Source: a phage. Taken from it: a stretch of DNA of 64,000 bases. Below, one piece after another: positions 1 through 64,000 of this stretch (positions are counted from its first letter, which is position 1; the number at the start of each line of letters is the position of its first letter). The notes beneath the pieces were generated by a model. The model had not been told where the DNA came from. It was given only the letters and a program-made list of their open reading frames with translations, and searched no databases. The DNA lies in NCBI GenBank assembly GCA_020279385.1, contig GCA_020279385.1_4762.2; one strand, written 5' to 3'. A program made the position numbers and the translations under genes.

Positions 1-564
1 TTTAAACCATCCAGACTCTGTACCAAAGTTAATGGTTTTTTGGAACATCCGATCTACTTCTTGTTTGCTGTACACATTCAATTCTGACGGACTAGGCTTA
101 TCACCTTCGTGATACATGCGATATGAATATGCCAATGCACCATCAGCGTTATAACCATAGGTTTTTACAGTCGGAACAACGTTAGAACCATAAGTAAAAT
201 CCAACCCACGAGCATGATTTATACCGCTAGGATGGGGAATATGCAAAGCCAATGCTAGATGACCATCCATATCATTAGTACGAAATGCCCCAAATTTATC
301 AAGATTTCGTGCGGTCGGGTCATCGAAATAGTTTGCGGTATTACTCCACATAAGGTCATCTGCAACCACACGACCTTTTACATTAACGCTCTTGTCATAA
401 ACTGGAGGGCAACTTAAATTAACAATTTGCCCACCATCATTTTTTGTAAGCAGATATTGGTCTGCTAAGTTAATTGCCAACTCTCCCGGATTCATCGTAC
501 CAGCATCCGGTTTACGTCCGGCGGTGCTAGTGCGTTTAAACTGGATTCTGTTTAAATCTGCCAT
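1..564 (-). CDS. 37: Long tail fibre distal subunit gp37, N-terminal 188 codons (partial; continues past window start)
   Basis: Minus-strand ATG at 564..562; translation MADLNRIQFKRTSTAGRKPDAGTMNPGELAINL... resembles T4 gp37 N-terminus as recalled; no stop before position 1; absent from ORF track because truncated. Confidence 0.8.
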   Translation of the reverse strand, partial: MADLNRIQFKRTSTAGRKPDAGTMNPGELAINLADQYLLTKNDGGQIVNLSCPPVYDKSVNVKGRVVADDLMWSNTANYFDDPTARNLDKFGAFRTNDMDGHLALALHIPHPSGINHARGLDFTYGSNVVPTVKTYGYNADGALAYSYRMYHEGDKPSPSELNVYSKQEVDRMFQKTINFGTESGWFK

Positions 565-605
565 TTTATAAAATCCTTAAACGGTTATTAGAATAATATT
601 ATTTA

Positions 606-630
606 GAAAAGCGGGGAGAATCCCCGCTAA
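606..630 (-). terminator. Rho-independent terminator after gene 36
   Basis: Minus-strand GCGGGGATTCTCCCCGC hairpin followed by TTTTCT. Confidence 0.5.
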
Positions 631-632
631 TA

Positions 633-2123
633 TTAGAAAGTACCAAAATCAATTACCGCATTGAGCGGAACCGCGCCAACCTCGCCAGGAGTTGGTTTAT
701 GTCCTTCGTGGTATAATTCAAAGGTATCGGTGTCCTGAGTATTGTCACGAGATTTAACGAAAATAATTTTAGAATCATGTGTGATTCCTAGTTTCTCGTG
801 CGCTTTAATATCACTAACACGATGAATCATTGCTGTACCATTTAAGCTATTAAGTCCAGCATAGCAATTATCACCATTATAGTTAGATTCTGCGGTATGA
901 ACGCCGTTCGCAGCAGGAACCGTCAAAGCGCCAGTCATGGTATCGCCAGTCACATTAACATAGCGAATATCAGCCAATTTACGGTGATCTACATAGTTCC
1001 ATGCAGTCCATGATTCATTAGAACACGAACGCCAGCACATCGGATGGTCAATAGATTCAGGATAATAAACCTGAACAATTCGACGAGTACCGACCGCATC
1101 TTCTGGGCGATATACCATCAAAACGCCGTTATAATAGCTATCAGACGGTTTATTAGTACCTGACCCAGCATTTTCCACACGATAGATACCGCGATTAATA
1201 AGAGTGTTCCAATCAACGTTTCCAATGATGGTTGGATTTGCTACCATTGATTTTTTCTCAAAGTAGCTCAAACGAACCAATTCATTAGGACCAGCCGGAT
1301 CGTTTGTCGCCAACATTCTAGGCGCTTGTAAGTTACCTTCCATAATATCACCAGCACGTTTAACCTGTGCATCATTGGTGACATTGCCTAGTCCAACATC
1401 GGCTTTAGTTGGTTTATTGTTGGTGTGATAAAAACTACCTTCTTTGCCATTAACAAAAATGGTAGGCTCATCTTTACTTCGGAAGACCAACGTGTCAAGA
1501 ACGTTACCATAATAGATCTTAGTCGCATCAAAATTAATTAAATCACGTTCCCTTGCAATTAATTTCGAATCAACCGATAGTTTAACAGTGACAGTGTTTA
1601 AATTATATGTTCCTGTGAGGGTATCACCGCGACGAGACACCAAATCTAAATCATTATTCGTTGGTTTATTAACAGGGCTATAGACGCGTTGACCAGTGTC
1701 TTTAATGGTTGTCCCTTCGATGGTCCCTTTAGTTTTAAAATCACCTGTGGTAGTGTCAATATAAGCCATGATAACATCATCACGAGCATTAACAAAACCA
1801 ATAGATTTCCACGAATGCAACCCCCAACTTACACCGTCAAAGTTAGCCGCATCACTATTGCCTTTAAAGATCCCGTTCTTTTTGGTTTCTCCACCGGATG
1901 CGCTACCTACGCTTAAACCTTCCTCAAAATGGACCAGTTTCTGAAATGTACCCCCTTCGGATGCACTAACAGCATCAAAATCGGCAGCCGAAGGTTTATC
2001 AAAAGCGGTATAGATTTTATGACCTTTGTAGAAAAGCTGATCACCCGCTGGCTGGATCGTCAAGTTTCCTTGCGTCCAAATGGGAGATCCGCCTACAGTA
2101 GATCCATGTTTCAAATCTGCCAT
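633..2123 (-). CDS. 36: Long tail fibre distal-half connector gp36 (enlarged, 496 aa)
   Basis: N-terminus MADLKHGSTVGGSPIWTQGN...FYKGHKIY matches T4 gp36 as recalled (MADLKVGSTTGGSVIWHQGN...LYKSFKIY); synteny between 35 and 37. Confidence 0.85.
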   Translation of the reverse strand: MADLKHGSTVGGSPIWTQGNLTIQPAGDQLFYKGHKIYTAFDKPSAADFDAVSASEGGTFQKLVHFEEGLSVGSASGGETKKNGIFKGNSDAANFDGVSWGLHSWKSIGFVNARDDVIMAYIDTTTGDFKTKGTIEGTTIKDTGQRVYSPVNKPTNNDLDLVSRRGDTLTGTYNLNTVTVKLSVDSKLIARERDLINFDATKIYYGNVLDTLVFRSKDEPTIFVNGKEGSFYHTNNKPTKADVGLGNVTNDAQVKRAGDIMEGNLQAPRMLATNDPAGPNELVRLSYFEKKSMVANPTIIGNVDWNTLINRGIYRVENAGSGTNKPSDSYYNGVLMVYRPEDAVGTRRIVQVYYPESIDHPMCWRSCSNESWTAWNYVDHRKLADIRYVNVTGDTMTGALTVPAANGVHTAESNYNGDNCYAGLNSLNGTAMIHRVSDIKAHEKLGITHDSKIIFVKSRDNTQDTDTFELYHEGHKPTPGEVGAVPLNAVIDFGTF

Positions 2124-2156
2124 AAAGTAACCTCAAAAATTAGTTATAGTTCCGAG

Positions 2157-2164
2157 TATTTATA
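2157..2164 (-). promoter_or_regulatory. T4-type late promoter (TATAAATA) for gene 36
   Basis: Exact TATAAATA on minus strand 34 nt upstream of the gp36 start. Confidence 0.5.
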
Positions 2165-2282
2165 GAATGTTAACAAAATATCGCTTCGCGACGTGCCGTA
2201 GGCACTGACTACTTTTTAACCGAAACAAATTTTTTATTATTCTAAAGATCTTTCTTCGTTTTGGTTATGTTTTAACCAACTG

Positions 2283-2314
2283 TATAAAAATAAAGCCGAC
2301 CACGAGGATCGGCG
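2283..2314 (-). terminator. Rho-independent terminator after gene 35
   Basis: Minus-strand hairpin GCCGATCCTCGTGGTCGGC followed by TTTATTTTTA. Confidence 0.45.
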
Positions 2315-2325
2315 TGTTAAAAATG

Positions 2326-3465
2326 TTAATCAACATCGAACTCTTTAAAGTTGTTGGATGTGACATGTTTATTGTCTCTAGGTAGTTTAAGAAGACTCAT
2401 AACAGGGTTAGTAAAATCACCGTTATCCTGAATATGAGTTGTTCTAACACCATTAACACCAAAGGAAGTAGGACCAGTAGTTTTGACGACTCCACTGATC
2501 GGCGTTATTAGTATGTTTCTAATTTTAACAATACCTTCGTTGGAGTTGGTTGGATATCTGATACAACCAGTTACTACACTATCAACTCCTTCCGGTACGG
2601 TATAGACGGCTTCAAACTTTTCCCATTGATCTTTCTGGCTGGCATTATAACGAACGCCAGTTTTATATTGTCCATCGGTGAAGTAGTTGTGATAGAAACG
2701 CGCTGTTACGTTGGCTGCGGCTGCGGCACTATCACGGAACAATTCAAAGGATATTGATAGTTTGTCACCTGCCTTTATGTTAAAATATTCAAGTGGTGCG
2801 CTGATCTCATCATGAGGCCATTGTATTAGCTCGAAATGTTCGGCATCTTCGCTAACATATTCAACCGGATAATCTAAAAATCGTTGTGGTGTTCCTGTTA
2901 TAGCAAGATCATCTATAGTATCATAGACTTTCTCAATTTGTATAGATGAATCTTGTCCTTCCCCGTGGGTCGCTTGCATCCCTTCGCACACAATTTTACC
3001 CATTTTAGTAGAATAAATTGCTGCATAGGATACACGAGGCATTTGCTGTAACAAAATATGATTCGGGAATGATACAGATCCCATCTTAGAAAACACATCA
3101 TCGCTTATCGGATCTGCAAACAATTCTCCATGCGTTGCCATCGCAATGATATAGTCACCTTTCAGCAAAGAAAGATAATCACGCATTGCCAAAACAGCAC
3201 CGCGACCATAGAATACCTTTTCTTCGTGTAGTTGTCCAGTTGGAGTAAGAACTTTAAAATTTAGGCCATTTTCATAGCCAGTGCCAACGATCTCCACTCC
3301 ATTAAATCTAATTCTTGCTGGTTTGGTAGAATCCGCATTAGATCCGCGCACTTCCAGCTTATACATCACAGAGTTATTTTCTGAAATGCTGGTAAATGTC
3401 GCAGAGTCTTCGTCGAAATGCGCAAACCTAATTCCAGTGTTGCGTAATTCTATCTCTTGTGTCAT
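2326..3465 (-). CDS. 35: Long tail fibre hinge protein gp35
   Basis: 379 aa ORF between gp34 and gp36; size and position match T4 gp35 (372 aa). Confidence 0.65.
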   Translation of the reverse strand: MTQEIELRNTGIRFAHFDEDSATFTSISENNSVMYKLEVRGSNADSTKPARIRFNGVEIVGTGYENGLNFKVLTPTGQLHEEKVFYGRGAVLAMRDYLSLLKGDYIIAMATHGELFADPISDDVFSKMGSVSFPNHILLQQMPRVSYAAIYSTKMGKIVCEGMQATHGEGQDSSIQIEKVYDTIDDLAITGTPQRFLDYPVEYVSEDAEHFELIQWPHDEISAPLEYFNIKAGDKLSISFELFRDSAAAAANVTARFYHNYFTDGQYKTGVRYNASQKDQWEKFEAVYTVPEGVDSVVTGCIRYPTNSNEGIVKIRNILITPISGVVKTTGPTSFGVNGVRTTHIQDNGDFTNPVMSLLKLPRDNKHVTSNNFKEFDVD

Positions 3466-3498
3466 AATAACCCCATAGGGGGCTTTCGCCCCCTTTAA

Positions 3499-6400
3499 TT
3501 AGTCTTCCCAGATAAAATCTACGGTACGAGTCAAATTATTGGCAATAATTTTAACATTACCAACCTTGATCCAATCACGAACCGTCATAGAGTTCATCAA
3601 ACCACCTTCGGCAACCACTGCCCCGATTTCCTGAGCGGTAGGCTTGTTCTGTTTGGTGTAAATTTCGCCCCATGCGGTCCATTGACCATCTGTACCAGAA
3701 CGGATATAATGCTTATGAGTACCATCAGGCGACCAGATTTGGGTAAGGCCGTTTTCGTCAGTACCCCATTGCATCAATGTACCATTTTTCTTTTCTGGGT
3801 AGGTTTCTTTGATGTTTTGGGTAGTTACTCGCATGTTCCAGAAGCCAATGTTACCAATTGCTGGCGCAGTAGTAGCGATCGCTTCATGCTTAACGGATAC
3901 AATAGACGCATTATCCATAATCAATTTACCAGTCATTGTATCACCAGCATTCTTAACAAACTGACGATTAAGAACTTCGTCTGCGTTTCCTGCGTGGACG
4001 ATCTGATATTTCTGTCCGGCAATCTCTGTAGTAAGCGTCTGATAACCTGCTTTGATGTTAACACTTCCACCGTGACCGATATTCAGCATACCATCTGGGG
4101 AACGAGTCATTGCCGGATTAGACTGGTCAACAATGTATAAACCGCCTTGTTTCGCATACAGGTTACGACCTGCAATAAAGTCTCTATATGCTGTCGCGTC
4201 GCCATTGTGTTCCATAGCAAAGGCGTAATGCTCGACTAATCCACCATCATTGATTTTACCGAAAGCGATAGCATTACTATCAACAACTTGAGATGTTCCA
4301 GTGCCACCAACGATAATAGACCATGAGTTTTCCATACCTTCCGATGCGGTTGCGCCATGCAGAGTAATTCCGGTGTGACCGTCAACTCCACGCTCACCCA
4401 ACACCAGATGACCATTACTCGGATCATCAGTCGAGTTCTTAGTCACAAACAGAGTTTCAAAGGAACCTGATTTTAAGCACTCTAAATCGCCCTTCACGTT
4501 AACGTTTTTATTAAACGTGTAATTGCTCTCAATGGTCTGGTCAATGTCTCTACGCGCCCATTTAGCGGCCTCTACGTCACCCAATTTCAAACTATTCTGA
4601 GCGGTTGCCATCTTAGGTAAGAAATTAGCAAGTGCGTAGTTTAATCCTTTAGGGGTAACAGCAATTCCGTCATGCTGGTAGTTTCCTAGTTCTTGAGTAG
4701 AACCTTGCAGATTGTCACCAACAAAACAGTTTTCCTGAGTAGCAACTTTCAAGAAACCACGACGAGCTTCGGTTGCTTTCCATGTATCCTCTGTCTGAAC
4801 AACATATTTGAAGTTCTTCGGAGAAATTGCTACATTAGCCAGTGTACCAGCCACGGTTTCGGCTTGAGTACCAACTCGGATAATACCTTCTTTACCTTCG
4901 GTGGCCTTTTTGCCTTGCAGCTTTTTAGGAGTAATGATCGTAGCGTCATCTTCTCCTGCGTCTGTAAGCTGAGTAGTTGCAACTTTAGCGACACCTTTTG
5001 TATCTTCGGTTGCATCAAGACCGCTGATCATGATACCCTGCCACAAGTCACCAGTAAGGTTAAGCCCCTGAGTCGGGTCTACTTTCAAACGCTGCGCATT
5101 CTCAAAGAAGGTTTTAATCTTCAATGGGGTAGAAATGCGAGCATCGTCAAGACCTGCGTCAAATTCCGGTTGAGTTGCAATTTCTGCTAAACCATGTAAA
5201 GTTTCCGTTGCGCGGCGAGTATGCAGCTTTTTAGGCGTGATGATATGGTTATCACTTTGACCTAAGTTTGTTTCTTCCTGAGTTGCAATTTCAGCGATAC
5301 CAGTGCGCGATTCGGTAGCAGTACGTTTCGTTAGCGTGCGAGTCGTGATTAGTAAAGCATCTTGCGGGGTTGATTCTGTAGCCCCTTGCACTTCCGCGTC
5401 AGTTGCCAGATAACCAACACCACGGGAAGTTTCGGTCGCCTTGACTTCGTTGATGTTTTGTGGCGTAACAATTTTAACATGGTCGTTGATGTTATAGATC
5501 CCTGTACCAGCTTCACCACGTCTAGCGGCAGCACTACCGCCAGCCTGAACAATTTCAGCAATACCAGCGAGATCTTCGGAAGCGCGACGTTCTTCTAATT
5601 TCTTAGGAGTAATAGCGCGGGTATCGTCTAAACCTTCATTGGTTTCTTGCTGGGTTGCAATTTCCATCACGCCACGACGGGCTTCGGTAGCAACACAATC
5701 ATTTAACTTTTTAGGCGTAACGATAACATCATCCAGGAAGCTGGAACCAGTATCTTGATGCGTTTCCGCTTGAGTTGCAATGCGAGCAATACCGCGTCGA
5801 GTTTCGTTGGCTGTTTTGTTAGCCAGAACCTTTGGAGTCACCGCAACTTCGTCGCTAGGATTATCTTCATGGTTTTTGTTTGTTTCATCCTGGGTAGCCA
5901 GTGCAATTACACCAACACGATCTTTACGAGTCGGATCTACTCGTTCTACAATCGGGTGAGCATGTGCCACCAACCAGTATTTCTTACCATCATCACCTTC
6001 TGAATAAGAGAACTCCAGATAAGGTACATAATCATTTGCAGCGTTGAAAGACAATTCAGACACTCCCGTCCATGTATCGGTCCCATTGAATGGGTACTCG
6101 CTACGCTTAGGAAACTGAACCATGTTTTTCTGAATAAGGATTTTTGTATCCTCTGTGGCGGTGATAATACGGCAATTCTGGTTTCCGTGCATATACTGCA
6201 TAGAAACTTGAATACGATCACCCGGCTCGACATTGGTTGGTAAAGTCAAGGTAACATCACGTTCACCAAATACTGCAACATAGCTATTAGGGGATAAGCG
6301 AGTATCACTAATGATAGGATTCAAGCGAACAGACTGATCACCATCCCACAAACGCCATAAGTTTTCCGGTTTGTCAAATATGAATACACCATGACCGCTA

Positions 6401-7239
6401 CGCTTACCAACAATTTCTTTTACCCCGAAAGTACCGATCGATTGTTCTTGTGCACCTTCATGCACTTTTACCGTAACATGGTTGGTTGCAGTCAATCCGT
6501 CAAGATCGGTAGTCTGGATCATATCACCGTTATTAGCAAACTTAGGAAGCATCAAAACAATGTTACCCAAAGAACTACGGCGGAATACCTGATCACCGTT
6601 TTGCATCTGGATCGGGTCGATAGATGGTTGTGCATATACCCCGCGTGGCTCCGTTCCCGTCTGGTAAACGTGCCAGCGATTGCGAACAAAAATGAAGTAG
6701 TTCATTGCATAAGGGGTAGTACAGTACCATTTGCGGTTGTTTACCACACCGTTATGATAGAACTCATGACCAGCCGCAAGGAACGATAACTCATTAACAC
6801 CGCACTTGCCACCGATATCTTTTACTGTTATAGTGTCGCCCTCTGCCGGATTAGTAGGCATTGAGAATGTCAAGTTTGCAAACTGACAGTCCGCTGCGAT
6901 ATAGTCACCGGACTTTAAAGGAGTATCGCCGGAAGTTGCTGCAACATAATCCCAACGTGGGTCCGTGCGCAGTGCTTGCCATTTAGTCGGGTCAAAGTCA
7001 CCTGCTGGTTTTGCGATATCTTCTTTTGCATAATACGGACGGTTTTGATAGATTGTAGTGCCGTATTGATCATAACCGCGAGTTGTGTCATACTGAGTAA
7101 TACCATTATGGTAATTGAAAAATTCAACGTTGACCGCATCGGTGTTGACATTCTTATCAGCCAATGCTACATTGACGACCTTTTCATTACCAGCGTCAAA
7201 GCCAAATGTGGCCTTGAAATGTTGAGAAAAATCTGCCAT
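3499..7239 (-). CDS. 34: Long tail fibre proximal subunit gp34
   Basis: 1246 aa; N-terminus (...VVNVALADKNVNTDAVNV...YDTTRGY) and C-terminus (IRDWIKVGNVKII...VDFIWED) match T4 gp34 as recalled. Confidence 0.93.
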   Translation of the reverse strand: MADFSQHFKATFGFDAGNEKVVNVALADKNVNTDAVNVEFFNYHNGITQYDTTRGYDQYGTTIYQNRPYYAKEDIAKPAGDFDPTKWQALRTDPRWDYVAATSGDTPLKSGDYIAADCQFANLTFSMPTNPAEGDTITVKDIGGKCGVNELSFLAAGHEFYHNGVVNNRKWYCTTPYAMNYFIFVRNRWHVYQTGTEPRGVYAQPSIDPIQMQNGDQVFRRSSLGNIVLMLPKFANNGDMIQTTDLDGLTATNHVTVKVHEGAQEQSIGTFGVKEIVGKRSGHGVFIFDKPENLWRLWDGDQSVRLNPIISDTRLSPNSYVAVFGERDVTLTLPTNVEPGDRIQVSMQYMHGNQNCRIITATEDTKILIQKNMVQFPKRSEYPFNGTDTWTGVSELSFNAANDYVPYLEFSYSEGDDGKKYWLVAHAHPIVERVDPTRKDRVGVIALATQDETNKNHEDNPSDEVAVTPKVLANKTANETRRGIARIATQAETHQDTGSSFLDDVIVTPKKLNDCVATEARRGVMEIATQQETNEGLDDTRAITPKKLEERRASEDLAGIAEIVQAGGSAAARRGEAGTGIYNINDHVKIVTPQNINEVKATETSRGVGYLATDAEVQGATESTPQDALLITTRTLTKRTATESRTGIAEIATQEETNLGQSDNHIITPKKLHTRRATETLHGLAEIATQPEFDAGLDDARISTPLKIKTFFENAQRLKVDPTQGLNLTGDLWQGIMISGLDATEDTKGVAKVATTQLTDAGEDDATIITPKKLQGKKATEGKEGIIRVGTQAETVAGTLANVAISPKNFKYVVQTEDTWKATEARRGFLKVATQENCFVGDNLQGSTQELGNYQHDGIAVTPKGLNYALANFLPKMATAQNSLKLGDVEAAKWARRDIDQTIESNYTFNKNVNVKGDLECLKSGSFETLFVTKNSTDDPSNGHLVLGERGVDGHTGITLHGATASEGMENSWSIIVGGTGTSQVVDSNAIAFGKINDGGLVEHYAFAMEHNGDATAYRDFIAGRNLYAKQGGLYIVDQSNPAMTRSPDGMLNIGHGGSVNIKAGYQTLTTEIAGQKYQIVHAGNADEVLNRQFVKNAGDTMTGKLIMDNASIVSVKHEAIATTAPAIGNIGFWNMRVTTQNIKETYPEKKNGTLMQWGTDENGLTQIWSPDGTHKHYIRSGTDGQWTAWGEIYTKQNKPTAQEIGAVVAEGGLMNSMTVRDWIKVGNVKIIANNLTRTVDFIWED

Positions 7240-7267
7240 TATTGGGTCTCCTTTTATAGTATGTTCA

Positions 7268-7275
7268 TATTTATA
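7268..7275 (-). promoter_or_regulatory. T4-type late promoter (TATAAATA) for gene 34
   Basis: Exact TATAAATA on minus strand 29 nt upstream of the gp34 ATG. Confidence 0.5.
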
Positions 7276-7313
7276 AAATAAGGCTTGATAGAAACAAAAG
7301 AGGATGATATATT

Positions 7314-7499
7314 ATGGTTAAATTTGATTTGTCAGAAGGTGCAAAATGGATAGTTGACAGAATACCTGATAAGGATTATAATTATTTTCGCGCAGAACTA
7401 AACAATGCAATTCTGCGAGTTATGGAGAAATACGGGTATGATCGTGAAGTATCTAGCTCGTTTGATGAGTCTGTTGTTGTGAGAGTGGAGAGAACTTAA
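7314..7499 (+). CDS. Hypothetical small protein (61 aa)
   Basis: ORF just upstream of rnh, separated from its ATG by 2 nt; no recognisable motif. Confidence 0.4.
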   Translation: MVKFDLSEGAKWIVDRIPDKDYNYFRAELNNAILRVMEKYGYDREVSSSFDESVVVRVERT

Positions 7500-7501
7500 T
7501 T

Positions 7502-8449
7502 ATGACGTATAACCCGTTTACAAAAACTACCGCTACACTTAATGATTTCTTCGATGCTCCAGAAGATAAACTGCCGGAAGGTGTGCATTTGATTGATATG
7601 TCGCAGCTTATGATTGCTACTATCTCGCATACCTTTAAACCGGAAGACCCTATTAGTGAAGGCATGATCCGTCATCTTATTCTTGACACCATGCGTTATA
7701 ATATGACAAAATTCAAAGAGCAATACCCAATTACGGTACTTGCCTTTGATTCAAGCAAAGGTTACTGGCGACGTGATATCGCCCCTTACTATAAACGCAA
7801 CCGTAAGGAAAAACGAGACGCAGATCCGCGTGATTGGGAGATGATCTTTGCTGCGATCAATAAGATCACCGAAGAGTTTAAAGAGAACATGCCTTATCAC
7901 GTTATTAAGGTTGACAAAGTTGAAGCGGATGATATAATCGCTGTGTTAACTAAAAAGTTTTCTGTAGAAGGTCGCCAGGTGCTAATCAACTCCGGCGATG
8001 GTGACTACACACAGTTGCACAAATACAAAAACGTGAAACAGTGGGCGCCAGTACAGAAAGCATGGAAGAAATGCAAATATGGTAGCCCTTACAAAGACCT
8101 TATGGTAAAATGTGTTAAGGGTGACGCAAAAGACGGTGTAGCTTCGATCAAGTGCCGTAGTGATTTCATTATCTCACGACTGGAAGGAGAACGAGCTAAA
8201 CCAATTGCAACCAAATGGTTAGAGCAAATTTTCGATGCCGAAGATCCAAAGTCTTTGATGACAGAGGAAGAAGCACGACGCTTTGACGAAAACCGCGAAC
8301 TTATTGATTTTGAATTTATTCCTGATAACATCGAATATGAAATTTTGTTAGCATGGGAAAAATCTAAACCAGCACCACGCGGTAAAATTTATAACTATTT
8401 TGTAACAAATGCGTTAGTTAAAATGTTGCAGAAAATTGGTGAGTTCTAA
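7502..8449 (+). CDS. rnh: RNase H (5'-3' exonuclease, FEN family)
   Basis: 315 aa; GYWRRDIAPYYKRNR, ADDIIAVL, GDGDYTQLHKY, IYNYFV blocks match T4 RNase H as recalled. Confidence 0.9.
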   Translation: MTYNPFTKTTATLNDFFDAPEDKLPEGVHLIDMSQLMIATISHTFKPEDPISEGMIRHLILDTMRYNMTKFKEQYPITVLAFDSSKGYWRRDIAPYYKRNRKEKRDADPRDWEMIFAAINKITEEFKENMPYHVIKVDKVEADDIIAVLTKKFSVEGRQVLINSGDGDYTQLHKYKNVKQWAPVQKAWKKCKYGSPYKDLMVKCVKGDAKDGVASIKCRSDFIISRLEGERAKPIATKWLEQIFDAEDPKSLMTEEEARRFDENRELIDFEFIPDNIEYEILLAWEKSKPAPRGKIYNYFVTNALVKMLQKIGEF

Positions 8450-8459
8450 GGGTTGACAT

Positions 8460-9056
8460 ATGAAAGAACTTGAATTAAAATACTATGCACACTCACAAAT
8501 TGGCGTCGAAACAATCTGTGATTTGTGGGTAGCAATGTATGACGGGTACAATATCGTAGATCATGCTAACACACTAAAACACGAATTTTATTATGATACC
8601 GAAGAACATGCACTGCGTCGAAAAGGAATTTATGCTCGACTTGACGTTAATAGATCATTGATCATGGTCAAAATAGGTGATGGTGAATCTGGACTATTCA
8701 ACCGAGAAGAAATTACTTTTTCAACAATGGATGATTTTTATCACTATGTTGATAGTCTAGGCGTAAACTCCGACCTTATCGTTCCTTTATTGCAAGTAAT
8801 GACATACCGCAAGTCATTGACACTTGACCTTGAGGGTGCTATAGTGGAAATGTGCAAAGACACTTTATATTATTGCAAAGTCGGTGAAGGGATGGGCGAT
8901 GCTCACTATGAACTTGAGTTCGAGTTAAAATCAGGTGACGAAAAAGCACTTGACATTATCCGAGAAATGATGCTAAAATATGTTGGTGACGATTTACGTC
9001 CTAGCGAAATCTCAAAAGCTGAACGTGGTTTTCAATTAATGACTAAAGAGGGTTAA
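8460..9056 (+). CDS. CYTH-like protein (class IV adenylyl cyclase / triphosphate tunnel metalloenzyme-like)
   Basis: 198 aa; N-terminal ExExK (MKELELKYY) and C-terminal acidic YELEFELK patch typical of CYTH domains; not present between rnh and dsbA in T4 as far as I recall. Confidence 0.5.
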   Translation: MKELELKYYAHSQIGVETICDLWVAMYDGYNIVDHANTLKHEFYYDTEEHALRRKGIYARLDVNRSLIMVKIGDGESGLFNREEITFSTMDDFYHYVDSLGVNSDLIVPLLQVMTYRKSLTLDLEGAIVEMCKDTLYYCKVGEGMGDAHYELEFELKSGDEKALDIIREMMLKYVGDDLRPSEISKAERGFQLMTKEG

Positions 9057-9060
9057 TATT

Positions 9061-9336
9061 ATGACTGAACAGAAAAAAGAAAAAGTAGTATTTGATGAAG
9101 CAGTACACGGAAATACCCTGGCACAACTGATTAAAGAAGCCAGCGATCAGAAAACCATTCAAGAAGCATATGGCGATAAGATCAAAGAGATCAAACAGCG
9201 TGCTAAAGAAGAATTAGGCGTAGATGGTAAAATGTGGGGCATTCTGTTTAAACTGTATCACCAGCAACAGCGCGAAACCTTCGAAGCAGAACGCGACGAA
9301 GCGGTAGAACTCTATGATCGGGTGTTCAATGCTTAA
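9061..9336 (+). CDS. dsbA: dsDNA-binding late-transcription protein DsbA
   Basis: 91 aa, lysine/glutamate-rich; size and position (rnh-dsbA-33) as in T4. Confidence 0.7.
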   Translation: MTEQKKEKVVFDEAVHGNTLAQLIKEASDQKTIQEAYGDKIKEIKQRAKEELGVDGKMWGILFKLYHQQQRETFEAERDEAVELYDRVFNA

Positions 9337-9583
9337 TGAACATGCGGTAAAAGCCGCAAACAAAACAGCAAACGGTCTTGCAATCGAAAAACTGGTTGTT
9401 GAAGAGGGATTGACTTATCTTGAAGCGACAACGCAGTTTGTAGAGGAAAACTCTATCGAATATGGTCACTATCAGAAGTATATTCCGGTGTCCATTATTG
9501 ACAAGATCACACAAGAATGTATAGTAAATAGAACGCTCAGGAAGGGAGTGATCGACGAACCGACCAACACTCTCGATATTTAA
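9314..9583 (+). CDS. 33: Late transcription co-activator gp33
   Basis: LTYLEATTQFVEENSI and C-terminal TNTLDI match T4 gp33 as recalled; start could be 9314 or 9329. Confidence 0.75.
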   Translation: MIGCSMLNEHAVKAANKTANGLAIEKLVVEEGLTYLEATTQFVEENSIEYGHYQKYIPVSIIDKITQECIVNRTLRKGVIDEPTNTLDI

Positions 9584-9592
9584 GGGGTATGT

Positions 9593-10270
9593 ATGATCAG
9601 AAACCGTCTTCCTCCAGATCCAGATATGCGAATTAATGCTAAATCTGTGTATATGTTATATTGCATGATGAAAGCTCATATGAACGGGCGTTATGATTGC
9701 GTAAAATATAATTGGAGGATGCGGTTGTCTGATGCCGCATTCAATAAACGCAGAGATAAGTATTATTTCGCAAAATTAGCGGAAAAGTACAATCTAAGAG
9801 AATTATACTTCTTATTCCTAAGCAATCTGGTAGCCAATACCGATGCATGGGTAGGTGAAATCACCGATGTTGACGCATACGGCTTTTATATGGAATACAT
9901 AGGAAAGATAACTGATGCAGCAACACGATTTGACGATGACATTAAAAGTCTGGTATACTTCTCAGAGAAACGCGGGGTTACTCTTAAAGAGCTAATTACA
10001 TACAATCCCGCAACCGAAACTAGCGGTATCTTTAAACTACTGCAAAATCGGATTATATCGTTTGAGTCGTTTATGTTGTTAGATAGCTTTCTAAATATAA
10101 TCGACGAACACGATAAGGTAGCCAAAGACTTGATTTGGCAAACTTATAGTGTTAAAATGAAGGCGTACAAGAAACTACTTGTTATTGACGCCGCAAAAGC
10201 AAGAGCATTATTTGTTAAAGTAGTTAAAGAGTGTAAAGAAATATCGAGGTTAAAAGGTGAAAACATATGA
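9593..10270 (+). CDS. 59: gp59 helicase loader
   Basis: 225 aa; KSVYMLYCMMKAHMNGRYDCVKYNWRMRLSDAAFNKRRDKYYF... closely matches T4 gp59 as recalled. Confidence 0.9.
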   Translation: MIRNRLPPDPDMRINAKSVYMLYCMMKAHMNGRYDCVKYNWRMRLSDAAFNKRRDKYYFAKLAEKYNLRELYFLFLSNLVANTDAWVGEITDVDAYGFYMEYIGKITDAATRFDDDIKSLVYFSEKRGVTLKELITYNPATETSGIFKLLQNRIISFESFMLLDSFLNIIDEHDKVAKDLIWQTYSVKMKAYKKLLVIDAAKARALFVKVVKECKEISRLKGENI

Positions 10271-10853
10271 TCCTGAATTGTATGCTCGTTGTCATGAACT
10301 CTTTAAATATGATAACGGTAAGCTGATTCGCAAGATATCGACAAACCGAAAGCATAAAGTCGGATCTAGAGCGGGTGGAGTTAATCCTAGTCATGGATAC
10401 AGATTGGTGTGTATCGATGGTAAACATCATAAAGAGCATAGAATAATTTTCTTTATGCATCATGGATACATGCCAAAATACGTTGACCATGTTAACCGAA
10501 TTATAACAGATAATCGGATTGAAAACTTGAGAGATGCGAACGAGCAACAAAACTCAAGAAATATGGGTAAACAGAAAGGTCGATCGTCTGAATATATCGG
10601 TGTTAGTCTTTATAAACGAGATGGTAAATATGTTGCCAATATTCAGGTCGAAAGAAAGAAGTTGATATATTTGGGAATATATGTTCATGAGAAAGCGGCA
10701 GCACTTGCGAGAAACTTTGTTGCTGATGCTATAGACCCAAACTTTTTCAACAAAACAGAAGTAGTTGACATTTCTCCCGAAGAGATGTTAGAATTTGAAA
10801 ATAGAAAGCCAAAACTGTTAGATATAATTGATAAAGTATTGACAAGCAATTAA
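10257..10853 (+). CDS. HNH homing endonuclease with AP2-type DNA-binding domain (free-standing, inserted between 59 and 32)
   Basis: GTG start overlapping gp59 end; HNH_3-like GYRLVCIDGKHHKEHRIIF...VDHVNRIITDNRIENLR; AP2-like SEYIGVSLYKRDGKYVANIQ...GIYVHEKAAALA. Confidence 0.8.
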   Translation: MKTYDPELYARCHELFKYDNGKLIRKISTNRKHKVGSRAGGVNPSHGYRLVCIDGKHHKEHRIIFFMHHGYMPKYVDHVNRIITDNRIENLRDANEQQNSRNMGKQKGRSSEYIGVSLYKRDGKYVANIQVERKKLIYLGIYVHEKAAALARNFVADAIDPNFFNKTEVVDISPEEMLEFENRKPKLLDIIDKVLTSN

Positions 10854-10913
10854 GTATCTGATATAGTATAAAACGTAAATTAATCAATAGTTAATGTATA
10901 AAGAGGTATAATT

Positions 10914-11888
10914 ATGAACATGTTTCGTCGTCAAGATAGCTCCAAACTGCAAGCTCAACTGGCCGCACTGAAAGGTGGCAACGGTTTCTCCAAAGAAGAT
11001 CCGAAAGAGTGGAAGATTAAGACTGATGCAGCAGGTAACGGTGAAGCCCTGATTCGCTTCCTGCCGTCTAAGACAGAAGACGGTCTGCCGATTGTGAAAC
11101 TGGTAAACCATTCCTTCAAAGTTAATGGTAAATGGTATTGGGAAAACTGCTCCAGCACCCACGGTGATTTTGATTCTTGCCCTGTGTGCAAATATATTAA
11201 CGAAAAAGATCTGTACAATACCGATAAAACCGAATGGCAACTGATTAAGCGTAAAGCGTCTTACTACGCAAATATTCTGGTACTGAAAGATCCTCAAGCA
11301 CCAGAAAATGAAGGTAAGGTATTCAAATTCCGCTTCGGTCAGAAAATTTATGATAAGATCGTTGCGATGGTGAACGTGAATACCGATATGGGCGAAGTTC
11401 CGGTAGATGTAACTTGTGTGTTCTCCGGTGCTAACTTCCTCCTGAAAGCTAAGAAGGTTGATAAACACCAGAACTATGATGATTCTCGTTTCATGCAGCA
11501 ATCACAGCTTCCGAAAATTGAAGACGAAGCATATCAGAAATATCTGATGGAAAACATGGTTGATCTGAGTGAGATTGTAGCGCCTAGCCAGTTTAAACCG
11601 TTCGATGAACTGGAAACCAAATTTAAGAAAACTATGGGCGTTTCTATGGTAGCTGGTGCTGCGGCTTCCAGTGCCGCGGCAGCGATTAACAGCCAGCTTG
11701 ACGATTTTGACGCACAGATGAATGCATTCGATTCTGGTATGACCGCAGCTAGCACTGTAGTTGGTATTAACGCAGCTAGCACGGCGTTAGATTCTTCCGC
11801 TGATGACCTGATGGCATCTCTGGATCTGGGTGGCGGTACTTCCTCCGCTTCTGATCTGGATGACCTGGATTCTCTGTTAGCGATGTAA
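10914..11888 (+). CDS. 32: gp32 single-stranded DNA-binding protein
   Basis: 324 aa; [61 protein letters not shown] match T4 gp32 as recalled; S/A/D-rich C-terminal tail. Confidence 0.95.
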
Positions 11889-11896
11889 TGAATTTT

Positions 11897-11926
11897 ACAG
11901 CCTCCCTTCGGGGAGGCTTTTTTATT
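11897..11926 (+). terminator. Rho-independent terminator after gene 32
   Basis: AGCCTCCCTTCGGGGAGGCT hairpin followed by TTTTTTATT. Confidence 0.7.
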
Positions 11927-11950
11927 GCCTAAATTTTTATGAAAAAGGTG

Positions 11951-11979
11951 TTGACATGCTGATGTTAGGATGTATAATA
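11951..11979 (+). promoter_or_regulatory. Sigma70-like early promoter
   Basis: TTGACA - 17 nt - TATAAT, then the recurrent ...ACAAACATCGAAACA...AGGAGG leader. Confidence 0.6.
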
Positions 11980-12008
11980 CAAACATCGAAACAAAGGAGG
12001 ATAAAATT

Positions 12009-13187
12009 ATGTTAGTACGTCAAGCACATGAGATTCGTATAGAAATAAAAGGAAACACGAAAACTCCCTTCTATTGGGAAAATGTTGTAAAAAATTCATG
12101 TTTGGAAGTTGGTTATTCTTTCATGGGGTTTGTTGGAGAATGGTCTGGTCTCAAAACAAAAGCTCTTATATTATGTAATAACAAGCATGAATACACATCA
12201 ACTCTAGCAAATATCAGGAAAAAAGTTTCGTGTAAGAAATGTGTGGTTGATTCTCAAAGATTAAACCTAAACCATGTGATAGAAAGAATAAAACAAGAAA
12301 CAAACGATGTATTTGTTGGTTTTGTTGGTGGGGAGTATAAAAATAGCAGAACAAGACTCATTATGAACTGTGCAAACGGACACACATACCAACCAACATA
12401 TACAGATTTCATTCATCAAAAAACAAGATGTCCTTTATGTAACGGTGGCAAGATGTATGATAAAGAAGATTCCTTATCTTATATAAATGAAAATAAAGGA
12501 GATTATAAATTTTTGGGTATAATTGGGGAATGGAAAGGAACAAAAACTAAACTTAAATTTGAGTGTCCTAATAATCACATTTACGAACAAAGTTATGATA
12601 AGTTCAAACTAGGTCGTCGGTGTCACAAATGTAGCGGAACAGCACCAATAACAAAAAGTGACCGATTAAAACAAATTGAAAAAATATGCGAAACCAACAG
12701 ACTAAAATTTATTGGGATTTCAGGAAAGTGGAAAGGTGCATTAACAAGAATACTTCTGACATGCGAACGTAACCATGAATGGGTTGTAACTATTGATAAT
12801 TTTGTTAATCGCGGAACACGCTGCCCGTTGTGTTCTAAGCATGGTTATCAGGCATTAAAGACAGGAACTCTTTATATACAGAAATTAACCAACAATGATT
12901 CCTTTGTTGGCGTGAAATTTGGAATAACAAACAAAGAAACACATGAGCGCATGAGAAACCAATCTCGTGTTTCAAAGTTCGATCACGAGATCTTTTATGA
13001 ATTGACTTTACAAGATGGTCAAAAGATCTTAGAATTAGAAAACAAAATCAAGGAAGCGATGAAAGGTAAAACTTCCTATATCTCGAAAGAAGATATGCCG
13101 GATGGCTGGACAGAGACAGTAGCGCCGTCTGAATTGAGCACTATCATGTATATCGTAAAATCTTTTGAAAAAGAGTTGACAGCGTAA
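12009..13187 (+). CDS. Four tandem zinc-ribbon repeats plus C-terminal GIY-YIG-superfamily (T5orf172-like) domain; putative homing-endonuclease-like or DNA-binding protein
   Basis: Four ~65-aa repeats each with GxxGEWxGxKTK...C..NH.Y...Y..F.....C..C; C-terminus GTLYIQKL...VGVKFGITNKETHERMRNQ...DGWTET; start reassigned to ATG 12009 after AGGAGG. Confidence 0.5.
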   Translation: MLVRQAHEIRIEIKGNTKTPFYWENVVKNSCLEVGYSFMGFVGEWSGLKTKALILCNNKHEYTSTLANIRKKVSCKKCVVDSQRLNLNHVIERIKQETNDVFVGFVGGEYKNSRTRLIMNCANGHTYQPTYTDFIHQKTRCPLCNGGKMYDKEDSLSYINENKGDYKFLGIIGEWKGTKTKLKFECPNNHIYEQSYDKFKLGRRCHKCSGTAPITKSDRLKQIEKICETNRLKFIGISGKWKGALTRILLTCERNHEWVVTIDNFVNRGTRCPLCSKHGYQALKTGTLYIQKLTNNDSFVGVKFGITNKETHERMRNQSRVSKFDHEIFYELTLQDGQKILELENKIKEAMKGKTSYISKEDMPDGWTETVAPSELSTIMYIVKSFEKELTA

Positions 13188-13203
13188 CGCAACAGTGTAT
13201 AAT
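13176..13203 (+). promoter_or_regulatory. Sigma70-like early promoter
   Basis: TTGACA - 16 nt - TATAAT at the 3' end of the preceding ORF, followed by ACAAACATCGAAACAAAGAGAGG leader. Confidence 0.45.
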
Positions 13204-13234
13204 ACAAACATCGAAACAAAGAGAGGATTATATT

Positions 13235-13564
13235 ATGTGGACAGTAGAAAAAATCGTAGACGAATCAACCGAAATTGTCTCATGCGGGACTATTGAAGAA
13301 TGTCTTAACGCCGCTAACCGCGATTGTATTACGGTTTATGAATCTCGTCGCGGGGATGGCAGCTTAATTCAAAGTGATTATCGTTACACCGCACATAAAA
13401 TTGTATTCCGTTTCTGGGAAAACGGTGTTAATGTTGGTGTCAGCTTACTGAAAATGTGGCGTGATTATTCCGAACGCTATTATGTTTCTCCCGATGATGG
13501 TAATGAATTTAAAACCGAGATCACAGAAGAAAATGTAAACGAAAACTTCTTTAAACTGATTTGA
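13235..13564 (+). CDS. Hypothetical protein (109 aa)
   Basis: ORF with RBS AGAGAGG; no recognisable motif. Confidence 0.5.
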   Translation: MWTVEKIVDESTEIVSCGTIEECLNAANRDCITVYESRRGDGSLIQSDYRYTAHKIVFRFWENGVNVGVSLLKMWRDYSERYYVSPDDGNEFKTEITEENVNENFFKLI

Positions 13565-13578
13565 CAGGAGATTATATT

Positions 13579-14148
13579 ATGATTCAATGTGTATTTGCGA
13601 TTGGTAACACTAAAATGTCGGATGAAAATTGGGCTTTTGGTTTTAAAGGTGGCTTACCGTGGGGTCGTCCAATCAAAAAAGATATGGAAAACTTTCAAAT
13701 CCGCACTATTGGTGAGGTTGATTTTTCTGCGGTAGTAATGGGACGCAATACCTTTGAAAGTCTGCCTAAAGCACTTTGGGGACGTTTGAATGTGGTTGTT
13801 AGCACCGATACCAACAAGCCAGAACCGAAAGCTAAAAACGGCGACCAACCTGATGTGTATACTGGAATTGAATTGAAGGATCTGTTAAAAGCCCTAGAGA
13901 AAACGCAAGGTTTGGTAAGTGTTATCGGCGGACCTTCCCTGATTGAAAAAGCGGTTGACTTTGCGGACCGTATTGTGTTAACGTATGTTCAACGTTCAGG
14001 GATCAACGATCCATTTGAATATGATGTTGGAATCTCTAAGGAAATGATTCAGGAATTATATTTTGACTTTGCAACAAAAGAAGAACATAGTTACTTCCTT
14101 GATGATTACCTGATCAGCGAACAAATTTTAGAACGTAAGAAGGCGTAA
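13579..14148 (+). CDS. frd: Dihydrofolate reductase
   Basis: Position between 32 and td as in T4; size ~190 aa; start set at ATG 13579 after AGGAG. Confidence 0.75.
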   Translation: MIQCVFAIGNTKMSDENWAFGFKGGLPWGRPIKKDMENFQIRTIGEVDFSAVVMGRNTFESLPKALWGRLNVVVSTDTNKPEPKAKNGDQPDVYTGIELKDLLKALEKTQGLVSVIGGPSLIEKAVDFADRIVLTYVQRSGINDPFEYDVGISKEMIQELYFDFATKEEHSYFLDDYLISEQILERKKA

Positions 14149-14149
14149 C

Positions 14150-14242
14150 ATGAAAATTCTGACAGATTATGAGTGCAAACATTGTGGTGAATCTTTGATG
14201 TTTGCTGGTAGTCGGTGTTTACACTGCGGACGGGAACAATAA
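14150..14242 (+). CDS. Mini zinc-ribbon peptide (30 aa)
   Basis: MKILTDYECKHCGESLMFAGSRCLHCGREQ; CxxC-x13-CxxC; stop overlaps next ATG (TAATG). Confidence 0.3.
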   Translation: MKILTDYECKHCGESLMFAGSRCLHCGREQ

Positions 14243-14505
14243 TGAAAATCAGTATTATTCGATTATGGTCGGCAACCCATGAAAACTACGCAGTAGCAGA
14301 AGATCTTTACGGGTTGCAATATCTCTATGATGAATCGAAAGCGTCATGGTTTCCTGTACAAGAAAATAGCGATATATCAAGACCTGTTACTGTATTCGGT
14401 CCAGACGATATTTTTATTAACATTAGCGAGACAGTAGCAAAACTGCGTAAGAAAGCAAAGAAAAAGGGGAAGTGGGATGAAAGAATATTTGAAACTGTTA
14501 CGTGA
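14242..14505 (+). CDS. Hypothetical protein (87 aa)
   Basis: Coupled via TAATG to upstream mini-ORF; track ORF 14215..14505 probably starts at this internal ATG. Confidence 0.4.
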   Translation: MKISIIRLWSATHENYAVAEDLYGLQYLYDESKASWFPVQENSDISRPVTVFGPDDIFINISETVAKLRKKAKKKGKWDERIFETVT

Positions 14506-15712
14506 TGTTATTGATAATGGCTGGCCTCGTGAAGACCGCACGGGGGTAGGTACGCTCTCTAAATTCGGCGCAGAGATGCGAATTGATTTAAGCAAGGGTT
14601 TCCCCTTACTGACCACTAAAAAGATGGCTACAGCCTCTGTAATTGGCGAATTGCTATGGTTTATGGAGGGATCACTTGACCGCCGTCGCTTACAGGAAAT
14701 TACACGCGGCAAGTTTGACGAGGAAGCCTTTGATATTTGGCGCGGCAACTGTCTTGATATGAAAGAAAAGAATCCCTTGCGATTCAATGGTTATAATGTC
14801 GGCAATATGTATGGTATGGCGTGGCGACGCAAACCGATTCATCCACACGGTGAAATCAAAATTAAGCGAGTTAAGAGCAAATATGCACATACATTTAAGC
14901 ACCCGTGGGTAGAAGACTTTACGCCAACCAATGAAACAGAAGACCGTTTATGTGCTATCTGGCGTGGTATGCGTTATGAAGAGTTTGATTCTGAATATAA
15001 TCAATTCTTAGTAGCCGATCACTGGAAGACTCAATCTAATTTTGTTAATGATGCATATTGCTTGTGGGGATTCCAGGAATGGGTAGATGATGGTTATTTC
15101 GGTTATCTGCTTGATAGTGATTATCTGGGTGGGGATATTTTAGCACCAGATACCACGATCTTTGCTAGTATGGACGTAGACACATCAAGCACTAAAGACG
15201 ATGAAGAATATGTCTATCGCCCGAAGATTTGGGAAGACCAGTTACAAAAAGTTATTGACATGATCAAGAATGATCCGTATAGTCGTCGTATTATCATTGA
15301 TTCATGGAACGTACAGGAAACGCATAATGCTGTGTTAGGTGTATGTCATCCGATGGTACAGTTTTATGTTTCCAACGACAACAAATTGAGTTGTTTATTT
15401 TTCATGCGTTCGAATGATCTCTTTTTAGGGAATCCGTTCAACGTAGCGAGCTATGCACTGTTAACGCATATCATCGCGAAGATTTGCGGGTTAGAAGTTG
15501 GCGAACTGGTTTATCAGTGTGGGGATTGCCACATTTACAAAAACCATTTTGATCAAGTTATGGAACAGTTAAGCCGTGTTCCGTTTGATAAACCAACAAT
15601 TGAGTTGCCGGAATTTAAGTCTTTAGATGAGGTATTGACAAAGACTCCGAAAGACTTTAAAATTCACAACTATCAAAGCCATCCAGCAATCACCGCTCAA
15701 ATGGCAGTATAA
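14477..15712 (+). CDS. td: Thymidylate synthase with ~130-aa internal insertion
   Basis: TS blocks DRTGVGT, GFPLLTTKK, RRIIIDSWNV, CHPMVQFYV, LFLGNPFNVASYALLTHI, continuous frame; 411 aa versus ~286 in T4. Confidence 0.9.
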   Translation: MKEYLKLLRDVIDNGWPREDRTGVGTLSKFGAEMRIDLSKGFPLLTTKKMATASVIGELLWFMEGSLDRRRLQEITRGKFDEEAFDIWRGNCLDMKEKNPLRFNGYNVGNMYGMAWRRKPIHPHGEIKIKRVKSKYAHTFKHPWVEDFTPTNETEDRLCAIWRGMRYEEFDSEYNQFLVADHWKTQSNFVNDAYCLWGFQEWVDDGYFGYLLDSDYLGGDILAPDTTIFASMDVDTSSTKDDEEYVYRPKIWEDQLQKVIDMIKNDPYSRRIIIDSWNVQETHNAVLGVCHPMVQFYVSNDNKLSCLFFMRSNDLFLGNPFNVASYALLTHIIAKICGLEVGELVYQCGDCHIYKNHFDQVMEQLSRVPFDKPTIELPEFKSLDEVLTKTPKDFKIHNYQSHPAITAQMAV

Positions 15713-15781
15713 ACAAAAGGGGGCGAAAGCCCCCAATATGGAGGATAAACTTGTTCCTGCTAAAATATGAAGTGAGGTAAT

Positions 15782-18025
15782 ATGATTAAAAATGTTGTTA
15801 AGTCTTCCGGTCTGACTGTTCCGTTTGAAAAAGAAAAAGTAATGAAAATTCTGGAAGCGGCAGCCGAAGGTCATAACGTTGATCCATATGAATTGTTTGA
15901 TATGGTTGAACCACTTCTGACAGAAGGTATGTCTACCAATGATATCCAGAAAGTATTGATTAAGGTCGCCGCAGATAACATTACTGTAGAAACTCCTGAT
16001 TATCAATATGTAGCAAGTAACCTTGCAATGTTCGCGCTTCGTAAATCAGTATACGGTCAATTCCAACCTATTGATTTTTATAGCCATATTGAGCGTAATA
16101 TTGCAACCGGAAAATATGATCGCGAAATTCTACAAAAGTATTCCCGTGAAGAAGTGGAATATCTGGAGAAATTCATCGACCATAAACTTGATTTTAAAAT
16201 GACCTATGCTGGTGCGATGCAGTTAAAAGAGAAATATCTTGTTCAGGATCGCAGCACTAAGAAAATCATCGAAACACCGCAATTTGCGTATATGCTGATC
16301 GGTATGTGCTTACATCAAGAAGAGACAGAAAATCGACTTGAACATGTGATTGATTTTTATAATGCTGTTGCGAATAAGCAAATCTCTCTGCCTACTCCGA
16401 TTATGGCAGGTGTGCGTACCCCAACACGCCAATTTAGTTCGTGTGTGGTGATTGAAAGTGATGACTCATTGCAGGGTATTAATGAAACCGCAAATGCAAT
16501 CATTAAGTATATTAGCAAGCGTGCTGGTATCGGTATCAACGCTGGCATGATTCGCGCGGAAGGATCTAAGATCGGGCATGGTGAAGTTCGTCATACTGGC
16601 GTTATCCCATTCTGGAAACATTTTCAGACTGCCGTTAAGTCATGCTCACAAGGCGGTATTCGTGGAGGGGCAGCTACTCTCTATTACCCAATGTGGCATT
16701 TAGAGTTTGAAAGTCTGATTGTGTTAAAGAACAATAAGGGGGTGGAAGATAACCGCATTCGTCATCTTGATTACGGCGTACAGATTAATAACCTGATGGT
16801 AGAGCGATTCCTTAAACGGGATTACATTACTCTGTTTAGTCCAGATGTTGCAGGTGGCTTGTTGTGGGATCTGTACTTCCGAGATGAGGAAGGTTTCCGC
16901 CAGCTTTACGAAAAACTGGAAAAAGATCCGAGTGTTCGTAAAACTCGTGTTAAAGCCGAAGACCTGTTTTTAGCGGTGGCAATTGAACGTTTTAACACTG
17001 GTCGAATCTACCCAACATTCACAGACAACATGAACAATCACGGGGCGTTTATTCGTAATGTAGCACCAATTAAACAATCTAACCTGTGTTGTGAAATTGC
17101 TCTGCCTACTAAACCGATGGGGCGTGATGATTCAGAGATCAGCCTATGTACTTTGGCAGCATATGTTTTAGGTAATTTCGATATCGAAAACATGGAAGAA
17201 GTAGAACGCATTGCTATGGTTATGGTGCGTGCACTTGACAACCTGTTAGATTATCAGGATTATCCTGTAGAACAAGCTCTGACAGCCAAAAAACGTCGCT
17301 CTCTGGGTGTTGGTGTTACTAACTTTGCGTCATATCTAGCGGATAATTTCTTCACATATGAAGACGCTAACGAGTTTACGCATAAAACGTTTGAACGCTT
17401 GCAATATGCTCTGATTAAGGCTAGTGTGCAACTGGCTAAAGAGAAGGGTGCTTGCGAACTGATGCACGAAACACGTTATGGACGCGGTGAACTGCCTATC
17501 GACTGGTACAAAAAGACAGTAGATGAACTGGTTGATCCTGTGTATGAGATGGATTGGGAAGAACTGCGCGAAGACCTGAAAAAATATGGCATTCGTAATA
17601 GTACGCTTTCGGCTCTGATGCCTTGTGAGTCGTCTTCTCAGGTATCTAACAGCACAAACGGTATTGAACCGCCTCGCGGGATTGTATCGGTTAAAGGATC
17701 GAAAGAAGGGCAATTTAATCAGGTTATTCCGAACGTAGAGAATAATGCTGATGTTATTGACCTGCTTTGGACACTGATCAAGAAAGGTAACAAGCCCTAT
17801 CTGACACTGGCAGCGATCATGCAGAAGTTTGTAGATCAGGCGATTAGTTCCAATACATCCTATGATCCAAGCACTTATAAGACTGGTAAAGTCGATATTG
17901 CTGATGTGTTAGATGATATGTTGTTCGCTCAACATTACGGTCTGAAAACCCTGTATTATGCGAACGTTCGCGACGGTGCAGATGGTACGGAAGACGCTAG
18001 CGAGTGCTCATCTTGCAAGCTGTAA
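15782..18025 (+). CDS. nrdA: Ribonucleotide reductase large subunit (class Ia)
   Basis: 747 aa; N-terminal ATP-cone-like region; catalytic SNLCCEIALPT; synteny with T4 nrdA. Confidence 0.95.
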   Translation: MIKNVVKSSGLTVPFEKEKVMKILEAAAEGHNVDPYELFDMVEPLLTEGMSTNDIQKVLIKVAADNITVETPDYQYVASNLAMFALRKSVYGQFQPIDFYSHIERNIATGKYDREILQKYSREEVEYLEKFIDHKLDFKMTYAGAMQLKEKYLVQDRSTKKIIETPQFAYMLIGMCLHQEETENRLEHVIDFYNAVANKQISLPTPIMAGVRTPTRQFSSCVVIESDDSLQGINETANAIIKYISKRAGIGINAGMIRAEGSKIGHGEVRHTGVIPFWKHFQTAVKSCSQGGIRGGAATLYYPMWHLEFESLIVLKNNKGVEDNRIRHLDYGVQINNLMVERFLKRDYITLFSPDVAGGLLWDLYFRDEEGFRQLYEKLEKDPSVRKTRVKAEDLFLAVAIERFNTGRIYPTFTDNMNNHGAFIRNVAPIKQSNLCCEIALPTKPMGRDDSEISLCTLAAYVLGNFDIENMEEVERIAMVMVRALDNLLDYQDYPVEQALTAKKRRSLGVGVTNFASYLADNFFTYEDANEFTHKTFERLQYALIKASVQLAKEKGACELMHETRYGRGELPIDWYKKTVDELVDPVYEMDWEELREDLKKYGIRNSTLSALMPCESSSQVSNSTNGIEPPRGIVSVKGSKEGQFNQVIPNVENNADVIDLLWTLIKKGNKPYLTLAAIMQKFVDQAISSNTSYDPSTYKTGKVDIADVLDDMLFAQHYGLKTLYYANVRDGADGTEDASECSSCKL

Positions 18026-18033
18026 AATAAGTG

Positions 18034-18062
18034 TTGACGCGGGGAGAAATCCCCGCTATAAT
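18034..18062 (+). promoter_or_regulatory. PeSL-type early promoter
   Basis: TTGACG - GCGGGGAGAAATCCCCGC hairpin as 17-nt spacer - TATAAT. Confidence 0.55.
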
Positions 18063-18093
18063 ACAACCATCAAAAACAAGTGAGGATTTTATT

Positions 18094-18261
18094 ATGACCA
18101 AATTAAAATGTGTTGCTGTAGATTTTGAGCTAGCTGATAGCTTTGTTGTCGGTGATGTATATGAGGCTCGATATGATGGGACTTGCTACTACGTTGAGGA
18201 TGAATACGGCGTAGAATGGGCTATTCTTCCCGATGATAAATGTTTTGAGGTTGTAGGATAA
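18094..18261 (+). CDS. Hypothetical small protein (55 aa)
   Basis: ATG after GTGAGG RBS; track ORF start at 18031 lies inside the promoter. Confidence 0.45.
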   Translation: MTKLKCVAVDFELADSFVVGDVYEARYDGTCYYVEDEYGVEWAILPDDKCFEVVG

Positions 18262-18434
18262 TGGCTACTGTATGGTTATTGATTGCAATAAGCAATTCAA
18301 TGTATAATTACGGAAATATGTCAAGCATTGAGTTTGCAACAAAGCAGGATTGCGTTAAAGCTCGCGAGATTATCCGTGAAGACAATAAACGCTTTATGAA
18401 TCTATATTGCGTTGAAAAACAAAAGGTGAACTAA
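18261..18434 (+). CDS. Hypothetical small protein (57 aa), paralogue A
   Basis: MATVWLLIAISNS...; start overlaps upstream stop (TAATG); paralogue of next ORF. Confidence 0.45.
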   Translation: MATVWLLIAISNSMYNYGNMSSIEFATKQDCVKAREIIREDNKRFMNLYCVEKQKVN

Positions 18435-18601
18435 TGGCTACATTATGGTTATTGCTTTCCGTTAGCGTAGGATCATATAATAAAGGAACTGTTACCAGCG
18501 TGGAGTTTTCATCACATCAAAGCTGTTTTGAAGCCGTGCAGGAATTGCAACAGGATAACGAAATAAACAGAAATACTAAGTTCTTTTGTGTTAAAAAGTG
18601 A
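18434..18601 (+). CDS. Hypothetical small protein (55 aa), paralogue B
   Basis: MATLWLLLSVSVG...; TAATG coupling; shares MATxWLL, SxEF, FxCV with previous ORF. Confidence 0.45.
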   Translation: MATLWLLLSVSVGSYNKGTVTSVEFSSHQSCFEAVQELQQDNEINRNTKFFCVKK

Positions 18602-18616
18602 TAGTGAGGTGAATTA

Positions 18617-19804
18617 ATGAGCGTATTTAACCGCGAACATGTTGATATTATGAACGAACCGATGTTTCTGGGTAGTGGGTTGGGTATCGCTCGCTATGAT
18701 ATTCAGCGTCATCAAGTATTTGAAGAACTGATCGAAAAGCAATTGTCATTTTTCTGGCGTCCCGAAGAGATTTCACTTGCAACCGACCGCATACAATATC
18801 TTAATATGGGTGACGTTGAAAAGCGTTTCTTTACCGAAAACTTGAAGTATCAGACATTACTTGATTCTATTCAAGGTCGCGCACCGTCCGCAGCATTTGG
18901 TCCAATTGTATCTGATCCAACTCTCGATACATGGTTGCAAACATGGACATTCAGCGAAACGATTCATAGCCGAAGCTATACACACATTATGCGTAACTGT
19001 TTCATTGATCCGGCTAGTGAGTTCGACCAGATCATCGATAACCCTGCTATCATGAAGCGAGCGGAATCTATCGGGAAATATTATGATGATGTTCTTTATT
19101 GGATTCGTAAGTATGAGAATGCAAAAGAAGATCTCCGCTATTGGGAAGAAGAAGTTCTCCACCACTATTGGGAAGAACGAGACGATCAGACAGAATTAGA
19201 TGATGCAAGAAGATTTTTTGAAGATACAAAACGAGATCTGATGGCTTCGATTTATCTGTGTGCACACTGCGTCAATGCACTGGAAGCAATCCGTTTTTAT
19301 GTGTCCTTTGCATGTACTTTCAGCTTTGCCGAACGTGGTTTACTGGAAGGTAACGCGAAGATCATGAAATTTATTGCGCGTGATGAACAACTTCATTTAA
19401 AAGGCACACAATACATTATTCGTCAATGGCAAACGGGGGGTGATGGTGATGAGTGGAAACAGATTGCGGAAGAACTTGAAGGCGAAGCAACGAAAATCTT
19501 TCTGGATGTTGTCGAGCAAGAAAAAGAATGGGTAGACCACCTATTCGCAATGGGGGCAATTCCTAACCTGTCACCGGAAATTCTGAAAACCTATGTAGAA
19601 TACCTGGCAGATTCCCGTATGCGTGCTGTCGGACTGAAAAGCCCGTTTAGTGTTCGTCGTCATCCGTTACCGTGGATGCGTAAGTGGTTAAACTCTGACG
19701 AAGTTCAAAACGCGGCGCAAGAAGTAGAGATTATGTATCTGGTGTCTCAGGTTAATACCGATTTAACAGACGATGACTACAACCGATTCGGTAAATATCT
19801 ATGA
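18617..19804 (+). CDS. nrdB: Ribonucleotide reductase small subunit
   Basis: 395 aa, position after nrdA; continuous frame. Confidence 0.9.
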   Translation: MSVFNREHVDIMNEPMFLGSGLGIARYDIQRHQVFEELIEKQLSFFWRPEEISLATDRIQYLNMGDVEKRFFTENLKYQTLLDSIQGRAPSAAFGPIVSDPTLDTWLQTWTFSETIHSRSYTHIMRNCFIDPASEFDQIIDNPAIMKRAESIGKYYDDVLYWIRKYENAKEDLRYWEEEVLHHYWEERDDQTELDDARRFFEDTKRDLMASIYLCAHCVNALEAIRFYVSFACTFSFAERGLLEGNAKIMKFIARDEQLHLKGTQYIIRQWQTGGDGDEWKQIAEELEGEATKIFLDVVEQEKEWVDHLFAMGAIPNLSPEILKTYVEYLADSRMRAVGLKSPFSVRRHPLPWMRKWLNSDEVQNAAQEVEIMYLVSQVNTDLTDDDYNRFGKYL

Positions 19805-20277
19805 TATATTTTGTCGATTTAGATTTTACGATCACAGATCCAACACATCGACTAGCAAAGATGCCAACCGAAAATCTTGATAAAGTCGAGTCATGGATCG
19901 AATATAACAAGGCATGTGGGGGAGATTCCCCCATTTACGATGTAATTCGTGTTATTAATGCTCTTTCCGACAACGGGCATTTGATTTACATCCTCACCGG
20001 ACGAAGTTCACATGCTTACATGGAAACAATTGATTGGTTAATTTCTAACGGGGTGTGTTTTGATAAAATCTTTATGAGAGGCCGTACCGATTCCCGTAAA
20101 GATTATCACATCAAATTAGAGGTAATTAAATCCTTTGATAAAGATGAAGTTGTCGGAGTCTTTGAGGATAACCCAGAAGTGATTAAAGTTTTGCGTGAAA
20201 ATGGTTATCGTGTCTTTGACGTAGGAAATCACAAAGATAAGACGCGAGCGGATATTGCAAATCACGGTCATGATTAA
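19801..20277 (+). CDS. HAD-superfamily phosphatase-like protein (putative nucleotidase)
   Basis: N-terminal VDLDFTIT (DxDxT-like), LTGRS, FEDNP. Confidence 0.5.
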   Translation: MIYFVDLDFTITDPTHRLAKMPTENLDKVESWIEYNKACGGDSPIYDVIRVINALSDNGHLIYILTGRSSHAYMETIDWLISNGVCFDKIFMRGRTDSRKDYHIKLEVIKSFDKDEVVGVFEDNPEVIKVLRENGYRVFDVGNHKDKTRADIANHGHD

Positions 20278-20286
20278 TGTTTGTTC

Positions 20287-20314
20287 AAAGTCGCCCATAG
20301 TGGCGACTTTTTTG
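20287..20314 (+). terminator. Rho-independent terminator
   Basis: AGTCGCCCATAGTGGCGACT hairpin followed by TTTTTTG. Confidence 0.7.
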
Positions 20315-20324
20315 TTATTGGGTG

Positions 20325-20353
20325 TTGATAATCGGATCTTGCCATAGCATAAT
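20325..20353 (+). promoter_or_regulatory. Sigma70-like early promoter
   Basis: TTGATA - 17 nt - CATAAT, then CGCACATCGAAACGGAGGAACAT ATG leader. Confidence 0.45.
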
Positions 20354-20377
20354 ACGCACATCGAAACGGAGGAACAT

Positions 20378-20596
20378 ATGGAAACAGAAGAACAAGTCAT
20401 TGCATATTTTCATCGTAAAAAGATGAAACTTAGAATCGAAAAACAGTACATCAATCACTATATTGACCGAGTCCACTTAACAAGTACACCTTACCTATTC
20501 CGGTTGATAAACCCTCGAAAACGGTGGGATAAGTTGGATAGAAACACAAAAATAATTGATAAGCTCACTCAATGGTGGAATGAATACAACAAGTAA
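20378..20596 (+). CDS. Hypothetical protein (72 aa)
   Basis: ORF immediately after promoter/leader. Confidence 0.45.
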   Translation: METEEQVIAYFHRKKMKLRIEKQYINHYIDRVHLTSTPYLFRLINPRKRWDKLDRNTKIIDKLTQWWNEYNK

Positions 20597-20602
20597 AAAG
20601 TA

Positions 20603-20631
20603 GTTGACACTGAATAACGGGGGTAGTAATA
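20603..20631 (+). promoter_or_regulatory. PeSL-type early promoter (copy 1 of near-identical pair)
   Basis: TTGACA - 17 nt - TAATAT embedded in GGGGGTAGTAATATACCCCC stem-loop, then CATCGAAACGAAAC leader. Confidence 0.55.
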
Positions 20632-20665
20632 TACCCCCATCGAAACGAAACAAAGGAGAATCAAA

Positions 20666-20884
20666 ATGAAATTTACTTGCACCGACTCTATCAGCAAACA
20701 CTTTGTAGTAGGAGAAGTATACGAATCTACTACCATTCGCCAGCGTGACCTGATGGGTCGCCTTTACAATCAGCCAGTATTCATTATTGGTGAAGAATTG
20801 TTCTACATTGAAAACCGTCCGTGGGTTGCTTTCAATAAACGAGGACGCAAGGTAGCAAAATTCGAACTTGTCATTAAAAAGTAG
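20666..20884 (+). CDS. Hypothetical protein (72 aa), PeSL-flanked cassette
   Basis: ORF bracketed by two near-identical PeSL repeats. Confidence 0.5.
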   Translation: MKFTCTDSISKHFVVGEVYESTTIRQRDLMGRLYNQPVFIIGEELFYIENRPWVAFNKRGRKVAKFELVIKK

Positions 20885-20913
20885 TTGACAGCATGAAACG
20901 GGGGTAGTAATAT
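20885..20913 (+). promoter_or_regulatory. PeSL-type early promoter (copy 2)
   Basis: TTGACA - 17 nt - TAATAT in GGGGGTAGTAATATACCCCC stem-loop. Confidence 0.55.
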
Positions 20914-20954
20914 ACCCCCATCGAAACGAAACTAACTTACTAAGGAGTATCAAG

Positions 20955-21353
20955 ATGATTAAATTTCAAACTCGCAAAGACGTTCTGGACTTCGTTAAAG
21001 TTTTCGGTTACGCTGCATTGCAACATGCAATGGACAAAATGACCATCTCCCCAGATCAGACTATGCTGATCCGTATGGTTAAAGCAACCGCCTACAAAAA
21101 CGACATTACCCTCTCAGAAATCAACGACGGTAATAATGTCCGCGAGGTAATTGTTTCTTTCGAATCACCGAAAATTGGCGGTTTTCATACCACGATGTTA
21201 GGTGAAATCACTGTCACTGTATACGGGCAAGGTGGCGGAGTGTTTACCGTCAAAGAAGCAATGGAAAACGGAACACTGAACAAAGAAAAACTGGAATTTG
21301 TCCTGAAAATCATCAAGGAGCGTAACGAAGCTCGCGATATTCTGGAAAGTTAA
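20955..21353 (+). CDS. Hypothetical protein (132 aa)
   Basis: ORF with AGGAG RBS. Confidence 0.5.
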   Translation: MIKFQTRKDVLDFVKVFGYAALQHAMDKMTISPDQTMLIRMVKATAYKNDITLSEINDGNNVREVIVSFESPKIGGFHTTMLGEITVTVYGQGGGVFTVKEAMENGTLNKEKLEFVLKIIKERNEARDILES

Positions 21354-21358
21354 TAAGG

Positions 21359-21385
21359 TGGGCGGGAGAAATCCCGCCTTTGTTG
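21359..21385 (+). terminator. Stem-loop / weak terminator
   Basis: GGCGGGAGAAATCCCGCC hairpin followed by TTTGTTGTG. Confidence 0.5.
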
Positions 21386-21403
21386 TGACGTGAGGAAAGG
21401 ATA

Positions 21404-21865
21404 ATGATTAATGAGCTAATAGAAAACTATGGATTCGTTAAATATTCATGTTTAGAGTGTAAAGATGGTGATGTGATTCTACCGCCTCAGAAGAACCGTT
21501 TAAATGTTCTTTACGCTATTGTGGTTGATGATGAACTGGTATATATTGGTCAGACTGTTAATCTCAGAAAGCGGATCAATTATTACCGGACTAGCATTAA
21601 CAGACAGACACCAACGGCGGATACTCGCAAGAGTAAGAATATTCATAAGGCGCTAGAGGAAGGGAAGACAGTAACATTCTATTACCGCCAGTGCTTTGAG
21701 TTATATATTGAGAATCCAACGGGTAAAGATATTATAAGCACTGCCGATATCGAAGAACCTGTTTTGATCACCAAATTTAAACCAGAATGGAACACAAATT
21801 ATGTCAACAAAAGAAAACAACAAAAAAGTTTTAGCATTGTTCAAAAATCTGATGGCACTATGTGA
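21404..21865 (+). CDS. denA: Endonuclease II (GIY-YIG family)
   Basis: YAIVVDDELVYIGQTVNLRKRINYYRTSINR matches T4 DenA as recalled (YAIAINDELVYIGKTKNLRKRINYYRTAINR). Confidence 0.85.
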   Translation: MINELIENYGFVKYSCLECKDGDVILPPQKNRLNVLYAIVVDDELVYIGQTVNLRKRINYYRTSINRQTPTADTRKSKNIHKALEEGKTVTFYYRQCFELYIENPTGKDIISTADIEEPVLITKFKPEWNTNYVNKRKQQKSFSIVQKSDGTM

Positions 21866-22970
21866 CGGATCTGATACGTTCTATTACAAAGATGAAATTA
21901 CGGCGATGCAAACCCGTATGCGCATTTTTAGCTATCTGTACTTGAGCAAACCGGAAATGTGGAATAAACCAGATGCGTTAGAGTGTCGCGGGATCATGTT
22001 TGAAATTGACGATAAAGGTCGTCCGGTCCGCATCGCATCTCGTCCTATGGAGAAGTTTTTTAATTTGGGCGAGAATGATCGCGCTCGCTTTAAGCCGGAA
22101 GATGTGGAAATGGTCATGGACAAAATGGACGGTAGTCTAGTAAGCACATACATTGATAACGGCTATGTTCAGTTGAAGTCTAAAGCGGCCTTGTACTCAA
22201 GCCAGGCAGAGAGAGCAAACGGTCTTCTGTATTCAGAGAAGTATGCGGATCTACGCGCTAAGATTGCTGATATTGGGTCTGATTATACTTTCAACTTTGA
22301 ATATACAGCACCCAGCAACCGAATTGTTGTAGAATATTCTGAACCGTCGCTAACACTTCTGAATGTACGCCATAACGTCACAGGAGAGTACGTACCGCAT
22401 CAAATGCTATTTGCTGACGCAATCCTACGTCCTCATCTGGTAAATGCGTTACAGGTTGATTCAGCGCGTTTTAGCAATATTCTTGATGAAGTTAGGATCG
22501 CAGAAGGTATCGAAGGAATTGTTGCCCGCACTAAAGACGGTCAAATGTTCAAAGTGAAGAGTGAATGGTATATTGGTGTGCACAACATTAAAAACACATC
22601 GATGTTTCCTAATAACCTGATCTACTATGTCGTAGAAAGCGAAACCGATGATTTGCGTGCTGCATATGAAGGCGAACCGGAAGCAATGGAACGAATCGAG
22701 CTATTCGAGGAAGCATTCAGGTCTATTCTTCGCAATGCCTTCACGACAGCAACAGAATTTTATAACGCACACGCGGGAGAAGACAGAAAGACATATGCAT
22801 CAAATGCGACTATCGAATCACGTAAACACGGTGATGCACAAGCATATATTTTCATGTGTCTGATGATTGCATTTGATGGTCTTGATTATGACCGTATTAT
22901 GGATTCAATGAAAACTTACTATCTACGGAATTATAAGAAACTTATTCCGGCTGATAAGATTGATTGGTAA
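21801..22970 (+). CDS. rnlA: RNA ligase 1
   Basis: PDALECRGIMFEIDDKGRPVRIASRPMEKFFNL, FEYTAPSNRIV, NYKKLIP match T4 RnlA (gene 63) as recalled; start may lie later (long overlap with denA). Confidence 0.9.
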   Translation: MSTKENNKKVLALFKNLMALCDGSDTFYYKDEITAMQTRMRIFSYLYLSKPEMWNKPDALECRGIMFEIDDKGRPVRIASRPMEKFFNLGENDRARFKPEDVEMVMDKMDGSLVSTYIDNGYVQLKSKAALYSSQAERANGLLYSEKYADLRAKIADIGSDYTFNFEYTAPSNRIVVEYSEPSLTLLNVRHNVTGEYVPHQMLFADAILRPHLVNALQVDSARFSNILDEVRIAEGIEGIVARTKDGQMFKVKSEWYIGVHNIKNTSMFPNNLIYYVVESETDDLRAAYEGEPEAMERIELFEEAFRSILRNAFTTATEFYNAHAGEDRKTYASNATIESRKHGDAQAYIFMCLMIAFDGLDYDRIMDSMKTYYLRNYKKLIPADKIDW

Positions 22971-22974
22971 TAAT

Positions 22975-23000
22975 AAGCGGGGCTAGTTCCCCGCCTTTTG
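22975..23000 (+). terminator. Stem-loop after rnlA
   Basis: GCGGGGCTAGTTCCCCGCC hairpin followed by TTTTGTCG. Confidence 0.4.
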
Positions 23001-23014
23001 TCGTTGGGGGTAAT

Positions 23015-23338
23015 ATGTCAAAGCTGATATACATTGTTATCATATCTGTATTGCTGGGGGTGGGTGGCAATATGTGGTGGGAAAATAAAAAAGAGGTAGA
23101 TCGACTGAATCAGGAATTTACAGAATATAAGAAAAAGACAGATGAAAAGATGAAGGTCGTAGACTCACTACAAAAGGAGATGTACGGAATAAGAACTAAG
23201 TTTGCAGAAGAACAAAACAAAGCAATGAAAGACGCTACACGAGGCTATGTAGTAGCACAAAAACCCAAGTTGGTAGAGAAACAGCTTAATGATTCATTTA
23301 AGGAGTTTACCGAAGAATTAAAGGAGGCGACTAAATGA
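23015..23338 (+). CDS. Putative i-spanin (Rz-like; PseT.3-like)
   Basis: N-terminal TM helix LIYIVIISVLLGVGG then charged coiled-coil-like region; sits just upstream of pseT; start set at ATG 23015 after GGGGG RBS. Confidence 0.45.
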   Translation: MSKLIYIVIISVLLGVGGNMWWENKKEVDRLNQEFTEYKKKTDEKMKVVDSLQKEMYGIRTKFAEEQNKAMKDATRGYVVAQKPKLVEKQLNDSFKEFTEELKEATK

Positions 23339-23787
23339 GCATAGAAATATTGTCTACGCAAGAGCAGATAAACAATTTTAATCTTGTTGATTATCTGGGG
23401 ATAGGTGCAAGCATTATTATCCTGATGGTGTTTTCAATTTTCGTGATACACTGGATGTTTAAGAAAGCACATAAGAATTTTCAGACCGCCATAATCCATG
23501 TCTTCGCTGTGCCTATTGTATTTGCGCTTTCTTCGTGTACAATGGACCATTATTCACAGGAACCGAAATTACATCCTCCACTACCAGCACCAATAGAAAA
23601 AGTTGACATTGACCTGAAAGTGGATACAATAGACGGTAAACCTAGAGTTTCTATGTCGTGGGAGGACTCCCAAAAATTCAGAGTCTGGCTTGCGGATATT
23701 AAGAGATATACACTTGAAAGTAAGTTGATCATGTGTTATTATCGAAAAGAACTTAATGAGGAACGGTGCAAACCGAAGGAGAAATAA
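23335..23787 (+). CDS. Putative o-spanin lipoprotein (Rz1-like; PseT.2-like); alternative start near 23455
   Basis: Lipobox-like FALSSC after a hydrophobic stretch, then proline-rich PKLHPPLPAP; internal Met (MFKKAHKNF...) gives a canonical lipoprotein signal peptide. Confidence 0.4.
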   Translation: MSIEILSTQEQINNFNLVDYLGIGASIIILMVFSIFVIHWMFKKAHKNFQTAIIHVFAVPIVFALSSCTMDHYSQEPKLHPPLPAPIEKVDIDLKVDTIDGKPRVSMSWEDSQKFRVWLADIKRYTLESKLIMCYYRKELNEERCKPKEK

Positions 23788-24665
23788 TGCCGAAATGTGA
23801 AGTGATTTTAACCGTTGGTTGTTCTGGGTCCGGTAAAACTACATGGGCTATGGAAACATGTAAAAGGTTTAGTAATTATCGTAATGTGAATCGTGATGAC
23901 CTTCGTCTTATGTTGTTTGGTGTTGACTCACTTTTGAAATACAAATATACTAAGGAAAAGGAAAAGCTGGTAGAGTCTATTCAGAGAATGATTGCTCGCG
24001 AGACTCTATCACGCGGATTGAGTATCATTATCTCTGATACCAACCTGAAAGAAAAACATCGTGTATTCTACAAAGAACTTGCAAAAGAATTTAACGCGGT
24101 GTATACTGAACAAGTGTTCAATGAACCGTTTGAGACACTAAAGAAACGTAATTTCTATCGCGGCGAGAAAGCAATTCCACTTTCTCATTTGCGTAACCAA
24201 TTTTATCTGATGCAGGAATATATGGGTCAAGAAGTATACAAACCGAATACTATGCTGCCAAAGGCAGTGATCTTTGATATTGATGGAACATTAGCGGATA
24301 AGGGCGGTCGTCATCCGTTTGACTGGACAAAGGTCAAAGAAGATAAACCACGTCAGCAAGTGGTCGAAATGCTTAAACTGTATCGTGATAATGGTTATCG
24401 TATCATTACATGCTCAGGGCGTGAGGATGTTTGCGAAGAAGATACTCTGCAATGGTTGCGTGAACAGGGTATTGAACCTAGTGATCACTTTCAACGTGAA
24501 ACTAATGATCGTCGTCCTGATCATGAAGTGAAGAAAGAGATCTTCTTCTCTGAAATTGCACCGCGTTATCATGTTGTTTTGGCGGTAGATGACCGTGATC
24601 AAGTGGTTGACATGTACCGCGCAATTGGTGTAGAATGTTTTCAGGTTAACTACGGAGACTTTTAA
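23787..24665 (+). CDS. pseT: Polynucleotide kinase / 3'-phosphatase
   Basis: Walker A GCSGSGKTTW, HAD-like VIFDIDGTLA, C-terminal AIGVECFQVNYGDF match T4 Pnk as recalled. Confidence 0.9.
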   Translation: MPKCEVILTVGCSGSGKTTWAMETCKRFSNYRNVNRDDLRLMLFGVDSLLKYKYTKEKEKLVESIQRMIARETLSRGLSIIISDTNLKEKHRVFYKELAKEFNAVYTEQVFNEPFETLKKRNFYRGEKAIPLSHLRNQFYLMQEYMGQEVYKPNTMLPKAVIFDIDGTLADKGGRHPFDWTKVKEDKPRQQVVEMLKLYRDNGYRIITCSGREDVCEEDTLQWLREQGIEPSDHFQRETNDRRPDHEVKKEIFFSEIAPRYHVVLAVDDRDQVVDMYRAIGVECFQVNYGDF

Positions 24666-24868
24666 TGTTTACCGATAAACTCAAGCAATTAGGCGAAGCA
24701 CTTGCTAAACGTGGTTTTAATGTTGAAATTGAACCCGCACCAGTTAACCCGTTTAGCGATGAGCGTCGTAGTGTATATGTCATTATGAGCAATGGTCATG
24801 GCGTGAATACATTCAATGTAAAACAGTATAGCGACGGATCAGTAGAATACTTTCGCGTATACGGTTAA
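24665..24868 (+). CDS. Hypothetical protein (67 aa)
   Basis: ORF coupled to pseT stop. Confidence 0.45.
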   Translation: MFTDKLKQLGEALAKRGFNVEIEPAPVNPFSDERRSVYVIMSNGHGVNTFNVKQYSDGSVEYFRVYG

Positions 24869-24889
24869 TTAATATGTGAGGATTATATT

Positions 24890-25396
24890 ATGTTGTCACA
24901 AACTTACATGCAGATCGCCTATCTGATCGCAAAGAACTCTAAATGTGTTTCGTGGAAGGTAGGCGCACTGATCGAAAAAGACGGGCGAATCATTTCTACT
25001 GGATTTAACGGAACTCCAGCAGGGCAAGTAAATTGTAGCTGTCATGCACATAAAAACGGTTGGCTGGATGATGACGGCAAAATGATCCCAGAAAAACGAC
25101 CAGAGCATAGTGCATGGTCACAGAAAAACGAGATCCATGCTGAATTAAATGCTATTTTGTTTGCTGCCCGTAGCGGTGTATCGATTGAAGGCGCTAGTAT
25201 GTGGTGTACTGCTTCACCGTGTCCAGATTGCGCTAAAGCAATTGCAAACAGTGGTATTAAACATCTATACTATTGCGATACATACGACCGAAATGGTGGG
25301 CGTGATTGGGCTGATATTTTGGATAAAGCCGACATTACGGTTACGCGTATTCCAAAAGCATTATTGACTGATTTGAAGGGTATTGATAATGACTGA
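24890..25396 (+). CDS. cd: dCMP deaminase
   Basis: Cytidine/dCMP deaminase zinc motifs HAELNAI and PCPDC. Confidence 0.85.
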   Translation: MLSQTYMQIAYLIAKNSKCVSWKVGALIEKDGRIISTGFNGTPAGQVNCSCHAHKNGWLDDDGKMIPEKRPEHSAWSQKNEIHAELNAILFAARSGVSIEGASMWCTASPCPDCAKAIANSGIKHLYYCDTYDRNGGRDWADILDKADITVTRIPKALLTDLKGIDND

Positions 25397-25703
25397 ACAA
25401 ATTGATAATATCGCACTTCGTGAAGCACTAAAGAAAATGCTTGCTGTAGGTACTCACTCTTTACAGTTTACTAAGAAAGATGGTACTGTCCGTGAGATGT
25501 TCGCCACGCGAGATCCGGCACTGATGCCGTTTGAAACATACGAAAAGTGGTTAGTTCCTAATGTTGAAAAACCGCGTAAAGAATCAGAAACATCTTTGCC
25601 AGTATATGAAATTGCAGTTGAAGGTTTCCGTAGTTTTGGGCTTGATAGTCTGATTAATGTAGACGGGCTGACTCCAGCGCAGATCGTCGAAATTTATAAA
25701 TAA
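25383..25703 (+). CDS. Hypothetical protein (106 aa)
   Basis: ORF between cd and 31. Confidence 0.5.
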   Translation: MIMTEQIDNIALREALKKMLAVGTHSLQFTKKDGTVREMFATRDPALMPFETYEKWLVPNVEKPRKESETSLPVYEIAVEGFRSFGLDSLINVDGLTPAQIVEIYK

Positions 25704-25745
25704 TTCATCATTAAACTGTATTGATTTGAAGAGGTAATAAAAATT

Positions 25746-26069
25746 ATGACCGTTAAAACTCCTAAAGCACTTGGTGATTATGTAATTATCGAAGCTAAAG
25801 CAGAAAGCGCAGGGACCGAAGTAAAAAGCTCTATGGGGATCATTATTGAGCAAAAGCGCACTATGGGTGAGATTCCGCTGGTAGGTAAGATTATTGATAT
25901 TGGTGAAACGGTAGATAAAGAATTGCTGGGTAAAACTGTTCTACTGCCACACGGAAAGATGAATAAAGTTCCTCATCCAGACGTTATTAACGGCGTTAAG
26001 AAGGAAGAAGAGATCGACCTGAAATGGACTGTAACACACAAACAGAATATTGTGGTAGTTTACGGTTAA
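25746..26069 (+). CDS. 31: gp31 co-chaperonin (GroES-like)
   Basis: 107 aa; GDYVII...KVPHPDV resembles T4 gp31 as recalled (GEYVIL...NVPHPFV). Confidence 0.8.
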   Translation: MTVKTPKALGDYVIIEAKAESAGTEVKSSMGIIIEQKRTMGEIPLVGKIIDIGETVDKELLGKTVLLPHGKMNKVPHPDVINGVKKEEEIDLKWTVTHKQNIVVVYG

Positions 26070-26078
26070 TGATTTTAA

Positions 26079-26108
26079 ACGGCGGGATTATTTCCCGCCT
26101 ATATTTTG
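26079..26108 (+). terminator. Stem-loop / terminator after gene 31
   Basis: GGCGGGATTATTTCCCGCC hairpin followed by TATATTTT. Confidence 0.55.
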
Positions 26109-26151
26109 GCTATATGATTTTGTAAGTTATTGATTATTAAGGAATTTTATT

Positions 26152-26316
26152 ATGAAAACTATGAATGTAAACATCCACGAAATCCATACCGAAGTATTCA
26201 CCGAAGAAGACCAGTTTGGTGTATGGGTAAATCCTCATTCGATTACTATCGATATTCCTAATGACGATTATGATCCGTTCTCTCTGATTAGCGAGATTAG
26301 TTTCAATGACTTCTGA
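26152..26316 (+). CDS. Hypothetical small protein (54 aa)
   Basis: Short ORF with upstream AAGGAA; overlaps next gene start. Confidence 0.3.
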   Translation: MKTMNVNIHEIHTEVFTEEDQFGVWVNPHSITIDIPNDDYDPFSLISEISFNDF

Positions 26317-26785
26317 AATTGATATCTATGCGGGTGGACCTTATCCATCTGGTGAATTGAGTAATTTCAATAAAAGACCATTCCGTCTATTTGGTTGCGA
26401 TATTAACAGCACAGAAGGATTTTTACAGGGGCTAAGATTTAAGAACCCTCAGAGACAAAGAGAAATCTTTTTGATGCACGGTGGCAAAGCAAAAAGAACC
26501 GGAAGAACTGAAAAGATTGAGAATCACATGTTATATTTTCAGGGTCGCCCGATTCATCGAATGAGTGAGCATTATTACAGACTGGTACATCTGGCATTTG
26601 TTACGATGGCACGGAATAACCCAGAATTTTGTAAAGCATTACTCGCTACCGGAAATAAGAAATTACGTCATAGCATAGGTGGAACTGATCCGTTAAAGAC
26701 TATATTGACTGAATCGGAATTTTGTAGTATCCTCAATGATATTCGTGAACGTTTAACAAAACGAGGTGAAAATGTCAATTCTTAA
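26306..26785 (+). CDS. Hypothetical protein, possibly NADAR/YbiA-like
   Basis: 159 aa; N-terminal IYAGGPYPSGELSNF...FLQGLRF loosely resembles the NADAR (DUF1768) N-terminal block; weak assignment. Confidence 0.3.
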   Translation: MTSEIDIYAGGPYPSGELSNFNKRPFRLFGCDINSTEGFLQGLRFKNPQRQREIFLMHGGKAKRTGRTEKIENHMLYFQGRPIHRMSEHYYRLVHLAFVTMARNNPEFCKALLATGNKKLRHSIGGTDPLKTILTESEFCSILNDIRERLTKRGENVNS

Positions 26786-28268
26786 TATCATTAACCAGCT
26801 TGCAGCGACCGACAAAACATCGCTGAAAGAAAAGATTCTGAAAGAATCCGCGAGCAATGAAACGCTGAAAGAATGCTTTTATCTGGCATATTGCAAACAG
26901 GTTACGTTTGGCGTAAAGAAATACGATAAACCATCGCGCTATTCGTCTGTATTGTCTTTATCCGGTGCATTACAGGTCTTTAAAAATAAACTTGCCACGC
27001 GTCAAGTAACTGGTAATGCAGCATTACAGCTAGTTACCGATACTCTGACTTGCTTGTCAGAGGATGATGCTAAAGTTGCAATGATGGTCCTGAATCGTGA
27101 TCTGGAATGCGGTTGTTCCGCCACCACTGCAAACAAGGTATGGAAGAAACTGATCCCCCAGCAGCCGTGTCACCTTGCATCGTCATATTCTGATAAGGCT
27201 ATTGCTAATATCAAGTATCCGGCGTATGCACAACTTAAAAGCGATGGTGCTCGTGGTATGGCTGATATTGACGGGGAAACATTAGCAATCTATACCCGTT
27301 CAGGTAATACCTATCAGGGACTTGATGATTTGTTTGCGGTTTTAGAGCGTCTACGAGGCCGTGGAATTGTTCTAGATGGCGAATTGGTATATATGCCTAC
27401 CCTTTCGCAAACACCAGCGCAGAACTTCGTTGAGAGCGTTTATGATGGTACTCTGTCATGGATATTTGAAGAAGAGGAAATGCCATTAACGCCAGTAGCG
27501 GAAGCAGTAAAAGAATCCGTTGTTGCAGACCGTCAGACCGGAAATGGTATCCTCAACAAATCACTTAAAGGAACTATTCCAAAAGAAGAAGCCCAATGTA
27601 TTGTTTATACTGTCTGGGATGTTATCGACCGTGATGTGTATTACGGAAACGAGAAAGCAACGAAGCAATATAAAGATCGATTCGAAGAACTAAAACAGAT
27701 TGTTGAAGAACTTAACGATCCTCGTGTTCAGATAATCGAAAATACTGTAGTTAACAATATCGATGAAGCTCGCGAAGTATATCATCGCTATGTAAACATG
27801 GGCTTAGAAGGTATTATCCTTAAAAATTTACATGGTGTATTTGAAGATCGTCGCAGTAAAGATCAGGTTAAATTTAAAGAAGTGATTGACTTCGACGCTG
27901 AAATTGTTGATGTATATCCGCATAGTAAAGATCCTAATAAGGTAGGCGGTTTTACTGTCCGTAGTGCGTGCGGACGAATGATGACTAACACCGGATCGGG
28001 ATTAACCGACACCACAACCGAAAAAGGTGATGATGGTATTGAACGTGTAATTCCGTTCGATCGTCGAAATGAACTCGACCGAGAAATGTTATGGGCTGAC
28101 CGTCATAACCTGATTGGAAAAGTCATTGAGATGACATGCAACGGGTACATTCGCAGCAAATCACGTAAAGAAGATGAACCGGAGTTCTCTTTATTTCTCC
28201 CGATCATCAAACGTATTCGCTACGACAAGACCACTGCAAATACAGTAAAAGAGGTATTCGATGTGTGA
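26772..28268 (+). CDS. 30: ATP-dependent DNA ligase
   Basis: Ligase motif I KYPAYAQLKSDGARG and LDGELVY resemble T4 gp30 as recalled (KFPAFAQLKADGARC, IDGELVY); start set at ATG after GAGGTGA. Confidence 0.9.
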   Translation: MSILNIINQLAATDKTSLKEKILKESASNETLKECFYLAYCKQVTFGVKKYDKPSRYSSVLSLSGALQVFKNKLATRQVTGNAALQLVTDTLTCLSEDDAKVAMMVLNRDLECGCSATTANKVWKKLIPQQPCHLASSYSDKAIANIKYPAYAQLKSDGARGMADIDGETLAIYTRSGNTYQGLDDLFAVLERLRGRGIVLDGELVYMPTLSQTPAQNFVESVYDGTLSWIFEEEEMPLTPVAEAVKESVVADRQTGNGILNKSLKGTIPKEEAQCIVYTVWDVIDRDVYYGNEKATKQYKDRFEELKQIVEELNDPRVQIIENTVVNNIDEAREVYHRYVNMGLEGIILKNLHGVFEDRRSKDQVKFKEVIDFDAEIVDVYPHSKDPNKVGGFTVRSACGRMMTNTGSGLTDTTTEKGDDGIERVIPFDRRNELDREMLWADRHNLIGKVIEMTCNGYIRSKSRKEDEPEFSLFLPIIKRIRYDKTTANTVKEVFDV

Positions 28269-28737
28269 TAATGAAGGGGCGAAAGCCCCTAAACCTAAAA
28301 AATTGTCAAAGAAAGAGCAACGCCAGATCCTGAAAATGAAATACGGTGGACGTTGTGCCTATTGTGGCGAGGAACTAGGGGATCGCTGGCACGCAGACCA
28401 CATCAAACCAGTATTGCGACGCTCAAAAGTAGTCTATGATGAAAATGGACGAATTGCCCGTAATGATGATGGATCGTGGAAGTATAAGGTTGTAGGAATG
28501 CATAAACCGGAACATGATATACTTGATAACATGAATCCGTCGTGTGTGCAATGCAATCTTTATAAAAGCTGTATGGGCTTAGAATACTGGCGTAAGTGTA
28601 TACGCGAGAACTTCCAGAAATACATTCAGCGCAATATGGGGTTGCGAGCGGCTAAACGCTTTGGCTTACTGTCAATCCACGACCAGCCAGTAGAATTTTA
28701 TTTCGAAAAGTATGAGCGCGAGCATCAAGAAAAATAA
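28261..28737 (+). CDS. HNH endonuclease (small, free-standing)
   Basis: CAYCGEELGDRWHADHIKP...NMNPSCVQCNLYK: HNH His-Me finger with Cys pairs. Confidence 0.75.
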   Translation: MCDNEGAKAPKPKKLSKKEQRQILKMKYGGRCAYCGEELGDRWHADHIKPVLRRSKVVYDENGRIARNDDGSWKYKVVGMHKPEHDILDNMNPSCVQCNLYKSCMGLEYWRKCIRENFQKYIQRNMGLRAAKRFGLLSIHDQPVEFYFEKYEREHQEK

Positions 28738-28750
28738 TTCAAAAAAGTTG

Positions 28751-28779
28751 TTGACAGGGGATCACCGATCCCCTATACT
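28751..28779 (+). promoter_or_regulatory. PeSL-type early promoter
   Basis: TTGACA - GGGGATCACCGATCCCC palindrome as 17-nt spacer - TATACT; then ...CGAAACGA...AGGAGAATCAA leader. Confidence 0.55.
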
Positions 28780-28813
28780 ACACACATACCGAAACGAACT
28801 AGGAGAATCAATT

Positions 28814-28993
28814 ATGAACTTCAACGAAATCATCGCTAAAATCCGCTACAACGAAGAAACCATTGAACTGATGCAAAACAATATCACCAATGGTTATATG
28901 ATTGCAGCGTCACAAGAAATCATTGATTTGACGGTAGCAGAAAATGCTCAGTTGAAACATCAACTTTCAACGGCTGGCGTGATTGTTATGTAA
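28814..28993 (+). CDS. Hypothetical small protein (59 aa)
   Basis: ATG after AGGAGAATCAATT; track ORF 28712.. starts inside the previous gene. Confidence 0.45.
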   Translation: MNFNEIIAKIRYNEETIELMQNNITNGYMIAASQEIIDLTVAENAQLKHQLSTAGVIVM

Positions 28994-29010
28994 TAAAGAG
29001 AGGTGACTAA

Positions 29011-29313
29011 ATGGCAAAAGTTAAGGTAGGCGAGGTCTTCAAAATGGAAGACCACACCGTGGAAGAGATGAAAGGCGCAGTATTGAAAGTAACTAATTCA
29101 ATGTGTCGTAGTGTGCTTTACATCAACTTTATAGACGGTGATGTGTGGTGGGCTAGCGATAGCGATAAATGGGATATCAAGTTCTACAAAGGTCATACTC
29201 ACTGGTTAGGAACAGAGGATGTTGTAGAAGTTCTGGCGGTTGATGTTATGCCAGGCGAGATCGAAAGTCTTAGCGGAACCGCAAAAGAAGCATTGACACG
29301 CCATTTTGTGTGA
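29011..29313 (+). CDS. HxHW-motif small protein, paralogue 1
   Basis: ...KFYKGHTHWLGTEDVVEVLAVDV... Confidence 0.55.
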   Translation: MAKVKVGEVFKMEDHTVEEMKGAVLKVTNSMCRSVLYINFIDGDVWWASDSDKWDIKFYKGHTHWLGTEDVVEVLAVDVMPGEIESLSGTAKEALTRHFV

Positions 29314-29370
29314 TATAATATAACAATCATTGGGAGGGGTAATACTCTCCCACAAATTGAGGATAATATT

Positions 29371-29562
29371 ATGTGTGGTCTTAAAATGGTTGCTGAATAT
29401 AAGCGAACTGGTAATATTATTATGTATCGACGCAATGCCAACGAAGACTGGAAACCTTCCAACCGCATTAAATCCATCCAGACGTTTATGAATAACATCA
29501 AAGAAAACCTTTTCGTTAAGCGTGTTGGCGCTGAACATTGGGAAGTTTACGAAGCTGTATAA
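29371..29562 (+). CDS. Hypothetical small protein (63 aa)
   Basis: ORF with AGGATAATATT ATG start context. Confidence 0.35.
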   Translation: MCGLKMVAEYKRTGNIIMYRRNANEDWKPSNRIKSIQTFMNNIKENLFVKRVGAEHWEVYEAV

Positions 29563-29578
29563 TTTTGAGGAAAATATT

Positions 29579-29881
29579 ATGGAACGTACCAATTTGTTTG
29601 TAACCGAACCTTTCGTTGAAGGAAACAAGAACCTTGCTAATACGGTTATTCTTTACGAAGATTGGATCTTTTACATCGATGAGAATTTAGATGTATATTG
29701 TCGTCCAACCCCAAATGACTCATTCTATATCGAAGAAAACGATACCCATAATCATTGGTATGACGGAAACGACGAAACCGATCTTGCTATTGTTCTCGAA
29801 TCCGGCGTAGAATCGGAACATGCCGATGAAGTAGCAGACAAATTTATGAAATACGCATATAAAGATAAAGTTGAAGAATAA
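29579..29881 (+). CDS. HxHW-motif small protein, paralogue 2
   Basis: ...IFYIDENLDVY...NDTHNHWYDGNDETDLAIVLE... Confidence 0.5.
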   Translation: MERTNLFVTEPFVEGNKNLANTVILYEDWIFYIDENLDVYCRPTPNDSFYIEENDTHNHWYDGNDETDLAIVLESGVESEHADEVADKFMKYAYKDKVEE

Positions 29882-29889
29882 AAAAGTTG

Positions 29890-29918
29890 TTGACAGGGGA
29901 TCGGTGATCCCCTATAAT
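29890..29918 (+). promoter_or_regulatory. PeSL-type early promoter
   Basis: TTGACA - GGGGATCGGTGATCCCC - TATAAT. Confidence 0.55.
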
Positions 29919-29951
29919 GCACACATACCAACGAGATATAGGAGAATCAAA

Positions 29952-30119
29952 ATGTTCCAGACTAAAGCAGAATGCGAAGCATACATTGTAGCAAACCACG
30001 GTGAAGACTACCTGAAATTCGATATCGTAGTAGCACAGAAGATCACCGGAATGGTTGCAAAATATCTAGGTGTTAAAGAAGGTTACTATCCAAGCAACGC
30101 ACCAGAAATTAACAAATAA
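29952..30119 (+). CDS. Hypothetical small protein (55 aa), duplicated cassette copy 1
   Basis: MFQTKAECEAYIVANHGEDYLKFDIVVAQKITGMVAKYLGVKEGYYPSNAPEINK; near-identical to 33212..33379. Confidence 0.55.
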   Translation: MFQTKAECEAYIVANHGEDYLKFDIVVAQKITGMVAKYLGVKEGYYPSNAPEINK

Positions 30120-30122
30120 TAG

Positions 30123-30151
30123 TTGACAATGATTAAAGGGAGTAGTAAGAT
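30123..30151 (+). promoter_or_regulatory. PeSL-type early promoter
   Basis: TTGACA - 17 nt - TAAGAT within GGGAGTAGTAAGATACTCCC stem-loop. Confidence 0.45.
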
Positions 30152-30183
30152 ACTCCCATCAAGACAACAAACGGAGAATCAAA

Positions 30184-30363
30184 ATGAAAGCTATCGAAGT
30201 TCAGAAGTACATGGAACTCATCATTGAAGGTAAAGCACATACAGTATTGACTACCAACGTAGGATATGATAAAAATGTGCATATGCTGGTAGACAATATC
30301 GGCTGGATGAAGTTTAATCCTAATGAGAATGTACAAGCTCAAGAAATGACCATCCCTTTCTAA
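30184..30363 (+). CDS. Hypothetical small protein (59 aa)
   Basis: MKAIEVQKYMELIIEGKAHTVL...; ATG after GGAGAATCAAA. Confidence 0.4.
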   Translation: MKAIEVQKYMELIIEGKAHTVLTTNVGYDKNVHMLVDNIGWMKFNPNENVQAQEMTIPF

Positions 30364-30375
30364 GAGGAATATATT

Positions 30376-30654
30376 ATGATGCGAATTACTGCAACGCTGG
30401 ATAAGACACACAAAGAAAGATTTTTCGGTATGATCTTAAAAACGCCGATTTTCGATAATTACCTTTATGTTGACTATGAAGGCCATATTAGCTATAAATG
30501 TAAAAATGATATTCGTGATTCCTTTGGTGATAAATCACAAGCTGATATTCACGATCATTGGTGGACCTTCGACGAACCTTTACGGATTATCGCAGTTGAT
30601 GTAAAAACAATAAAAGAAGCTGATAAGGTAGTTAACGATTATGAGCAAATTTAA
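30376..30654 (+). CDS. HxHW-motif small protein, paralogue 3
   Basis: ...YLYVDYEGHISY...ADIHDHWWTFDEPLRIIAVDV... Confidence 0.55.
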   Translation: MMRITATLDKTHKERFFGMILKTPIFDNYLYVDYEGHISYKCKNDIRDSFGDKSQADIHDHWWTFDEPLRIIAVDVKTIKEADKVVNDYEQI

Positions 30655-30850
30655 AGACTATAAAGCATATCAACAGATCCTGCGAGTATACGCACCAGAG
30701 TTCGCCGAAAAGATGATGGAAGATGCATCAAAATGCCCGTCCTTTTCTGGAAACAAAAACCATTATTCGACTGGTATTGTGTCATGGAAAGAAACCGCAT
30801 ATACTCAACAATGGATAGATGTGTTTTCAAAAACTCTTGAGTGGTGTTAA
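30641..30850 (+). CDS. Hypothetical small protein (69 aa), MSKFKDY paralogue A
   Basis: MSKFKDYKAYQQILRVYAPEFAEKMMEDASKC... Confidence 0.5.
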   Translation: MSKFKDYKAYQQILRVYAPEFAEKMMEDASKCPSFSGNKNHYSTGIVSWKETAYTQQWIDVFSKTLEWC

Positions 30851-30852
30851 TT

Positions 30853-31068
30853 ATGAGCAAATTTAAAGATTATCGAGCATATAAAGCGATCTGCGATATA
30901 TTCGATGAAAAGACCGCTCATGAAATGATGGAAGATGCAGAACAATATGAATCATTCGTCAATTCCAAAGATTGCACAGTAAACGGGATTGTGTGCTGGA
31001 AAGATACAAAGTATGAAGAAAAATGGATTACCGTGTATTACGGAGAACTAGAATATGAAATTAACTAA
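30853..31068 (+). CDS. Hypothetical small protein (71 aa), MSKFKDY paralogue B
   Basis: MSKFKDYRAYKAICDIFDEKTAHEMMEDAEQY...; tandem paralogue of previous ORF. Confidence 0.5.
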   Translation: MSKFKDYRAYKAICDIFDEKTAHEMMEDAEQYESFVNSKDCTVNGIVCWKDTKYEEKWITVYYGELEYEIN

Positions 31069-31375
31069 AAAGATTTTCCCAGAATTGCGTAACTGTCTGT
31101 TATTGGTTACTGAATATAAGCCGTATACGATCTACTTGTATGTTGATGAAAATCTGAAAATCCGTTACTATGATTATACGTCTCCAGTGATGAAATCATT
31201 TGCTCACTCGATAGCAAATAACTGTATGAATCACAATCATTGGGTATCAGAAACGGATGACGATGCGTCAGAAGTTGTAGTGGTTGCATGGAATCTATCA
31301 CCAGCGGAAGCAGATCAAGCACGCATTAAGCATTATGCGAAAAACAATTGGTTTGACCTTATAAGTGAGGACTAA
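31055..31375 (+). CDS. HxHW-motif small protein, paralogue 4
   Basis: ...YLYVDENLKIRYY...NHNHWVSETDDDASEVVVVAWN... Confidence 0.5.
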   Translation: MKLTKKIFPELRNCLLLVTEYKPYTIYLYVDENLKIRYYDYTSPVMKSFAHSIANNCMNHNHWVSETDDDASEVVVVAWNLSPAEADQARIKHYAKNNWFDLISED

Positions 31376-31379
31376 TATT

Positions 31380-31658
31380 ATGTTCAAAGTAGGTGATAAG
31401 TTTATTCTTAGTCGTGATATTCTCCCTAATCTGAAAGGTTGTATCATCAATCCTAGTAAAAATTCATGGTTTTATCTGTTTATCGACGACAAACTGAATG
31501 TACGCGCAGAATATAAAGAAGGTCTTCGTACTGGTCTAGGTTTCTTTCACGATCATGATCATAGCCATTGGTTAAACGGTGGATTCGAAGCAACGGTGCT
31601 AGCGGTTGACGTGACCTACACAAACATCATAGAAAAATATCAAAAAATTATTTTATAA
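31380..31658 (+). CDS. HxHW-motif small protein, paralogue 5
   Basis: ...FYLFIDDKLNVRAEY...HDHSHWLNGGFEATVLAVDV...; ATG after GTGAGGACTAATATT. Confidence 0.55.
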   Translation: MFKVGDKFILSRDILPNLKGCIINPSKNSWFYLFIDDKLNVRAEYKEGLRTGLGFFHDHDHSHWLNGGFEATVLAVDVTYTNIIEKYQKIIL

Positions 31659-31664
31659 AAAGTG

Positions 31665-31693
31665 TTGACACCGGATCGGGGATATAGCATAAT
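31665..31693 (+). promoter_or_regulatory. PeSL-type early promoter
   Basis: TTGACA - 17 nt - CATAAT inside GGGGATATAGCATAATATCCCC stem-loop. Confidence 0.5.
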
Positions 31694-31739
31694 ATCCCCA
31701 TCGAAACGAGATACACTTTCTAACTAGGAGAATCAAATT

Positions 31740-32027
31740 ATGGCATACATTACTATCACTCTGAAAGTTAACAAATTTGCTCACGCTGCACACGAAACAG
31801 ACAATGCAATCCGTAACAACAAGTTCGCACGTCTGGTACGCGATGCAGTAGCTAAAGAGTTCAACTTCAAATTTGCAGACGGTAAAGTTATCACTAAATG
31901 GACTCATGACGGAGAAACTAAAGTAGAACTTGCTGATAACTTCGCAAATCAGGAATATGCACACCGTCGCATTAATGAAATTATCAGCGATGAACTCTAC
32001 TACGGTGTACAGGAAGGACTGTTTTAA
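31740..32027 (+). CDS. Hypothetical protein (95 aa)
   Basis: ATG after AGGAGAATCAAATT. Confidence 0.5.
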   Translation: MAYITITLKVNKFAHAAHETDNAIRNNKFARLVRDAVAKEFNFKFADGKVITKWTHDGETKVELADNFANQEYAHRRINEIISDELYYGVQEGLF

Positions 32028-32030
32028 TAT

Positions 32031-32056
32031 ACGGGGCGTTAAGCCCCACCCCTTTT
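32031..32056 (+). terminator. Stem-loop / terminator
   Basis: GGGGCGTTAAGCCCC hairpin followed by ACCCCTTTTCATCC. Confidence 0.45.
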
Positions 32057-32080
32057 CATCCAACTATTGAGGATAATACT

Positions 32081-32389
32081 ATGAAAGATAATATCTTTGA
32101 ATTTACCCGCGAAAATCTCCCAATGTTCCGAAAGTCTCTGCTTAAACTAGAGAACAGCAATTACAACGTATATTTTTACATCACCGAAGACCTAGAGATC
32201 CTTTACGCAGATTATCCAGGTCCGATCCGTACCTTCGAAGAAGCATCGCAGTATAAAAATGTTCACGGTCATGAGCACTGGTTACGAGAAAACCCAGGTC
32301 GCAAGAAAGCACGCGTTAAAGTGTTGGCGATTGACATAACACCAGCATACGCCGACCGGATTGCACTGAATGATTATTTGTCTAAATGA
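32081..32389 (+). CDS. HxHW-motif small protein, paralogue 6
   Basis: ...YFYITEDLEILYAD...HGHEHWLRENPGRKKARVKVLAIDI... Confidence 0.55.
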   Translation: MKDNIFEFTRENLPMFRKSLLKLENSNYNVYFYITEDLEILYADYPGPIRTFEEASQYKNVHGHEHWLRENPGRKKARVKVLAIDITPAYADRIALNDYLSK

Positions 32390-32395
32390 TTTCAT

Positions 32396-32426
32396 TAGCC
32401 GACCTTAGTGTCGGCTTTTTTATTTC
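32396..32426 (+). terminator. Rho-independent terminator
   Basis: AGCCGACCTTAGTGTCGGCT hairpin followed by TTTTTTATTTCC. Confidence 0.65.
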
Positions 32427-32444
32427 CAAAAATTAAAAAAGTTG

Positions 32445-32473
32445 TTGACACCTGATCACGCCTATAGCACAAT
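32445..32473 (+). promoter_or_regulatory. PeSL-like early promoter (weaker -10)
   Basis: AAAAAAGTTGTTGACA ... CACAAT, then ACACACATCGAAACGAGATACCACTTAGGAGAATCAAACA ATG leader. Confidence 0.4.
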
Positions 32474-32513
32474 ACACACATCGAAACGAGATACCACTTA
32501 GGAGAATCAAACA

Positions 32514-32783
32514 ATGGCACTGACTAAAACCACTACCAACTTTGCAAAACGTCACGGCTTCGACCTTGAAATCAATAGCTTTAACGATTACACCCTTCTG
32601 TGTGTATATGAAATCGAAAATGATTGCGAGTGGATGTTCAGCTATCGCGTAAACGAAGACGGATCTTTCACTTGGAACGGAAATATCTATCTTGCACAGG
32701 AAGTAAAAGAAGAACTTCCGGCGACTATCAAAGATGAGAAACATTTACGTCAAGTTTTAAAATTTATTTCTGAAAATATCTAA
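32514..32783 (+). CDS. Hypothetical protein (89 aa)
   Basis: ATG after conserved leader/RBS. Confidence 0.5.
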   Translation: MALTKTTTNFAKRHGFDLEINSFNDYTLLCVYEIENDCEWMFSYRVNEDGSFTWNGNIYLAQEVKEELPATIKDEKHLRQVLKFISENI

Positions 32784-32791
32784 AAAAGTTG

Positions 32792-32820
32792 TTGACACCA
32801 AAGTAAGAACATAGCATAAT
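32792..32820 (+). promoter_or_regulatory. PeSL-like early promoter
   Basis: AAAAAAGTTGTTGACA - 17 nt - CATAAT, then ACACACATACCGAAACGAACTGGAGAATCAAAA ATG. Confidence 0.5.
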
Positions 32821-32853
32821 ACACACATACCGAAACGAACTGGAGAATCAAAA

Positions 32854-33135
32854 ATGAAATTCATCAAAGCAACCGAAATCCTGAAAAACAAAGAAGCATA
32901 CATCGGAAACATCGTTGGTATGAACATTCGCGGCGCTGGTAGCCAGTGGACCAAACTGGTTGATGTTAAAGCTAAAGGCGATAAAATTGAGTTCACTGTA
33001 AAAATGCTTACTCATAACGCACATATGGGTATCAAGACAAAAACGATGGCCGCAGATAAAAGCATCAACTATCAAGATCTGGGCGATTGGTTGAACTGGT
33101 GCAAAATGCACAACATCGAAACTAATCACGAATAA
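32854..33135 (+). CDS. Hypothetical protein (93 aa)
   Basis: ATG after conserved leader/RBS. Confidence 0.5.
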   Translation: MKFIKATEILKNKEAYIGNIVGMNIRGAGSQWTKLVDVKAKGDKIEFTVKMLTHNAHMGIKTKTMAADKSINYQDLGDWLNWCKMHNIETNHE

Positions 33136-33149
33136 TTTTAAAAAAGTTG

Positions 33150-33178
33150 TTGACGGGGATCGGGAGATCCCCTATAAT
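33150..33178 (+). promoter_or_regulatory. PeSL-type early promoter
   Basis: TTGACG - GGGATCGGGAGATCCC palindrome spacer - TATAAT. Confidence 0.55.
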
Positions 33179-33211
33179 ACACACATAACGAAACGAAATA
33201 GGAGAATCAAA

Positions 33212-33379
33212 ATGTTCGAGACTAAAGCAGCATGTGAAGCATATATCATTGAAACCCACGGCGAAGATTATCTGAAATTTGACATTGTAGTAGCACAGAA
33301 GATTGTAGGGATGGTTGCGAAATACCTCGGAGTTAAAGAAGGTTACTATCCTAGCAACGCACCAGAAATTAACAAATAA
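33212..33379 (+). CDS. Hypothetical small protein (55 aa), duplicated cassette copy 2
   Basis: MFETKAACEAYIIETHGEDYLKFDIVVAQKIVGMVAKYLGVKEGYYPSNAPEINK; ~90% identical to the 29952..30119 product. Confidence 0.55.
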   Translation: MFETKAACEAYIIETHGEDYLKFDIVVAQKIVGMVAKYLGVKEGYYPSNAPEINK

Positions 33380-33393
33380 TTTTATAAAAAGTG

Positions 33394-33422
33394 TTGACAG
33401 GGGAGGATAACTCCCCTACAAT
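33394..33422 (+). promoter_or_regulatory. PeSL-type early promoter
   Basis: TTGACA - GGGGAGGATAACTCCCC spacer - TACAAT. Confidence 0.5.
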
Positions 33423-33462
33423 ACAACCATCAAGACGAGATACCACTTAGGAGAATCAAACA

Positions 33463-33714
33463 ATGGCTAACATCGAAACCGCAAAGAAAATCGCTAAAGA
33501 CCTGAACGTTAAAGGCTTCCGTAAACTGAAATTACAGCGTGTACGCTACACCATCGGCAAACAGTGCTCTTTCATGAGCGAAGAAGTTGCTAACAGCCTC
33601 ATTGATAACCTGATTGCGGCTGGCTGGGAAGTTGCGGATCTGAAAACTTGCCGCGAACTGGCTAACAAAGGTCTTTTAGATTCTGTTACTATCAAACCAA
33701 TGGGGGCAGCGTGA
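33463..33714 (+). CDS. Hypothetical protein (83 aa), first gene of coupled operon
   Basis: MANIETAKKIAKDL...; ATG after TAGGAGAATCAAACA. Confidence 0.5.
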   Translation: MANIETAKKIAKDLNVKGFRKLKLQRVRYTIGKQCSFMSEEVANSLIDNLIAAGWEVADLKTCRELANKGLLDSVTIKPMGAA

Positions 33715-33956
33715 AAAGAAAATTAATTAAACGCAATAAGGAATTTCTTAATAACTGCATTAAGGCCGCTAATGGTTGGCCTTTGTTCCTCTTCCTTTAT
33801 GATTGGTATTCTAAACAATCGGTAGAGGAAACACGACACTATAAGAAGATCAGAAAAGAATCATATACAAAACAAGGCCGCATTAACGGACTTTACTTAA
33901 TGTGGCACGGCAAAGAACCTTCTAAAATCTGTGTTGGATTAAAGGGGCGTATATGA
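33711..33956 (+). CDS. Hypothetical protein (81 aa)
   Basis: GTG start overlapping upstream stop (GTGA); basic N-terminus, hydrophobic WPLFLFLYDWY segment. Confidence 0.4.
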   Translation: MKRKLIKRNKEFLNNCIKAANGWPLFLFLYDWYSKQSVEETRHYKKIRKESYTKQGRINGLYLMWHGKEPSKICVGLKGRI

Positions 33957-34669
33957 AACAAAAATTAATATTCTGCAACTTTGACGGATCGGGGATAATG
34001 GGGCTAGAATGGGCTAAAGCAGGTCATAAGGTGATCTGCTTTAATGCTGACGATGGCGACCACGGCACATACAAAAAGTATAATACCCGATTTGAACATC
34101 CAAACATTACCTATGTAAACACATGGATTGATTTGAACTGGCTGGAAAGAGCAATGGACCTTGAATGGGGGAAACCGGATATTATCTTTGCATTCCCACC
34201 GTGCACCAATTTAGCTGTTAGTGGCGCTGCACACTTTGAACGAAAGAAACGAGAACAAGGACCATTGATTCAAGTTCATGATGTAAGGGCAGCTAAAATA
34301 ACCGCTTATTTGGGTGAATGGCTAGGAGTTCCCTACATGATAGAGAATCCTGTAAGCGTTATCTCTAGCATGTGGCGTAAGCCTGATTATATGTTCCATC
34401 CGTGGGAATATGGTGGTTATTTGCCGGAAGATGATAAGCATCCTACGTTTCCTGAGTATATTGCCGCCCGTGATATGTACCCGAAAAAGACTTGCTTATG
34501 GACCGGACAAGGCTTTATGATGCCAGAAAAGAAACCTTTGCAGATTAATAAAGGGTACAGTAAACAGCATTCTAAGCTAGGCGGGAAAGGAACGAAAACA
34601 AAGACTATAAGGTCACTTACCCCGCGAGGATTCGCAAAGGCAGTATTTGAAGCCAATAAGGATCTATGA
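33953..34669 (+). CDS. Cytosine-C5 methyltransferase-like protein (divergent, no obvious target-recognition domain)
   Basis: FCNFDGSGIMG (motif I-like), FAFPPCTNLAVSGA (motif IV-like Pro-Cys), YMIENPVSV (motif VI ENV-like); 238 aa; ATGA overlap with neighbours. Confidence 0.5.
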   Translation: MKQKLIFCNFDGSGIMGLEWAKAGHKVICFNADDGDHGTYKKYNTRFEHPNITYVNTWIDLNWLERAMDLEWGKPDIIFAFPPCTNLAVSGAAHFERKKREQGPLIQVHDVRAAKITAYLGEWLGVPYMIENPVSVISSMWRKPDYMFHPWEYGGYLPEDDKHPTFPEYIAARDMYPKKTCLWTGQGFMMPEKKPLQINKGYSKQHSKLGGKGTKTKTIRSLTPRGFAKAVFEANKDL

Positions 34670-34998
34670 TGAGATTGTTTAAGTATTCGCTAACGTCAAA
34701 TTACGATAAACAAGGTCATTGCATCCGTTGCCCTGATTGTCATAGCCATAACATCGAAAGCAAGATCACCGATCATATTGATGGACTTTGGTCGCCAGCA
34801 AGTGAAATAGAATACTATTGCTCTGATTGTGGAATTGTAGTAGCATATTGGGCATACGGATCATATGATCCATACTTCCAGATGGGAGAGCGTTCAATCC
34901 CTGCGCTCATCTGGAGAATTAAGAACAATATCCGCCATTCATGGGATGAGTTCTTAAAAGATATTGATTTACGTGATGATCCATTCAGGAGACTATAA
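34666..34998 (+). CDS. Zinc-ribbon protein (110 aa)
   Basis: CIRCPDC ... CSDCG (CxxC-x29-CxxC); coupled to flanking genes. Confidence 0.5.
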   Translation: MMRLFKYSLTSNYDKQGHCIRCPDCHSHNIESKITDHIDGLWSPASEIEYYCSDCGIVVAYWAYGSYDPYFQMGERSIPALIWRIKNNIRHSWDEFLKDIDLRDDPFRRL

Positions 34999-34999
34999 C

Positions 35000-35518
35000 A
35001 TGAACCGTTTAACGCCTAAACGCCGCTACTATACCAATACTAAAAACTTTGTTATCTCTGTTTACGAAGCATGGTTAGAAGATGGCTATATCAACATGAA
35101 CCCAGATTATCAGCGTCCTTTAGTATGGGACACCGAAAACAAACGTATGTTTATTGAAAACCTGATTAATGATTTTCCGGTTGGTGCTATCGCAATGGCT
35201 AAGATTGATGATGGCTCTCGCTATGAGATCGAAATCGTGGACGGTAAACAGCGTTTAAACGCAATATTCTCCTTTATGAAGGATGAGTTTAGCATTGCCG
35301 GTAATGATGATTCTATGTTGTATTACAGTGATTTTACGCCAGCAGAAAAGCGACGTTTCCGAAATCTCGGACTACCCGCGATCATGATGGAAGAGAGCAC
35401 ACGAGAAGACCGATTAGAGTATTTCTACAAAACAAACTTTTTCGGTGTGCCTCAATCGGAAGAACATCGCCAGCATGTGATTGCCCTATTGCAAGATGAG
35501 CAATTAAAAAATAACTAA
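35000..35518 (+). CDS. DUF262 (ParB/GmrS N-terminal-like) domain protein
   Basis: DYQRPLVWDTENKRMFIENLINDFPVGAI...IVDGKQRLNAI matches the DUF262 signature (DxQR...W...DGQQR); ATG after CAGGAGA. Confidence 0.6.
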   Translation: MNRLTPKRRYYTNTKNFVISVYEAWLEDGYINMNPDYQRPLVWDTENKRMFIENLINDFPVGAIAMAKIDDGSRYEIEIVDGKQRLNAIFSFMKDEFSIAGNDDSMLYYSDFTPAEKRRFRNLGLPAIMMEESTREDRLEYFYKTNFFGVPQSEEHRQHVIALLQDEQLKNN

Positions 35519-35525
35519 AAAGTTG

Positions 35526-35554
35526 TTGACAGGGGATCGGTGATCCCCTATAAT
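35526..35554 (+). promoter_or_regulatory. PeSL-type early promoter
   Basis: TTGACA - GGGGATCGGTGATCCCC - TATAAT; same spacer as 29890..29918. Confidence 0.55.
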
Positions 35555-35590
35555 GCACACATACCGAAACGAACTACTAAGGAGTATCAA

Positions 35591-35803
35591 ATGGCTAACA
35601 TCGAAATCATCATTACCGACGTAACTTATGACCGCATTAACGAAATCGGTACTGCATTACTGGAAGATGGAACAACTCGTACCATCAACTACGCAGAATA
35701 CGTTGAAATGCGTGGTTGTATTAAACGAGTAGGAAAATATACCCTGATTGAAAAAGACTATTCAGGATACACCTTAGAGCAATTGCTTGATGGTGCATTA
35801 TAA
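35591..35803 (+). CDS. Hypothetical protein (70 aa)
   Basis: MANIEIIITDV...; first five codons shared with 33463 ORF, so the repeat runs into the coding start. Confidence 0.5.
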   Translation: MANIEIIITDVTYDRINEIGTALLEDGTTRTINYAEYVEMRGCIKRVGKYTLIEKDYSGYTLEQLLDGAL

Positions 35804-35808
35804 TAAAA

Positions 35809-35833
35809 AGGGGGCGTTAAGCCCCGTTTTCAT
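35809..35833 (+). terminator. Stem-loop / terminator
   Basis: GGGGCGTTAAGCCCC hairpin followed by GTTTTCAT. Confidence 0.5.
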
Positions 35834-35871
35834 AAATATAGGTTTATAGGTTATCAACTAGAGGATATAAA

Positions 35872-37923
35872 ATGTTTAACTTAGAAATCGACGATCTAAT
35901 GATTGAATCTTTCGAGAAATGGCTGTTGACGGAAGAGGAAGAAAACTTTGGCAGTATTGCTCCTGTACAGTGCTTAAAGCCTAAGCAGAATCCTAAACAG
36001 CTTTTTGCAGTACAGACACGCGATAAAGATGTGATTGTCCGTCTTTGCAACTTCACCAACAAAACACCTAAAATCATTCGTATGGGCGACAAGACCGCAC
36101 ATGTTGTACTGTGCGAAATGAACAAAAGCGGTCGTATTGTACAGCTTAAAAATGGTCTAGGCGATAACCCGATTGCAGTCATGGCAAGTGCTTTTGATGT
36201 GGTTATGGAAACAGCCCGTAAAGCGCAATTAGACGCTGTTATGTTCCGTTTTAACGTATCCCGCATGAAAGGTAAGACCGAACTGATTAAGCGCGTTATA
36301 GAGCGTTTGGTGCGTCGTACACCGAAGTTTGAAGTATTCCAGCAGGAAGTAATGACCAGCAAAAAGATCGCTTTAGTTGTTGTCAAGCGTCGCGGGATAG
36401 CGATTGATAAGATTAAAGGGATTAAACTTGATGAATCCTTGTTCACTAAAGTAGAAAGTGATTTAGGTGATCGCTGGGTATCTAAGGCTACTGGTGAATC
36501 TCTGACTAAAGATGAAGCGTATGCGGCTAGTCTTGTGTCAGAAGAAGAACGAAACGCGGAAGCAGAACAACGCGTAGCGGCTAAATCTCGTTTGACTAAA
36601 GAAGAAATGCTGAAAACTCAAGCGACCTATAACAGCGACTATGTGAATCATCCAGAAAAAATTAATCTTAAACCGGAAGAAGATATCACCGAAGCCGAAC
36701 CTAAGAAACAGTTTAATACTCTGATTGACCGTCAAGCCTTAGAACGTTCAACCGCCCGTTCTCTGAATGACTGGACAAGTGATATTATCACTCGCTATGG
36801 TTTCATGCGTACTATTTTTGAAAGCGAAGCCGATGCAAAATACGCAGTAAGCGAACTGGTAAAAGTTCAGGATCAATATGATCCGTTGTCTGCGGAAGTT
36901 ATCGCAGCATCAATCAAACGCTTAAAAGAAATCATGAGCGAGGAAGTATTCGAAAACAAGATCACCGCCCTGGCAATGGATCGAGTAGACCAGTCTATGC
37001 CAGCAGATGTAAAAGCTGAAATGCTGCGTAGTCATATCACCCAGATTAAAACCGATGCCCTACGTAATGTTGCTTCCGGTATGTTTGAAGCAATTGCTAG
37101 CAACATGGGTGAAATGATGGCAGATATTGATCTTGATCTGCCAGGTGCGGAAGGTTTTGTGTTGAGCGAATATGCGGATGCAGCATACATCAATATGAAC
37201 AACTTCCTAACCGACCGTAAGCTGGAAGAATTTGATGGTATCGCAGATCCAGAAGAATTGGTCAAGATGTGCGATGCACTGGATAATGCCTTCTCTAACT
37301 ATGGTGTTAAACTTGATCCGGGTACTATTCTGTATCGTGGTATGGACTTCCGGTCTCAAATGTGGGAAACTGCACGTAAGCAAAAAGCGTTTTACTTTAA
37401 AAACTATGTGAGCACTTCCCTTGCACCTAACATTTTTGGCGGCTGGAATGCAAACGTGGCTAGTGCCGTTGCTGGTGTTGATTCTATGGCTGGCTCTCGC
37501 GGTGAAGGTGGCGCTAATGTTGCTTTCTCCATTGCTGGCGCGGAAAACATCCCTGTATTGCCAGTAGGTAACAAAGCATTTGCTTACAAAGAATGCGAGA
37601 TTTTACTTCCTCGCGGTGTTGTGTTATCCTTTGATACGGTAACTCGTGCTACGGCATCGACGGATTCACAAGAAACTTATTACATTGAGGCACATATTAT
37701 GAACAAAAATGAACTGGCAGCATTACAAGAATCTGGCGAGATGATCGCGGACGGTGATGCATTCATCCGTGAAGGTGTTGTTAAACCTGCTTCTGACCTG
37801 TCTTTCTCCAGCTTTATTACCGAAGCTAAAACCGAACGTAAGAAAGCAGATAAGGCAACTCTACGTCAGCTTATCGCTGATCTGGTATCTGTAGACGCAA
37901 TGCCAGATAAATTTAAAATGTAA
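35872..37923 (+). CDS. alt: Alt-like ADP-ribosyltransferase
   Basis: 683 aa (T4 Alt ~682 aa as recalled); ART R-S-E triad LYRG, YVSTSL, KECEILLPRG; position next to gene 30. Confidence 0.85.
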   Translation: MFNLEIDDLMIESFEKWLLTEEEENFGSIAPVQCLKPKQNPKQLFAVQTRDKDVIVRLCNFTNKTPKIIRMGDKTAHVVLCEMNKSGRIVQLKNGLGDNPIAVMASAFDVVMETARKAQLDAVMFRFNVSRMKGKTELIKRVIERLVRRTPKFEVFQQEVMTSKKIALVVVKRRGIAIDKIKGIKLDESLFTKVESDLGDRWVSKATGESLTKDEAYAASLVSEEERNAEAEQRVAAKSRLTKEEMLKTQATYNSDYVNHPEKINLKPEEDITEAEPKKQFNTLIDRQALERSTARSLNDWTSDIITRYGFMRTIFESEADAKYAVSELVKVQDQYDPLSAEVIAASIKRLKEIMSEEVFENKITALAMDRVDQSMPADVKAEMLRSHITQIKTDALRNVASGMFEAIASNMGEMMADIDLDLPGAEGFVLSEYADAAYINMNNFLTDRKLEEFDGIADPEELVKMCDALDNAFSNYGVKLDPGTILYRGMDFRSQMWETARKQKAFYFKNYVSTSLAPNIFGGWNANVASAVAGVDSMAGSRGEGGANVAFSIAGAENIPVLPVGNKAFAYKECEILLPRGVVLSFDTVTRATASTDSQETYYIEAHIMNKNELAALQESGEMIADGDAFIREGVVKPASDLSFSSFITEAKTERKKADKATLRQLIADLVSVDAMPDKFKM

Positions 37924-37940
37924 TTTTTAAGAAATAATGG

Positions 37941-37985
37941 TTGACTCAAACGGGGACTAGTTTTATACTAGCCCCGTTTTCTGTT
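37941..37985 (+). promoter_or_regulatory. Combined terminator / PeSL-like promoter
   Basis: TTGACT - 17 nt - TATACT with -10 inside CGGGGACTAGTTTTATACTAGCCCCG hairpin followed by TTTTCTG. Confidence 0.45.
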
Positions 37986-38001
37986 ATATGGGAGGTTTAA
38001 A

Positions 38002-38826
38002 ATGTTCAAACAATTACAGGATTTTCGTCTTTCAGAAGAATCACGCGAATCAATGATGGAACGTATGGACAATTATATTGAAACATATGACATTGAGGGG
38101 ATTAATGGTTACATGATCACTGAGATGATCAGCGATCAGATTAACTTTGATGATTATGTGAAGGTTATCCGCTTCCTTGAGCGTGAGACACAAGATTATG
38201 GATTTGTCAAGAAAATCATTAATGTGATGTATGAAGTACACTCCGAAGACTTTGGAGATAATGTATTCAAACATTACAAACATAACAACATAACCCCAGC
38301 AGAATATAATGCAATCTGTGATTATGTATCTGAACAATACGAATGGGTAAATGGTGCTCTCTTAGGGGAAGAAGACATGACCGATGAGATATCAGAGATT
38401 GTCGATTTGATGGATTGCGTCATGGATAAAACCGAAAAGTTAAACGGTACTCTTTATCGCGGTCAACATCTTGACATTCAGACAATAGAGCGCATCATTG
38501 AAGATAAGGAGTTTACCTTTAAAAACTTTGTATCGACCAGCATGACACCGATCATCTTTGGAGGATGGCTATCAAACAGCACTAGCCTTTATTGTGAGAA
38601 TCGATATGAATCAATGACCGGAAAGATGCAACATTCTTGTAATGTATCATGGGTAATTGACGTAAAAGATCATAAAGGTTTTGTTGTTGGGTCAATTGCA
38701 TGGAACCCTTGCGAATGTGAAGTAATTTTACCGCGCGGGACTTGCGTCAAGGTAAACGACGTAGTAGAATCTTTCGGCGATGAGAATCGTAGACAATTTA
38801 CAATTTTCGGTGAGGTGACTAAATGA
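38002..38826 (+). CDS. Second ADP-ribosyltransferase (Alt/Mod-like paralogue, 274 aa)
   Basis: LYRGQHL, KNFVSTSMTP, CECEVILPRG: same R / STS / ExE triad and flanking context as the Alt C-terminal domain. Confidence 0.75.
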   Translation: MFKQLQDFRLSEESRESMMERMDNYIETYDIEGINGYMITEMISDQINFDDYVKVIRFLERETQDYGFVKKIINVMYEVHSEDFGDNVFKHYKHNNITPAEYNAICDYVSEQYEWVNGALLGEEDMTDEISEIVDLMDCVMDKTEKLNGTLYRGQHLDIQTIERIIEDKEFTFKNFVSTSMTPIIFGGWLSNSTSLYCENRYESMTGKMQHSCNVSWVIDVKDHKGFVVGSIAWNPCECEVILPRGTCVKVNDVVESFGDENRRQFTIFGEVTK

Positions 38827-39308
38827 AAATGATTAAACTGATTGGTCTTGCGGCTGCATTCATGCTTACTGGTTGTGCCAACATGGAAGCTATGATGAAT
38901 GCTAAATCAGATCCGGTTTTCTTGCTTCGTGAATGTAAAGCAGCATATGCAAGTGATGATCAGATCGAATCGTGCTTTATTTCTAAAATGGAACGTCGAG
39001 ACGTGGATCGCGTTAAAGTTGGTTTAGCACCACAAACGCAGATGTTCAAGGATGCAATCAAAGAAGCGCGGGAAGAGAAAGCACAAGAAGAAAAGAAGCG
39101 TCAAGAAGAATTGCGCAAGCAGAAAGAAGAGTCTATACAACTTGAGAAGATGAAAGCACGGGATCGCTGTATTATCATGTCTGACATGCAGATAGAGCAA
39201 GAAGCAAGAAAGGCAGCATTAAACGGTGATTATGACCGTTATGAAGAACTTAACAGCGCAGAATTTCAAACTAAGGCACTAAAATATTGCAATGATTTAG
39301 CAAAATAA
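38823..39308 (+). CDS. Putative lipoprotein with charged coiled-coil region
   Basis: Signal peptide MKMIKLIGLAAAFMLTGC with lipobox LTGC; K/E-rich EEKKRQEELRKQKEE segment. Confidence 0.6.
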   Translation: MKMIKLIGLAAAFMLTGCANMEAMMNAKSDPVFLLRECKAAYASDDQIESCFISKMERRDVDRVKVGLAPQTQMFKDAIKEAREEKAQEEKKRQEELRKQKEESIQLEKMKARDRCIIMSDMQIEQEARKAALNGDYDRYEELNSAEFQTKALKYCNDLAK

Positions 39309-39336
39309 AAAGGCGGGGGATAATCCCCGCCTTTCG
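39309..39336. terminator. Hairpin between convergent genes
   Basis: AGGCGGGGGATAATCCCCGCCT between plus-strand lipoprotein gene and minus-strand gene 54. Confidence 0.55.
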
Positions 39337-39340
39337 CTTA

Positions 39341-40273
39341 TCAGAACCAGTTAGTGACAGTATTCACCACACGCCCACCAACGCCATTTAGACGCGATAA
39401 AGCATTACCAGCAGCAGATAACCCACTATCAAGTAAATTATTGCCGAAAGTGTTTGTTATTGCGTTTATTGCCTTATCCTCAATCCATTCTCGCGCGGCT
39501 TGCTCTCCTACAGCACCAGTTTGCATAGAACGATATGCGAAAGTAACATCGAATGTTGTGATTTCGTTGTTGTTTTCATAGTTTAATTCCGGTGCACTCA
39601 CACCAACAGGAACACAACCATTAAACATCATGATCGTGTGAGGAACTCCCATTCGGTTATGTAAGTTGACCTGAATATCTGCTTCAACGTCAACAGGAAG
39701 CGCACGAAGCCCTGTAACGGGGTCTTCCACTGAGTTAACCCAATCCTGCATTGCTCTATAGTTTGATGCGCTAGAGTCCATTCTAAAGCTCAATACAAGC
39801 GGATCAAAATCACGTCCGGTAATTCGAATGTTTGGCGCATTGTGGTTACGGTCCATTTCATAATTCAATCTGTTTTCTGGAACCTTAACAGCATACACCA
39901 GAAGACCGCTTGTCTTATATGCCATATTGAACCAGTCAAGAGCATACGTACCAACATCAAATTGCCCCAGAAGAGATTGAACTACGCGGGATGACATTGC
40001 ACCTAAAAGATACTTTTTGACACCGGATGAATCAACAGCACGCCTAACACCCTGTACAGCAAGATTTGTTAATGCGTCAGTATAATCACCACGAGTAATC
40101 CCGAAATAGTCATTTAATGCATTTGGTATAATATCATATACCGCACCGCCCATACTTTCTAGGATCGCTTGTGTCTTATTACTTGGAGTGGTGGCAAATG
40201 CCACACTGAATAAGTTCGATCGCTGAAAGTCAAGGTTAGCGGCTTGTTCGTTAAAGTCATTTAAATCAAACAT
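39341..40273 (-). CDS. 54: Baseplate tail-tube initiator gp54
   Basis: 310 aa; FDLNDFNEQAANLDFQRSNLFSV..., NIRITGRDFDPLVLSFRMDS, YRAMQDWVNSVEDPVTGLRALP match T4 gp54 as recalled. Confidence 0.9.
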   Translation of the reverse strand: MFDLNDFNEQAANLDFQRSNLFSVAFATTPSNKTQAILESMGGAVYDIIPNALNDYFGITRGDYTDALTNLAVQGVRRAVDSSGVKKYLLGAMSSRVVQSLLGQFDVGTYALDWFNMAYKTSGLLVYAVKVPENRLNYEMDRNHNAPNIRITGRDFDPLVLSFRMDSSASNYRAMQDWVNSVEDPVTGLRALPVDVEADIQVNLHNRMGVPHTIMMFNGCVPVGVSAPELNYENNNEITTFDVTFAYRSMQTGAVGEQAAREWIEDKAINAITNTFGNNLLDSGLSAAGNALSRLNGVGGRVVNTVTNWF

Positions 40274-41331
40274 TATGCCGCACTCCCAAATATAGTACCA
40301 CGGGAAAGTGTCAAGATCTCTCTAAATGATACTTCCAGAACAAAGGTACTCGGCAAGTTAGGAGAAATAGCAAGGCCATTAAACTTACCATCAGGCGACT
40401 TGTCCAGACGTACACTTGAGATCTGAGCGGGACCAAATGCATCGCTACGCCCTTCAAACGATGTACGCTTGCCGAAGTTAGAGATCATCCATATTGTCGG
40501 GTTAGATACAGTAATTACGTTTGATAGAAAATCGGTGATCCCTTCAAACAGCGTATCATTTCTCTTTGCCTCGGCTGGAGTGGATTTGCTCAATAGTGTA
40601 TTTTTATACCACGCATCAACTTCCGCTTTTAATTCTTTTGCTGTGCTGGAAATACCACTAGAACCATAAGACAACTCTAAAAACGTTTCGTATATGATCA
40701 GAATATTGCGAAGGTCTTCAATACTACGTGGGGTTAGATGCCATACGTAGTTTTTCGTTCGTGCGTCAGCACCCGCATACATGCTTCGCGCAGTATTATA
40801 AATCTGTTCACCGTGATCGGCAAGGTATCCACCAGTAATACTTTCGATACCACCAAAAACGGCAGTAGATGCCATATTAGAAAGAGCACCGCCTAAAGTA
40901 CCACCGCCGCGAGAAATAACAGATTCACCAACATCATTAAACTTATGGCTGGCAGCGTCAACGTCAGATTGACTACGAGGAAGAAGAATATTAGCAATTG
41001 CCTCGCGGTCAAACGCAGCATTTCTCCCTCCCAAATTTAAATCAAAACCAGCGATATTAACGCTACCGCCAAAACCGCTAGCAACATTTTTCTTTTTCCT
41101 GAAATCACGCAGCGATCCAGTAGTACGAGATGTGTAATCGTATGCAGTGAATAACAGACCATTATTATATAAGTCGTTGATATAATAACCGCTAGCATCA
41201 TTACCGCTAGCACGTTCAGCGGGGAATTGAGCGGTTAATGTTTTCCCTTTATTTTTTGAGGTAAAACCAGCGGAGGTTTTAACCCCCGCTTTAAAGCTAT
41301 CAACGGCATCATTGATAACACTAATTTTCAT
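40273..41331 (-). CDS. 48: Baseplate tail-tube cap gp48
   Basis: 352 aa; position and size as T4 gp48. Confidence 0.75.
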   Translation of the reverse strand: MKISVINDAVDSFKAGVKTSAGFTSKNKGKTLTAQFPAERASGNDASGYYINDLYNNGLLFTAYDYTSRTTGSLRDFRKKKNVASGFGGSVNIAGFDLNLGGRNAAFDREAIANILLPRSQSDVDAASHKFNDVGESVISRGGGTLGGALSNMASTAVFGGIESITGGYLADHGEQIYNTARSMYAGADARTKNYVWHLTPRSIEDLRNILIIYETFLELSYGSSGISSTAKELKAEVDAWYKNTLLSKSTPAEAKRNDTLFEGITDFLSNVITVSNPTIWMISNFGKRTSFEGRSDAFGPAQISSVRLDKSPDGKFNGLAISPNLPSTFVLEVSFREILTLSRGTIFGSAA

Positions 41332-43064
41332 TAAAAGTTCCCCATATTAATTGTACCGGGGGCATCAATTCTAGTTGTTGGTGCACCCTGTTTAATAGTT
41401 CTATTGTTTGTTACAATTTGTGTATTATTTACGTTTGAGGTCTGATTTGTCGTTTGTTGCTGGATTGCAGCTTGTTTCTGCATTTGTTCAGTACGCTCCG
41501 CTTGTTTTGCTGTTTCCGTTTCAGTTGCAGGAACAGGTTTAGCTGGAACCACACCCTTAGTTTTATCGGTATACATCTCATCAAATTTTTCAATAAGACG
41601 CTCTAACTGAGAACGATCACTTTCAACTAATGTAGGATCTTGAACTTGCTCACGGTAAACATCAATATCCTTTTTCAACTCTTCCATTCTTTCTTTGTCA
41701 TAGTCACCGCTCAAATTCTCCATAACTTCATTAATATTATTGATCGCTCCCTCGCTTTTAATTCTAAGTTTACGACTAGCAGATCGTTGTTCAGCAGAAA
41801 CAGACTTATATTCTCCGCGTTTTAATTCTTCTTGTCGTTTCTCTGCGTCAACATCCTTTTGATCTCTCCAGCCCAGACTAACAAGACCTTCGTTAACTTT
41901 ATCCTTAATAGATTCGCCTATGGCCTCGCCAATATCACGGGCTTTTCCGGTCCAGCCAGTACGCTCCCCGTATTTGTCCTCTTCGTGTTCAGACTCGACC
42001 TTATCCATTAATTCGAGTTCTCTTTCATTTGGCGTATAGCCTTGAGCGACAGCAGATTTTAAAGCACCATATTCTAACTTATCGGCATAATCACCCATAC
42101 CAGGGATCATGCGAAGAATTTTAGCAATACCCGTAGTGATAATTCGATCAAGTTGGATAAAGGTTTTATAGAATGCATCACCAATACCCATAACAAGAGA
42201 TTTAATTAATTCTCCATATTCACCTTTAGACCAATAATCTCGAACTTGACGAATAGTTGTTAGAATATCACTAATTGGTCCAGCCCATTCTCCGGCCTTA
42301 TCCATAAATTCATCGAATTTTGTTTCGAATAAATCACTCCAATATCTGAAATGAATCATAAGGGTGTCGATGGCAAAAACAATACCCATCAAAATAGCGC
42401 CCCATTTTGCGGCTTCTGCCATAGCGGTCAAGGTGATCTTAAATAACATCCCTAAGACCTTATTAGAGATACCTATGGTTTCTTTAAATCCTCCACGAAC
42501 AACTTTAAGAAGATTTTCCATAGAATCCGCATTGCGCTTATCTGCGGCGTTCTTCTTCTTCCGTTCCTCAACATCTGGTTTTTTCTTTGGAAGACCTTGA
42601 TAGTTGTCATTATTAGGCTGTTCCGGTACAATAGGCAAAACTGGCTGAGGTGATGGCATTGTTTGCGGTTGTTCCGGTTTTTTCAGTGCTTCTTCAATCG
42701 CACCAATACCGCTAGCCATTTTACTGACAACACCAAATCTACGTTCCATCATAACACCAAAACCACGTAATTTCTCATTCATCTGAGAAGAGAAATTATT
42801 GAGTTTTTGCAATTCTTCATAAGTTTTTTGGGTATTGCCAGCGGTAGATTGGGTATTCTCTGCCGTCAATTCATTGGCTGCGGTGTTATCCTCTACCGCA
42901 CCAACAACTTCATTAGATTTTTGTTCTACTGTCTCCGCCACCAATTCGGTAGCGGCTTGCAAATTATCAATAGAATCAAGTTTATCTAACTTGTTAAGTT
43001 TATCAATCGGATTTTCTTCCGCTTCCTTGCGCATCCCGCGAAATGATGTTAATGCGTCATTCAT
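41331..43064 (-). CDS. 29: Baseplate hub / tail-length protein gp29
   Basis: 577 aa with central hydrophobic segment and charged C-terminal half; synteny 28-29-48. Confidence 0.75.
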   Translation of the reverse strand: MNDALTSFRGMRKEAEENPIDKLNKLDKLDSIDNLQAATELVAETVEQKSNEVVGAVEDNTAANELTAENTQSTAGNTQKTYEELQKLNNFSSQMNEKLRGFGVMMERRFGVVSKMASGIGAIEEALKKPEQPQTMPSPQPVLPIVPEQPNNDNYQGLPKKKPDVEERKKKNAADKRNADSMENLLKVVRGGFKETIGISNKVLGMLFKITLTAMAEAAKWGAILMGIVFAIDTLMIHFRYWSDLFETKFDEFMDKAGEWAGPISDILTTIRQVRDYWSKGEYGELIKSLVMGIGDAFYKTFIQLDRIITTGIAKILRMIPGMGDYADKLEYGALKSAVAQGYTPNERELELMDKVESEHEEDKYGERTGWTGKARDIGEAIGESIKDKVNEGLVSLGWRDQKDVDAEKRQEELKRGEYKSVSAEQRSASRKLRIKSEGAINNINEVMENLSGDYDKERMEELKKDIDVYREQVQDPTLVESDRSQLERLIEKFDEMYTDKTKGVVPAKPVPATETETAKQAERTEQMQKQAAIQQQTTNQTSNVNNTQIVTNNRTIKQGAPTTRIDAPGTINMGNF

Positions 43065-43579
43065 GATAGGCGATCCAATATGTTAATTCCACCATAGATA
43101 GTGCCTTCCGGCGTATCCAGCGCAATAGTTTTTCTTAATCCTGTAGCCCAATCCATAATAAAAGCTGGGAAATCATGGAAGTCTACGCTAGGATCGTGAT
43201 AATGATGACTCAAGAAATCAGCGTCATCGATAATGGGGTCAGAAGTATACATTGGATTTTTAAATTTAAAGACTTTACCATTTAAAGTAAATTCAGTCTC
43301 TGTACAAATATACACATCAGACAGCTTAAGACCATCTTTTTCTTCCAGACACTTACCATTAAACGCACAAAGGTTAAGCATAACCAATTCCGACTCGGCA
43401 GCGTTTAACCCAGGACAGATTGAATCAAGAAGAATCTTTAATGTTTCATCACAGCTACGAACATCTTTTAATAATCGATGTTGCTTAATCCCCATTTTTG
43501 GGATCTTGATATGTTTCCCGTTTATCTCTAAAGTTTTTACAGGAACAACAAATTTTAGCATAGGTTTAGTTTCTGTCAT
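43061..43579 (-). CDS. 28: Baseplate hub distal subunit gp28
   Basis: 172 aa; synteny and size (T4 gp28 ~177 aa). Confidence 0.7.
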   Translation of the reverse strand: MTETKPMLKFVVPVKTLEINGKHIKIPKMGIKQHRLLKDVRSCDETLKILLDSICPGLNAAESELVMLNLCAFNGKCLEEKDGLKLSDVYICTETEFTLNGKVFKFKNPMYTSDPIIDDADFLSHHYHDPSVDFHDFPAFIMDWATGLRKTIALDTPEGTIYGGINILDRLS

Positions 43580-44688
43580 TATATCTTACCTTCAAATTTG
43601 ACTTCCTGTAATTCTTCGCTGTTACCGATCATATACAGGTGAGTTAATGATTGTTCTCGGCTAATTTCATGCACCACTTCATCAACAATAAAATCATTGC
43701 GTGCTTGTTGCTTCTCATCAAAGAATCGAATAACCATACCAGGGCGCAACGAAAAATTACCATGACACACGGCGGTAGCATATGAATCATATTGTTCTAT
43801 TGTGGCAAGTTTAGAACCTTCCAAAAATGCATTCTTATAAGTCAACTCCCCATAAGCGCCACCATGTGCAAAATGAGCAATGTTATCCCCGTTACCAACA
43901 ACAATTTTATTATACTGCTTAGTAACAAAATCAATAGTCGTGTATGTCACATTGTTAAATGAATTTTTAACTTTAGCATTGCTCTTAGTCTGCCACTCGA
44001 AATTAAAAACCATCAGATTAGGTGACATATCAATAAATTGCCCCATGAGTCTAGGCTCACAGATTATAGCTGGTATTGGCTCATTTTTTAATATTGTATC
44101 GTGTCCGGCTATAGTTATACCATCAAAATCTTCCCAGCAATACACGAAAGACTCGGTTTCTACGCTTTGCCCGTATGCCCTCACAAAATCCATATAGTCA
44201 TTTATGGTACTAACCCACGGACAACGAGGAATAACAACGTTATCACCTTTTATGGTTGGTTTCCATAAAGGAACTTCTTTATAGATAGCGTCAATCATGC
44301 TGGTTACGTTATTAACAGCGTTATTTGTCAATGCGCGAGAAAATTTAAGGTTTAGTGTTTCGTGATAGCTCTTTAACTGGAATGTTAAAATGTTGTCGGA
44401 TTTTTGGTCAATCGTTACATTACTATGAGAGATCCCATAGATTCGGTTGAACACTTCATCTGTGTTGGCAGTAGATAACGAAATCTGAATGATCTCCCGC
44501 CCGTTTAATTTTGTATGCATCGCTTTATTATCATAGAATTGCAACAATCCTTCGTTCACCCCACGAATCGAATCACGCAGAGTCATTGTAACAAAGGTAG
44601 CACCCAATTCTATAAAGCGATGATTTAGAAACGCCTCATAATCCTGATAAAGTTTTATTGAGACATTAGGAAACCCCGTTCTTTGCAT
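43579..44688 (-). CDS. 27: Baseplate hub subunit gp27
   Basis: 369 aa; synteny (T4 gp27 ~391 aa). Confidence 0.7.
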   Translation of the reverse strand: MQRTGFPNVSIKLYQDYEAFLNHRFIELGATFVTMTLRDSIRGVNEGLLQFYDNKAMHTKLNGREIIQISLSTANTDEVFNRIYGISHSNVTIDQKSDNILTFQLKSYHETLNLKFSRALTNNAVNNVTSMIDAIYKEVPLWKPTIKGDNVVIPRCPWVSTINDYMDFVRAYGQSVETESFVYCWEDFDGITIAGHDTILKNEPIPAIICEPRLMGQFIDMSPNLMVFNFEWQTKSNAKVKNSFNNVTYTTIDFVTKQYNKIVVGNGDNIAHFAHGGAYGELTYKNAFLEGSKLATIEQYDSYATAVCHGNFSLRPGMVIRFFDEKQQARNDFIVDEVVHEISREQSLTHLYMIGNSEELQEVKFEGKI

Positions 44689-45436
44689 TGTTTGCCTCTT
44701 TTACGTCTTTCTCGACCAGTGTCAGTGCAATGTTTCTCTCGACGGGTAACATTTCCATAAGATCACTGATAGAATAATTTGATTTTGCCAACAGATGATT
44801 TATTCGATAAAATATGAATAACTCATCTGGATTCAACAACAATTTGAATAATGGAAGAAGACCTATGTATTTCAGGTCATGACTTTCACAACAAGATATC
44901 TTTTGTTCGATCTTGATCGTGTGCATTTGTTTAACAACTTCTTCAAATTCAGCAAACGAGATTGAATCGATAACCTGTTCTCTAACTTCTTCCGGTAATT
45001 CGGTCCACAGATAATCATTAACACCATCAGATACACGCTCTATCGCATCTAGAAACGTTTTTGCATAGTCGGTTGATGGTTTCACATACCGGAAAGTTAT
45101 TTTAAGCCCTGCGGCCTCCAGAACGATTGGTTTTAGTGCTTCGACCTGTAAGTTGAGCAACATTTTTCTTTCTTTGTTGCAAGTCGGGCAAGTAAAGCAA
45201 AGCGGTATCTTTGTTTTACCTATTGAGCTAGTAAAAACGTTCAGGAAAATATATTCACGAAATGCAGGGTCTACGTCTGGATATATTTCTTCTAGTAGCT
45301 CATCCAGGATAGTTTGTTCTTCTTCTGGATTCATCTTAATTTCAGTTGACACCAGAAGGAAATCTCTGTAATCTTTAACAGTGAAAGGTTTAAATCGCTG
45401 TACACCTTCCGGTAGTTTTATTCGTATAATATTCAT
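44666..45436 (-). CDS. 51: Baseplate hub assembly protein gp51
   Basis: 256 aa with Cys pairs; divergent from gene 26 as in T4. Confidence 0.7.
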   Translation of the reverse strand: MNIIRIKLPEGVQRFKPFTVKDYRDFLLVSTEIKMNPEEEQTILDELLEEIYPDVDPAFREYIFLNVFTSSIGKTKIPLCFTCPTCNKERKMLLNLQVEALKPIVLEAAGLKITFRYVKPSTDYAKTFLDAIERVSDGVNDYLWTELPEEVREQVIDSISFAEFEEVVKQMHTIKIEQKISCCESHDLKYIGLLPLFKLLLNPDELFIFYRINHLLAKSNYSISDLMEMLPVERNIALTLVEKDVKEANNAKNGVS

Positions 45437-45456
45437 GGTATAATCCCCCTTTCGGG

Positions 45457-45464
45457 TATTTATA
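45457..45464 (-). promoter_or_regulatory. T4-type late promoter (TATAAATA) for gene 51
   Basis: Exact TATAAATA on minus strand in the 51/26 divergent intergenic region. Confidence 0.4.
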
Positions 45465-45506
45465 AAATACTAAATAATTCTATGTGTTTATAAAGGGTGT
45501 TTTATT

Positions 45507-46136
45507 ATGCAATACTTTTTCAAGTTCCAAATAGGCGAAAAGTTGATACACGCCCGTGCTTTCACCTTCGGCGAATTTCAAAAACTAGTAGCAGCAAAAG
45601 AGACTGGCAAGCTGTCAGAGGTTGTTATAGAGATCATACATGAATGTACGGGGATCAATGCATTAGAGCTAGAGAAATGCGAAGCAGAATATATTTTTCT
45701 TCTCTTATGGTGTCACAGCCTCAATAAGATGAAAATTGATGCTACTTGGGTGTGTGGTGTATGCAATAAAGAGAAAGTATACTCTCTTGATGTTTCACGC
45801 ACACAGATACCAGAAGTTGAACCGTATATTCTGGACGTAGGACAAGTAAAAATCAAGTTTCGTCAACCTAAGTTTACAGAAGATGTTGATATTATGCAGA
45901 TGGTAATTGCATGTATCGAATATATCGTGATCGGCGATCAGCAATTCAATATAGACGACCTGAACGCACAGGACTTTGACCGCGTGCTGGATATGCTTAC
46001 CACGGATAAAGTGGAAGAAGTGATCGACGAGCTAACAAGAAATCAAATCACGCTGGCAGTACCGATCAAGTGCGAATGCGGGGAATCTGGTGTATATTCA
46101 TTATCAGGTCTATCCAGTTTCCTTAAAATTCTTTGA
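45507..46136 (+). CDS. 26: Baseplate hub subunit gp26
   Basis: 209 aa (T4 gp26 ~208 aa); synteny. Confidence 0.75.
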   Translation: MQYFFKFQIGEKLIHARAFTFGEFQKLVAAKETGKLSEVVIEIIHECTGINALELEKCEAEYIFLLLWCHSLNKMKIDATWVCGVCNKEKVYSLDVSRTQIPEVEPYILDVGQVKIKFRQPKFTEDVDIMQMVIACIEYIVIGDQQFNIDDLNAQDFDRVLDMLTTDKVEEVIDELTRNQITLAVPIKCECGESGVYSLSGLSSFLKIL

Positions 46137-46531
46137 GGTATAACATGGCAACTATTAATCAGATGTATACCGATTTGGATCTCAATATATCCAGATCGTG
46201 GAATAACGACGTTAAAAAGAACATAGGGATTAAAGCGGTTAAGGATTCTATTCTACTGATCGTTACTACTCGCAAGGGATCTCGTCCATTTGATCCACTG
46301 TTTGGATGCGATCTCAATAAATCTTTGTTTGAGAACATGAACCCACTGACGGTGGATACCTTATCAAAAAACATCAATGAGGCGATCCGAAACTATGAAC
46401 CACGGGTCCGAAACCTGACAGTAGAAGTAACTCCGCAGTACGACGATAACTCAATCATAGTATCAATCTACTTTTCAGTAATAGATAACCCGGATGATCT
46501 TGAACAACTACGCATAAGACTTGCAAAGTGA
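46133..46531 (+). CDS. 25: Baseplate wedge subunit gp25
   Basis: 132 aa; TTRKGSRPFDPLFGCDL and FSVIDNPDDLEQLRIRLA match T4 gp25 as recalled. Confidence 0.9.
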   Translation: MRYNMATINQMYTDLDLNISRSWNNDVKKNIGIKAVKDSILLIVTTRKGSRPFDPLFGCDLNKSLFENMNPLTVDTLSKNINEAIRNYEPRVRNLTVEVTPQYDDNSIIVSIYFSVIDNPDDLEQLRIRLAK

Positions 46532-46578
46532 TTTTGTGTGTGATATGATATAGGTCTTAGTGTGAATAAGGGGATATT

Positions 46579-46986
46579 ATGGACCTAAACGATTTGAAAG
46601 AACAATTAGAAGCTGACATGAAGATCGATGCGACTAAGTTGCAATGGGAGGCGCTGAATAATCCGGTAGTATACTCAAAGTGGTTAAGGATTTACAGCGA
46701 GGCGAAGCGAGAGACGATTGCACTTGAGGCTAAAAAGAAAAAGGCTATGAAAAATCGTCTTGACTTTTACACTAACCGTAGTGATGACTGGTGTCGCGCT
46801 GAATATGAGAAATCAGAATTGAAAGTTGTCATGGCAGCAGACGACGAGATCTTACCGCTTGATACGAAAATTGCATATTACCAGATGGTAATGGATTTCG
46901 CTGGTCGCGCACTTGATATCGTTAAATCTCGTGGATTTGCGATCAAGAATGCTATAGAATTGCGTATGCTGGAATCTGGTCGCTAA
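46579..46986 (+). CDS. uvsY: Recombination mediator UvsY
   Basis: 135 aa; YSKWL, RLDFYT, KSRGFAIKNAIELRMLESG resemble T4 UvsY as recalled. Confidence 0.85.
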   Translation: MDLNDLKEQLEADMKIDATKLQWEALNNPVVYSKWLRIYSEAKRETIALEAKKKKAMKNRLDFYTNRSDDWCRAEYEKSELKVVMAADDEILPLDTKIAYYQMVMDFAGRALDIVKSRGFAIKNAIELRMLESGR

Positions 46987-47006
46987 ATACATGCAGGAGG
47001 AATTTT

Positions 47007-47183
47007 ATGAAAATCTGTATTTGTTGTAAACAACCTGTCGAGGATGCGTTAGCCGTCCAGACAGAAAACGGCGTTGTTCACACTGGCTACTGCTTACAGC
47101 TAGTAACAGAACGTTCGATTAGTGAAGATGCGAACGGCGAAGAACAAGAACAACTCGTAGAGCAAACAATGCTGTTAATGTAA
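47007..47183 (+). CDS. Hypothetical small protein (58 aa, Cys-rich)
   Basis: ATG after AGGAGG; MKICICCKQP...; corresponds positionally to the small ORFs downstream of uvsY in T4. Confidence 0.45.
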   Translation: MKICICCKQPVEDALAVQTENGVVHTGYCLQLVTERSISEDANGEEQEQLVEQTMLLM

Positions 47184-47214
47184 TTTGTTGATAACCGATT
47201 TTAATTGGTTTATT

Positions 47215-47245
47215 TTGCCCCATCATTGATGGGGCTTTTTTATAT
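47215..47245 (+). terminator. Rho-independent terminator
   Basis: GCCCCATCATTGATGGGGC hairpin followed by TTTTTTATATC. Confidence 0.7.
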
Positions 47246-47246
47246 C

Positions 47247-47483
47247 TTAAAAATCCTCTTCCGGCTCCTCTTCTGGCTCGTTGTCCGCTTCCAATTGCTT
47301 ACGGCGTCCAGCGATGGCATCACGGATCGAAATATCATCAGCAGGTTTCAATTCTGTTTCTTTCTTGCGCTTCTCATAATATGCCTCAAGTTCATTTAAT
47401 CCCTCGATAGTATTACAAGAATAAATCTTACGCATGAAACCGTCAATAGCGGCCTCAACCAAAAAACGTTTAAAGCTAATCAT
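47247..47483 (-). CDS. uvsW.1: UvsW.1-like small protein
   Basis: 78 aa ORF immediately downstream of uvsW on the same strand. Confidence 0.55.
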   Translation of the reverse strand: MISFKRFLVEAAIDGFMRKIYSCNTIEGLNELEAYYEKRKKETELKPADDISIRDAIAGRRKQLEADNEPEEEPEEDF

Positions 47484-47499
47484 TTTTAATCTCCGTAGA

Positions 47500-47526
47500 A
47501 TAAAGGGGCATTAAAGCCCCTATTTA
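47500..47526 (-). terminator. Stem-loop / terminator after uvsW
   Basis: Minus-strand hairpin AGGGGCTTTAATGCCCCT followed by TTATTCT. Confidence 0.45.
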
Positions 47527-49044
47527 TTAGATCTCGATTGTTTTCGTGACATATTCGAATCGATCGGTGTTGTAAATTTTTATTCTTTCAAGGGCATGTT
47601 TAAGAGCATAATTAAGGTGGCTAAACTGTTTCTTAGCATTCTTGCTCTTTGTCTTAACCGCCAAATGATCGATAAGATCCCAGACCGTTGCAATGTCTTT
47701 CGAACCATGTTTACGCAATGCACGACCGATACTCTGACGAACGATAGTTGATTCCTTCACTGGATGACCGAAAATAACATGATGCAAATTCTTAATTGAA
47801 ACACCAGTAGAGAATACACCATAAGACGCAACACAAATGATCCCGGTGTCACCCTCCGCCATTTTCTTAAATTCATCACGTTCTTCTGTCTTAACTCCAC
47901 CGTCAATATAATAAACCTTGTCATGTACCTTCTGTAACGCGTCATACATAAGTTTTCCGTGCTTAGTATTGCGGAACATCAGGAATACGTTTTCGCCCTT
48001 CTTAGCGAGTTTTAGCGCCAAATTACAAGCAAACTTATTTCGTCGTGGGTTAGACGTAATATACTTGATCTCTTCCGCATATTCTCTCCCCTTAACCGCG
48101 CTACATTCCTCATCGGTATAACGAAGGAAAAGACAGTTAATTTTCAGTTTTGTCACCTGCCCTTCTTCCATCAGGCGGTCAATACTCACGATCTTAGAAA
48201 TATCACCGAAAAGCCCGACATACTGCATCATGTTAGCTTTCCCATCACGAGGGGAACCAGTCATGCCGATCTTAAATTGGCAATGATCCATATCAGTAAC
48301 GATGTTTAGCAGGTTTTTAGCAGTGGCCTTGTGACATTCATCAACAATTACCATCCCAAATTGCTGGAACCACTCACGAGGTTGTTTACATGCAGATTGC
48401 CACGTACTAACAACGATCAGGCGATCACCTACGTGTTTACTAGTACCGCTCATGATAGTATGAATTGCTTCATAAGGAAACTGGCGATAATCAACAAAGT
48501 CATCACGCATTTGCAGCACTAGCGACGTGGTAGGAACGATGATCAGCACTTTCCCTTCGTAGTTCTCTAAGTACCAGCGAGACAACATACAAGCAATCGC
48601 AGATTTACCAGCGGACGTAGGCAAAACTAACATACGGCGTTTATGATGAATACCTTCAAAGACAGCCTTTGATTGATACCAATGCGGGGTGATCCTGTTA
48701 GCACCGGAATATAATTCTAAGTCATTACACCATTTTGTAATTTCTTCTTCTGTAACTTGTTCTTTTTCGAATAAGCGAGGATCTACCCATACGCTATAGC
48801 CCATATTTTTAGCGAAGATTCCCACGGTTTTAGTTAGGCCGATTGGCAGCTTTCCGTTGTAATCTAAAAGACGAATACGCCCATCCCATCCACCATACTT
48901 AAATCTTTTTTGAAACCGCGCTCTCTCGACTTCAAAACTAAAATAATCTCGCATTTCTAATAAAATTGAATCGCTACATTCAATTTGAACATGGGAGTAG
49001 TTCAGAAAGTGAATTTTAATATCTTGCATAGCGAATAGCCTCAC
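47527..49044 (-). CDS. uvsW: UvsW SF2 helicase
   Basis: 505 aa; Walker A LPTSAGKS, DECH box (VIVDECHKAT), helicase C-terminal motifs; synteny. Confidence 0.9.
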   Translation of the reverse strand: MRLFAMQDIKIHFLNYSHVQIECSDSILLEMRDYFSFEVERARFQKRFKYGGWDGRIRLLDYNGKLPIGLTKTVGIFAKNMGYSVWVDPRLFEKEQVTEEEITKWCNDLELYSGANRITPHWYQSKAVFEGIHHKRRMLVLPTSAGKSAIACMLSRWYLENYEGKVLIIVPTTSLVLQMRDDFVDYRQFPYEAIHTIMSGTSKHVGDRLIVVSTWQSACKQPREWFQQFGMVIVDECHKATAKNLLNIVTDMDHCQFKIGMTGSPRDGKANMMQYVGLFGDISKIVSIDRLMEEGQVTKLKINCLFLRYTDEECSAVKGREYAEEIKYITSNPRRNKFACNLALKLAKKGENVFLMFRNTKHGKLMYDALQKVHDKVYYIDGGVKTEERDEFKKMAEGDTGIICVASYGVFSTGVSIKNLHHVIFGHPVKESTIVRQSIGRALRKHGSKDIATVWDLIDHLAVKTKSKNAKKQFSHLNYALKHALERIKIYNTDRFEYVTKTIEI

Positions 49045-49099
49045 TCAATAAATACAGTATACAAATATTTATACAAACACCCCCAATCAGGAGAATAAC

Positions 49100-49825
49100 A
49101 TGTTTGATAAAGAATATTTCGAAGAACTCCGCGCTATTGCGGCGTCCGACGACAAAGAAGCACAGAAAACAGCTAAAACAGAATTAGCTGACTACGCAAA
49201 ACAATTTGATATTAAGGTCAAAAAGACGCTCTCGTTAGAGAACATGATCGAGTTCGTAGAAACCGAATTAACTAAACTGGCTTCCGAAATGGAAGAAGAA
49301 ACTCCGGCAGAAGGAACCAGTATTAACGATCTTATTCTGGCAGCAGACACCGCAGATGATAAAGTGGTATTCGACGAAGTTGATCCGTCTCTGGTTGAAG
49401 CAATGAAAGAACCTGAGATCGTCATTGAAGAAACAAAAGAAGAATCTCCAGCAGTTGAACCAGTGGTCGAAGAAGTTAAGTCAGATGTTGAAGAAGCACC
49501 GGAAGTTAAAGTGGAATCTCCGGCAGCCAACATTTTCTCTGACGAAGCAGAACATCGTTCTCCAGCACATAACACTGATTCATTTTGCGATCTTACTGGC
49601 TTCCGTCCGACCATTTGCTTGATCGGTGGCGGTCGTGGTTACTACTCCTGCCCGTGGTGGATTTTCGACTGGATCGTTAATACTCCAGATTGGAAGAAGT
49701 ATCCAGAGCGTTTCCCGCACGCGTATGTACACGACACCCTCAAGTCACTGATCTATTATATCAAACGCGATGGGTCTGTCAAGGTGAGAGAGACTAAACA
49801 TAGCCAATTCCACACACTCAAGTAA
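49100..49825 (+). CDS. Acidic capsid-associated protein at the inh position (Inh-like; C-terminus with Hoc-like WW motif)
   Basis: 241 aa, E-rich low-complexity middle; C-terminal YYSCPWWIFDWI resembles Hoc IYIGWWVFDEI; between uvsW and hoc where T4 has inh. Confidence 0.4.
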   Translation: MFDKEYFEELRAIAASDDKEAQKTAKTELADYAKQFDIKVKKTLSLENMIEFVETELTKLASEMEEETPAEGTSINDLILAADTADDKVVFDEVDPSLVEAMKEPEIVIEETKEESPAVEPVVEEVKSDVEEAPEVKVESPAANIFSDEAEHRSPAHNTDSFCDLTGFRPTICLIGGGRGYYSCPWWIFDWIVNTPDWKKYPERFPHAYVHDTLKSLIYYIKRDGSVKVRETKHSQFHTLK

Positions 49826-49921
49826 TTTTTGGGTGATAAAAGTTGTGAAATATTTGTTATAATTTTAATTGTAGTTCCGTTATGCAATTAAAAAGAGGAT
49901 ACTACATGTCTAACAAAATCA

Positions 49922-50119
49922 ATGTATTACATCAAACAGAACAAATACCCAGACGAGATCGATACTATTTCGTCCTCGTTGCATCACTATTCTAATACTC
50001 ATGTATTGGAATCTCGCAATGGTTATCTGGTTGATGGCAATCAACTATTTCAATTAATTAAATTCGGATTTTCTATGGGAGTGGCTTTATATGGCTTTCA
50101 CAGTATCAATACAATCTAA
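49922..50119 (+). other. Short ORF with Hoc C-terminus-like ESRNGY motif (possible remnant)
   Basis: 65-aa ORF containing VLESRNGYLVDGNQL, similar to Hoc C-terminal CMESRNGFMYHSKEL; overlaps hoc start; coding status uncertain. Confidence 0.25.
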
Positions 50120-51305
50120 CAAAAGATGTTTTCTTGCTGGTGATGGTTTCACCTTAACGGCGACTGTAGCGGGTGACGAACCATCACCCAGCAATTTGAC
50201 ATATACATGGACAAAAGACGGCAAACCGCATGAAAATAAGACAGCTACGCTAACTGTAGAAGGCGCAACAAGTGAAAATGCGGGTAGCTATAAAGTAACG
50301 GTACAAGATACCGATACGACGGAATCAGTAGAATCTGAAGTTTTCCTCATGGAAGAAGCGGAATTAATCGTAAATATCACCGAACCGCCGCATTTCTACG
50401 TATCATCACAAAAAGACGTAGAATTACATGCAACAGTAAAATTTTCGGGTGGGAAGACTCCAGCAGACAACTATGAACTACATTATAGTTGGAGTAAGGG
50501 CGAAGAAGTTATAGACACAAAACAGAATATTACAATCCAAAAATTTACAGCAGATAAAAACGGCGTGTATACTGTAAAAGTGTGGGGCGAGTCGGAAAAT
50601 TCAGCCGATAGCGCATCGACTAAAATCATGCTGGCAACAATGAACGTAGATCAGGATGTGGTGGAATCAAAGACCGTGGCACTAGGTAATGAGATCTTAC
50701 TTAATTATGTTGTGTCAGAGGACATTGTAGGCGATTCTAGCGGTATGCCTGAATTGACGATCAAACATAACTGGTATTTGCAGCGCGAAGGGCAACTGTC
50801 ACCGACTCTGATCGGTAATGAGGTCGGCGAAGCACTGGAAGGATTTTCTATCACTCCAGACGGTCATCTGTTCAAAGAGAGTGCTACTTACGATGACACA
50901 GCCAAATTCTGGTGTGTTGCTAAACTATATCAACAGATTGAAGATGAACCAGTAGAAGTTGCAACAAGTACAAGTAGAAAATGTTCAATGGAAGTTGTTA
51001 AAATGTTTCGTTACGTACACCCGATCCCGTGGCGCAAAACTTCATTTATCTACATTGGATGGTGGGTATTTGACGAGATTGTTAAATTCAATGAGGCTGG
51101 GTTAGAGTGGCGTGACCGAGAAGTTTATTCTACCAGCAAGTACGCCAAAGATCTGGAGACAATCGCGGCAGCGGAAGAAAAATATAGTGATTGCACTTGC
51201 ATGGAATCTCGCAATGGTTTCATGTATCATTCCAAAGAGTTACATAAACTGGACCGAGATACGTTAGAGCGAGTTCTACGCATTCGTGAAACGCATCCTG
51301 CTTAA
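50091..51305 (+). CDS. hoc: Hoc outer capsid decoration protein (Ig-like domains)
   Basis: 404 aa; Ig-like repeats (TYTWTKDGKP...SYKVTV); C-terminal YVHPIPWRK...GWWVFDEI...ESRNGF matches the T4 Hoc capsid-binding region as recalled. Confidence 0.85.
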   Translation: MAFTVSIQSNKRCFLAGDGFTLTATVAGDEPSPSNLTYTWTKDGKPHENKTATLTVEGATSENAGSYKVTVQDTDTTESVESEVFLMEEAELIVNITEPPHFYVSSQKDVELHATVKFSGGKTPADNYELHYSWSKGEEVIDTKQNITIQKFTADKNGVYTVKVWGESENSADSASTKIMLATMNVDQDVVESKTVALGNEILLNYVVSEDIVGDSSGMPELTIKHNWYLQREGQLSPTLIGNEVGEALEGFSITPDGHLFKESATYDDTAKFWCVAKLYQQIEDEPVEVATSTSRKCSMEVVKMFRYVHPIPWRKTSFIYIGWWVFDEIVKFNEAGLEWRDREVYSTSKYAKDLETIAAAEEKYSDCTCMESRNGFMYHSKELHKLDRDTLERVLRIRETHPA

Positions 51306-51314
51306 TGAAATCTA

Positions 51315-51347
51315 TCAGCCATCCTTCGGGGTGGCTTTTTTGTTTTT
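51315..51347 (+). terminator. Rho-independent terminator after hoc
   Basis: AGCCATCCTTCGGGGTGGCT hairpin followed by TTTTTTGTTTTT. Confidence 0.7.
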
Positions 51348-51352
51348 AGTGC

Positions 51353-51380
51353 TTGACAGAGCGATTTAGATGCCTATAAT
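51353..51380 (+). promoter_or_regulatory. Sigma70-like early promoter
   Basis: TTGACA - 16 nt - TATAAT. Confidence 0.55.
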
Positions 51381-51507
51381 GACACGCATCGACATGCTAC
51401 TGTCCATAGTGAGGCGAAGAAAATATTATGAATATGGGGTTGAAAATGGCGTTGATAACTGTTACTGTATTATTCGTTGTTGTGTTTATGAATGTATGAG
51501 GTGAAGT

Positions 51508-51705
51508 ATGAATGAGATTGTACGATTGATCAAAGAAGCACCAATCGAGATGTATTTTCTGGCTTTGGTTGCAACAATGGTCTATCAGCTAGTCGCATGT
51601 CATGTGTGGAAGTCGGAAAATGCGTTTATCCGGTTTTTTGGTACTGTCATGATCCAGTTTCCGGTACTGATCACTATCCTGTTAATCGTCAATGGGGCGA
51701 AGTGA
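51508..51705 (+). CDS. Hypothetical small membrane protein (65 aa)
   Basis: Two hydrophobic segments (FLALVATMVYQLVA; VMIQFPVLITILLIV). Confidence 0.45.
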   Translation: MNEIVRLIKEAPIEMYFLALVATMVYQLVACHVWKSENAFIRFFGTVMIQFPVLITILLIVNGAK

Positions 51706-51980
51706 TGGACAAGAAAACAGCGTTAATGGTTTACATGCTACGCGAAGACCACGGTCTTAATTTTGTTGATATTGCTAAGAAGATTGGCGGTATCAGCGGA
51801 CAAGATGCGGCTAAGGCATGGTTGATGGTAAAAGATGCACGCGAGGCTTACGCCAACCGTGAAAAGGTTGTTTATCGTAAACACCACATCAACAAAAAAT
51901 TTAAAAATAAAGTTCAAAAACGTGTTGACAAGCCAAATAACACTGTTATAATGGACGCATTCAAACGGGCAATGTCCTGA
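51705..51980 (+). CDS. Hypothetical protein (91 aa)
   Basis: ATG overlapping upstream stop (TGATG); basic C-terminus. Confidence 0.45.
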   Translation: MDKKTALMVYMLREDHGLNFVDIAKKIGGISGQDAAKAWLMVKDAREAYANREKVVYRKHHINKKFKNKVQKRVDKPNNTVIMDAFKRAMS

Positions 51981-52026
51981 TTTGTAATTAATATTCTGAA
52001 TAACTAATCAATAGAGGTGACTAATT

Positions 52027-52464
52027 ATGAAATTCCGTAAAAACCACGTAGCAATGAAAAAGGCAATGTTCGAAGCATTCAAAGCAGTTGATCAGGGCGG
52101 TGTTACTCTGATTGAGCAAATTAATGTTGATGTTTGGCAATCTCCGGCGATCACCTGCTCCCGTCTTGCTACGGCTGGCCTTCTGAAAGTTCACAGCTCT
52201 ACCGCATACGACGAAGCATTGCAAGTTATTAAGGCTTTTGCTGGAGACGTTACCAGCAAGTGGGTCTATGAGAATAAAGGTGAAATTGCGGTTGCTCACG
52301 TAGGCAACAATATCCAGATGGAAATCAAGATTAAGGAAGGGTCTAAACGCAATCAGATGCTTGTTCGCTTCCAGCCATACAAAACTAACGTAGTGCCGGA
52401 TGATCTGATCATCTCTAAGAGTAATGTTACCATTCGCCGAAATCAGATCGTTATCAACAAATAA
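52027..52464 (+). CDS. Hypothetical protein (145 aa)
   Basis: ORF with GAGGTGA RBS. Confidence 0.5.
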   Translation: MKFRKNHVAMKKAMFEAFKAVDQGGVTLIEQINVDVWQSPAITCSRLATAGLLKVHSSTAYDEALQVIKAFAGDVTSKWVYENKGEIAVAHVGNNIQMEIKIKEGSKRNQMLVRFQPYKTNVVPDDLIISKSNVTIRRNQIVINK

Positions 52465-52470
52465 TTAACA

Positions 52471-52500
52471 TTAGCCGTCCTTCTGGGCGGCTTTTTTGTA
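52471..52500 (+). terminator. Rho-independent terminator
   Basis: AGCCGTCCTTCTGGGCGGCT hairpin followed by TTTTTTGTATC. Confidence 0.7.
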
Positions 52501-52520
52501 TCTGTTATTAACATAATTTT

Positions 52521-52576
52521 AGTTTACATGTGCACAATATTAATACTGTTTGATTAAATTATGATCAAAACGAAGA
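52521..52576 (+). repeat. Intergenic direct repeat copy 1 (TTACATGT...TGATTAAATTATGATCAAAACGAAGA)
   Basis: 26-bp core TGATTAAATTATGATCAAAACGAAGA at 52551..52576 repeated exactly at 52700..52725; both preceded by TTTACATGT. Confidence 0.6.
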
Positions 52577-52686
52577 AAGATCTTTAGAACATAGAAAATG
52601 TATCTTTGGTTAATTATTAATCACTACATATTGTAACACAAATGTTATACTCCGTAGGAGTTCGCGAAGCGATATCCTTTTGTGTA

Positions 52687-52725
52687 GTTTTTACATGTAT
52701 GATTAAATTATGATCAAAACGAAGA
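52687..52725 (+). repeat. Intergenic direct repeat copy 2
   Basis: Exact second copy of the 26-bp core. Confidence 0.6.
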
Positions 52726-52878
52726 CTTATCTTATAGAATAATAAAAATTTGTTTCGAACATTTATTAATCAATTACTGGAAGTGTTTTTATTGCTCGCT
52801 GTGCTCGCTTCCGCTACGCGGATACTTGTATTTGTTATTAACTTGTAGTATGATATTGCTTTCTATGGAGGAAATATT

Positions 52879-53466
52879 ATGTTTGACCAGTTACAAGATC
52901 TATTTGGAGTAAAACCACTTCGTAGATGTGCTTTAATAGGCTCTAGAAAAGCGCCTAGCGACATTTTGATAATGGCTAGTACCATTGGGAGGGTATTGTC
53001 AGAAAATCGCGTTGTAGCGCATTCTGGAGGGGCTTACGGTATGGACAATGCTTTCATGAAGTATTACGATCCAGATTATAGAAAAATTTTCATTCCAAAT
53101 TGGAAGTTTTATGACCACAAGCATAACGGTCATGATGTTATTGCATGGCAAACATTAGAACAAAAAAATCTGGCGATGGATGAATTAGAACATGTTTATG
53201 ATAATCCTCGTTCTATACCGTTATACATGCAAAATCTGTTTTCTAGAAATGTTGCTCAAGTCTTAGGTGAGACACTTGATGATCCTGTAGATTGTGTGAT
53301 ATTCTGGGCGAAAGAAGTTAATGGAATCGTTTCGGGAGGAACTAGAATTGCTGTTTATGTTGCCCGTAGACATGGGATACCATGTTTTAACTTATATCAT
53401 CAAGAAAATAGATCCGCCGTCGAAAAAATCTTGGGCGGATCTGACTTGTCTTGGTTAGATATTTAG
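52879..53466 (+). CDS. SLOG / DprA-like Rossmann-fold protein
   Basis: LIGSRKAPSD, HSGGAYGMDNAF, SRNVAQV, IVSGGTRIAVYVARRHGIPCF resemble DprA/SLOG motifs; sits where T4 has rnlB but lacks a ligase KxDG motif. Confidence 0.45.
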   Translation: MFDQLQDLFGVKPLRRCALIGSRKAPSDILIMASTIGRVLSENRVVAHSGGAYGMDNAFMKYYDPDYRKIFIPNWKFYDHKHNGHDVIAWQTLEQKNLAMDELEHVYDNPRSIPLYMQNLFSRNVAQVLGETLDDPVDCVIFWAKEVNGIVSGGTRIAVYVARRHGIPCFNLYHQENRSAVEKILGGSDLSWLDI

Positions 53467-54708
53467 TTAAGCGTTGTCAATCTCAAGCGGTGGCAGTTCG
53501 ATTCCTAAAATGTAGGACATTTCTGAACGTCCAGCCATTTTACCCCAATCGTCACCCTTGATGACCTGGTGTTCTTCCTGATCAACTTTTGATGTGTATG
53601 GGTTGACAGAGAGTGAATAACGATTCATAATAGCTACATGATGCTGGAAGCTATTGGGGTCAATTACACTCTTATACGCGCCAGCGCCGTCGGCTTCTGT
53701 ATATGGGGAGTAGAACAGAGAACCTACACTCTCCATATCACCGATCATGTGCTTACAACCAACGAGCATATAATCGAAAGGTGTTGTCGTGTCTGCGTAC
53801 ACTTCCAGACCGCAACGTAGACGACCTTCGCTTAGAGCATTGTCGGTTTCTTCCATCCAACCGGAAGATTGCAGGAGGCCAACCACGCGAGAAGACGCCA
53901 AAACGTATGTACCAGCAAAGGAGGAAGTCCGCAACATTTGATTGCTCATTTCGCAAGCATAGCGGTAAAGTTCACGCGCTTGTGCTGGTGCATCCTGAAC
54001 GCTAACGAGAGAAAGTACGCCGTCAGGGGTGATCCCTTTAATTTTATAGCGAGATGATACAGTGATCAACTTCTGAATAATATCTTTGTTGATCTCTTCG
54101 GAAGCGATCGTAGCCAGAAGATCAATTACAGAGTTTTCAGAGTTGATTTGGCTTGCCTCAAGATCCTGCATCAATTCGGTCGTGAATGAGGTTTTCAGTT
54201 TACGAGAACCTACATTAACCTGCCATTTATCAAACTGCATAGAGGTAGACGAAATTTCGGTGTTTTTATCTTCAAAGTATTCTACCGATGCACAATCGCT
54301 ATAGAAACGAATTTTGTTTGTCATTACGCCTTTAAAGATTGCGGCTTCTGGAGTTTCGGCATCTTCACCGACTGTACCAGCGGTCACAACTTCGTATACA
54401 ACATCGCCTGATTTGAATAGTGCGCCTTCGTCATAAGATTTTTCTTTTGAAAACTCTTCAATCTCTGTGCGATCACCAGCCGCGCCACCGTAGGTTGTAG
54501 CAGTTCGGAAAGTCATCTGACCATCACGATTAAGATAACGTAGTCCGTACAATGCAGATACTGGTTGATCCGTTGGCTGGATTGCTACCAGATCAGAGAA
54601 AATCAGGTTGTTTACCGCGCGAGTTAATGATAATAGTTGCGGTCGCGCTGTCTGGTTAGCTACTGAGGAAGTAGATTCCCGCAACAGTTCAGTAAAAATA
54701 TGAGTCAT
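53467..54708 (-). CDS. 24: Head vertex protein gp24
   Basis: MTHIFTELLREST... aligns with T4 gp24 N-terminus as recalled (MAKINELLREST...); start moved to internal Met at 54708 so the late promoter lies upstream; gp23-like fold. Confidence 0.85.
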   Translation of the reverse strand: MTHIFTELLRESTSSVANQTARPQLLSLTRAVNNLIFSDLVAIQPTDQPVSALYGLRYLNRDGQMTFRTATTYGGAAGDRTEIEEFSKEKSYDEGALFKSGDVVYEVVTAGTVGEDAETPEAAIFKGVMTNKIRFYSDCASVEYFEDKNTEISSTSMQFDKWQVNVGSRKLKTSFTTELMQDLEASQINSENSVIDLLATIASEEINKDIIQKLITVSSRYKIKGITPDGVLSLVSVQDAPAQARELYRYACEMSNQMLRTSSFAGTYVLASSRVVGLLQSSGWMEETDNALSEGRLRCGLEVYADTTTPFDYMLVGCKHMIGDMESVGSLFYSPYTEADGAGAYKSVIDPNSFQHHVAIMNRYSLSVNPYTSKVDQEEHQVIKGDDWGKMAGRSEMSYILGIELPPLEIDNA

Positions 54709-54745
54709 GTTTATGAATCCTGTATTTGCCTTAATGGATATATCA

Positions 54746-54753
54746 TATTTATA
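54746..54753 (-). promoter_or_regulatory. T4-type late promoter (TATAAATA) for gene 24
   Basis: Exact TATAAATA on minus strand 38 nt upstream of the proposed gp24 start. Confidence 0.5.
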
Positions 54754-54793
54754 CAAAAAGAAAAAGGAATCCGAAGGATTCCAAAAATAAACT

Positions 54794-54945
54794 TACTTCT
54801 TCCTAGAAACATTATCAACGCTACGGTTAACTTTGTTTACCAGATTAATTGCATGGTCAGAACGAATAATTGCATAAGCTAATGCTAACATCAATTCGTT
54901 GTATTCCTTACGAGTCATAACATAGCTGTTTTCTTTCTTACTCAT
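54794..54945 (-). CDS. Hypothetical small protein (50 aa) between genes 23 and 24
   Basis: Minus-strand ORF MSKKENSYVMTRKEYNELMLALAYAIIRSDH... after strong AAGGAGGAAATGC RBS. Confidence 0.4.
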
Positions 54946-55197
54946 GCATTTCCTCCTTATGGAGAATTTGGGGTTAATTCAGGGAACAGCGTACCAAAAC
55001 CAAAATTACCGCTAGCGTCACGCTGAAATGTCATAACAAGGCAGATCTGTATATCTACCAAATCTATCCGACCTAATATCAACATGAACGCTCATTTCAT
55101 TCATTGGTCCTTTGCCATGCAGTTACTACGAAAATTTGTGGAATTGTTTGTTGTGTGTATCTATTTTCGCTCCCAATAGAATATAGGCTTGCAACCC

Positions 55198-55205
55198 TAT
55201 TTATA
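55198..55205 (-). promoter_or_regulatory. T4-type late promoter motif (TATAAATA)
   Basis: Exact TATAAATA on minus strand just downstream of the gene 23 terminator. Confidence 0.35.
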
Positions 55206-55208
55206 TAC

Positions 55209-55240
55209 GCAAAAAGGGAAGACCCTTTCGAGTCTTCCCT
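55209..55240 (-). terminator. Rho-independent terminator after gene 23
   Basis: Minus-strand hairpin GGGAAGACTCGAAAGGGTCTTCCC followed by TTTTTGCG. Confidence 0.7.
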
Positions 55241-55323
55241 TTGGAATTAACACTTTACACTGTCATAAGGTTTATGATAAGTCGGGCATTGCACCCGACA
55301 GGAGTTTTCAGGAATGGCTTATA

Positions 55324-56910
55324 TTAGCAACCTTTAACCCATACACGACGGAAGTATGCGTTTTTACCTACGCTGTCTTTGCTCAACATACCGGAGGTGA
55401 TGCGAGCGGACGGTGCCTGGGATTTGCTGTCTGCAAACGGGTTAATACCGATGCCGTAGCGAGTCTTGAAGCCCAGAACCGGGTGGAAAGACTGCGGATC
55501 AGTTGCACGCAGCGGAGTCAGAGCAACATACGGAGCATAGTAGATACCAGCATCCATTTCGTTGTCGCCTTTGTAACCTACGGTGAAGTAGTCCTGACGA
55601 GCATACTGGTCGATGAATACTTTGTACTTACCAGCCAGAACACCAGCGAAAACAGCTTTAGTGGTGTCGGTATTCAGACCTTTTGCAGCACCCTGCATAG
55701 CAAGACTGATACCCTGATCAGCAGAAGCCAGAATGTTTACAACGTTACGGGAAGCGATAACAAAGTTACCAGCACCGCGACCAGTCTGACGAGCGATTTC
55801 AGCAGCTTCTTTGTCGATCTGGTAGATCAGAGATTTGAAGGATTCACCAGCCCAACGAGCACCGCGAGTATCGATCGGGTCTTGCAGGTCAAATACACCA
55901 GCTTTAGAACCAACGGTCTGAGTCATACCAGTCTTACCCACCTGAGCGGTAAAGTTGATAACGTCAACGATTTCACGGTTGATTTCCAGCAGAACTTCGT
56001 TAGCTAGGATAGCATTCAGTTCAGCGTCAGCGTCCATACCGTGTACAGCACGCAGATCCTGCGCAACTTCGATAGAATAACGAGCTTTCAGTTGGCGAGA
56101 TTTCGCTTCAACAACCTGTTTGTCAATACGCATTGACATTTCAGCCCACGGGTTATTGCTGGAACCGTTAAAACCTTCCTGAATTTCGGCAATGGAAGTA
56201 GCCATACCATAAGCGATTTCAGCCAATTTACCTTCTTCCATCAGCTTCATAACAGTTTCGTCTGCGGTTTCTTGACCTGCTTTGGTAGGGGTTACTGCGT
56301 CTGCGGTAACGTTTTGCAGATATGCAATACCAGTTTCTGCGAAGGTGTGGTGAACAATATCACCAGCTGCAATCTGAGTACCGATTTCCAGTTTAGCAAA
56401 CGGAGTACCAGTCGGGGAACCAGTGGTTGCACCTTTAGCAGCCAGAGAGCTATGGAACACATCAGGCGCATACATCGGATGGAATGCTTCTTTCGCCTGA
56501 GATGCCAGCGGGTTAGGACCGTATACAGAACGGATTGCAAAGATCTGGCTAGTCGGAGTGCTCATCGGCTGAACGCCACAAATATCAAATGCGATCAGGT
56601 TAGGGATAGCACGGCGAACCATACCGATAACAGCCGGACCTACGTTGGTGATTGCACCAGTAGTCTGACCAGACGCGATATTAGATGCGTCATAACCGTG
56701 GTCGCCAGCAACTTCGGCTTCTGCGATAAAGCCACCGAATGCTTCAACAACTTTTTCATCCTTATAGATCGGGTCTACAGCAAAATCCGCTTCCTGAGAT
56801 TCCAGAATTTTAGCAACCAGTTTCTGCTTAGACGCAGTTGCGATTTCCGGCAGTTTTTCGTTCTCCAGCAGCGGGGACCATTTTTCCATCAGTTCTTTGG
56901 TAGTTTTCAT
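55324..56910 (-). CDS. 23: Major capsid protein gp23
   Basis: 528 aa; long stretches match T4 gp23 as recalled (VRRAIPNLIAFDICGVQPM, RIDKQVVEAKSRQLKA, GIYYAPYVALTPLR, KNAYFRRVWVKG). Confidence 0.97.
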   Translation of the reverse strand: MKTTKELMEKWSPLLENEKLPEIATASKQKLVAKILESQEADFAVDPIYKDEKVVEAFGGFIAEAEVAGDHGYDASNIASGQTTGAITNVGPAVIGMVRRAIPNLIAFDICGVQPMSTPTSQIFAIRSVYGPNPLASQAKEAFHPMYAPDVFHSSLAAKGATTGSPTGTPFAKLEIGTQIAAGDIVHHTFAETGIAYLQNVTADAVTPTKAGQETADETVMKLMEEGKLAEIAYGMATSIAEIQEGFNGSSNNPWAEMSMRIDKQVVEAKSRQLKARYSIEVAQDLRAVHGMDADAELNAILANEVLLEINREIVDVINFTAQVGKTGMTQTVGSKAGVFDLQDPIDTRGARWAGESFKSLIYQIDKEAAEIARQTGRGAGNFVIASRNVVNILASADQGISLAMQGAAKGLNTDTTKAVFAGVLAGKYKVFIDQYARQDYFTVGYKGDNEMDAGIYYAPYVALTPLRATDPQSFHPVLGFKTRYGIGINPFADSKSQAPSARITSGMLSKDSVGKNAYFRRVWVKGC

Positions 56911-56944
56911 GTTCTTTAAACCTTGTTTGTTGTTAACCTAAAGT

Positions 56945-56952
56945 ATTTATTA
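56945..56952 (-). promoter_or_regulatory. Late promoter-like motif (AATAAATA) for gene 23
   Basis: One mismatch from TATAAATA, 35 nt upstream of gp23 ATG. Confidence 0.35.
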
Positions 56953-56968
56953 GTAGATTTGAATTGCA

Positions 56969-57763
56969 TTAGATGAAATTCAGGTAGCGAGATACGCCGG
57001 AATCTACAGTTGCTTTTTTCTCTGATTCTTCGACAGCTTCTGCAATAACATTCAGCTTGTCGGCATCAGTATTTAGTGATTCTTCAATCTTCGCTGGTTT
57101 GTCTTCTTTCTTAGCCACCATTTCGACAATTGTAGTTAATTTCTTATCGAAAGTTTCGCTATATTCCAGACCTTCAATCAGCGCGGTTACTTTTTCTTTC
57201 TGAGTATCGGAAAGATCACGAGTGCTTTCATTGATCGCTTGTTCGCGCTTCATGCCACGAATTTCGCTTTCAAGTTGCAGTTTGGCATCAAAGAGTTCGG
57301 AGGTTTTTTCTTTTTCTTCTTTGAGTGCTTCGTCAAGTTCAGCAACAACGTCTACAGATTCTTCCGGTACTACAACATTGTGAGTAACGAAAACATCTTT
57401 CAGAGAACCAATCAGGGATTCGCACAGATCCGCTTTAATATTACGGGTGACGGCTTCTTTATTTTCTGCCAGCCATTTAGCGCCTAAGTGATTCAGGAAT
57501 TTATCTGCATCTTCGTACAGTTTGGTTTCAATCTCGGTGCGTGCTTCTTCGACCTTTGATTCTACCAGTTCATCGGCTTTAGCGGCGATTTTTTCAATGT
57601 GGCTTTCTGCCAGTGCAACAGCATTAGCTTTTACCGCCTGAGCGTAGATAGTACCAAAATTTTCTTTTACTTCCGGCGACAGTTCGACGGATTCAAACAG
57701 GTCATCGAGAGCAACGTCTACGGTGATCTGTTTTGCTTCTTCGAGCAGCATTTCTTTAAGCAT
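56969..57763 (-). CDS. 22: Prohead core scaffold protein gp22
   Basis: 264 aa, acidic coiled-coil; N-terminus MLKEMLLEEAKQI... and HNVVVPEESVDVVAE match T4 gp22 as recalled. Confidence 0.9.
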   Translation of the reverse strand: MLKEMLLEEAKQITVDVALDDLFESVELSPEVKENFGTIYAQAVKANAVALAESHIEKIAAKADELVESKVEEARTEIETKLYEDADKFLNHLGAKWLAENKEAVTRNIKADLCESLIGSLKDVFVTHNVVVPEESVDVVAELDEALKEEKEKTSELFDAKLQLESEIRGMKREQAINESTRDLSDTQKEKVTALIEGLEYSETFDKKLTTIVEMVAKKEDKPAKIEESLNTDADKLNVIAEAVEESEKKATVDSGVSRYLNFI

Positions 57764-57794
57764 GGTTATAACCTTCTTGTTGATAACGACGTTA

Positions 57795-58490
57795 TTATTT
57801 ATAGCGTTTAGATAACGCTTCTGCGAGCGCCATAAACGCGCTATTATTCGATTCTACGATGTTTTGTTGTGAGACTGTAGGGTTAATCACTTTTTCGGTT
57901 TTATCGCTTTCTGGTGCGTCTGACGCGCTAGAATCGCTATCCGTTGACTCAACCACAGGAGTTACCCACGCATCCGGTGCGCTCGGACCCCAAACAACAT
58001 CAACACCAACCGTCAACACAAAACCTTCCTGTACAATATTGTATCCGCGACCAGAGTCTTTCAACCGACCCAACCCACGGGAGGAAACGCCAGGAATCCA
58101 GCCAGCGCGAATCAGTGCCGCAAGTTTATCACCTGCGCCTTTATCCCCTTCAATAACACGGGCTTTACCCATCACGTTATTACCTTCCCACCATAATTTT
58201 TCAATTATGATGCAAGCATTAGATGGGTCTGGCATTGCTCTTGCTGGGTGATTAAGTTCGCCTAGAGCTTGATGTGTCTCAACTTGTTCATGTATGTATT
58301 TAGTAACCGCATTTTCTAGAACACTGCGAGGATACCAGCGTTTATTGCGGTTTACCGTTTCGGCTTGCAGGAAAATCCCTTGAATATAGAGATTTCCTGT
58401 AGCCTTATCATCAAATGATTCAAGCAATGACGAACTACCGCGAGCACAAGGAACGCCCCATTGTTCGATCAGTAATTCGTTCTTTTCCAT
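57795..58490 (-). CDS. 21: Prohead protease gp21
   Basis: NRNKRWYPRSVLE, QALGELNHP, IRAGWIPGVSSRGLG, VWGPSAPDAWVTP match T4 gp21 as recalled. Confidence 0.93.
   Translation of the reverse strand: MEKNELLIEQWGVPCARGSSSLLESFDDKATGNLYIQGIFLQAETVNRNKRWYPRSVLENAVTKYIHEQVETHQALGELNHPARAMPDPSNACIIIEKLWWEGNNVMGKARVIEGDKGAGDKLAALIRAGWIPGVSSRGLGRLKDSGRGYNIVQEGFVLTVGVDVVWGPSAPDAWVTPVVESTDSDSSASDAPESDKTEKVINPTVSQQNIVESNNSAFMALAEALSKRYK
57796..57803 (-). promoter_or_regulatory. T4-type late promoter (TATAAATA) for gene 22
   Basis: Exact TATAAATA on minus strand 33 nt upstream of gp22 ATG, inside the 3' end of gene 21. Confidence 0.45.
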
Positions 58491-58501
58491 GTTGTTTCCT
58501 G

Positions 58502-58909
58502 TTATAATCCTAACGCCTTACGTTTACGCATTGCTTTTTTGCGCTTACGTTCCGCATGACGTTCGATAGATGGATTTGCGCGTTTGGTTTTTGCAGCACG
58601 ACGGGCAATTTGACGGCGTTTAGCTTTGCTTAGGCCAGTAGTCATGTAAGCATTACGCTCACGGGTTTTGCGATCTTTCTTACGTGCAACTTCCCCGCGT
58701 GCGTTTACATGTTTAACCATTGCTTCATTTACAGTAATTCCGTCGATGATAGACAGCATTGCTACCGCCAGTTCCGGCTCATCCTCGGAGATACCTTCAA
58801 CGATTTTCAATAGTTCTTCTGACTCAAACATAGCCAACATGTCCAATTTTTCCTGTGCTTCCGGCAGAAAAGTTTCTAAGTCAGCTTTAGGAGTAAAATC
58901 TTTAATCAT
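58502..58909 (-). CDS. 68: Prohead core protein gp68
   Basis: 135 aa, basic C-terminus; position between 67 and 21. Confidence 0.7.
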   Translation of the reverse strand: MIKDFTPKADLETFLPEAQEKLDMLAMFESEELLKIVEGISEDEPELAVAMLSIIDGITVNEAMVKHVNARGEVARKKDRKTRERNAYMTTGLSKAKRRQIARRAAKTKRANPSIERHAERKRKKAMRKRKALGL

Positions 58910-58921
58910 GTTGGCTTCCTA

Positions 58922-59164
58922 TTATTCGTCGTCTTCTTTGTCTTTTTTATCGTCTTTGCGATCTTCGTCTTCGTCGTCCTCATCATCCATATCTTTTTCA
59001 TCATCGCGGTCTTTTTCTTCTTCACCTTCGATCATGATACTGGATGCGATTTCGACACGCTGGGATTCGATGATCTGGGCTTTTTTAGCCTCCATGATCT
59101 TATCAAATTCTTTTTCGATCAGCGTTAGATCGCGAGTTTTAATTGCTTCGATAAATTGTTTCAT
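58922..59164 (-). CDS. 67: Prohead core protein gp67
   Basis: 80 aa with highly acidic D/E-rich C-terminus; position after gene 20. Confidence 0.75.
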   Translation of the reverse strand: MKQFIEAIKTRDLTLIEKEFDKIMEAKKAQIIESQRVEIASSIMIEGEEEKDRDDEKDMDDEDDEDEDRKDDKKDKEDDE

Positions 59165-60730
59165 TTAAAAATCCTCTATTTCATCGGGAGTTTGTTTAAA
59201 GCGCGGATCGTTCGCTTCTTCTTCGATCTGTTTCTTCTCGGTGTCCATCTGGTCATCGGTATATTTCAGAATGTCACGCATCACTGTCTGGTTAGAGAAA
59301 TATTTACCAATGTAAGGTGTAATACGTTCGATTAGACCGATTCGACGTTCTAAAATTTCCGCGTCTTTAACTTCTGTATAGTAAGAGTCCCGATGGAAAA
59401 CCACCTTGATATTATTTATTTCACGATCCCAATCGTCTTCCGTAATTACATTTTTGAGAATCAGATTATATTTCAGAGGATCGCGCAATACTTCCGAAAA
59501 CTGTGATTGCAGAGTTCTAATGAATTTCGAAAATTCCAACTCATCGCGAGTAATTTCTGAACCGTCACCACCGATCACCATATTAGCATCGGAGAGATTA
59601 CTGCGTGACAATGGTACACGCAACGCTTCATACAATTTACGGTTAAAGTAGCGAATATCATCGATATCACTCATACCGGATGCACCGGGTAAAGTAGTAA
59701 CGTCGGTGATTGCTTTACCATCTCGACGCTGTAACCAGTAGTCCTCTGTCATTGATAGATTTGCTTGCTGGTTTTTAAGTTTACCAGTCGATGCATCATA
59801 AACAACGCGGTTTTTAAAAGACTGTGCCACTGAGTTCATGTGCTGTGCAGCCTTGCGGTTGTTCATGTTTCCGGTATCAATAAAGAACACTCGGCGTTCC
59901 GGTGCACGCGTGATACGATAAACGACCATTGCGTCTTCCAACAATTTAAGCTGGTTTGCTGGCTTAACAGCCCGATGCAAATAACCAATGATATATTTAT
60001 CATCACAATCCATCAAGCCGCTGTGAGCGTATGTAATAGCACTACGCGGGATTTTAACGCGACTATTAGGAGAGAATACTTGACCACCCGCGCAATAAGA
60101 ACTATTGCCTACGGTGTAAATGAAATATTCTTTCGTTGCTTTATAAATTTTACCTTCCGGTGTGTCTTCTGTAATGATCTCGCGAACATATTCAAGATTA
60201 CGTGGGTCAAGCTGGCGTAATTCTACGATACCATCTTTTGGATTTTTGCCGATGATTTTATGGAAGAAAATACGCGAATCGACATACCAGCGACGGAACA
60301 TATCCTGACCGCGCCTATCAAACTGGATAGTGTTTAAAAGATCTTTAAATTCTTCATGAATGCGCTCTTTTACAGATTCACTAAAGCCAGTCGCCTCAAG
60401 ATTTAATGAAACAACTTCATGACCTTCTTCAAATACAATCGCATCGTTAACGATATTTTGTACAGCGTTTTCGACTTCATGGTTATTCATCAAACCGCGA
60501 TATGTGTTAACTAATTGCTTAGTTGTGCTGATTTTCTGGTCGGTGCTGTAAAATTGCTGGGTAAGAGAGTTCCACGAGCTAGCCGGAGAATTATCATTAA
60601 TTTCTACTTCCGTAGCACCATCATTGTTTTTAGGTGCGGCGATAGACTCTGCTTTATCTTTAATTTGTTCTTCGTATTTGTCGTTGTCAAAATCAGCCCA
60701 ACGCGCAAGCATTTTTAATCTACTAAACAT
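59165..60730 (-). CDS. 20: Portal vertex protein gp20
   Basis: 521 aa; FRRWYVDSRIFFHKIIG, GYLHRAVKPANQLKLLEDA, MTEDYWLQRRDGKA match T4 gp20 as recalled. Confidence 0.95.
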   Translation of the reverse strand: MFSRLKMLARWADFDNDKYEEQIKDKAESIAAPKNNDGATEVEINDNSPASSWNSLTQQFYSTDQKISTTKQLVNTYRGLMNNHEVENAVQNIVNDAIVFEEGHEVVSLNLEATGFSESVKERIHEEFKDLLNTIQFDRRGQDMFRRWYVDSRIFFHKIIGKNPKDGIVELRQLDPRNLEYVREIITEDTPEGKIYKATKEYFIYTVGNSSYCAGGQVFSPNSRVKIPRSAITYAHSGLMDCDDKYIIGYLHRAVKPANQLKLLEDAMVVYRITRAPERRVFFIDTGNMNNRKAAQHMNSVAQSFKNRVVYDASTGKLKNQQANLSMTEDYWLQRRDGKAITDVTTLPGASGMSDIDDIRYFNRKLYEALRVPLSRSNLSDANMVIGGDGSEITRDELEFSKFIRTLQSQFSEVLRDPLKYNLILKNVITEDDWDREINNIKVVFHRDSYYTEVKDAEILERRIGLIERITPYIGKYFSNQTVMRDILKYTDDQMDTEKKQIEEEANDPRFKQTPDEIEDF

Positions 60731-60754
60731 TATTCACCTCGAATTGGGAGAAAT

Positions 60755-60777
60755 TAGGCGGGGAACTTCTCCCCGCA
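60755..60777 (-). other. Stem-loop between genes 19 and 20
   Basis: GCGGGGAGAAGTTCCCCGC hairpin on minus strand. Confidence 0.35.
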
Positions 60778-60788
60778 TGATAATATAT

Positions 60789-61283
60789 TTATTCTACCCA
60801 ATCGATAGCAAAAGTAACTTCAAACGTTTCAACTTCGTTGTTTTGTTCCCAATCGAGGGTTACTTCACCAACGTTGGTCGGGAAAATACCGTACAATGTT
60901 TTTTCGCTAGTTGATTCGGTGTTACGGTTAAGTTGACGAACAATAGCTTGTTTCTTATATTGTGCAGGAGTTGCACCAGTGATTGCCGAACCAGTGCCAT
61001 GTGTCTGATCGCTCCATGCAACGATAGCATCACGGATCTTGTGTGCGTCATCGTTGAATACAGTGATGGTCCAGTCGTCGTATACACGGTCGCCAGCGAT
61101 GTTAATTTTACGGTTTTGATAGCCTACAGCAATTTTTTCTACGGTAGCAGCCGGGACAGTAGCAGCCTTACACATCAGCTTAAAGTTTTGCCCCAGATAT
61201 GGGATCTCAACTTCAAACAGGTTAGGACGAGCAAAATCGCCAGACTCGAAACCGCGTGTAATATCATTCAAATCGAGTGCCAT
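60789..61283 (-). CDS. 19: Tail tube protein gp19
   Basis: 164 aa; FESGDFARPNLFEVEIPYLGQNF and C-terminal TFEVTFAIDWVE match T4 gp19 as recalled. Confidence 0.93.
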   Translation of the reverse strand: MALDLNDITRGFESGDFARPNLFEVEIPYLGQNFKLMCKAATVPAATVEKIAVGYQNRKINIAGDRVYDDWTITVFNDDAHKIRDAIVAWSDQTHGTGSAITGATPAQYKKQAIVRQLNRNTESTSEKTLYGIFPTNVGEVTLDWEQNNEVETFEVTFAIDWVE

Positions 61284-61309
61284 AATTGATATTCCTTAAT
61301 AGAGCGGGG

Positions 61310-61330
61310 ATTTTCTCCCCGCTTGATTTA
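61310..61330 (-). other. Stem-loop between genes 18 and 19
   Basis: GCGGGGAGAAAATCCCCGC hairpin on minus strand. Confidence 0.35.
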
Positions 61331-61356
61331 ACTTTTAATCTATGCTAATTTACTGA

Positions 61357-63366
61357 TTATGCCTGGTTAGCTGGACCGATAATTTCGTCAAAGTCAGCAC
61401 CAGTTGCAACAGCAGTGAAATTGAGCATGATATAGTTGATCGATTTTGCTGGTTTGATGAACATACTAGCAACAAATTCATTACGATCAATTACATCCGG
61501 CGTGTTGTTCGTGGTGTCGCATTGTACTCGGAAGTCATAAATGCCGCCCAGAGAGCGAATCGTGCTGAGATATTGCGAAACCTCCATACGGAAGGAAGCG
61601 CGAGTAAAGTTATCGTTGTTTTCAAACAGTTTGTATTTGCTTGAATCGCCGATATTCTTTTTCAGCATGTTAAACAGACGACGAACGTTAATTCGGTCAA
61701 ACGGGCTAGGAACAGTCGTAGCGGTTTTATCACCCATCAGGATAAACCCTTCACCACCAGCACCGATCACCGGGTTAATTGCGGCCTGATACAGACGATC
61801 GCGGTGCGCCTTGCGAGGCTCAATTGCCAGTTTAACCACGTTCATGATCTGACCACGGTTATAACCTGCCGGACTCATCCACGGCTGGGATACAGCATCA
61901 GTACGAGCGCACAAACCAGCAATATCAGCAGCCAACGGAACCCAACGGTTTACGTCGTTGTATTTGTCATACTGATATTTGTAGTTACCATCAATAACCG
62001 CGTAAGTGGTATTAATGTTCATGTTGTTTTCATTATAGTTTCCTGAACCTTCGCGCCATGCAATCAGGTTATCAATTGCGGTAGTCACCGGAATATTAAC
62101 AACAGTGCTACGCGGCGGAGAAACCATTACTAAGCAATCCTGACGCTCATCACCGATGGAAACAGCATGTTTCTGTACGGTAGAGAACGCATCGCCTTCG
62201 CCAGCACATGCACCAGCGATCAACAGGTTTACGTGAATAGATTCACGTTCAGCAAACAGATCCCAACCTTGCATCATCGCACCGATGAACGGATCAGCAC
62301 CAACTCCACCAGTCGTTGCTTCGTTAGCAGAAACACCACCAGCAAGAGAGATAATACCACTGAAACCATCTACCCACCCTTGAGCGGTTGCATAGATGTA
62401 CTGGCTAGAACCACGAGCAAAGAAGTCGTCCATGTAGATAGAATTTCCGTATACGTCTTTATCCCCTTTCAGAGTAGACAGTACATAGGATTCTACCACA
62501 ACACCATCGCGACGAACAATAAATGCATATTGATTATCATTCTGCGGTGCATATGGAATCAGGTTGCGTGCTGCGGCACGAGTTCCGCCGAACGGATACA
62601 TAGTTAATTCAGGTGCTACCGCGCCACTGAACGCGCTACGTGCCAGAATTTCAACTTCCAGCGAGTTGCCAATCTCACCAGCATAGATCGCGCTTACCGC
62701 TGGCATATCATACTTCTGGAGTTTAGTCAAGAAAGTCTGATTTGTGATATTGGCGCGGGAAGTTTCCAGATCCGTTAACAGAAGACCGGAATCAGTAACA
62801 ATTTTAGTTACTGACAGCGCCGCACTACCGTTACCTGACGAAGAAGTGAACTCTGCCGTCCAACCGCCATCAAGTTCTGGATATACACCGATTGCTTTAG
62901 CGTGAGCGATAATTTTACCAGTTGGGATAAATACGCCCTTAACTTTACCATCACCATCACCATCAACTTTAGTTACTTTACCAGCCGTTTCAATATCTTG
63001 ACGGTTATGTTTAATCTTGATGGTATCGCCTACTTCATAGTTTGAACCTTCGTTTGTGATTTCAAACTCTACGTTACCAGCTAGGGCAGTTGCGTTTTTT
63101 GCTTTTTCTTTATTGAGTACACGAACAACACGCAGGTCATTGCCATACTGGAGGAAGTTAGCCCCGCTCATGAAATAGTCTGCGGTGTTATTATCCGGCT
63201 GACCAAATTTATTAACTAATTCAACTTCATTAGTTACTTGAACAATCTGGAAAGCTGGACCCCATTGAAATTTACCTACCAGCGCCGCGCGACCAGTCGC
63301 AGATTGCACAATGGTAGTGGAGAGAGTAGTTTCTTTCGTTTCGAAACCCGGTGATAATAGAGTCAT
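61357..63366 (-). CDS. 18: Tail sheath protein gp18
   Basis: 669 aa; MTLLSPG..., GKFQWGPAFQI, YKYQYDKYNDVNRWVPLAADIAGLCARTD, SPFDRINVRRLFNMLK match T4 gp18 as recalled. Confidence 0.96.
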   Translation of the reverse strand: MTLLSPGFETKETTLSTTIVQSATGRAALVGKFQWGPAFQIVQVTNEVELVNKFGQPDNNTADYFMSGANFLQYGNDLRVVRVLNKEKAKNATALAGNVEFEITNEGSNYEVGDTIKIKHNRQDIETAGKVTKVDGDGDGKVKGVFIPTGKIIAHAKAIGVYPELDGGWTAEFTSSSGNGSAALSVTKIVTDSGLLLTDLETSRANITNQTFLTKLQKYDMPAVSAIYAGEIGNSLEVEILARSAFSGAVAPELTMYPFGGTRAAARNLIPYAPQNDNQYAFIVRRDGVVVESYVLSTLKGDKDVYGNSIYMDDFFARGSSQYIYATAQGWVDGFSGIISLAGGVSANEATTGGVGADPFIGAMMQGWDLFAERESIHVNLLIAGACAGEGDAFSTVQKHAVSIGDERQDCLVMVSPPRSTVVNIPVTTAIDNLIAWREGSGNYNENNMNINTTYAVIDGNYKYQYDKYNDVNRWVPLAADIAGLCARTDAVSQPWMSPAGYNRGQIMNVVKLAIEPRKAHRDRLYQAAINPVIGAGGEGFILMGDKTATTVPSPFDRINVRRLFNMLKKNIGDSSKYKLFENNDNFTRASFRMEVSQYLSTIRSLGGIYDFRVQCDTTNNTPDVIDRNEFVASMFIKPAKSINYIMLNFTAVATGADFDEIIGPANQA

Positions 63367-63397
63367 TAGAATTTCCTCATCTTTTTATGCATTATCG

Positions 63398-64000
<603 letters not shown>

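Follow-up and report, generated by a model that had tools for sequence, protein, structure and literature searches.

Two copies of a 55-codon early gene in a Krischvirus phage: probably an old pair of paralogous PeSL cassettes that still recombine

The occurrence of the same small gene, together with its own promoter, at two places in one tract of accessory genes raises the question of when and by what route the second copy arose, and of what has kept both copies in place. A first-pass annotation of the sequence had taken the repeat as evidence of a recent duplication or transposition of a cassette within the accessory region, pointing to about six differences among 55 residues and to promoters that share a palindromic type of spacer. 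We have analysed the pair, here called A and B, in a window of 64 kb (the whole stretch of DNA under study), which sequence comparison assigns firmly to Krischvirus, i.e. to the RB49-like T4-type coliphages; identity of this region to 59 Krischvirus records is 93–96%. Both copies lie in the hyperplastic region between DNA ligase gp30 and Alt, which holds about 30 small hypothetical ORFs, and the features on which the argument depends are as follows.

28737–28813, + strand: PeSL of the same subfamily as those of A and B, with an unrelated gene behind it; its spacer GGGGATCACCGATCCCC and that of A are reverse complements
29879–29951, + strand: PeSL of copy A, orthologue of PeSL206/205 of RB49/phi1; 12/12 consensus promoter
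29952–30119, + strand: coding sequence of copy A (55 aa), orthologous to RB49 ORF205 (RB49p205); PHROG 8009, unknown function
30120–30183, + strand: PeSL 205/204, downstream bound of cassette A; TTGACA-17-TAAGAT, with hairpin GGGAGTAGTAAGATACTCCC overlapping the -10
30184–33135, + strand: 12 small early ORFs between A and B, orthologues of RB49 ORF204–193 minus ORF192, 195, 196 and 196.1
33136–33211, + strand: PeSL of copy B (193/191); 11/12 consensus promoter
33212–33379, + strand: coding sequence of copy B (55 aa), orthologous to RB49 ORF191; outgroup homologues resemble it more than they do A
33380–33462, + strand: PeSL 191/190, downstream bound of cassette B; TTGACA-GGGGAGGATAACTCCCC-TACAAT, recombination partner in the precise B-cassette indel
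35519–35590, + strand: PeSL of the same subfamily, with an unrelated gene behind it; matches the A promoter exactly from the -35 until some 15 nt beyond the -10

A repeat search of the window returned a gap-free direct repeat of 242 nt with 84% identity (29879–30120 and 33139–33380, spacing 3260 nt), comprising promoter, 5′UTR and 55-codon ORF. Pairwise alignment of the cassettes and their flanks (MAFFT) places the onset of homology in the A-rich tract right after the upstream stop codon and its end 1–2 nt past the TAA of the ORF; the upstream coding flanks are unrelated to each other, and the downstream neighbour of each copy is a PeSL, a different one in each case. Identity is thus not confined to the promoters but spans the coding sequence. 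Mapped via the RB49 annotation, copy A is ORF205 (RB49p205) and copy B is ORF191 (RB49p191). Their coding sequences differ at 25 of 168 nt and their products at exactly six of 55 residues (Q3E, E7A, V13I, A14E, N15T and T32V), as first estimated. The coding match amounts to 140 of 165 positions, compared with 43 ± 5.8 (maximum 73) at all other window offsets, and in BLASTP the proteins are 89% identical (E = 5e-36); that of copy A recurs with 100% identity in 45 phage records. The earlier description of a duplicated promoter–ORF cassette in the accessory region is therefore borne out, and the unit behaves as a discrete movable module.

The promoters of both copies belong to the PeSLs (promoter-early stem-loops) described for RB49/phi1 and other T4-type phages, at the same locus and with the same elements, namely an A-rich tract, a consensus sigma-70 promoter whose -35 and -10 are separated by a GGGG...CCCC stem-loop, and the SD and ATG of an ORFan (Arbiol et al., 2010, PMC2839356; Comeau et al., 2014, PMC4122927); by definition the stem-loop can stand at any of five places with respect to the promoter (PMC2839356). 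In the A element the ORF206 stop codon (29879–29881) is followed by the A-rich tract, a -35 TTGACA (29890–29895), the palindromic spacer GGGGATCGGTGATCCCC (29896–29912), a -10 TATAAT (29913–29918), the 5′UTR and an SD AGGAG (29940–29944); the B element consists of an A/T tract, a -35 TTGACG (33150–33155), the palindrome GGGGATCGGGAGATCCCC (33155–33172), a -10 TATAAT (33173–33178) and an SD AGGAG (33200–33204). In A and B alike, a sigma-70 -35/-10 pair follows an AT-rich tract behind the upstream stop codon, with AAAAAAG tracts beginning at or just past that codon, and a stable G-tract/C-tract stem-loop stands between the hexamers. The 3′ end of the element, within the hyperplastic region, carries the SD and start codon of the ORFan, with AGGAG 7 nt upstream of the ATG. 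Both 17-nt spacers are filled by a GC-rich palindrome (TTGACA-GGGGATCGGTGATCCCC-TATAAT, 12/12 consensus, in A; TTGACG-GGGATCGGGAGATCCCC-TATAAT, 11/12, in B), and folded as RNA the hairpins GGGGATCGGTGATCCCC and GGGGATCGGGAGATCCCC have dG values of -12.8 and -13.9 kcal/mol. The A PeSL is identical to that of RB49 over GTTGTTGAC through the SD, and a clone of PeSL206/205 of RB49/phi1 showed strong promoter activity, about 13,000 Miller units (PMC2839356); the B slot (193/191) is occupied by ORF192 in RB49 and by a different ORF of 312 nt in JSE. Each copy would accordingly form a self-contained immediate-early transcription unit, its SD being strong and its stop abutting the next PeSL, and in RNA read through from upstream the palindromic spacer might fold into a hairpin attenuating transcription. 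An intrinsic-terminator scan did not pick up the A and B hairpins, neither being followed by a T-run, and terminator activity has been demonstrated solely for another element, PeSL 211/210 (PMC2839356); Rfam at its gathering threshold gave no match within the window.

The likeness of the two promoters says little about the history of the pair. The PeSLs at 28751 and 35526 are 71–82% identical to those of A and B, the A and B promoters being 79% identical to each other, and the A promoter, beginning with its -35 hexamer (29890) and continuing some 15 nt beyond the -10, reads letter for letter as the promoter at 35526. Since PeSLs in front of unrelated genes are equally similar, the resemblance of the A and B promoters is no evidence for duplication: the shared palindromic spacer type noticed at the outset is real, but it is a property of the PeSL subfamily and not of the pair.

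The coding sequences, by contrast with what had first been supposed, speak against a recent origin. Synonymous differences number 18 in 33.7 sites (pS 0.53; Jukes–Cantor dS about 0.94, an imprecise value from only about 34 sites) and non-synonymous differences 7 in 131.3 sites (dN 0.055), giving a dN/dS of about 0.06. Compared with the copies of the window, their orthologues in RB49, phi1, JSE and ECD7 show changes at 0–4 of 168 nt and at 0–2 amino acids, and all differences diagnostic of A and B are fixed in these four phages and the window. The duplication, or the acquisition of a second copy, is therefore older than the split between the Krischvirus species sampled. Given a dN/dS far below 1 and the presence of both copies across species, comparison of the sequences identifies A and B as a paralogous pair under strong purifying selection. 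When copy number was surveyed among the 59 Krischvirus records, two copies were found in 52, one in seven and zero in none, and either A or B may be the one that is missing from natural isolates (7/59); the pattern, in which one copy appears dispensable but never both, is consistent with partial redundancy. Dosage selection and an early stage of subfunctionalisation, the first suggestions for why two copies persist, are both possible. Synonymous differences are unevenly spread, with 15/32 in codons 1–40 versus 1/15 in codons 41–55 (Fisher p = 0.008, for a partition chosen post hoc). The low 3′ divergence is compatible with an older conversion tract, but the near-identical 3′ third could instead reflect constraint at the nucleotide level.

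Genomes with a single copy indicate how the cassettes are gained and lost. Cognac has one gene, in which the A promoter and 5′UTR are joined to the B coding sequence with ORF190 next, and the crossover is located in the shared ATAGGAGAATCAAAATGTTC. FL04 has the same 3.26-kb deletion, but with the junction (TTGACAGGGGATC|GGGAGATCCCC) inside the palindrome and with an upstream flank of another type, so that it represents an independent A × B event; the 3,260-nt segment missing from both comprises the 12 intervening ORFs and the A coding sequence. In Brandy, JK32 and UPWr_E1, exactly the B cassette is missing, ORF193 is followed by ORF190, and the site is a chimeric PeSL with the 5′ part of 193/191 and the 3′ part of 191/190. 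The A copy of Brandy contains six B-type synonymous variants at nt 51–75, a conversion patch; from this patch and on grounds of parsimony we infer that the B-less genomes lost B rather than never having received it. Comparison with other phages thus indicates that the A and B cassettes, which at 84% identity share exact patches of 14–22 nt, still recombine with each other. In all five genomes the indels are bounded by chimeric PeSLs, and since the junctions coincide with PeSL homology they point to homologous recombination between PeSLs and not, strictly speaking, to the transposition suggested initially. As in the sequenced mini-circles, the exchange points fall either within the stem-loop or downstream of the -10 and ahead of the ATG; the RB49 ‘H’ mini-circle contains ORFs 191–194 (Arbiol et al., 2010, PMC2839356) and therefore carries copy B.

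Our interpretation, which we hold with good confidence, is that the hyperplastic region from ligase to Alt holds, in A and B, two PeSL gene cassettes that are old paralogues and still recombine. The second copy would have arisen by ancient homologous recombination between PeSLs. A PeSL mini-circle may have been excised and then reintegrated, genome copies may have undergone unequal exchange, or another phage may have supplied a diverged allele; later exchange of PeSLs has overwritten the flanks that could tell these candidate routes apart. Both copies would have been kept since then by purifying selection acting on the protein. Comparison with other phages shows three outcomes of the continuing recombination: exchange between the A and B cassettes, in their PeSLs and 5′ ends, removes the 3.26-kb interval, exchange of PeSL with PeSL removes or inserts the B cassette exactly, and short conversion tracts pass between A and B.

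Both proteins give full-length matches (E = 1e-38 and 7e-38) to PHROG 8009, a family without functional information, and searches of Pfam, NCBIfam and PDB sequences with the 55-aa protein gave no match. A search of 5.8 billion proteins returned five clusters, of which two are artefacts of truncation or fusion, and the only credible relatives from outside Krischvirus that an exhaustive HMMER search through 1.84 billion representatives could add were P0006 and P0007; its other matches, long repetitive proteins with E = 4e-5 to 4e-4, were regarded as spurious. AlphaFold2, from a five-sequence alignment, predicts with low confidence (pLDDT 66) two helices and a disordered tail, and Foldseek of this model against the PDB yielded matches with E > 5 only and no credible fold. 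The tail GYYPSNAPEINK is invariant in the protein, and five of the six A/B substitutions fall in the predicted N-terminal helix. Action as a host-directed early factor is tentatively the most likely role, for which the presence of at least one copy in all 59 genomes makes this ORFan a reasonable candidate.

The family is also present in swi2-like siphoviruses. The swi2 homologue lies on the strand opposite to its neighbours, adjoins terL and has a promoter of its own and, downstream, a hairpin with a T-run behind it; in two swi2-like contigs the region upstream of the gene is PeSL-like (TTGTTGACG ... AACGAAACGAAAT, as in the B 5′UTR). All outgroups are more similar to copy B than to A (72–74% versus 68% identity to swi2, 83% versus 78% to the L012 homologue), and the L012 homologue stands directly behind a homologue of ORF194, as B nearly does in the window. 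Such a distribution, with a divergence of A from B far above any among Krischvirus orthologues, is what would be expected if the copies were xenologues, one of them, probably A, having entered from a diverged phage through PeSL recombination, and import of foreign cassettes via PeSLs is indeed the published model. No A-type donor lineage was found among either the 5.8 billion proteins or the 1.84 billion representatives, however, and the near-identical 3′ 48 nt and identical C-terminal tail would require later conversion; we regard such a capture as possible but unlikely. Slightly more doubtful still is a bolder proposal, that the ORF205/ORF191 pair is the natural footprint of mini-circle reintegration at another PeSL, the missing step in the PeSL model, and that the GGGGATC-N3/4-GATCCCC palindrome is a structure- or sequence-specific exchange site and not passive homology. 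It is suggested by the FL04 crossover inside the palindrome, the occurrence of the loop in both orientations among orthologous PeSLs and the PeSL-like leader in the two siphovirus contigs, and, if true, PeSL arrays would constitute an integrase-less, integron-like system moving early genes between phage families. Alongside this, the A and B proteins may have come to differ in target specificity, given the place of five of their six substitutions in the N-terminal helix.

A recent intragenomic duplication or transposition, with copies just starting to diverge, is the impression given by 89% protein identity and look-alike promoters, but it is very improbable: about half of the synonymous sites differ, both copies and the same diagnostic differences occur in four ICTV species and 52 of 59 records, and orthologues are 0–4 nt apart where the paralogues differ by 25. 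Nor is there a transposase, target-site duplication or terminal repeat at junctions that consist of PeSL homology. A transposable or homing element was rejected, the 242-nt unit encoding only the 55-aa protein and no enzyme, and its ends, which are PeSL boundaries, showed no flanking unit-specific repeats, direct or inverted. That only the promoters are related, the ORF likeness being coincidental, of low complexity or an assembly artefact, would suit promoters no more alike than other PeSLs, but has a negligible chance given a coding match far above the background maximum of 73, the BLASTP score and both genes in more than 50 independently sequenced genomes.

An old, recombining pair of PeSL cassettes is in large part an ordinary finding, the PeSL system having been rediscovered from raw sequence at the locus of its characterisation. 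The paralogy of ORF205 and ORF191 is not mentioned in PMC2839356 or PMC4122927, nor was it found by literature search; what goes beyond the two papers is the deletions by A × B crossover, the precise absence of cassette B from three phages with a chimeric PeSL in its place, the conversion tract between A and B, and the duplicate state of a PeSL-bounded gene, the last being the predicted outcome of the reintegration step of the model. Paralogous cassettes act as internal recombination substrates, yielding deletion of a 12-gene block (Cognac and FL04), loss of a single cassette and conversion tracts, and this explains a recurrent 3.3-kb polymorphism in a manner useful for engineering and comparing therapeutic Krischvirus phages. 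Morons are autonomous promoter–gene–terminator modules between phage genes, classically of temperate phages and expressed from the prophage. The present cassettes likewise pair a small accessory gene with a promoter of its own and recur in unrelated phages (cf. the swi2 homologue), but unlike classical morons they appear to be immediate-early units of a virulent phage, among dozens in tandem. Integron cassettes offer an analogy only, in their single-gene modules, small circles, repeated and partly palindromic site and arrays of unrelated small ORFs with occasional duplicates; PeSL cassettes differ in having no integrase or attC/attI and a promoter each, and in an exchange that is apparently general homologous recombination on 14–40 nt of identity.

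Regulation of the palindrome through Dam sites was considered and set aside, GATC being over-represented throughout the window (363 versus about 258 expected) and merely about two-fold so at promoter-like sites (13 versus about 6). As to the orientation of the loop, its being swapped in from other PeSLs, to which JK32 is no clean fit, is a simpler reading than a flip in situ, because the A PeSL of phi1 equals the 28751 PeSL of the window from the spacer through the -10 (TATACT).

The two copies of the 55-codon gene, together with their promoters, form a direct repeat of 242 nt (29879-30120 and 33139-33380) that is 84% identical, ungapped and spaced by 3260 nt. The coding sequences are as follows.

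29952-30119, copy A coding sequence, RB49p205 (ORF205)
33212-33379, copy B coding sequence, RB49p191 (ORF191)

Between them, 25 of 168 nt are different, and the encoded proteins differ by six substitutions (Q3E, E7A, V13I, A14E, N15T and T32V). The coding match amounts to 140 of 165 nt, against 43 +/- 5.8 (maximum 73) at every other offset in the window; the repeat, its alignment and this background together bear out the first-pass annotation in its description and coordinates of a near-identical gene duplicated with its promoter. When the repeats were aligned with 100-nt flanks (MAFFT), homology began in an A-rich tract just past the stop codon of the preceding gene and ended 1-2 nt beyond the TAA of the ORF, the coding flanks upstream of A and B being unrelated and a different promoter element lying directly downstream of each copy. 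Homology is therefore confined to one promoter-early stem-loop (PeSL) cassette and one ORF.

The surrounding region (29500-33800) matches 59 phage records at 93-96% identity, every one a Krischvirus (RB49-like T4-type coliphage), among them ECD7, ELT4, JEP8, KFS-EC, RB49, phi1 and JSE. By the RB49 annotation, both copies belong to a series of some 30 small hypothetical genes flanked by DNA ligase gp30 and Alt. As in phi1, ORF191 follows ORF193 in the window without an intervening ORF192. The PeSL directly upstream of copy B (33135 to 33212) is a slot whose content varies among phages: the window, phi1 and ECD7 have nothing in it, RB49 has ORF192 (477 nt; 8775-9251), and JSE has an ORF of different size (312 nt; 8600-8911).

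The window contains 22 instances of the pattern TTGAC-N-TANAAT, where 1.8 would be expected, and the intergenic spacers of this region share a layout of A-rich tract, (G)TTGTTGACA, a 17-nt GC-rich palindrome as spacer, TATAAT and a leader of ~33 nt followed by AGGAG and ATG. These elements are PeSL cassettes as defined in RB49 and phi1, of which there are ~50 per genome, in five subclasses according to stem-loop position, with strong promoter activity and with small circles arising by PeSL x PeSL recombination (Arbiol et al., 2010; PMC2839356). The A promoter matches the consensus at 12 of 12 positions and the B promoter at 11 of 12, and their palindromes fold as RNA at -12.8 and -13.9 kcal/mol, respectively. 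Neither palindrome has a T-run or was scored as an intrinsic terminator in a terminator scan, so an attenuator role is taken from the literature, where it was demonstrated for a different PeSL (PMC2839356); the hairpins at A and B may attenuate read-through. Some cassettes of the array do carry classical terminators besides PeSL hairpins, as two hairpins with T-runs were found.

32397-32416, canonical hairpin and T-run terminator after ORF197, AGCCGACCTTAGTGTCGGCT-TTTTTATTTC
35811-35825, canonical hairpin and T-run terminator, bidirectional, GGGGCGTTAAGCCCC

The resemblance between the two promoters is real, but it is not specific to the pair. When PeSLs were aligned on the -35 hexamer, those at 28751, 29890 (A), 33150 (B) and 35526 were 71-82% identical to one another: A and B share 79%, A and 28751 79%, and B and 28751 82%. 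Indeed, from the -35 to ~15 nt beyond the -10, the A promoter is identical to the 35526 promoter, which serves an unrelated gene. The pair-specific portion is the segment from the Shine-Dalgarno sequence to the ATG together with the coding sequence.

The duplication had also been taken to be recent, a reading that finds no support here. By the Nei-Gojobori method, A and B show 18 differences at 33.7 synonymous sites and seven at 131.3 non-synonymous sites, giving a dS of ~0.94, imprecise because the synonymous sites are few, a dN of 0.055 and a dN/dS of 0.06; both copies are under purifying selection. When both copies from RB49, phi1, JSE and ECD7 and single copies from five more phages were compared, all sites diagnostic of A or B were fixed across species and orthologues lay within 0-4 nt of the window copies, so two copies were already present before the sampled Krischvirus species diverged. 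Synonymous differences are concentrated in codons 1-40, where 15 of 32 degenerate codons are affected; within codons 41-55 the figure is 1 of 15 (Fisher p = 0.008, for a partition picked after seeing the data). Such unevenness is compatible with either an old conversion tract or constraint on the nucleotide sequence itself at the 3' end.

With copy A as query, tblastn matched 71 phage records. At least one copy was present in 59 of 59 Krischvirus records (which include six GenBank/RefSeq duplicates), two in 52 and three in none. Six of the seven single-copy records were examined, MIZ5, of about the same length as MIZ4 and with the same match coordinates, being left out. Natural recombinants exist between A and B and between their PeSLs. 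Cognac and FL04 have ORF206, one 55-aa gene and then directly ORF190, so that the 3.26-kb interval between the copies, with their ORF204-193 genes, is gone. The Cognac cassette joins the promoter and leader of A to the coding sequence of B, with the crossover inside the shared ATAGGAGAATCAAAATGTTC, whereas the FL04 junction lies within the palindrome (TTGACAGGGGATC|GGGAGATCCCC) and the sequence flanking it upstream belongs to the alternative allelic type. The two genomes represent independent A x B deletions. In Brandy, JK32 and UPWr_E1, ORF190 directly follows ORF193, and the intervening PeSL is a chimera of the 5' part of 193/191 (the copy B promoter) and the 3' part of 191/190, joined at ACACACAT|CAAGACGAG; these phages show a precise single-cassette indel of B. 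MIZ4 lacks B along with ORF190 to ~ORF187. B is also absent from a Krischvirus contig of IMG/VR (IMGVR_UViG_3300045988_033703), by a deletion from inside ORF199 to inside ORF190 (6428-6773); this deletion takes ORF198 through copy B, has no PeSL at its bounds, and may represent either a genuine fusion or an artefact of assembly. We infer that the B-less genomes are losses. The A copy of Brandy, a phage without a B copy, carries exactly the six B-type synonymous variants at nt 51-75, a gene-conversion patch.

The pair probably arose through PeSL-mediated recombination, for which reintegration of a mini-circle, an unequal exchange and the capture of a diverged allele would all be possible routes. 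The crossovers of PeSL mini-circles fall between the -10 and the ATG or within the stem-loop (PMC2839356), the same classes as in the natural recombinants described here. For the orthologous elements, the literature gives both promoter strength (~13,000 Miller units for cloned PeSL206/205, the copy A promoter) and excision of circles carrying ORF191; the sequenced RB49 'H' mini-circle holds ORFs 191-194, and therefore includes copy B (PMC2839356). The repeat is thus a real, correctly observed feature accounted for by a known mechanism, and earlier work has described the system, the locus and the individual promoter itself. The paralogy of ORF205 and ORF191 was absent from both PeSL papers (Arbiol et al., 2010, PMC2839356; PMC4122927) and from a wider literature search. 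What is added within this framework is small: the deletions between A and B, the gene-conversion patch and a cross-family likeness of leaders.

Searches of Pfam, NCBIfam and PDB sequences with the 55-aa protein gave no match, and it matched PHROG 8009, a family of unknown function, over its full length. Only five clusters among 5.8 billion proteins make up this very small family, and an exhaustive scan of 1.84 billion representatives returned as credible only the protein's own cluster and two relatives, of 53 and 63 aa. AlphaFold2 predicts helices at 5-16 and 18-39 and a disordered tail (pLDDT 66), and Foldseek found nothing credible with this model. Swi2-like siphoviruses (swi2, Salmonella phages D10, Pu29 and SeSz-2, and Bas81) carry homologues, and there the gene is a moron-like unit with its own promoter, adjoining terL; in two siphovirus contigs it has a PeSL-like leader (TTGTTGACG ... 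AACGAAACGAAAT) similar to that of B. The siphovirus outgroups and a metagenomic homologue (P0003), which directly follows an ORF194 homologue, are nearer to B than to A, which makes B appear the older and less derived of the two. Judging by its expression context and conservation, we tentatively regard the protein as immediate-early, non-essential per copy and probably host-targeted, with low confidence.

On its Logan contig (SRR5584643; 3723-4165, 4158-5633), the metagenomic homologue shares an ATGA overlap with the stop of the ORF194 homologue, which is 41% identical to window 32514-32783, and adjoins genes with PHP and 2-hydroxyacid-dehydrogenase domains that presumably resemble E. coli ycdX and ghrA; the arrangement may reflect the end of a prophage or a chimeric assembly.

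Five small ORFs around and between the copies form a diverged paralogous family with a common Y.Y.DE...H.HW...AVDV-like pattern (BLASTP E-values 2e-13 to 2e-3).

29011-29313, family ORF
30376-30654, family ORF
31055-31375, family ORF
31380-31658, family ORF
32081-32389, family ORF

Old tandem amplification is therefore common here and not peculiar to the 55-aa gene. ORF206 (29579-29881) resembles this family by eye, yet gave no match in BLASTP. The ORF202 and ORF201 orthologues (30641-30850 and 30853-31068) are adjacent tandem paralogues (46% identity, E = 1e-19) with no PeSL between them.

Two mirror-image forms of the hairpin spacer exist, GGGGATCGGTGATCCCC and its reverse complement GGGGATCACCGATCCCC (compare 28757-28773 with 29896-29912), and orthologous PeSLs of close relatives (the window, phi1, MIZ4, JK32 and JSE) carry differing forms. 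From its spacer to the end of the -10 (TATACT), the phi1 A PeSL equals the PeSL at window 28751, and so looks swapped in; JK32 has a flipped loop together with A's own -10. Such differences may reflect in-situ loop inversion or short conversion. The octamer CGAAACGA is found nine times on the + strand of the window against ~1 expected.

18955, 20641, 20922, 28790, 31702, 32482, 32831, 33189 and 35565, + strand, octamer CGAAACGA
2273 in locus L015 and 3978 in locus L016, octamer CGAAACGA

The six sites within 28-36 kb all fall inside PeSL leaders, in the stretch from the -10 to the Shine-Dalgarno sequence, and the octamer is also present in the leader of the siphovirus homologue; it may be a conserved leader element or a relic of whole-cassette transfer between phage families. 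GATC occurs 363 times in the window against ~258 expected, with two sites in each GGGGATC...GATCCCC spacer (hairpins at 28757, 29896, 33155 and 35532), and a DNA methyltransferase ORF (33953-34669) lies 0.6 kb downstream of copy B.

Follow-up and report, generated by a model that had tools for sequence, protein, structure and literature searches.

Five small genes, g1 to g5, lie chained behind a single promoter in the DNA of a phage, of which one stretch of 64,000 nucleotides (the window) was analysed. The third gene resembles a DNA cytosine-5 methyltransferase and the fifth a DUF262 protein. Do these genes form a functional unit, or are they independent genes that share a promoter? The initial annotation regarded the combination as an unusual DNA-modification or anti-restriction module. 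We consider it probable that the locus is an early unit of independent genes, including the orphan Dcm-type g3, which is delimited by two promoter-early stem-loops (PeSLs) and lies in a hyperplastic region of a Krischvirus genome.

The cassette and its boundaries

The phage is a Krischvirus (RB49-like), as 57 Krischvirus records match the locus at 98-99% identity, and the earlier reading of a T4-like phage is thereby borne out. The Krischvirus genome is of the RB49 type, i.e. T4-like with unmodified cytosine. The five genes have their counterparts in RB49 (RefSeq NC_005066, see Table 1), where g2 is an addition to the annotation by Arbiol et al. 2010.

Table 1. Features of the cassette, with positions in the window.
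Feature	Position	Strand	Product or elements	Evidence
Upstream PeSL	33394..33422	+	TTGACA, GGGGAGGATAACTCCCC hairpin, TACAAT	
g1 (RB49p190)	33463..33714	+	83 aa	phrog_14908 E=5e-59; RefSeq CDS
g2 (RB49p189.1)	33711..33956	+	81 aa, basic protein	phrog_7065 E=8e-38
g3 (RB49p189)	33953..34669	+	238 aa, predicted Dcm-type DNA (cytosine-5)-methyltransferase	phrog_757 E=2e-90
g4 (RB49p188)	34666..34998	+	110 aa, zinc-ribbon protein	phrog_2993 E=8e-34
g5 (RB49p187)	35000..35518	+	172 aa, stand-alone ParB-DUF262 domain	Pfam GmrSD_N
Downstream PeSL	35526..35554	+	TTGACAGGGGATCGGTGATCCCCTATAAT	exact pattern match; promoter scan 12/12

All five ORFs are real genes: each matches a PHROG family, with E-values from 8e-34 to 2e-90, and a Shine-Dalgarno-like run is found upstream of every start. 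The proposed chaining by overlapping stop and start codons is present at all junctions, with GTGA at 33711 (g2 has a GTG start that overlaps the stop of g1), ATGA at 33953 and 34666, and TAA-C-ATG at 35000. In addition, g4 has a second in-frame ATG at 34669. Stop/start coupling of this kind is the norm in such early-gene clusters.

In RB49 and phi1 a PeSL is defined as TTGACA-N17-TATAAT around a Gn-loop-Cn stem (PMC4122927). Both sites at the locus conform to this definition of a regulatory cassette, and they flank variable early ORFs. The promoter proposed earlier at 33394 is a PeSL: it has a GGGGAG...CTCCCC stem-loop inside TTGACA-N17-TACAAT, matches the pattern exactly and scores 11/12 in the promoter scan. 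A second perfect copy lies just past g5, at a distance of 8 bases. Six occurrences of the pattern are found in the window, where 0.01 would be expected, and the best three sigma-70 matches between 33000 and 36000 are the two PeSLs and a site at 33150.

Judged from its sequence, the upstream PeSL is predicted to drive the cassette, and it probably also terminates the preceding unit. The downstream copy would close the cassette and start the next early unit. Host sigma-70 RNA polymerase would start at 33394 and the five ORFs would be translated as a coupled chain, with the PeSL at 35526 ending the unit, as suggested by its anatomy and by the published PeSL model.

A predicted compact methyltransferase, a bare DUF262 domain and three small proteins

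The initial annotation read g3 as C5-methyltransferase-like on the basis of its FDGSG, PPC and ENP motifs, and saw no evident target-recognition domain in it. These motifs are conserved among 32 homologues of 56-64% identity. In motif I, F10-x-G12-S-G14 (here F10-D-G12-S-G14), the residues F10, G12, S13 and G14 are invariant, and the same is true for P82-P83-C84-T85 of motif IV, where the codon of Cys84 is at 34202-34204, and for E131-N132-P133 of motif VI. We take the segment K178-K179-T-C-L-W183 to be motif VIII, from comparison with the DNMT3A sequence; K178 is invariant and K179 nearly so in the same set. About 40 residues separate this segment from RSLTPRG, and the C-terminus is reached 13 residues further on.

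Against the Pfam model DNA_methylase, g3 scores 14.6 bits compared with a gathering score of 22 (E=0.023), over the N-terminal 100 residues only, and seven of the 32 family members match PF00145 at E<=0.01, the best at 1.3e-6. The three-dimensional fold of a C5-methyltransferase is present; among PDB structures, Foldseek returned generic Rossmann methyltransferases only. Although sub-threshold in Pfam, the assignment is confirmed because of the fold and the family evidence. The short form was noted there as well. The brief stretch past the putative motif VIII, with no apparent separate target-recognition domain, is conserved throughout the compact family, which at 50% clustering has 1985 representatives, nearly all of 210-260 aa, so the size is conserved across a large phage family and is not peculiar to this locus.

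The Dcm of phage K42, a KarlJaspers-like Warwickvirus, is the trigger of the retron Ec86/Eco1. It raises 5mC on the Ec86 msDNA as detected by LC-MS, it is active alone on expression in E. coli, and dcm lesions are found in four Ec86 escaper phages; its CCWGG specificity is an assumption by analogy with the host Dcm and was not mapped (bioRxiv 10.1101/2023.08.16.553469). Residues 1-235 of g3 match gp41 of the Warwickvirus tonijn (blastp, 55% identity, E=5e-93), in which C82, E128, K175 and K176 are the positions mutated in K42 Dcm. C84 and E131 of g3 correspond to C82 and E128 of K42 Dcm, and the KK pair to K178 and K179. From sequence and fold, g3 is predicted to be an orphan, compact phage Dcm-family DNA cytosine-5 methyltransferase, an activity shown for the homologue.

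Given the fold and what is known of the family, Cys84 in PPC would attack C6 of a flipped-out cytosine and Glu131 in ENP would protonate N3, while the target would be recognised by a short loop past motif VIII, as in DNMT3-type enzymes. The SAM-dependent enzyme, made early, would most likely methylate specific sites on the replicating phage DNA and also on host DNA, and this methylation could shield the DNA from some type II restriction enzymes. In the homologue, it is this activity that the retron Ec86 senses. The native background of Ec86 is E. coli B (bioRxiv 10.1101/2023.08.16.553469). E. coli B is also the routine host for growing RB49, so the RB49 enzyme may not act on that msDNA; this growth argues weakly against efficient triggering of Ec86.

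The fifth gene encodes a lone DUF262 domain, as originally suggested. It matches Pfam GmrSD_N above the gathering score (E=4e-20) and contains all three DUF262 motifs: Q38-R-x-x-x-W43 (as YQRxxxW), D81-G-K-Q-R85 and N146-x-x-G-V-P-Q-S153. The fold is ParB N-terminal-like (ParB/Srx) with an arginine-rich nucleotide-binding motif. Both a ParBDB DNA-binding domain and a nuclease domain are absent from g5, whose ORF ends at residue 172, and no nuclease match was found among g1-g4 in Pfam and PADLOC. The g5 protein is not a restriction enzyme. Assignment of g3 and g5 to other families by profile searches was what the initial annotation had named as speaking against its reading; the searches placed neither of them in another family.

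The missing nuclease, which had also been pointed out, is a conserved property of a short phage subfamily of 160-200 aa, found in T4-like and P22-like phages, for which the bare form is typical and in which the motifs and the NFxGVPQSxEH tail are invariant. A single-sequence word-indexed search gives 7 relatives; the larger set used here comes from a profile search. The product of g5 would be a minimal ParB/Srx-fold DUF262 domain, probably NTP-binding, acting with neither a nuclease nor a DNA-binding module fused to it. The ORFs between g5 and alt are of 87 aa or less.

The three other genes would encode small accessory proteins. In g1, residues 43-75 resemble a single PPR-type helical hairpin (weak matches to designer PPR proteins), and there is a weak match to PADLOC RT_UG35 (E=2.6e-5). 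The cysteines of g4, C19xxC22xxC25 ... C52xxC55, form the CxxCxxC...CxxC motif of the zinc ribbon that had been proposed; the match to Pfam Zn_Ribbon_TF is below threshold (E=5e-4), and gp22 of phage 9g is 44% identical. A search for structural relatives found no informative solved structures for g1 and g4, and NCBIfam has no models for g1, g2, g3 and g5.

DNA modification and CCWGG avoidance

The DNA of two of these phages speaks against bulk modification: no modified nucleoside was detectable in that of Krischvirus TB34 (PMC13390438), and HpaII and NheI both cut that of RB49 (PMC4041780). For Krischvirus SAP glucosyl-hmC has been reported. TB34 and SAP have the same 2134-bp operon, identical at every base, so it can be removed from the candidates for the difference in cytosine modification between these two phages. 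Methylome data on phages that carry a g3-type enzyme (Webervirus) were sought in the literature, with no useful result.

In the window, CCWGG has an observed/expected ratio of 0.29 and is the sole depleted site among 16 sites of the form XYWY'X'. In other phages that carry the g3 family the ratio is 0.94 (tonijn) and, pooled, 0.92 and 1.08; compared with the Warwickvirus tonijn, the depletion is seen in the present phage only. Mutational decay of methylated sites was considered as its cause and rejected: CTWGG/CCWAG, which deamination would produce, show no enrichment (ratio 0.52 in the window), which favours selection against CCWGG. Such a strong and specific depletion is not what one would expect of a protective CCWGG methylase. 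The target of g3 in Krischvirus may differ from CCWGG, and this would explain why CCWGG is avoided in the present phage alone.

Independent genes or one module

Relatives of g3, g4 and g5 are found in 1524, 286 and 325 phage records, respectively, and their distributions differ. Of 80 viral loci with a g5 relative, a relative of g3 lies no more than 6 kb away in two, both of them Krischvirus, and the same two are the only ones with g4 or g5 among 80 loci with a g3 relative. The zinc ribbon and g5 stand beside g3 only in Krischvirus. When neighbours were clustered over 80 loci, no partner of the short DUF262 gene was conserved across lineages, and the clusters follow phage lineages only. A 319-aa ORF that overlaps the Lw1 homologue has no counterpart at the present locus. 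In phage kaaroe an extra ORF lies between g4 and g5.

This distribution suggests five accessory genes, each independent of the others, that have gathered in one slot and are not an obligate system. The idea of an unusual functional module is not upheld: the joint occurrence is confined to Krischvirus, TB34 carries the identical operon and yet has canonical DNA, and the g3 family has had a characterised member, K42 Dcm, since 2023.

It is improbable that g3-g5 are a cooperating DNA-modification unit, in which the C5-methyltransferase would be loaded, activated or timed by the DUF262 protein, possibly together with the zinc ribbon. In favour of it, translational coupling links the three genes, which in Krischvirus are neighbours in every case, g5 retains its motifs, and a ParB-fold activator encoded beside a post-replicative DNA base-modifying phage enzyme is documented, namely ParB176 with the thymine dioxygenase 5mYOX176 (PMC13229309). 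Phage ParB-CTPase folds are also often fused to DNA methyltransferase domains (PMC12704722), and cooperation specific to one lineage would be compatible with the lack of conserved linkage. However, the K42 homologue works alone, the ORF in kaaroe separates g4 from g5, and the two-in-80 counts together with the absence of a neighbour family common to different lineages argue against such a unit. Further, the activators that have been documented are ParBs of the PF02195 type, which carry a C-terminal dimerisation domain, and do not belong to DUF262; the ParB176 pairing is conserved across homologues (PMC13229309), whereas that of g5 and g3 is confined to one genus. An anti-defence role of g5, poisoning or decoying host DUF262 immunity (GmrSD/BrxU, SspE, DndI, Menshen NsnA) through mixed dimers or competition for a nucleotide or DNA signal, is improbable too; it could also cover 5mC made by g3. 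The best defence-library matches of g5 are NsnA (E=1e-20) and then PD-T4-2_A, two defence enzymes, BrxU and SspE, are among its structural neighbours, its expression is predicted to be early, and it is conserved with invariant motifs in lytic T4-like phages and P22-like prophages although it has no effector parts. Against this, TB34 escapes BrxU restriction simply because its DNA is unmodified (PMC13390438), the family has no linkage to methyltransferases in other phages, and the conserved NTP-binding motifs would suit an enzymatic or a regulatory role just as well.

We give very little credence to the reading that g3 makes no 5mC in DNA but transfers another group, e.g. carboxymethyl from host Cx-SAM, or has RNA or free nucleotides as its substrate. 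It could then feed an unrecognised modification pathway, perhaps that of glucosyl-hmC in SAP, but 5mC is formed by the K42 homologue, HpaII and NheI cut RB49 DNA, and an operon identical to that of SAP is found in TB34 with its canonical DNA. It is likewise unlikely that the locus holds something new, with g5 as a counter-defence decoy against DUF262 immunity or as a nucleotide-dependent activator of g3, linked to a Krischvirus Dcm target other than CCWGG.

The early unit of independent genes is of known kinds, an early-gene cassette of an RB49-type coliphage that is already annotated. Krischvirus phages, which are in wide use and under consideration for therapy, encode a homologue of the Ec86-triggering enzyme, so they may be sensed by Ec86 or may have diverged to avoid sensing. 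The lone DUF262 subfamily and the specific avoidance of CCWGG are well-defined questions.

In comparison with known systems, K42 Dcm belongs to the same compact family (236 versus 238 aa), with the catalytic cysteine, the glutamate of ENP and both lysines of the KK pair conserved in g3, and is likewise an orphan gene without a restriction partner, annotated as DNA methyltransferase/Dcm. The phage family and the neighbouring genes are different, and so is the loop that precedes the (K/R)LGGK segment, with GYSKQHS in g3 and DNPGWA in K42-type enzymes; this putative recognition loop reads GYSxQH in the Krischvirus type and NPGW in the K42 type. The catalytic domains of DNMT3A and DNMT3B, as well as M.HhaI, M.HaeIII and M.MpeI (PF00145), are 12-16% identical to g3, which differs from them in having no apparent separate TRD lobe, a truncated C-terminus and no recognisable motifs IX/X. 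GmrSD (GmrS/GmrD, BrxU), SspE, DndI and Menshen NsnA share the DUF262 (GmrS) domain with g5, which in contrast ends after the DUF262 core, has neither the ParBDB middle domain nor a DUF1524/HNH nuclease, has no partner gene nearby and is encoded by a lytic phage. The cassette in RB49 has been annotated since 2003 and the PeSL mechanism was described in 2010. From the PeSL cassettes of RB49 and phi1 (Arbiol et al. 2010; Comeau et al. 2014) there is no essential difference: like these, the present locus has a near-perfect sigma-70 promoter wrapping a Gn-loop-Cn hairpin and small variable early genes in a hyperplastic region adjoining alt, and it is one such cassette.

The five-gene cassette and its PeSL elements

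The window comes from the genome of a Krischvirus (RB49-like, Straboviridae). For the 2134-bp region that holds the five genes, 57 Krischvirus records give matches spanning 80% or more of the length, with 97.9-98.9% identity among the matches listed; the region's counterpart in RefSeq NC_005066 is the series RB49p190, 189.1, 189, 188 and 187, where RB49p189, the counterpart of gene 3, already carries the name "DNA methyltransferase". The initial annotation had described five chained ORFs behind one PeSL (promoter-early stem-loop, a sigma-70 promoter wrapped around a hairpin). Both the promoter and the ORFs are there, with the junctions GTGA, ATGA, ATGA and TAA-C-ATG and a Shine-Dalgarno-like run ahead of each start. 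Each of the five ORFs has a match among the PHROG families (E from 8e-34 to 2e-90) and is therefore a real gene. The initial description is correct; the biology is ordinary and has mostly been annotated before.

The downstream PeSL copy means that the genes are bracketed by two such elements. Six copies of the pattern are found in the window, compared with 0.01 expected. The elements agree with the published definition from RB49 and phi1, in which PeSLs are composite promoter-terminator elements flanking shuffled early ORFs (PMC2839356, PMC4122927). Given the position of the Alt-like ORF, the cassette belongs to the hyperplastic region that precedes alt.

Features of the cassette and its surroundings in the window
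Feature	Position	Strand	Remarks
PeSL-type promoter/stem-loop	18034-18062	+	
PeSL-type promoter/stem-loop	28751-28779	+	
PeSL-type promoter/stem-loop	29890-29918	+	identical to the copy at 35526
PeSL-type promoter/stem-loop	33150-33178	+	
PeSL promoter	33394-33422		TTGACA-N17-TACAAT around GGGGAG/CTCCCC hairpin
Gene 1 (RB49p190)	33463-33714	+	83 aa
Gene 2 (RB49p189.1)	33711-33956	+	81 aa
Gene 3 (RB49p189)	33953-34669	+	238 aa
Gene 4 (RB49p188)	34666-34998	+	110 aa
Gene 5 (RB49p187)	35000-35518	+	172 aa
PeSL, second, perfect copy	35526-35554		eight bases past the gene 5 stop
Alt ADP-ribosyltransferase gene	35872-37923		683-aa ORF just downstream of the cassette; Alt-like RNA polymerase ADP-ribosyltransferase of RB49 (RB49p184)

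Compared with TB34, another Krischvirus phage, SAP shows a 79-bp tandem duplication at about 4622-4702 in locus coordinates, immediately past gene 5, that takes in the gene's end as well as the PeSL behind it. Upstream there are five small indels; the operon of five genes is unchanged between the two.

Genes 1 and 2 encode conserved small proteins. Residues 43-75 of the gene 1 product look like a single pentatricopeptide-type helical hairpin: against designer PPR proteins the summed phmmer E reaches 9e-10, with no single stretch significant. The same protein matches a C-terminal stretch of the PADLOC RT_UG35 (DRT) model (E=2.6e-5). Gene 4 is, as had been proposed, a zinc ribbon (CxxCxxC...CxxC, phrog_2993); its relatives come from Nonagvirus 9g (44%), from Felixounavirus (about 28%) and from some podoviruses.

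Gene 3 and the compact phage Dcm family

The reading of gene 3 as C5-methyltransferase-like holds up, as motifs I, IV and VI and the fold of the superfamily are all present. The score against Pfam DNA_methylase is below threshold (14.6 vs 22 bits, E=0.023, residues 10-100), and sequence searches of PDB gave no match. About 40 residues separate the KKTCLW segment from RSLTPRG, the protein ends 13 residues beyond it, and motifs IX and X are not recognisable; this layout, in which a separate target-recognition domain is not evident, is shared throughout the family. In an alignment of 32 family members at 56-64% identity, seven reach Pfam PF00145 at E<=0.01; F10, G12, S13, G14, P82, P83, C84, E131, N132, P133 and K178 are invariant, and K179 is nearly so. 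The family is very large and uniform: it comprises 7309 clusters in a 90% database, mostly of 219-259 aa among the matches listed, and 1985 representatives at 50% clustering, nearly all of 210-260 aa. Relatives occur in 1524 of 50,697 phage records, chiefly from Escherichia, Klebsiella and Salmonella phages, with Drexlerviridae and large myoviruses among the listed matches.

In a preprint on retron Ec86, four mutants of the Warwickvirus K42 that escape the retron have lesions in dcm, a gene of 711 bp; expression of K42 Dcm is toxic only when Ec86 is present and raises 5mC on msDNA as measured by LC-MS, while a C82A/E128A/K175A/K176A mutant is inert (10.1101/2023.08.16.553469). Gp41 of Warwickvirus tonijn, a protein of 236 aa, also comes from a 711-bp gene, and precisely these four residues, C82, E128, K175 and K176, are present in it. 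Over residues 1-235 gene 3 shares 55% identity with gp41 (E=5e-93), and its C84, E131, K178 and K179 align to these four positions. Gene 3 therefore belongs to this compact phage Dcm family, which has a functionally characterised representative, and would work like it. The target sequence, however, is not transferable: that K42 Dcm recognises CCWGG was presumed from the host Dcm and is backed only by msDNA mutants (10.1101/2023.08.16.553469), and the loop ahead of the (K/R)LGGK segment reads GYSxQH in the Krischvirus enzyme but NPGW in K42 and tonijn.

Genome modification and CCWGG avoidance

The operon does not modify the genome in bulk. HpaII and NheI cut RB49 DNA, which was described as unmodified (PMC4041780). 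In TB34 no modified nucleoside is detected by HPLC-MS, whereas the sister phage SAP is reported with glucosyl-hmC, without a known pathway (PMC13390438). The 2134-bp operon is base-for-base identical in these two phages, so it cannot account for their difference. Such assays would miss a site-specific enzyme with sites as rare as CCWGG, at about 22 per 64 kb; methylated CCWGG would, by our estimate, account for a small fraction of one percent of the cytosines.

Six-base palindromes are strongly avoided, with 25 of 64 missing from the window, including GAATTC, AAGCTT, GGATCC, CTGCAG, GGTACC, GTCGAC and TCCGGA. Among hexamers with an expectation above 8, a zero count is seen for 20 of 56 palindromes vs 38 of 3583 non-palindromes. 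The observed/expected ratio (O/E) in the window is 0.40 for GGCC and 1.06 for GATC. In our reading, such extreme avoidance fits an unmodified phage exposed to restriction pressure.

Of 16 XYWY'X' sites, CCWGG alone is depleted (22 observed vs about 76 expected, O/E 0.29), and there is none at 33300-35600. Mutational decay can be rejected as the cause, since the deamination products CTWGG/CCWAG are not enriched in the window, which argues for selection. The Krischvirus enzyme may have a different target and leave CCWGG unprotected, protection may be incomplete during very fast T4-type replication, or the methyltransferase may have been acquired recently. In tonijn CCWGG is undepleted (O/E 0.94), yet 23 six-base palindromes are missing; pooled O/E values for 76 other methyltransferase-bearing loci are 0.92 and 1.08. 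RB49 is propagated on E. coli B (PMC4041780), which is the native Ec86 background (10.1101/2023.08.16.553469); this hints that the RB49 enzyme does not efficiently trigger the retron.

Gene 5 and the composition of the cassette

The initial annotation had also suggested that the methyltransferase and the DUF262 protein could form a modification or anti-restriction module. We find no support for this: the genes differ in distribution, and in the loci surveyed their linkage is confined to Krischvirus. Relatives of genes 3, 4 and 5 occur in 1524, 286 and 325 phage records, respectively. In a set of 80 IMG/VR loci containing gene 5 relatives, a gene 3 relative occurs within 6 kb in two, both Krischvirus, and no neighbour family in this set is common to several lineages; among 80 loci containing gene 3 relatives, the two Krischvirus loci are again the only ones with genes 1, 4 or 5. 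In tonijn the methyltransferase gene sits among small ORFs near a helicase, and in 9g the zinc-ribbon gene has a protease-like gene on one side and gp21, a small hypothetical ORF, on the other. In the Pseudotevenvirus Lw1 (locus L004) the DUF262 homologue (2974-3507, 177 aa) is followed by an overlapping, unrelated 319-aa ORF (3504-4463). Conservation of this ORF is limited to the Pseudotevenvirus lineage, and the operon of the window contains no equivalent. The cassette is variable even inside Krischvirus: kaaroe (locus L087) has an additional 59-aa ORF at 2831-3010, between genes 4 and 5, with overlapping stop/start codons. The best reading is a PeSL slot holding collected, independent accessory genes.

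Gene 5 is a bare ParB-DUF262 protein, in line with the signature noticed at the outset. It matches Pfam GmrSD_N (E=4e-20), and its top match in the defence library is Menshen NsnA (1e-20); a profile of 34 relatives matches the DUF262 chains of DndI, BrxU and SspE in PDB. The stretches Q38-R-x-x-x-W43, D81-G-K-Q-R85 and N146-x-x-G-V-P-Q-S153, in which most residues are invariant, agree with the three motifs reported for DUF262 in defence proteins (PMC12065111). Relatives are found in Pseudotevenvirus (Lw1, RB43), Klebsiella myoviruses of ~175 kb, P22-like prophages and T4-like phages of Yersinia, Pectobacterium and Pantoea. They are also short (160-200 aa) and have the same end point, so a truncation peculiar to this phage is rejected.

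In NsnA, DndB, GmrSD and SspE, DUF262 is always followed by a "ParBDB" DNA-binding domain, which gene 5 lacks, as it lacks a nuclease. Thus it has the sensor domain of GmrSD-type enzymes without their defining nuclease and is not a type IV restriction enzyme. The bare domain might act as an anti-defence decoy, or as a ParB-type activator of the adjoining methyltransferase, although we consider this improbable; precedents are 5mYOX/ParB (PMC13229309) and the ParB-methyltransferase fusions of phages (PMC12704722).

Follow-up and report, generated by a model that had tools for sequence, protein, structure and literature searches.

An Alt-derived ADP-ribosyltransferase gene with an early-type promoter downstream of alt in an RB49-like phage

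The three ADP-ribosyltransferases (ARTs) of phage T4 are the textbook case of viral reprogramming of host transcription and translation by covalent modification, and MazF is among the proteins that T4 Alt modifies. Relatives of the RB49 type are in use in phage-therapy cocktails. Alt (PHROG 802; PF26846 plus PF03496) is present in about 40 copies in the T4 core and has a small N-terminal peptide cut off by gp21 (PMC9958956), and it is inactivated by mutation of a glutamate of its ExE motif (E577A; PMC11404850). ModA and ModB, early stand-alone R-S-E enzymes of about 200 aa, complete the T4 set. Tandem ART paralogy is recurrent in T4-type genomes, with second alt copies lying directly 3' of alt (T2_202, 44RRORF187c/188c, T4 alt.-1/alt.-2), and RB49ORF183c, at the same locus, was described as a paralogous duplication of alt by Nolan et al. 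2006. MotA-dependent middle promoters are missing from RB49-type phages (Nolan 2006). The PeSLs (promoter-early stem-loops) of RB49 have been shown to be strong early promoters as well as efficient terminators, with lacZ fusions proving activity for the elements 193/192, 206/205 and 211/210 (PMC2839356).

The stretch of DNA analysed here (the window, 64,000 nucleotides) belongs to a Krischvirus, an RB49-like, T4-type coliphage with 98-99% DNA identity to Sf20, RB49 and GEC-3S. An earlier note, made from the letters alone, had pointed to two adjacent ART genes, alt and a smaller paralogue, and both open reading frames lie on the + strand at the positions and with the lengths it gave (35872-37923, 683 aa; 38002-38826, 274 aa). 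The smaller one is the orthologue of RB49ORF183c and bears the RefSeq label "ADP-ribosyltransferase" in RB49, Phi1, GEC-3S and JSE; given this annotation and the paralogue call of 2006, it is not a new gene. What the present analysis adds is the extent of its homology (Alt ~315-610), its purifying selection, its separate clade, the conservation of its PeSL in six lineages and the mosaicism of the locus. The features are the following:

35811..35825, + strand: upstream terminator from a terminator scan, a short GC hairpin GGGGCGTTAAGCCCC followed by a T-run
35831..35838, + strand: T4-type late-promoter-like box CATAAATA of putative function, 34 nt 5' of the alt ATG
35872..37923, + strand: alt, encoding the 683-aa Alt ADP-ribosyltransferase, a full-length orthologue of T4 Alt
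37336..37599, + strand: Alt catalytic residues R489 (37336-37338), S514-T515-S516 (37411-37419) and E574-C-E576 (37591-37599)
37941..37969, + strand: sigma70-type early promoter, -35 TTGACT (37941-37946), 17-nt spacer, -10 TATACT (37964-37969)
37951..37980, + strand: terminator hairpin CGGGGACTAG...CTAGCCCCG plus TTTT, stem-loop 37951-37976, with the -10 box in its loop and 3' arm
37990..37995, + strand: Shine-Dalgarno sequence GGGAGG, 6 nt ahead of the small ART ATG
38002..38826, + strand: small ART gene, 274 aa, helical subdomain plus C3/VIP2-type ART core
38458..38721, + strand: small ART catalytic residues R153 (38458-38460), S178-T179-S180 (38533-38541) and E238-C-E240 (38713-38721)
38823..39308, + strand: predicted lipoprotein, 161 aa, with a MKMIKLIGLAAAFMLTGC lipobox, starting in an ATGA overlap with the stop of the small ART
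39308..39335, both strands: bidirectional terminator hairpin from the terminator scan, closing the small-ART/lipoprotein operon (+) and gene 54 (-)

The 683-aa protein resembles T4 Alt in its position between the gene 30 region and genes 54/48/29, in domain order, in the R/STS/ExE residues, in the N-terminal (L/I)xE propeptide motif and in a late-type promoter box. It carries PF26846 (Tevenvirinae_ADPRT) together with PF03496 (on P0157), and its length lies within the 600-710 aa expected of a packaged Alt. Specifically, a propeptide ending in LTE21 precedes an alpha/beta domain (~30-205), a helical region (~213-477), the ART core (487-609) and C-terminal helices (612-671), and the core holds the motifs LYRG (487-490), KNYVSTSL (510-517) and ECEILLPRG (574-582). 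Across 44 Alt homologues R489, S514, E574 and E576 are invariant, and the catalytic residues align to R478, S503-T504-S505 and E574-x-E576 of T4 Alt. All 44 homologues also have an N-terminal motif of the (L/I)xE-(V/A)FD type, which reads LTE21-EEE in the window and in which E21 is invariant.

Two signals ahead of alt suggest that the gene is expressed late. The hairpin at 35811-35825 is predicted to end the upstream early transcription unit and to shield alt from early read-through; the RNA fold of 35800-35835 reaches -14.2 kcal/mol (z -3.4), and an equivalent hairpin precedes alt in the divergent relative L005. The box CATAAATA is probably the late promoter of alt, of the late NATAAATA type. 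Late boxes elsewhere in the window read TATAAATA or AATAAATA and have the same spacing to their ATG, AATAAATA occupies the equivalent site before alt in L005, and the first base of the late box is variable in RB49 (Nolan 2006).

The 274-aa protein has in common with T4 Alt the helical-plus-catalytic half. It is equivalent to Alt ~315-610 only and thereby lacks not just the long N-terminal region that the earlier note found missing (Alt 1 to ~315, comprising propeptide, alpha/beta domain and helical linker) but also the C-terminal tail of ~70 residues. That it is a paralogue of the Alt catalytic half is confirmed by BLASTP between the two proteins (37% identity over 109 aa, E=1e-16), by Pfam PF03496 (59.3 bits, E=4e-16, for the small ART and 37.3 bits for Alt, both above the gathering cut-off of 23.4 bits) and by a profile-profile comparison in hhalign, small family against 44 Alt sequences, which pairs small ART 66-273 with Alt 394-610 (probability 100%, E=5e-44). 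The protein belongs to PHROG 15144 'ADP-ribosyltransferase' (E=4e-198, 274/274), its precomputed Pfam annotation is PF03496 alone, and the PF26846 N-terminal domain is absent from it, homology to Alt beginning at ~315-394. Word-index homologue searches returned just 8 and 2 proteins, and an exhaustive profile search was needed to gather further homologues; NCBIfam and PADLOC gave no match for either ART.

A sequence search of the PDB yielded nothing close (best match Tre1, E=0.07). The AF2 model of the small ART (pLDDT 89, pTM 0.86) has the ART fold, a split beta-sandwich plus N-terminal helices, and finds Vis (7e-11), C3bot2, Certhrax, CDTa and iota Ia in the PDB with Foldseek, matches that include arginine-specific R-S-E ARTs (Vis, iota Ia, CDTa) as well as C3 enzymes. 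These PF03496 proteins (C3 exoenzymes, Vis, VIP2-iota-CDTa) are, however, secreted bacterial toxins with eukaryotic targets and 15-20% identity, whereas the phage enzyme has an added N-terminal helical bundle (residues ~12-91).

The motifs quoted for the two proteins in the earlier note are all present, at 487-582 in Alt and at 151-246 in the small ART, where they read LYRGQHL (151-157), FKNFVSTSM (173-181) and ECEVILPRG (238-246). Aligning 68 Alt-like catalytic domains retains the R/STS/ExE residues that it had emphasized, with R in 68/68, S in 67/68 and the two glutamates in 68/68 and 67/68, and those of the small ART do not vary among six family members with identities as low as 42%. Because the R153 / S178-T-S180 / E238-x-E240 site is intact, the 274-aa protein should be an arginine-specific mono-ADP-ribosyltransferase using NAD+.

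A recent duplication of the resident alt is rejected as the origin of this gene, since the small ART branches separately and is never placed with that alt. A neighbour-joining (NJ) tree (172 columns, 200 bootstraps), built on a short and saturated domain and modestly supported, has the small family monophyletic in 145/200 replicates and sister to the two Krischvirus-type alts in 0/200. The distance between the small ART and its own alt (1.66) equals that between Krischvirus alt and T4 alt (1.66), and identity to any Alt catalytic domain is just ~32-35%. Orthology with the T2-type second alt copy is likewise unsupported, as that copy is full length (685 aa), lies in another clade and groups with the small family in 0/200 replicates; by raw distance, T2_202 and L009_415 are nearest to the family (1.38).

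The T-even versions of the locus show all stages of decay, from 685 aa in T2 through a split 273+415 aa in L009 to the 61- and 67-aa remnants alt.-1 and alt.-2 of T4, and Nolan 2006 groups the small ORF with the other second alt copies. It might on this basis be taken for what is left of a tandem alt duplication in decay, without enzymatic function, but this is highly improbable, and the data on selection and conservation effectively refute it. The small ART is under purifying selection (dN/dS 0.09); against L012 the value is 0.089 at a dS of 1.24, and 0.03-0.14 per segment. Its catalytic residues are all invariant, its predicted fold is confident and complete, it has its own conserved promoter, Shine-Dalgarno sequence and terminator, and it is intact in 59/59 Krischvirus records at an identity of at least 96.7%. 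In contrast to the T4 remnants, the RB49-type gene is a stable, selected catalytic half with its own promoter.

This promoter is early-type, not late-type as in T4 alt. Its placement at 37941 in the earlier note is borne out: the sequence TTGACT-17-TATACT, with a G just before the -35 box (GTTGAC) and an A-rich stretch, fits the description of RB49 early promoters in Nolan 2006, is annotated as a promoter in GEC-3S and is kept as TTGAC(T/A)-17-TATACT in five divergent relatives (L012, L013, L005, L014, L015). The overlapping alt-terminator hairpin folds at -18.9 kcal/mol (z -5.1, 0/200 shuffles equally stable; -17.8 for the L005 version), and its stem carries compensatory changes in six lineages (CTAG/CTAG, TCAG/CTGA, ACAG/CTGT). 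The whole promoter-hairpin element is conserved in six lineages with proteins just 42-84% identical.

Promoter and hairpin match the PeSL definition of PMC2839356 and, judged by sequence, appear to form such a composite terminator/promoter cassette. Like the PeSLs of RB49 and phi1 (Arbiol et al. 2010; Comeau et al. 2014), the element has an AT-rich upstream region, a sigma70 consensus promoter and a G-tract/C-tract stem-loop overlapping the -10 box, followed by Shine-Dalgarno sequence and ATG, and recombination breakpoints are seen in the genes that flank it. It differs from most PeSLs of the window, which hold the hairpin wholly within the spacer (e.g. 35526, 33150, 29890), in a longer stem that reaches across the -10 box and has a T-run behind it, and it is conserved over much deeper divergence than would be expected of a shuffling hot spot.

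Among the suggestions of the earlier note, different timing of the two enzymes is the best supported, with alt apparently under a late-type box behind a terminator and the small gene under an early promoter inside the alt terminator hairpin. We consider it probable that the locus encodes two ARTs acting at different times, a packaged Alt and an early-made, cytoplasmic, arginine-specific ART with a ModA/ModB-like role. Transcription of alt would come late in infection; its product would enter the prohead core, lose an N-terminal piece to the prohead protease and reach the host along with the phage DNA. The 274-aa gene would be an old, independently evolving paralogue that kept the helical-plus-catalytic half. 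Late alt transcripts would halt at the PeSL hairpin, and early transcripts would escape termination because they start downstream of most of it. Being transcribed from the sigma70 promoter in the PeSL cassette, the small ART would be synthesized de novo within the first minutes after infection and would act in the cytoplasm on host proteins. We infer its enzymatic activity, its absence from virions and its early timing, the last from promoter and terminator sequence. Since terminators can leak, the alt late promoter may also drive some late expression of the gene.

The N-terminus of the small ART bears on a reading that we regard as quite unlikely, namely that it too is packaged in the head and injected, being targeted to the core and cut after LSE12 by a gp21-type prohead protease, such that two ARTs would be delivered. 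Within the first ~17 residues, 6/8 small-family members have an (L/I)xE motif (here LSE12-E) despite unalignable N-termini, versus 27% of window ORFs, and this motif could mark prohead-protease processing and hence packaging. Residues 1-11 are predicted to be disordered (pLDDT 63), the L-(S/T)-E-E context resembles the LTE21-EEE of Alt, small N-terminal peptides are removed from gpAlt and the internal proteins of T4 (PMC9958956), and many myovirus ARTs have been argued to be packaged by Iyer et al. 2022. The enrichment is nevertheless weak evidence, because short motifs of this kind occur often and the eight sequences share ancestry. Moreover, the small ART has no xFD context after LSE12, and so lacks the (L/I)xE-(V/A)FD motif as well as the N-terminal domain common to all packaged-type Alts; no NATAAATA occurs on the + strand between 35831 and 49047, no late box precedes the small gene, and between it and the late alt transcript stands a strong, conserved terminator.

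As an early-made cytoplasmic enzyme, the small ART would do the job that ModA and ModB do in T4, a parallel drawn by analogy only, since it does not belong to the Mod family. What they share is small size, a stand-alone ART domain with R, S-x-S-type and ExE residues and, apparently, early expression driven by a sigma70 promoter; in both phages they belong to a set of three ARTs including Alt. In contrast, their homology is limited to the ART superfamily, the loci differ and the small ART has an extra N-terminal helical subdomain; searched against T4 at E<=1e-5, it matched alt alone. A tblastn search with T4 ModB finds RB49p014 at 9082-9417 (E=1e-3), next to srd and outside the window, and does not pick up the small ART; RB49 has this single mod gene, with R, S and ExE intact, whereas T4 has modA and modB. 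The small ART as a replacement for missing ModA/ModB is therefore rejected, and a weaker form survives, in which one mod plus one Alt-derived ART in RB49 stand against two mods in T4. Because RB49-type phages have just one mod gene, the total would again be three.

The pairing of an injected Alt with an early-made, Alt-derived enzyme would constitute a natural experiment in which a catalytic module is delivered in one case and expressed in the other, and it may reveal which targets matter. The small ART itself is an uncharacterised but unsurprising enzyme, and no new question is opened by the gene pair, because it is already annotated and noted in the literature. Literature searches found neither expression, proteomic or enzymatic data on the small ART for any RB49-like phage nor a Krischvirus virion proteome.

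Between close relatives the cassette is mosaic. In the comparison with L012, identity falls from 98% for alt (dS 0.28) to 84% for the small ART (dS 1.24) and 33% for the lipoprotein gene; the breakpoints lie at the PeSL and at gene borders. The N-terminal helical half of the small ART diverges faster (72% identity) than the catalytic half (95%). Accessory genes are shuffled modularly via PeSLs (PMC2839356, PMC4122927), the small ART is confined to Krischvirus among isolated phages (59 records), and ModB RNAylation, the transfer of NAD-capped RNA, provides a precedent. These observations would be compatible with an accessory arms-race effector on a mobile PeSL cassette, directed at a host defence or stress protein or a non-protein substrate instead of the transcription and translation machinery, an explanation that we hold to be unlikely. 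The gene behaves as a stable rather than a sporadic accessory gene, because it is present in every Krischvirus record found and at the same position in all six divergent lineages; dN/dS is low throughout, with no positive selection seen, and the sequence points to no particular target.

The lipoprotein gene that follows is predicted to be co-transcribed with the small ART from the sigma70 early promoter. Its product belongs to PHROG 16112 (unknown function) and is called 'putative lipoprotein' in the annotation of phage W115. Among lineages with downstream sequence (the L014 contig stops at the ART stop), an ORF of 155-170 aa lies 3' of the small ART in L005, L006, L007, L012, L013 and L015, and the window lipoprotein is 38% identical to the L005 version and 33% to the L012 version. 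The small ART and this hypervariable lipoprotein might together form a PeSL-bounded, exchangeable early module for host-specific counter-defence or superinfection control, a proposal that we consider unlikely. If true, the role of the ART would be to inactivate a cytoplasmic host protein of immunity or stress, or to attach NAD-capped RNA in the manner of ModB; the lipoprotein, in the envelope, would work at the surface of the cell, and Krischvirus lineages would exchange versions to track their hosts. The hairpin at 39308-39335, downstream of both genes, folds at -19.2 kcal/mol (z -3.7), and GEC-3S annotates a terminator on both strands.

The earlier note had described two adjacent ORFs, a 683-aa Alt and a 274-aa ADP-ribosyltransferase (small ART), and both are found in the ORF list at exactly the coordinates it claimed, with all quoted catalytic-context motifs at the expected residues in both proteins. 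The phage belongs to the genus Krischvirus, with 99.0% megablast identity to Shigella phage Sf20 and 98.4-98.9% to RB49, Phi1 and GEC-3S. The locus comprises the following elements:

35811-35825, short terminator hairpin 5' of alt
35831-35838, late-type box CATAAATA, directly after the hairpin and 34 nt 5' of the alt ATG
35872-37923, plus strand, alt, 683-aa ORF
37941-37969, promoter GTTGACT-17 nt-TATACT, between alt and the small gene
37951-37976, hairpin CGGGGACTAG / CTAGCCCCG, followed by TTTT
38002-38826, plus strand, small ART, 274-aa ORF
38823-39308, plus strand, lipoprotein ORF, 161 aa, its start overlapping the small ART stop
39308-39335, both strands, bidirectional terminator (-19.2 kcal/mol) closing small ART and lipoprotein ORF

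Beyond the 161-aa ORF, the minus strand encodes products matching T4 gp54 (a tail-tube-type protein), gp48 (the tail-tube cap; PF11091, E=6e-125) and gp29.

The similarity between the small protein and Alt is real. Specifically, BLASTP gives 37% identity over 109 residues (E=1e-16), both proteins score above the curated cut-off of Pfam PF03496 (ADP-ribosyltransferase exoenzyme), and profile-profile comparison aligns small-protein residues 66-273 with Alt 394-610 (probability 100%, E=5e-44). Among PHROGs, Alt matches the Alt family phrog_802 (E=2e-179), while the small protein matches phrog_15144, 'ADP-ribosyltransferase', end to end (E=4e-198) and, secondarily, positions 330-602 of the Alt profile. 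Alignment of the catalytic domains, the check named in the earlier note, retains the R/STS/ExE site in both proteins: R153, S178-T179-S180 and E238-C-E240 in the small one, R489, S514-T515-S516 and E574-C-E576 in Alt. None of these residues varies among six small-family members, down to 42% identity, and they are essentially invariant across 68 Alt-like domains. The second Glu of ExE corresponds to the published E577A mutation, which abolishes T4 Alt activity (PMC11404850). As translated here, T4 alt (L004 2765-4813) carries E574-M-E576, so that the numbering is off by one.

The AlphaFold2 model of the small protein, built from a 10-sequence alignment, is confident (pLDDT 89, pTM 0.86) and consists of a disordered N-terminus (residues 1-11), a helical bundle (12-143) and a beta-sandwich core (146-272); Foldseek against the PDB returns R-S-E ARTs only, namely Vis (7e-11), C3bot2, Certhrax, CDTa, iota Ia and C2-I. 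The Alt model (44-sequence alignment; pLDDT 83, pTM 0.79) has an N-terminal helix/propeptide before residue ~30, an alpha/beta domain (~30-205), a long helical region (213-477), the ART core (487-609) and C-terminal helices (612-671). The long Alt N-terminal region is indeed lacking from the small ORF, the whole N-terminal domain being missing.

The two genes also differ in their upstream signals. No early promoter lies directly 5' of alt; CATAAATA stands as far from its ATG as the window's TATAAATA/AATAAATA boxes do from the late genes they precede, and a relative at 44% identity (L005) has a terminator and AATAAATA at the equivalent place. The small gene has its own promoter at 37941, as had been proposed, sitting in a hairpin of -18.9 kcal/mol (z = -5.1; shuffles as stable, 0/200). 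The loop and 3' arm contain the -10 hexamer. Transcripts reading through from alt are therefore predicted to form the full terminator, whereas transcripts initiated at this promoter would begin close to the stem's 3' end and are predicted to be unable to form it. Among six lineages for which DNA was obtained (the window, L012, L013, L005, L014 and L015; proteins 42-84% identical), TTGAC(T/A)-17-TATACT and the hairpin are kept in all six, with compensatory stem changes (CTAG/CTAG, TCAG/CTGA, ACAG/CTGT). Judged by its sequence, the element has the promoter-early stem-loop (PeSL) architecture of RB49 and phi1, in which published work has demonstrated strong sigma70 promoter activity and efficient termination for such elements (PMC2839356; PMC4122927). 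Upstream of 37941, the window has at least nine further PeSL-like promoters. The plus-strand set (18034, 20604, 20885, 28751, 29890, 30123, 33150, 33394, 35526 and 37941) is near-consensus sigma70 (GTTGACA-17-TATAAT type), with a GGGG...CCCC hairpin that either lies within the spacer or spans the -10 box.

In T4, about 40 gpAlt copies enter the scaffolding core and gp21 cuts off a small N-terminal peptide (PMC9958956). All 44 aligned Alt homologues have (L/I)xE and then (V/A/L)FD at the N-terminus, with leaders of varying length, and in window Alt (35872-35940, residues 1-23) the motif reads LTE21|EEE, E21 being an invariant alignment column. This motif fits the short peptide that the prohead protease cuts off in T4; it would give a leader of 21 residues here, while in T4 the corresponding motif (ITE) ends at residue 6. 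A minor alternative is that the small ART is also packaged in the head and travels with the virion: (L/I)xE occurs within the first ~17 residues in 6/8 small-family members (LSE12|E here) against a 27% background, but the family lacks both the (V/A/L)FD context and the whole Alt N-terminal domain.

The earlier note's observation and its interpretation, that this may be a second transferase with a different target or timing, are both correct, and a division of labour between the two ARTs is the most likely mechanism. Alt would be made late, protease-trimmed and injected, while the small Alt-derived enzyme, a predicted arginine-specific mono-ART, would be made early in the cytoplasm. The ART repertoire of T4 consists of alt and the tandem pair modA and modB; that of RB49 consists of alt, the small Alt-like gene and one mod gene. 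This gene (annotated modB; L011 1918-2421 = RB49 8917-9420, outside the window) encodes 167 aa next to srd, with R44, S70 and E132-x-E134 intact.

The small gene belongs to a well-known family and has been annotated before, as 'ADP-ribosyltransferase' in RefSeq RB49, Phi1, GEC-3S, JSE, ECD7 and KFS-EC. Nolan et al. 2006 noted that RB49ORF183c, 44RRORF188c and T4 alt.-1/alt.-2 seem to be paralogous duplicates of the neighbouring alt, and that 44RRORF187c is a full-length one (PMC1524935). No experimental studies of the small protein were found in the literature searched. The additions made here are modest: how a conserved promoter embedded in a terminator would set the timing, that the small lineage is old and under purifying selection, and that the small gene and the lipoprotein gene form a mosaic cassette.

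When 1.84 billion representatives were searched exhaustively with a profile, the small family turned up in only three further clusters (at 50% identity); the hits after these are full-length Alts (600-712 aa) and then polyvalent giants. A neighbour-joining tree of 68 sequences over 172 catalytic-domain columns recovers the small family as monophyletic in 145/200 bootstrap replicates and groups the two Krischvirus-type Alts together in 197/200. The small family is never their sister (0/200), and its distance to its own Alt equals that between Krischvirus and T4 Alt (1.66 each), which argues for an old lineage rather than a recent copy. The gene is intact in 59/59 Krischvirus records (>=96.7% identity), and dN/dS against an 84%-identical relative is 0.089, with all segments <=0.14. 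Second alt copies at the same locus show every state from full length to remnant, whereas the RB49-type small gene is intact throughout: the slot 3' of alt holds a full-length 685-aa second alt in T2 (L003 2247-4304), a copy split into 273 aa (N-domain) and 415 aa (ART) in a T2-like metagenomic contig (L009 7183-9248), and the 61- and 67-aa alt.-1/alt.-2 remnants in T4 (L004 4817-5202). In a T4-like contig (L008 2366-4386), the sole visible alt-like gene is split into 356- and 316-aa ORFs with overlapping stop and start.

Several PeSLs, such as 29890 and 35526, are near-identical in sequence and therefore likely recombination substrates. Between the window and contig L012, alt (603 codons) has 98% aa identity and dS 0.28, the small ART 84% and 1.24, and the lipoprotein ORF 33% and 2.2, near saturation. 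At the DNA level, identity drops from ~0.95 to ~0.7 precisely where the small gene begins (38010), drops again to ~0.4 from ~38900 and recovers at ~39277, as would be expected of module exchange through PeSLs. Of the small ART, the catalytic half is 95% identical between the window and L012, the N-terminal helical half 72%.

The lipoprotein ORF (38823-39308, plus strand; counterparts L012 2712-3224 and L005 8828-9307) encodes a predicted lipoprotein with a lipobox LTGC, conserved Cys residues and a coiled-coil-like KE-rich middle. In every case with downstream sequence available, its translation would be coupled to that of the small ART. It is hypervariable, at 33% identity in a phage with a 98%-identical alt; its only functional hint is a weak, signal-peptide-level match to the Cor superinfection-exclusion protein (E=0.007).

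An early block just 5' of the alt region contains a 238-aa ORF labelled DNA methyltransferase in GEC-3S (33953-34669, plus strand) and a 184-aa ORF (34964-35518, plus strand) with a DUF262/ParB-like 'DGKQR' N-terminal nuclease-type domain. The latter is a putative phage-borne, shortened relative of defence-system proteins: its matches to PADLOC NsnA (E=1e-20), PADLOC PD-T4-2_A (E=6e-12) and PHROG 1583 (positions 9-183 of 417) are confined to the first half of each.
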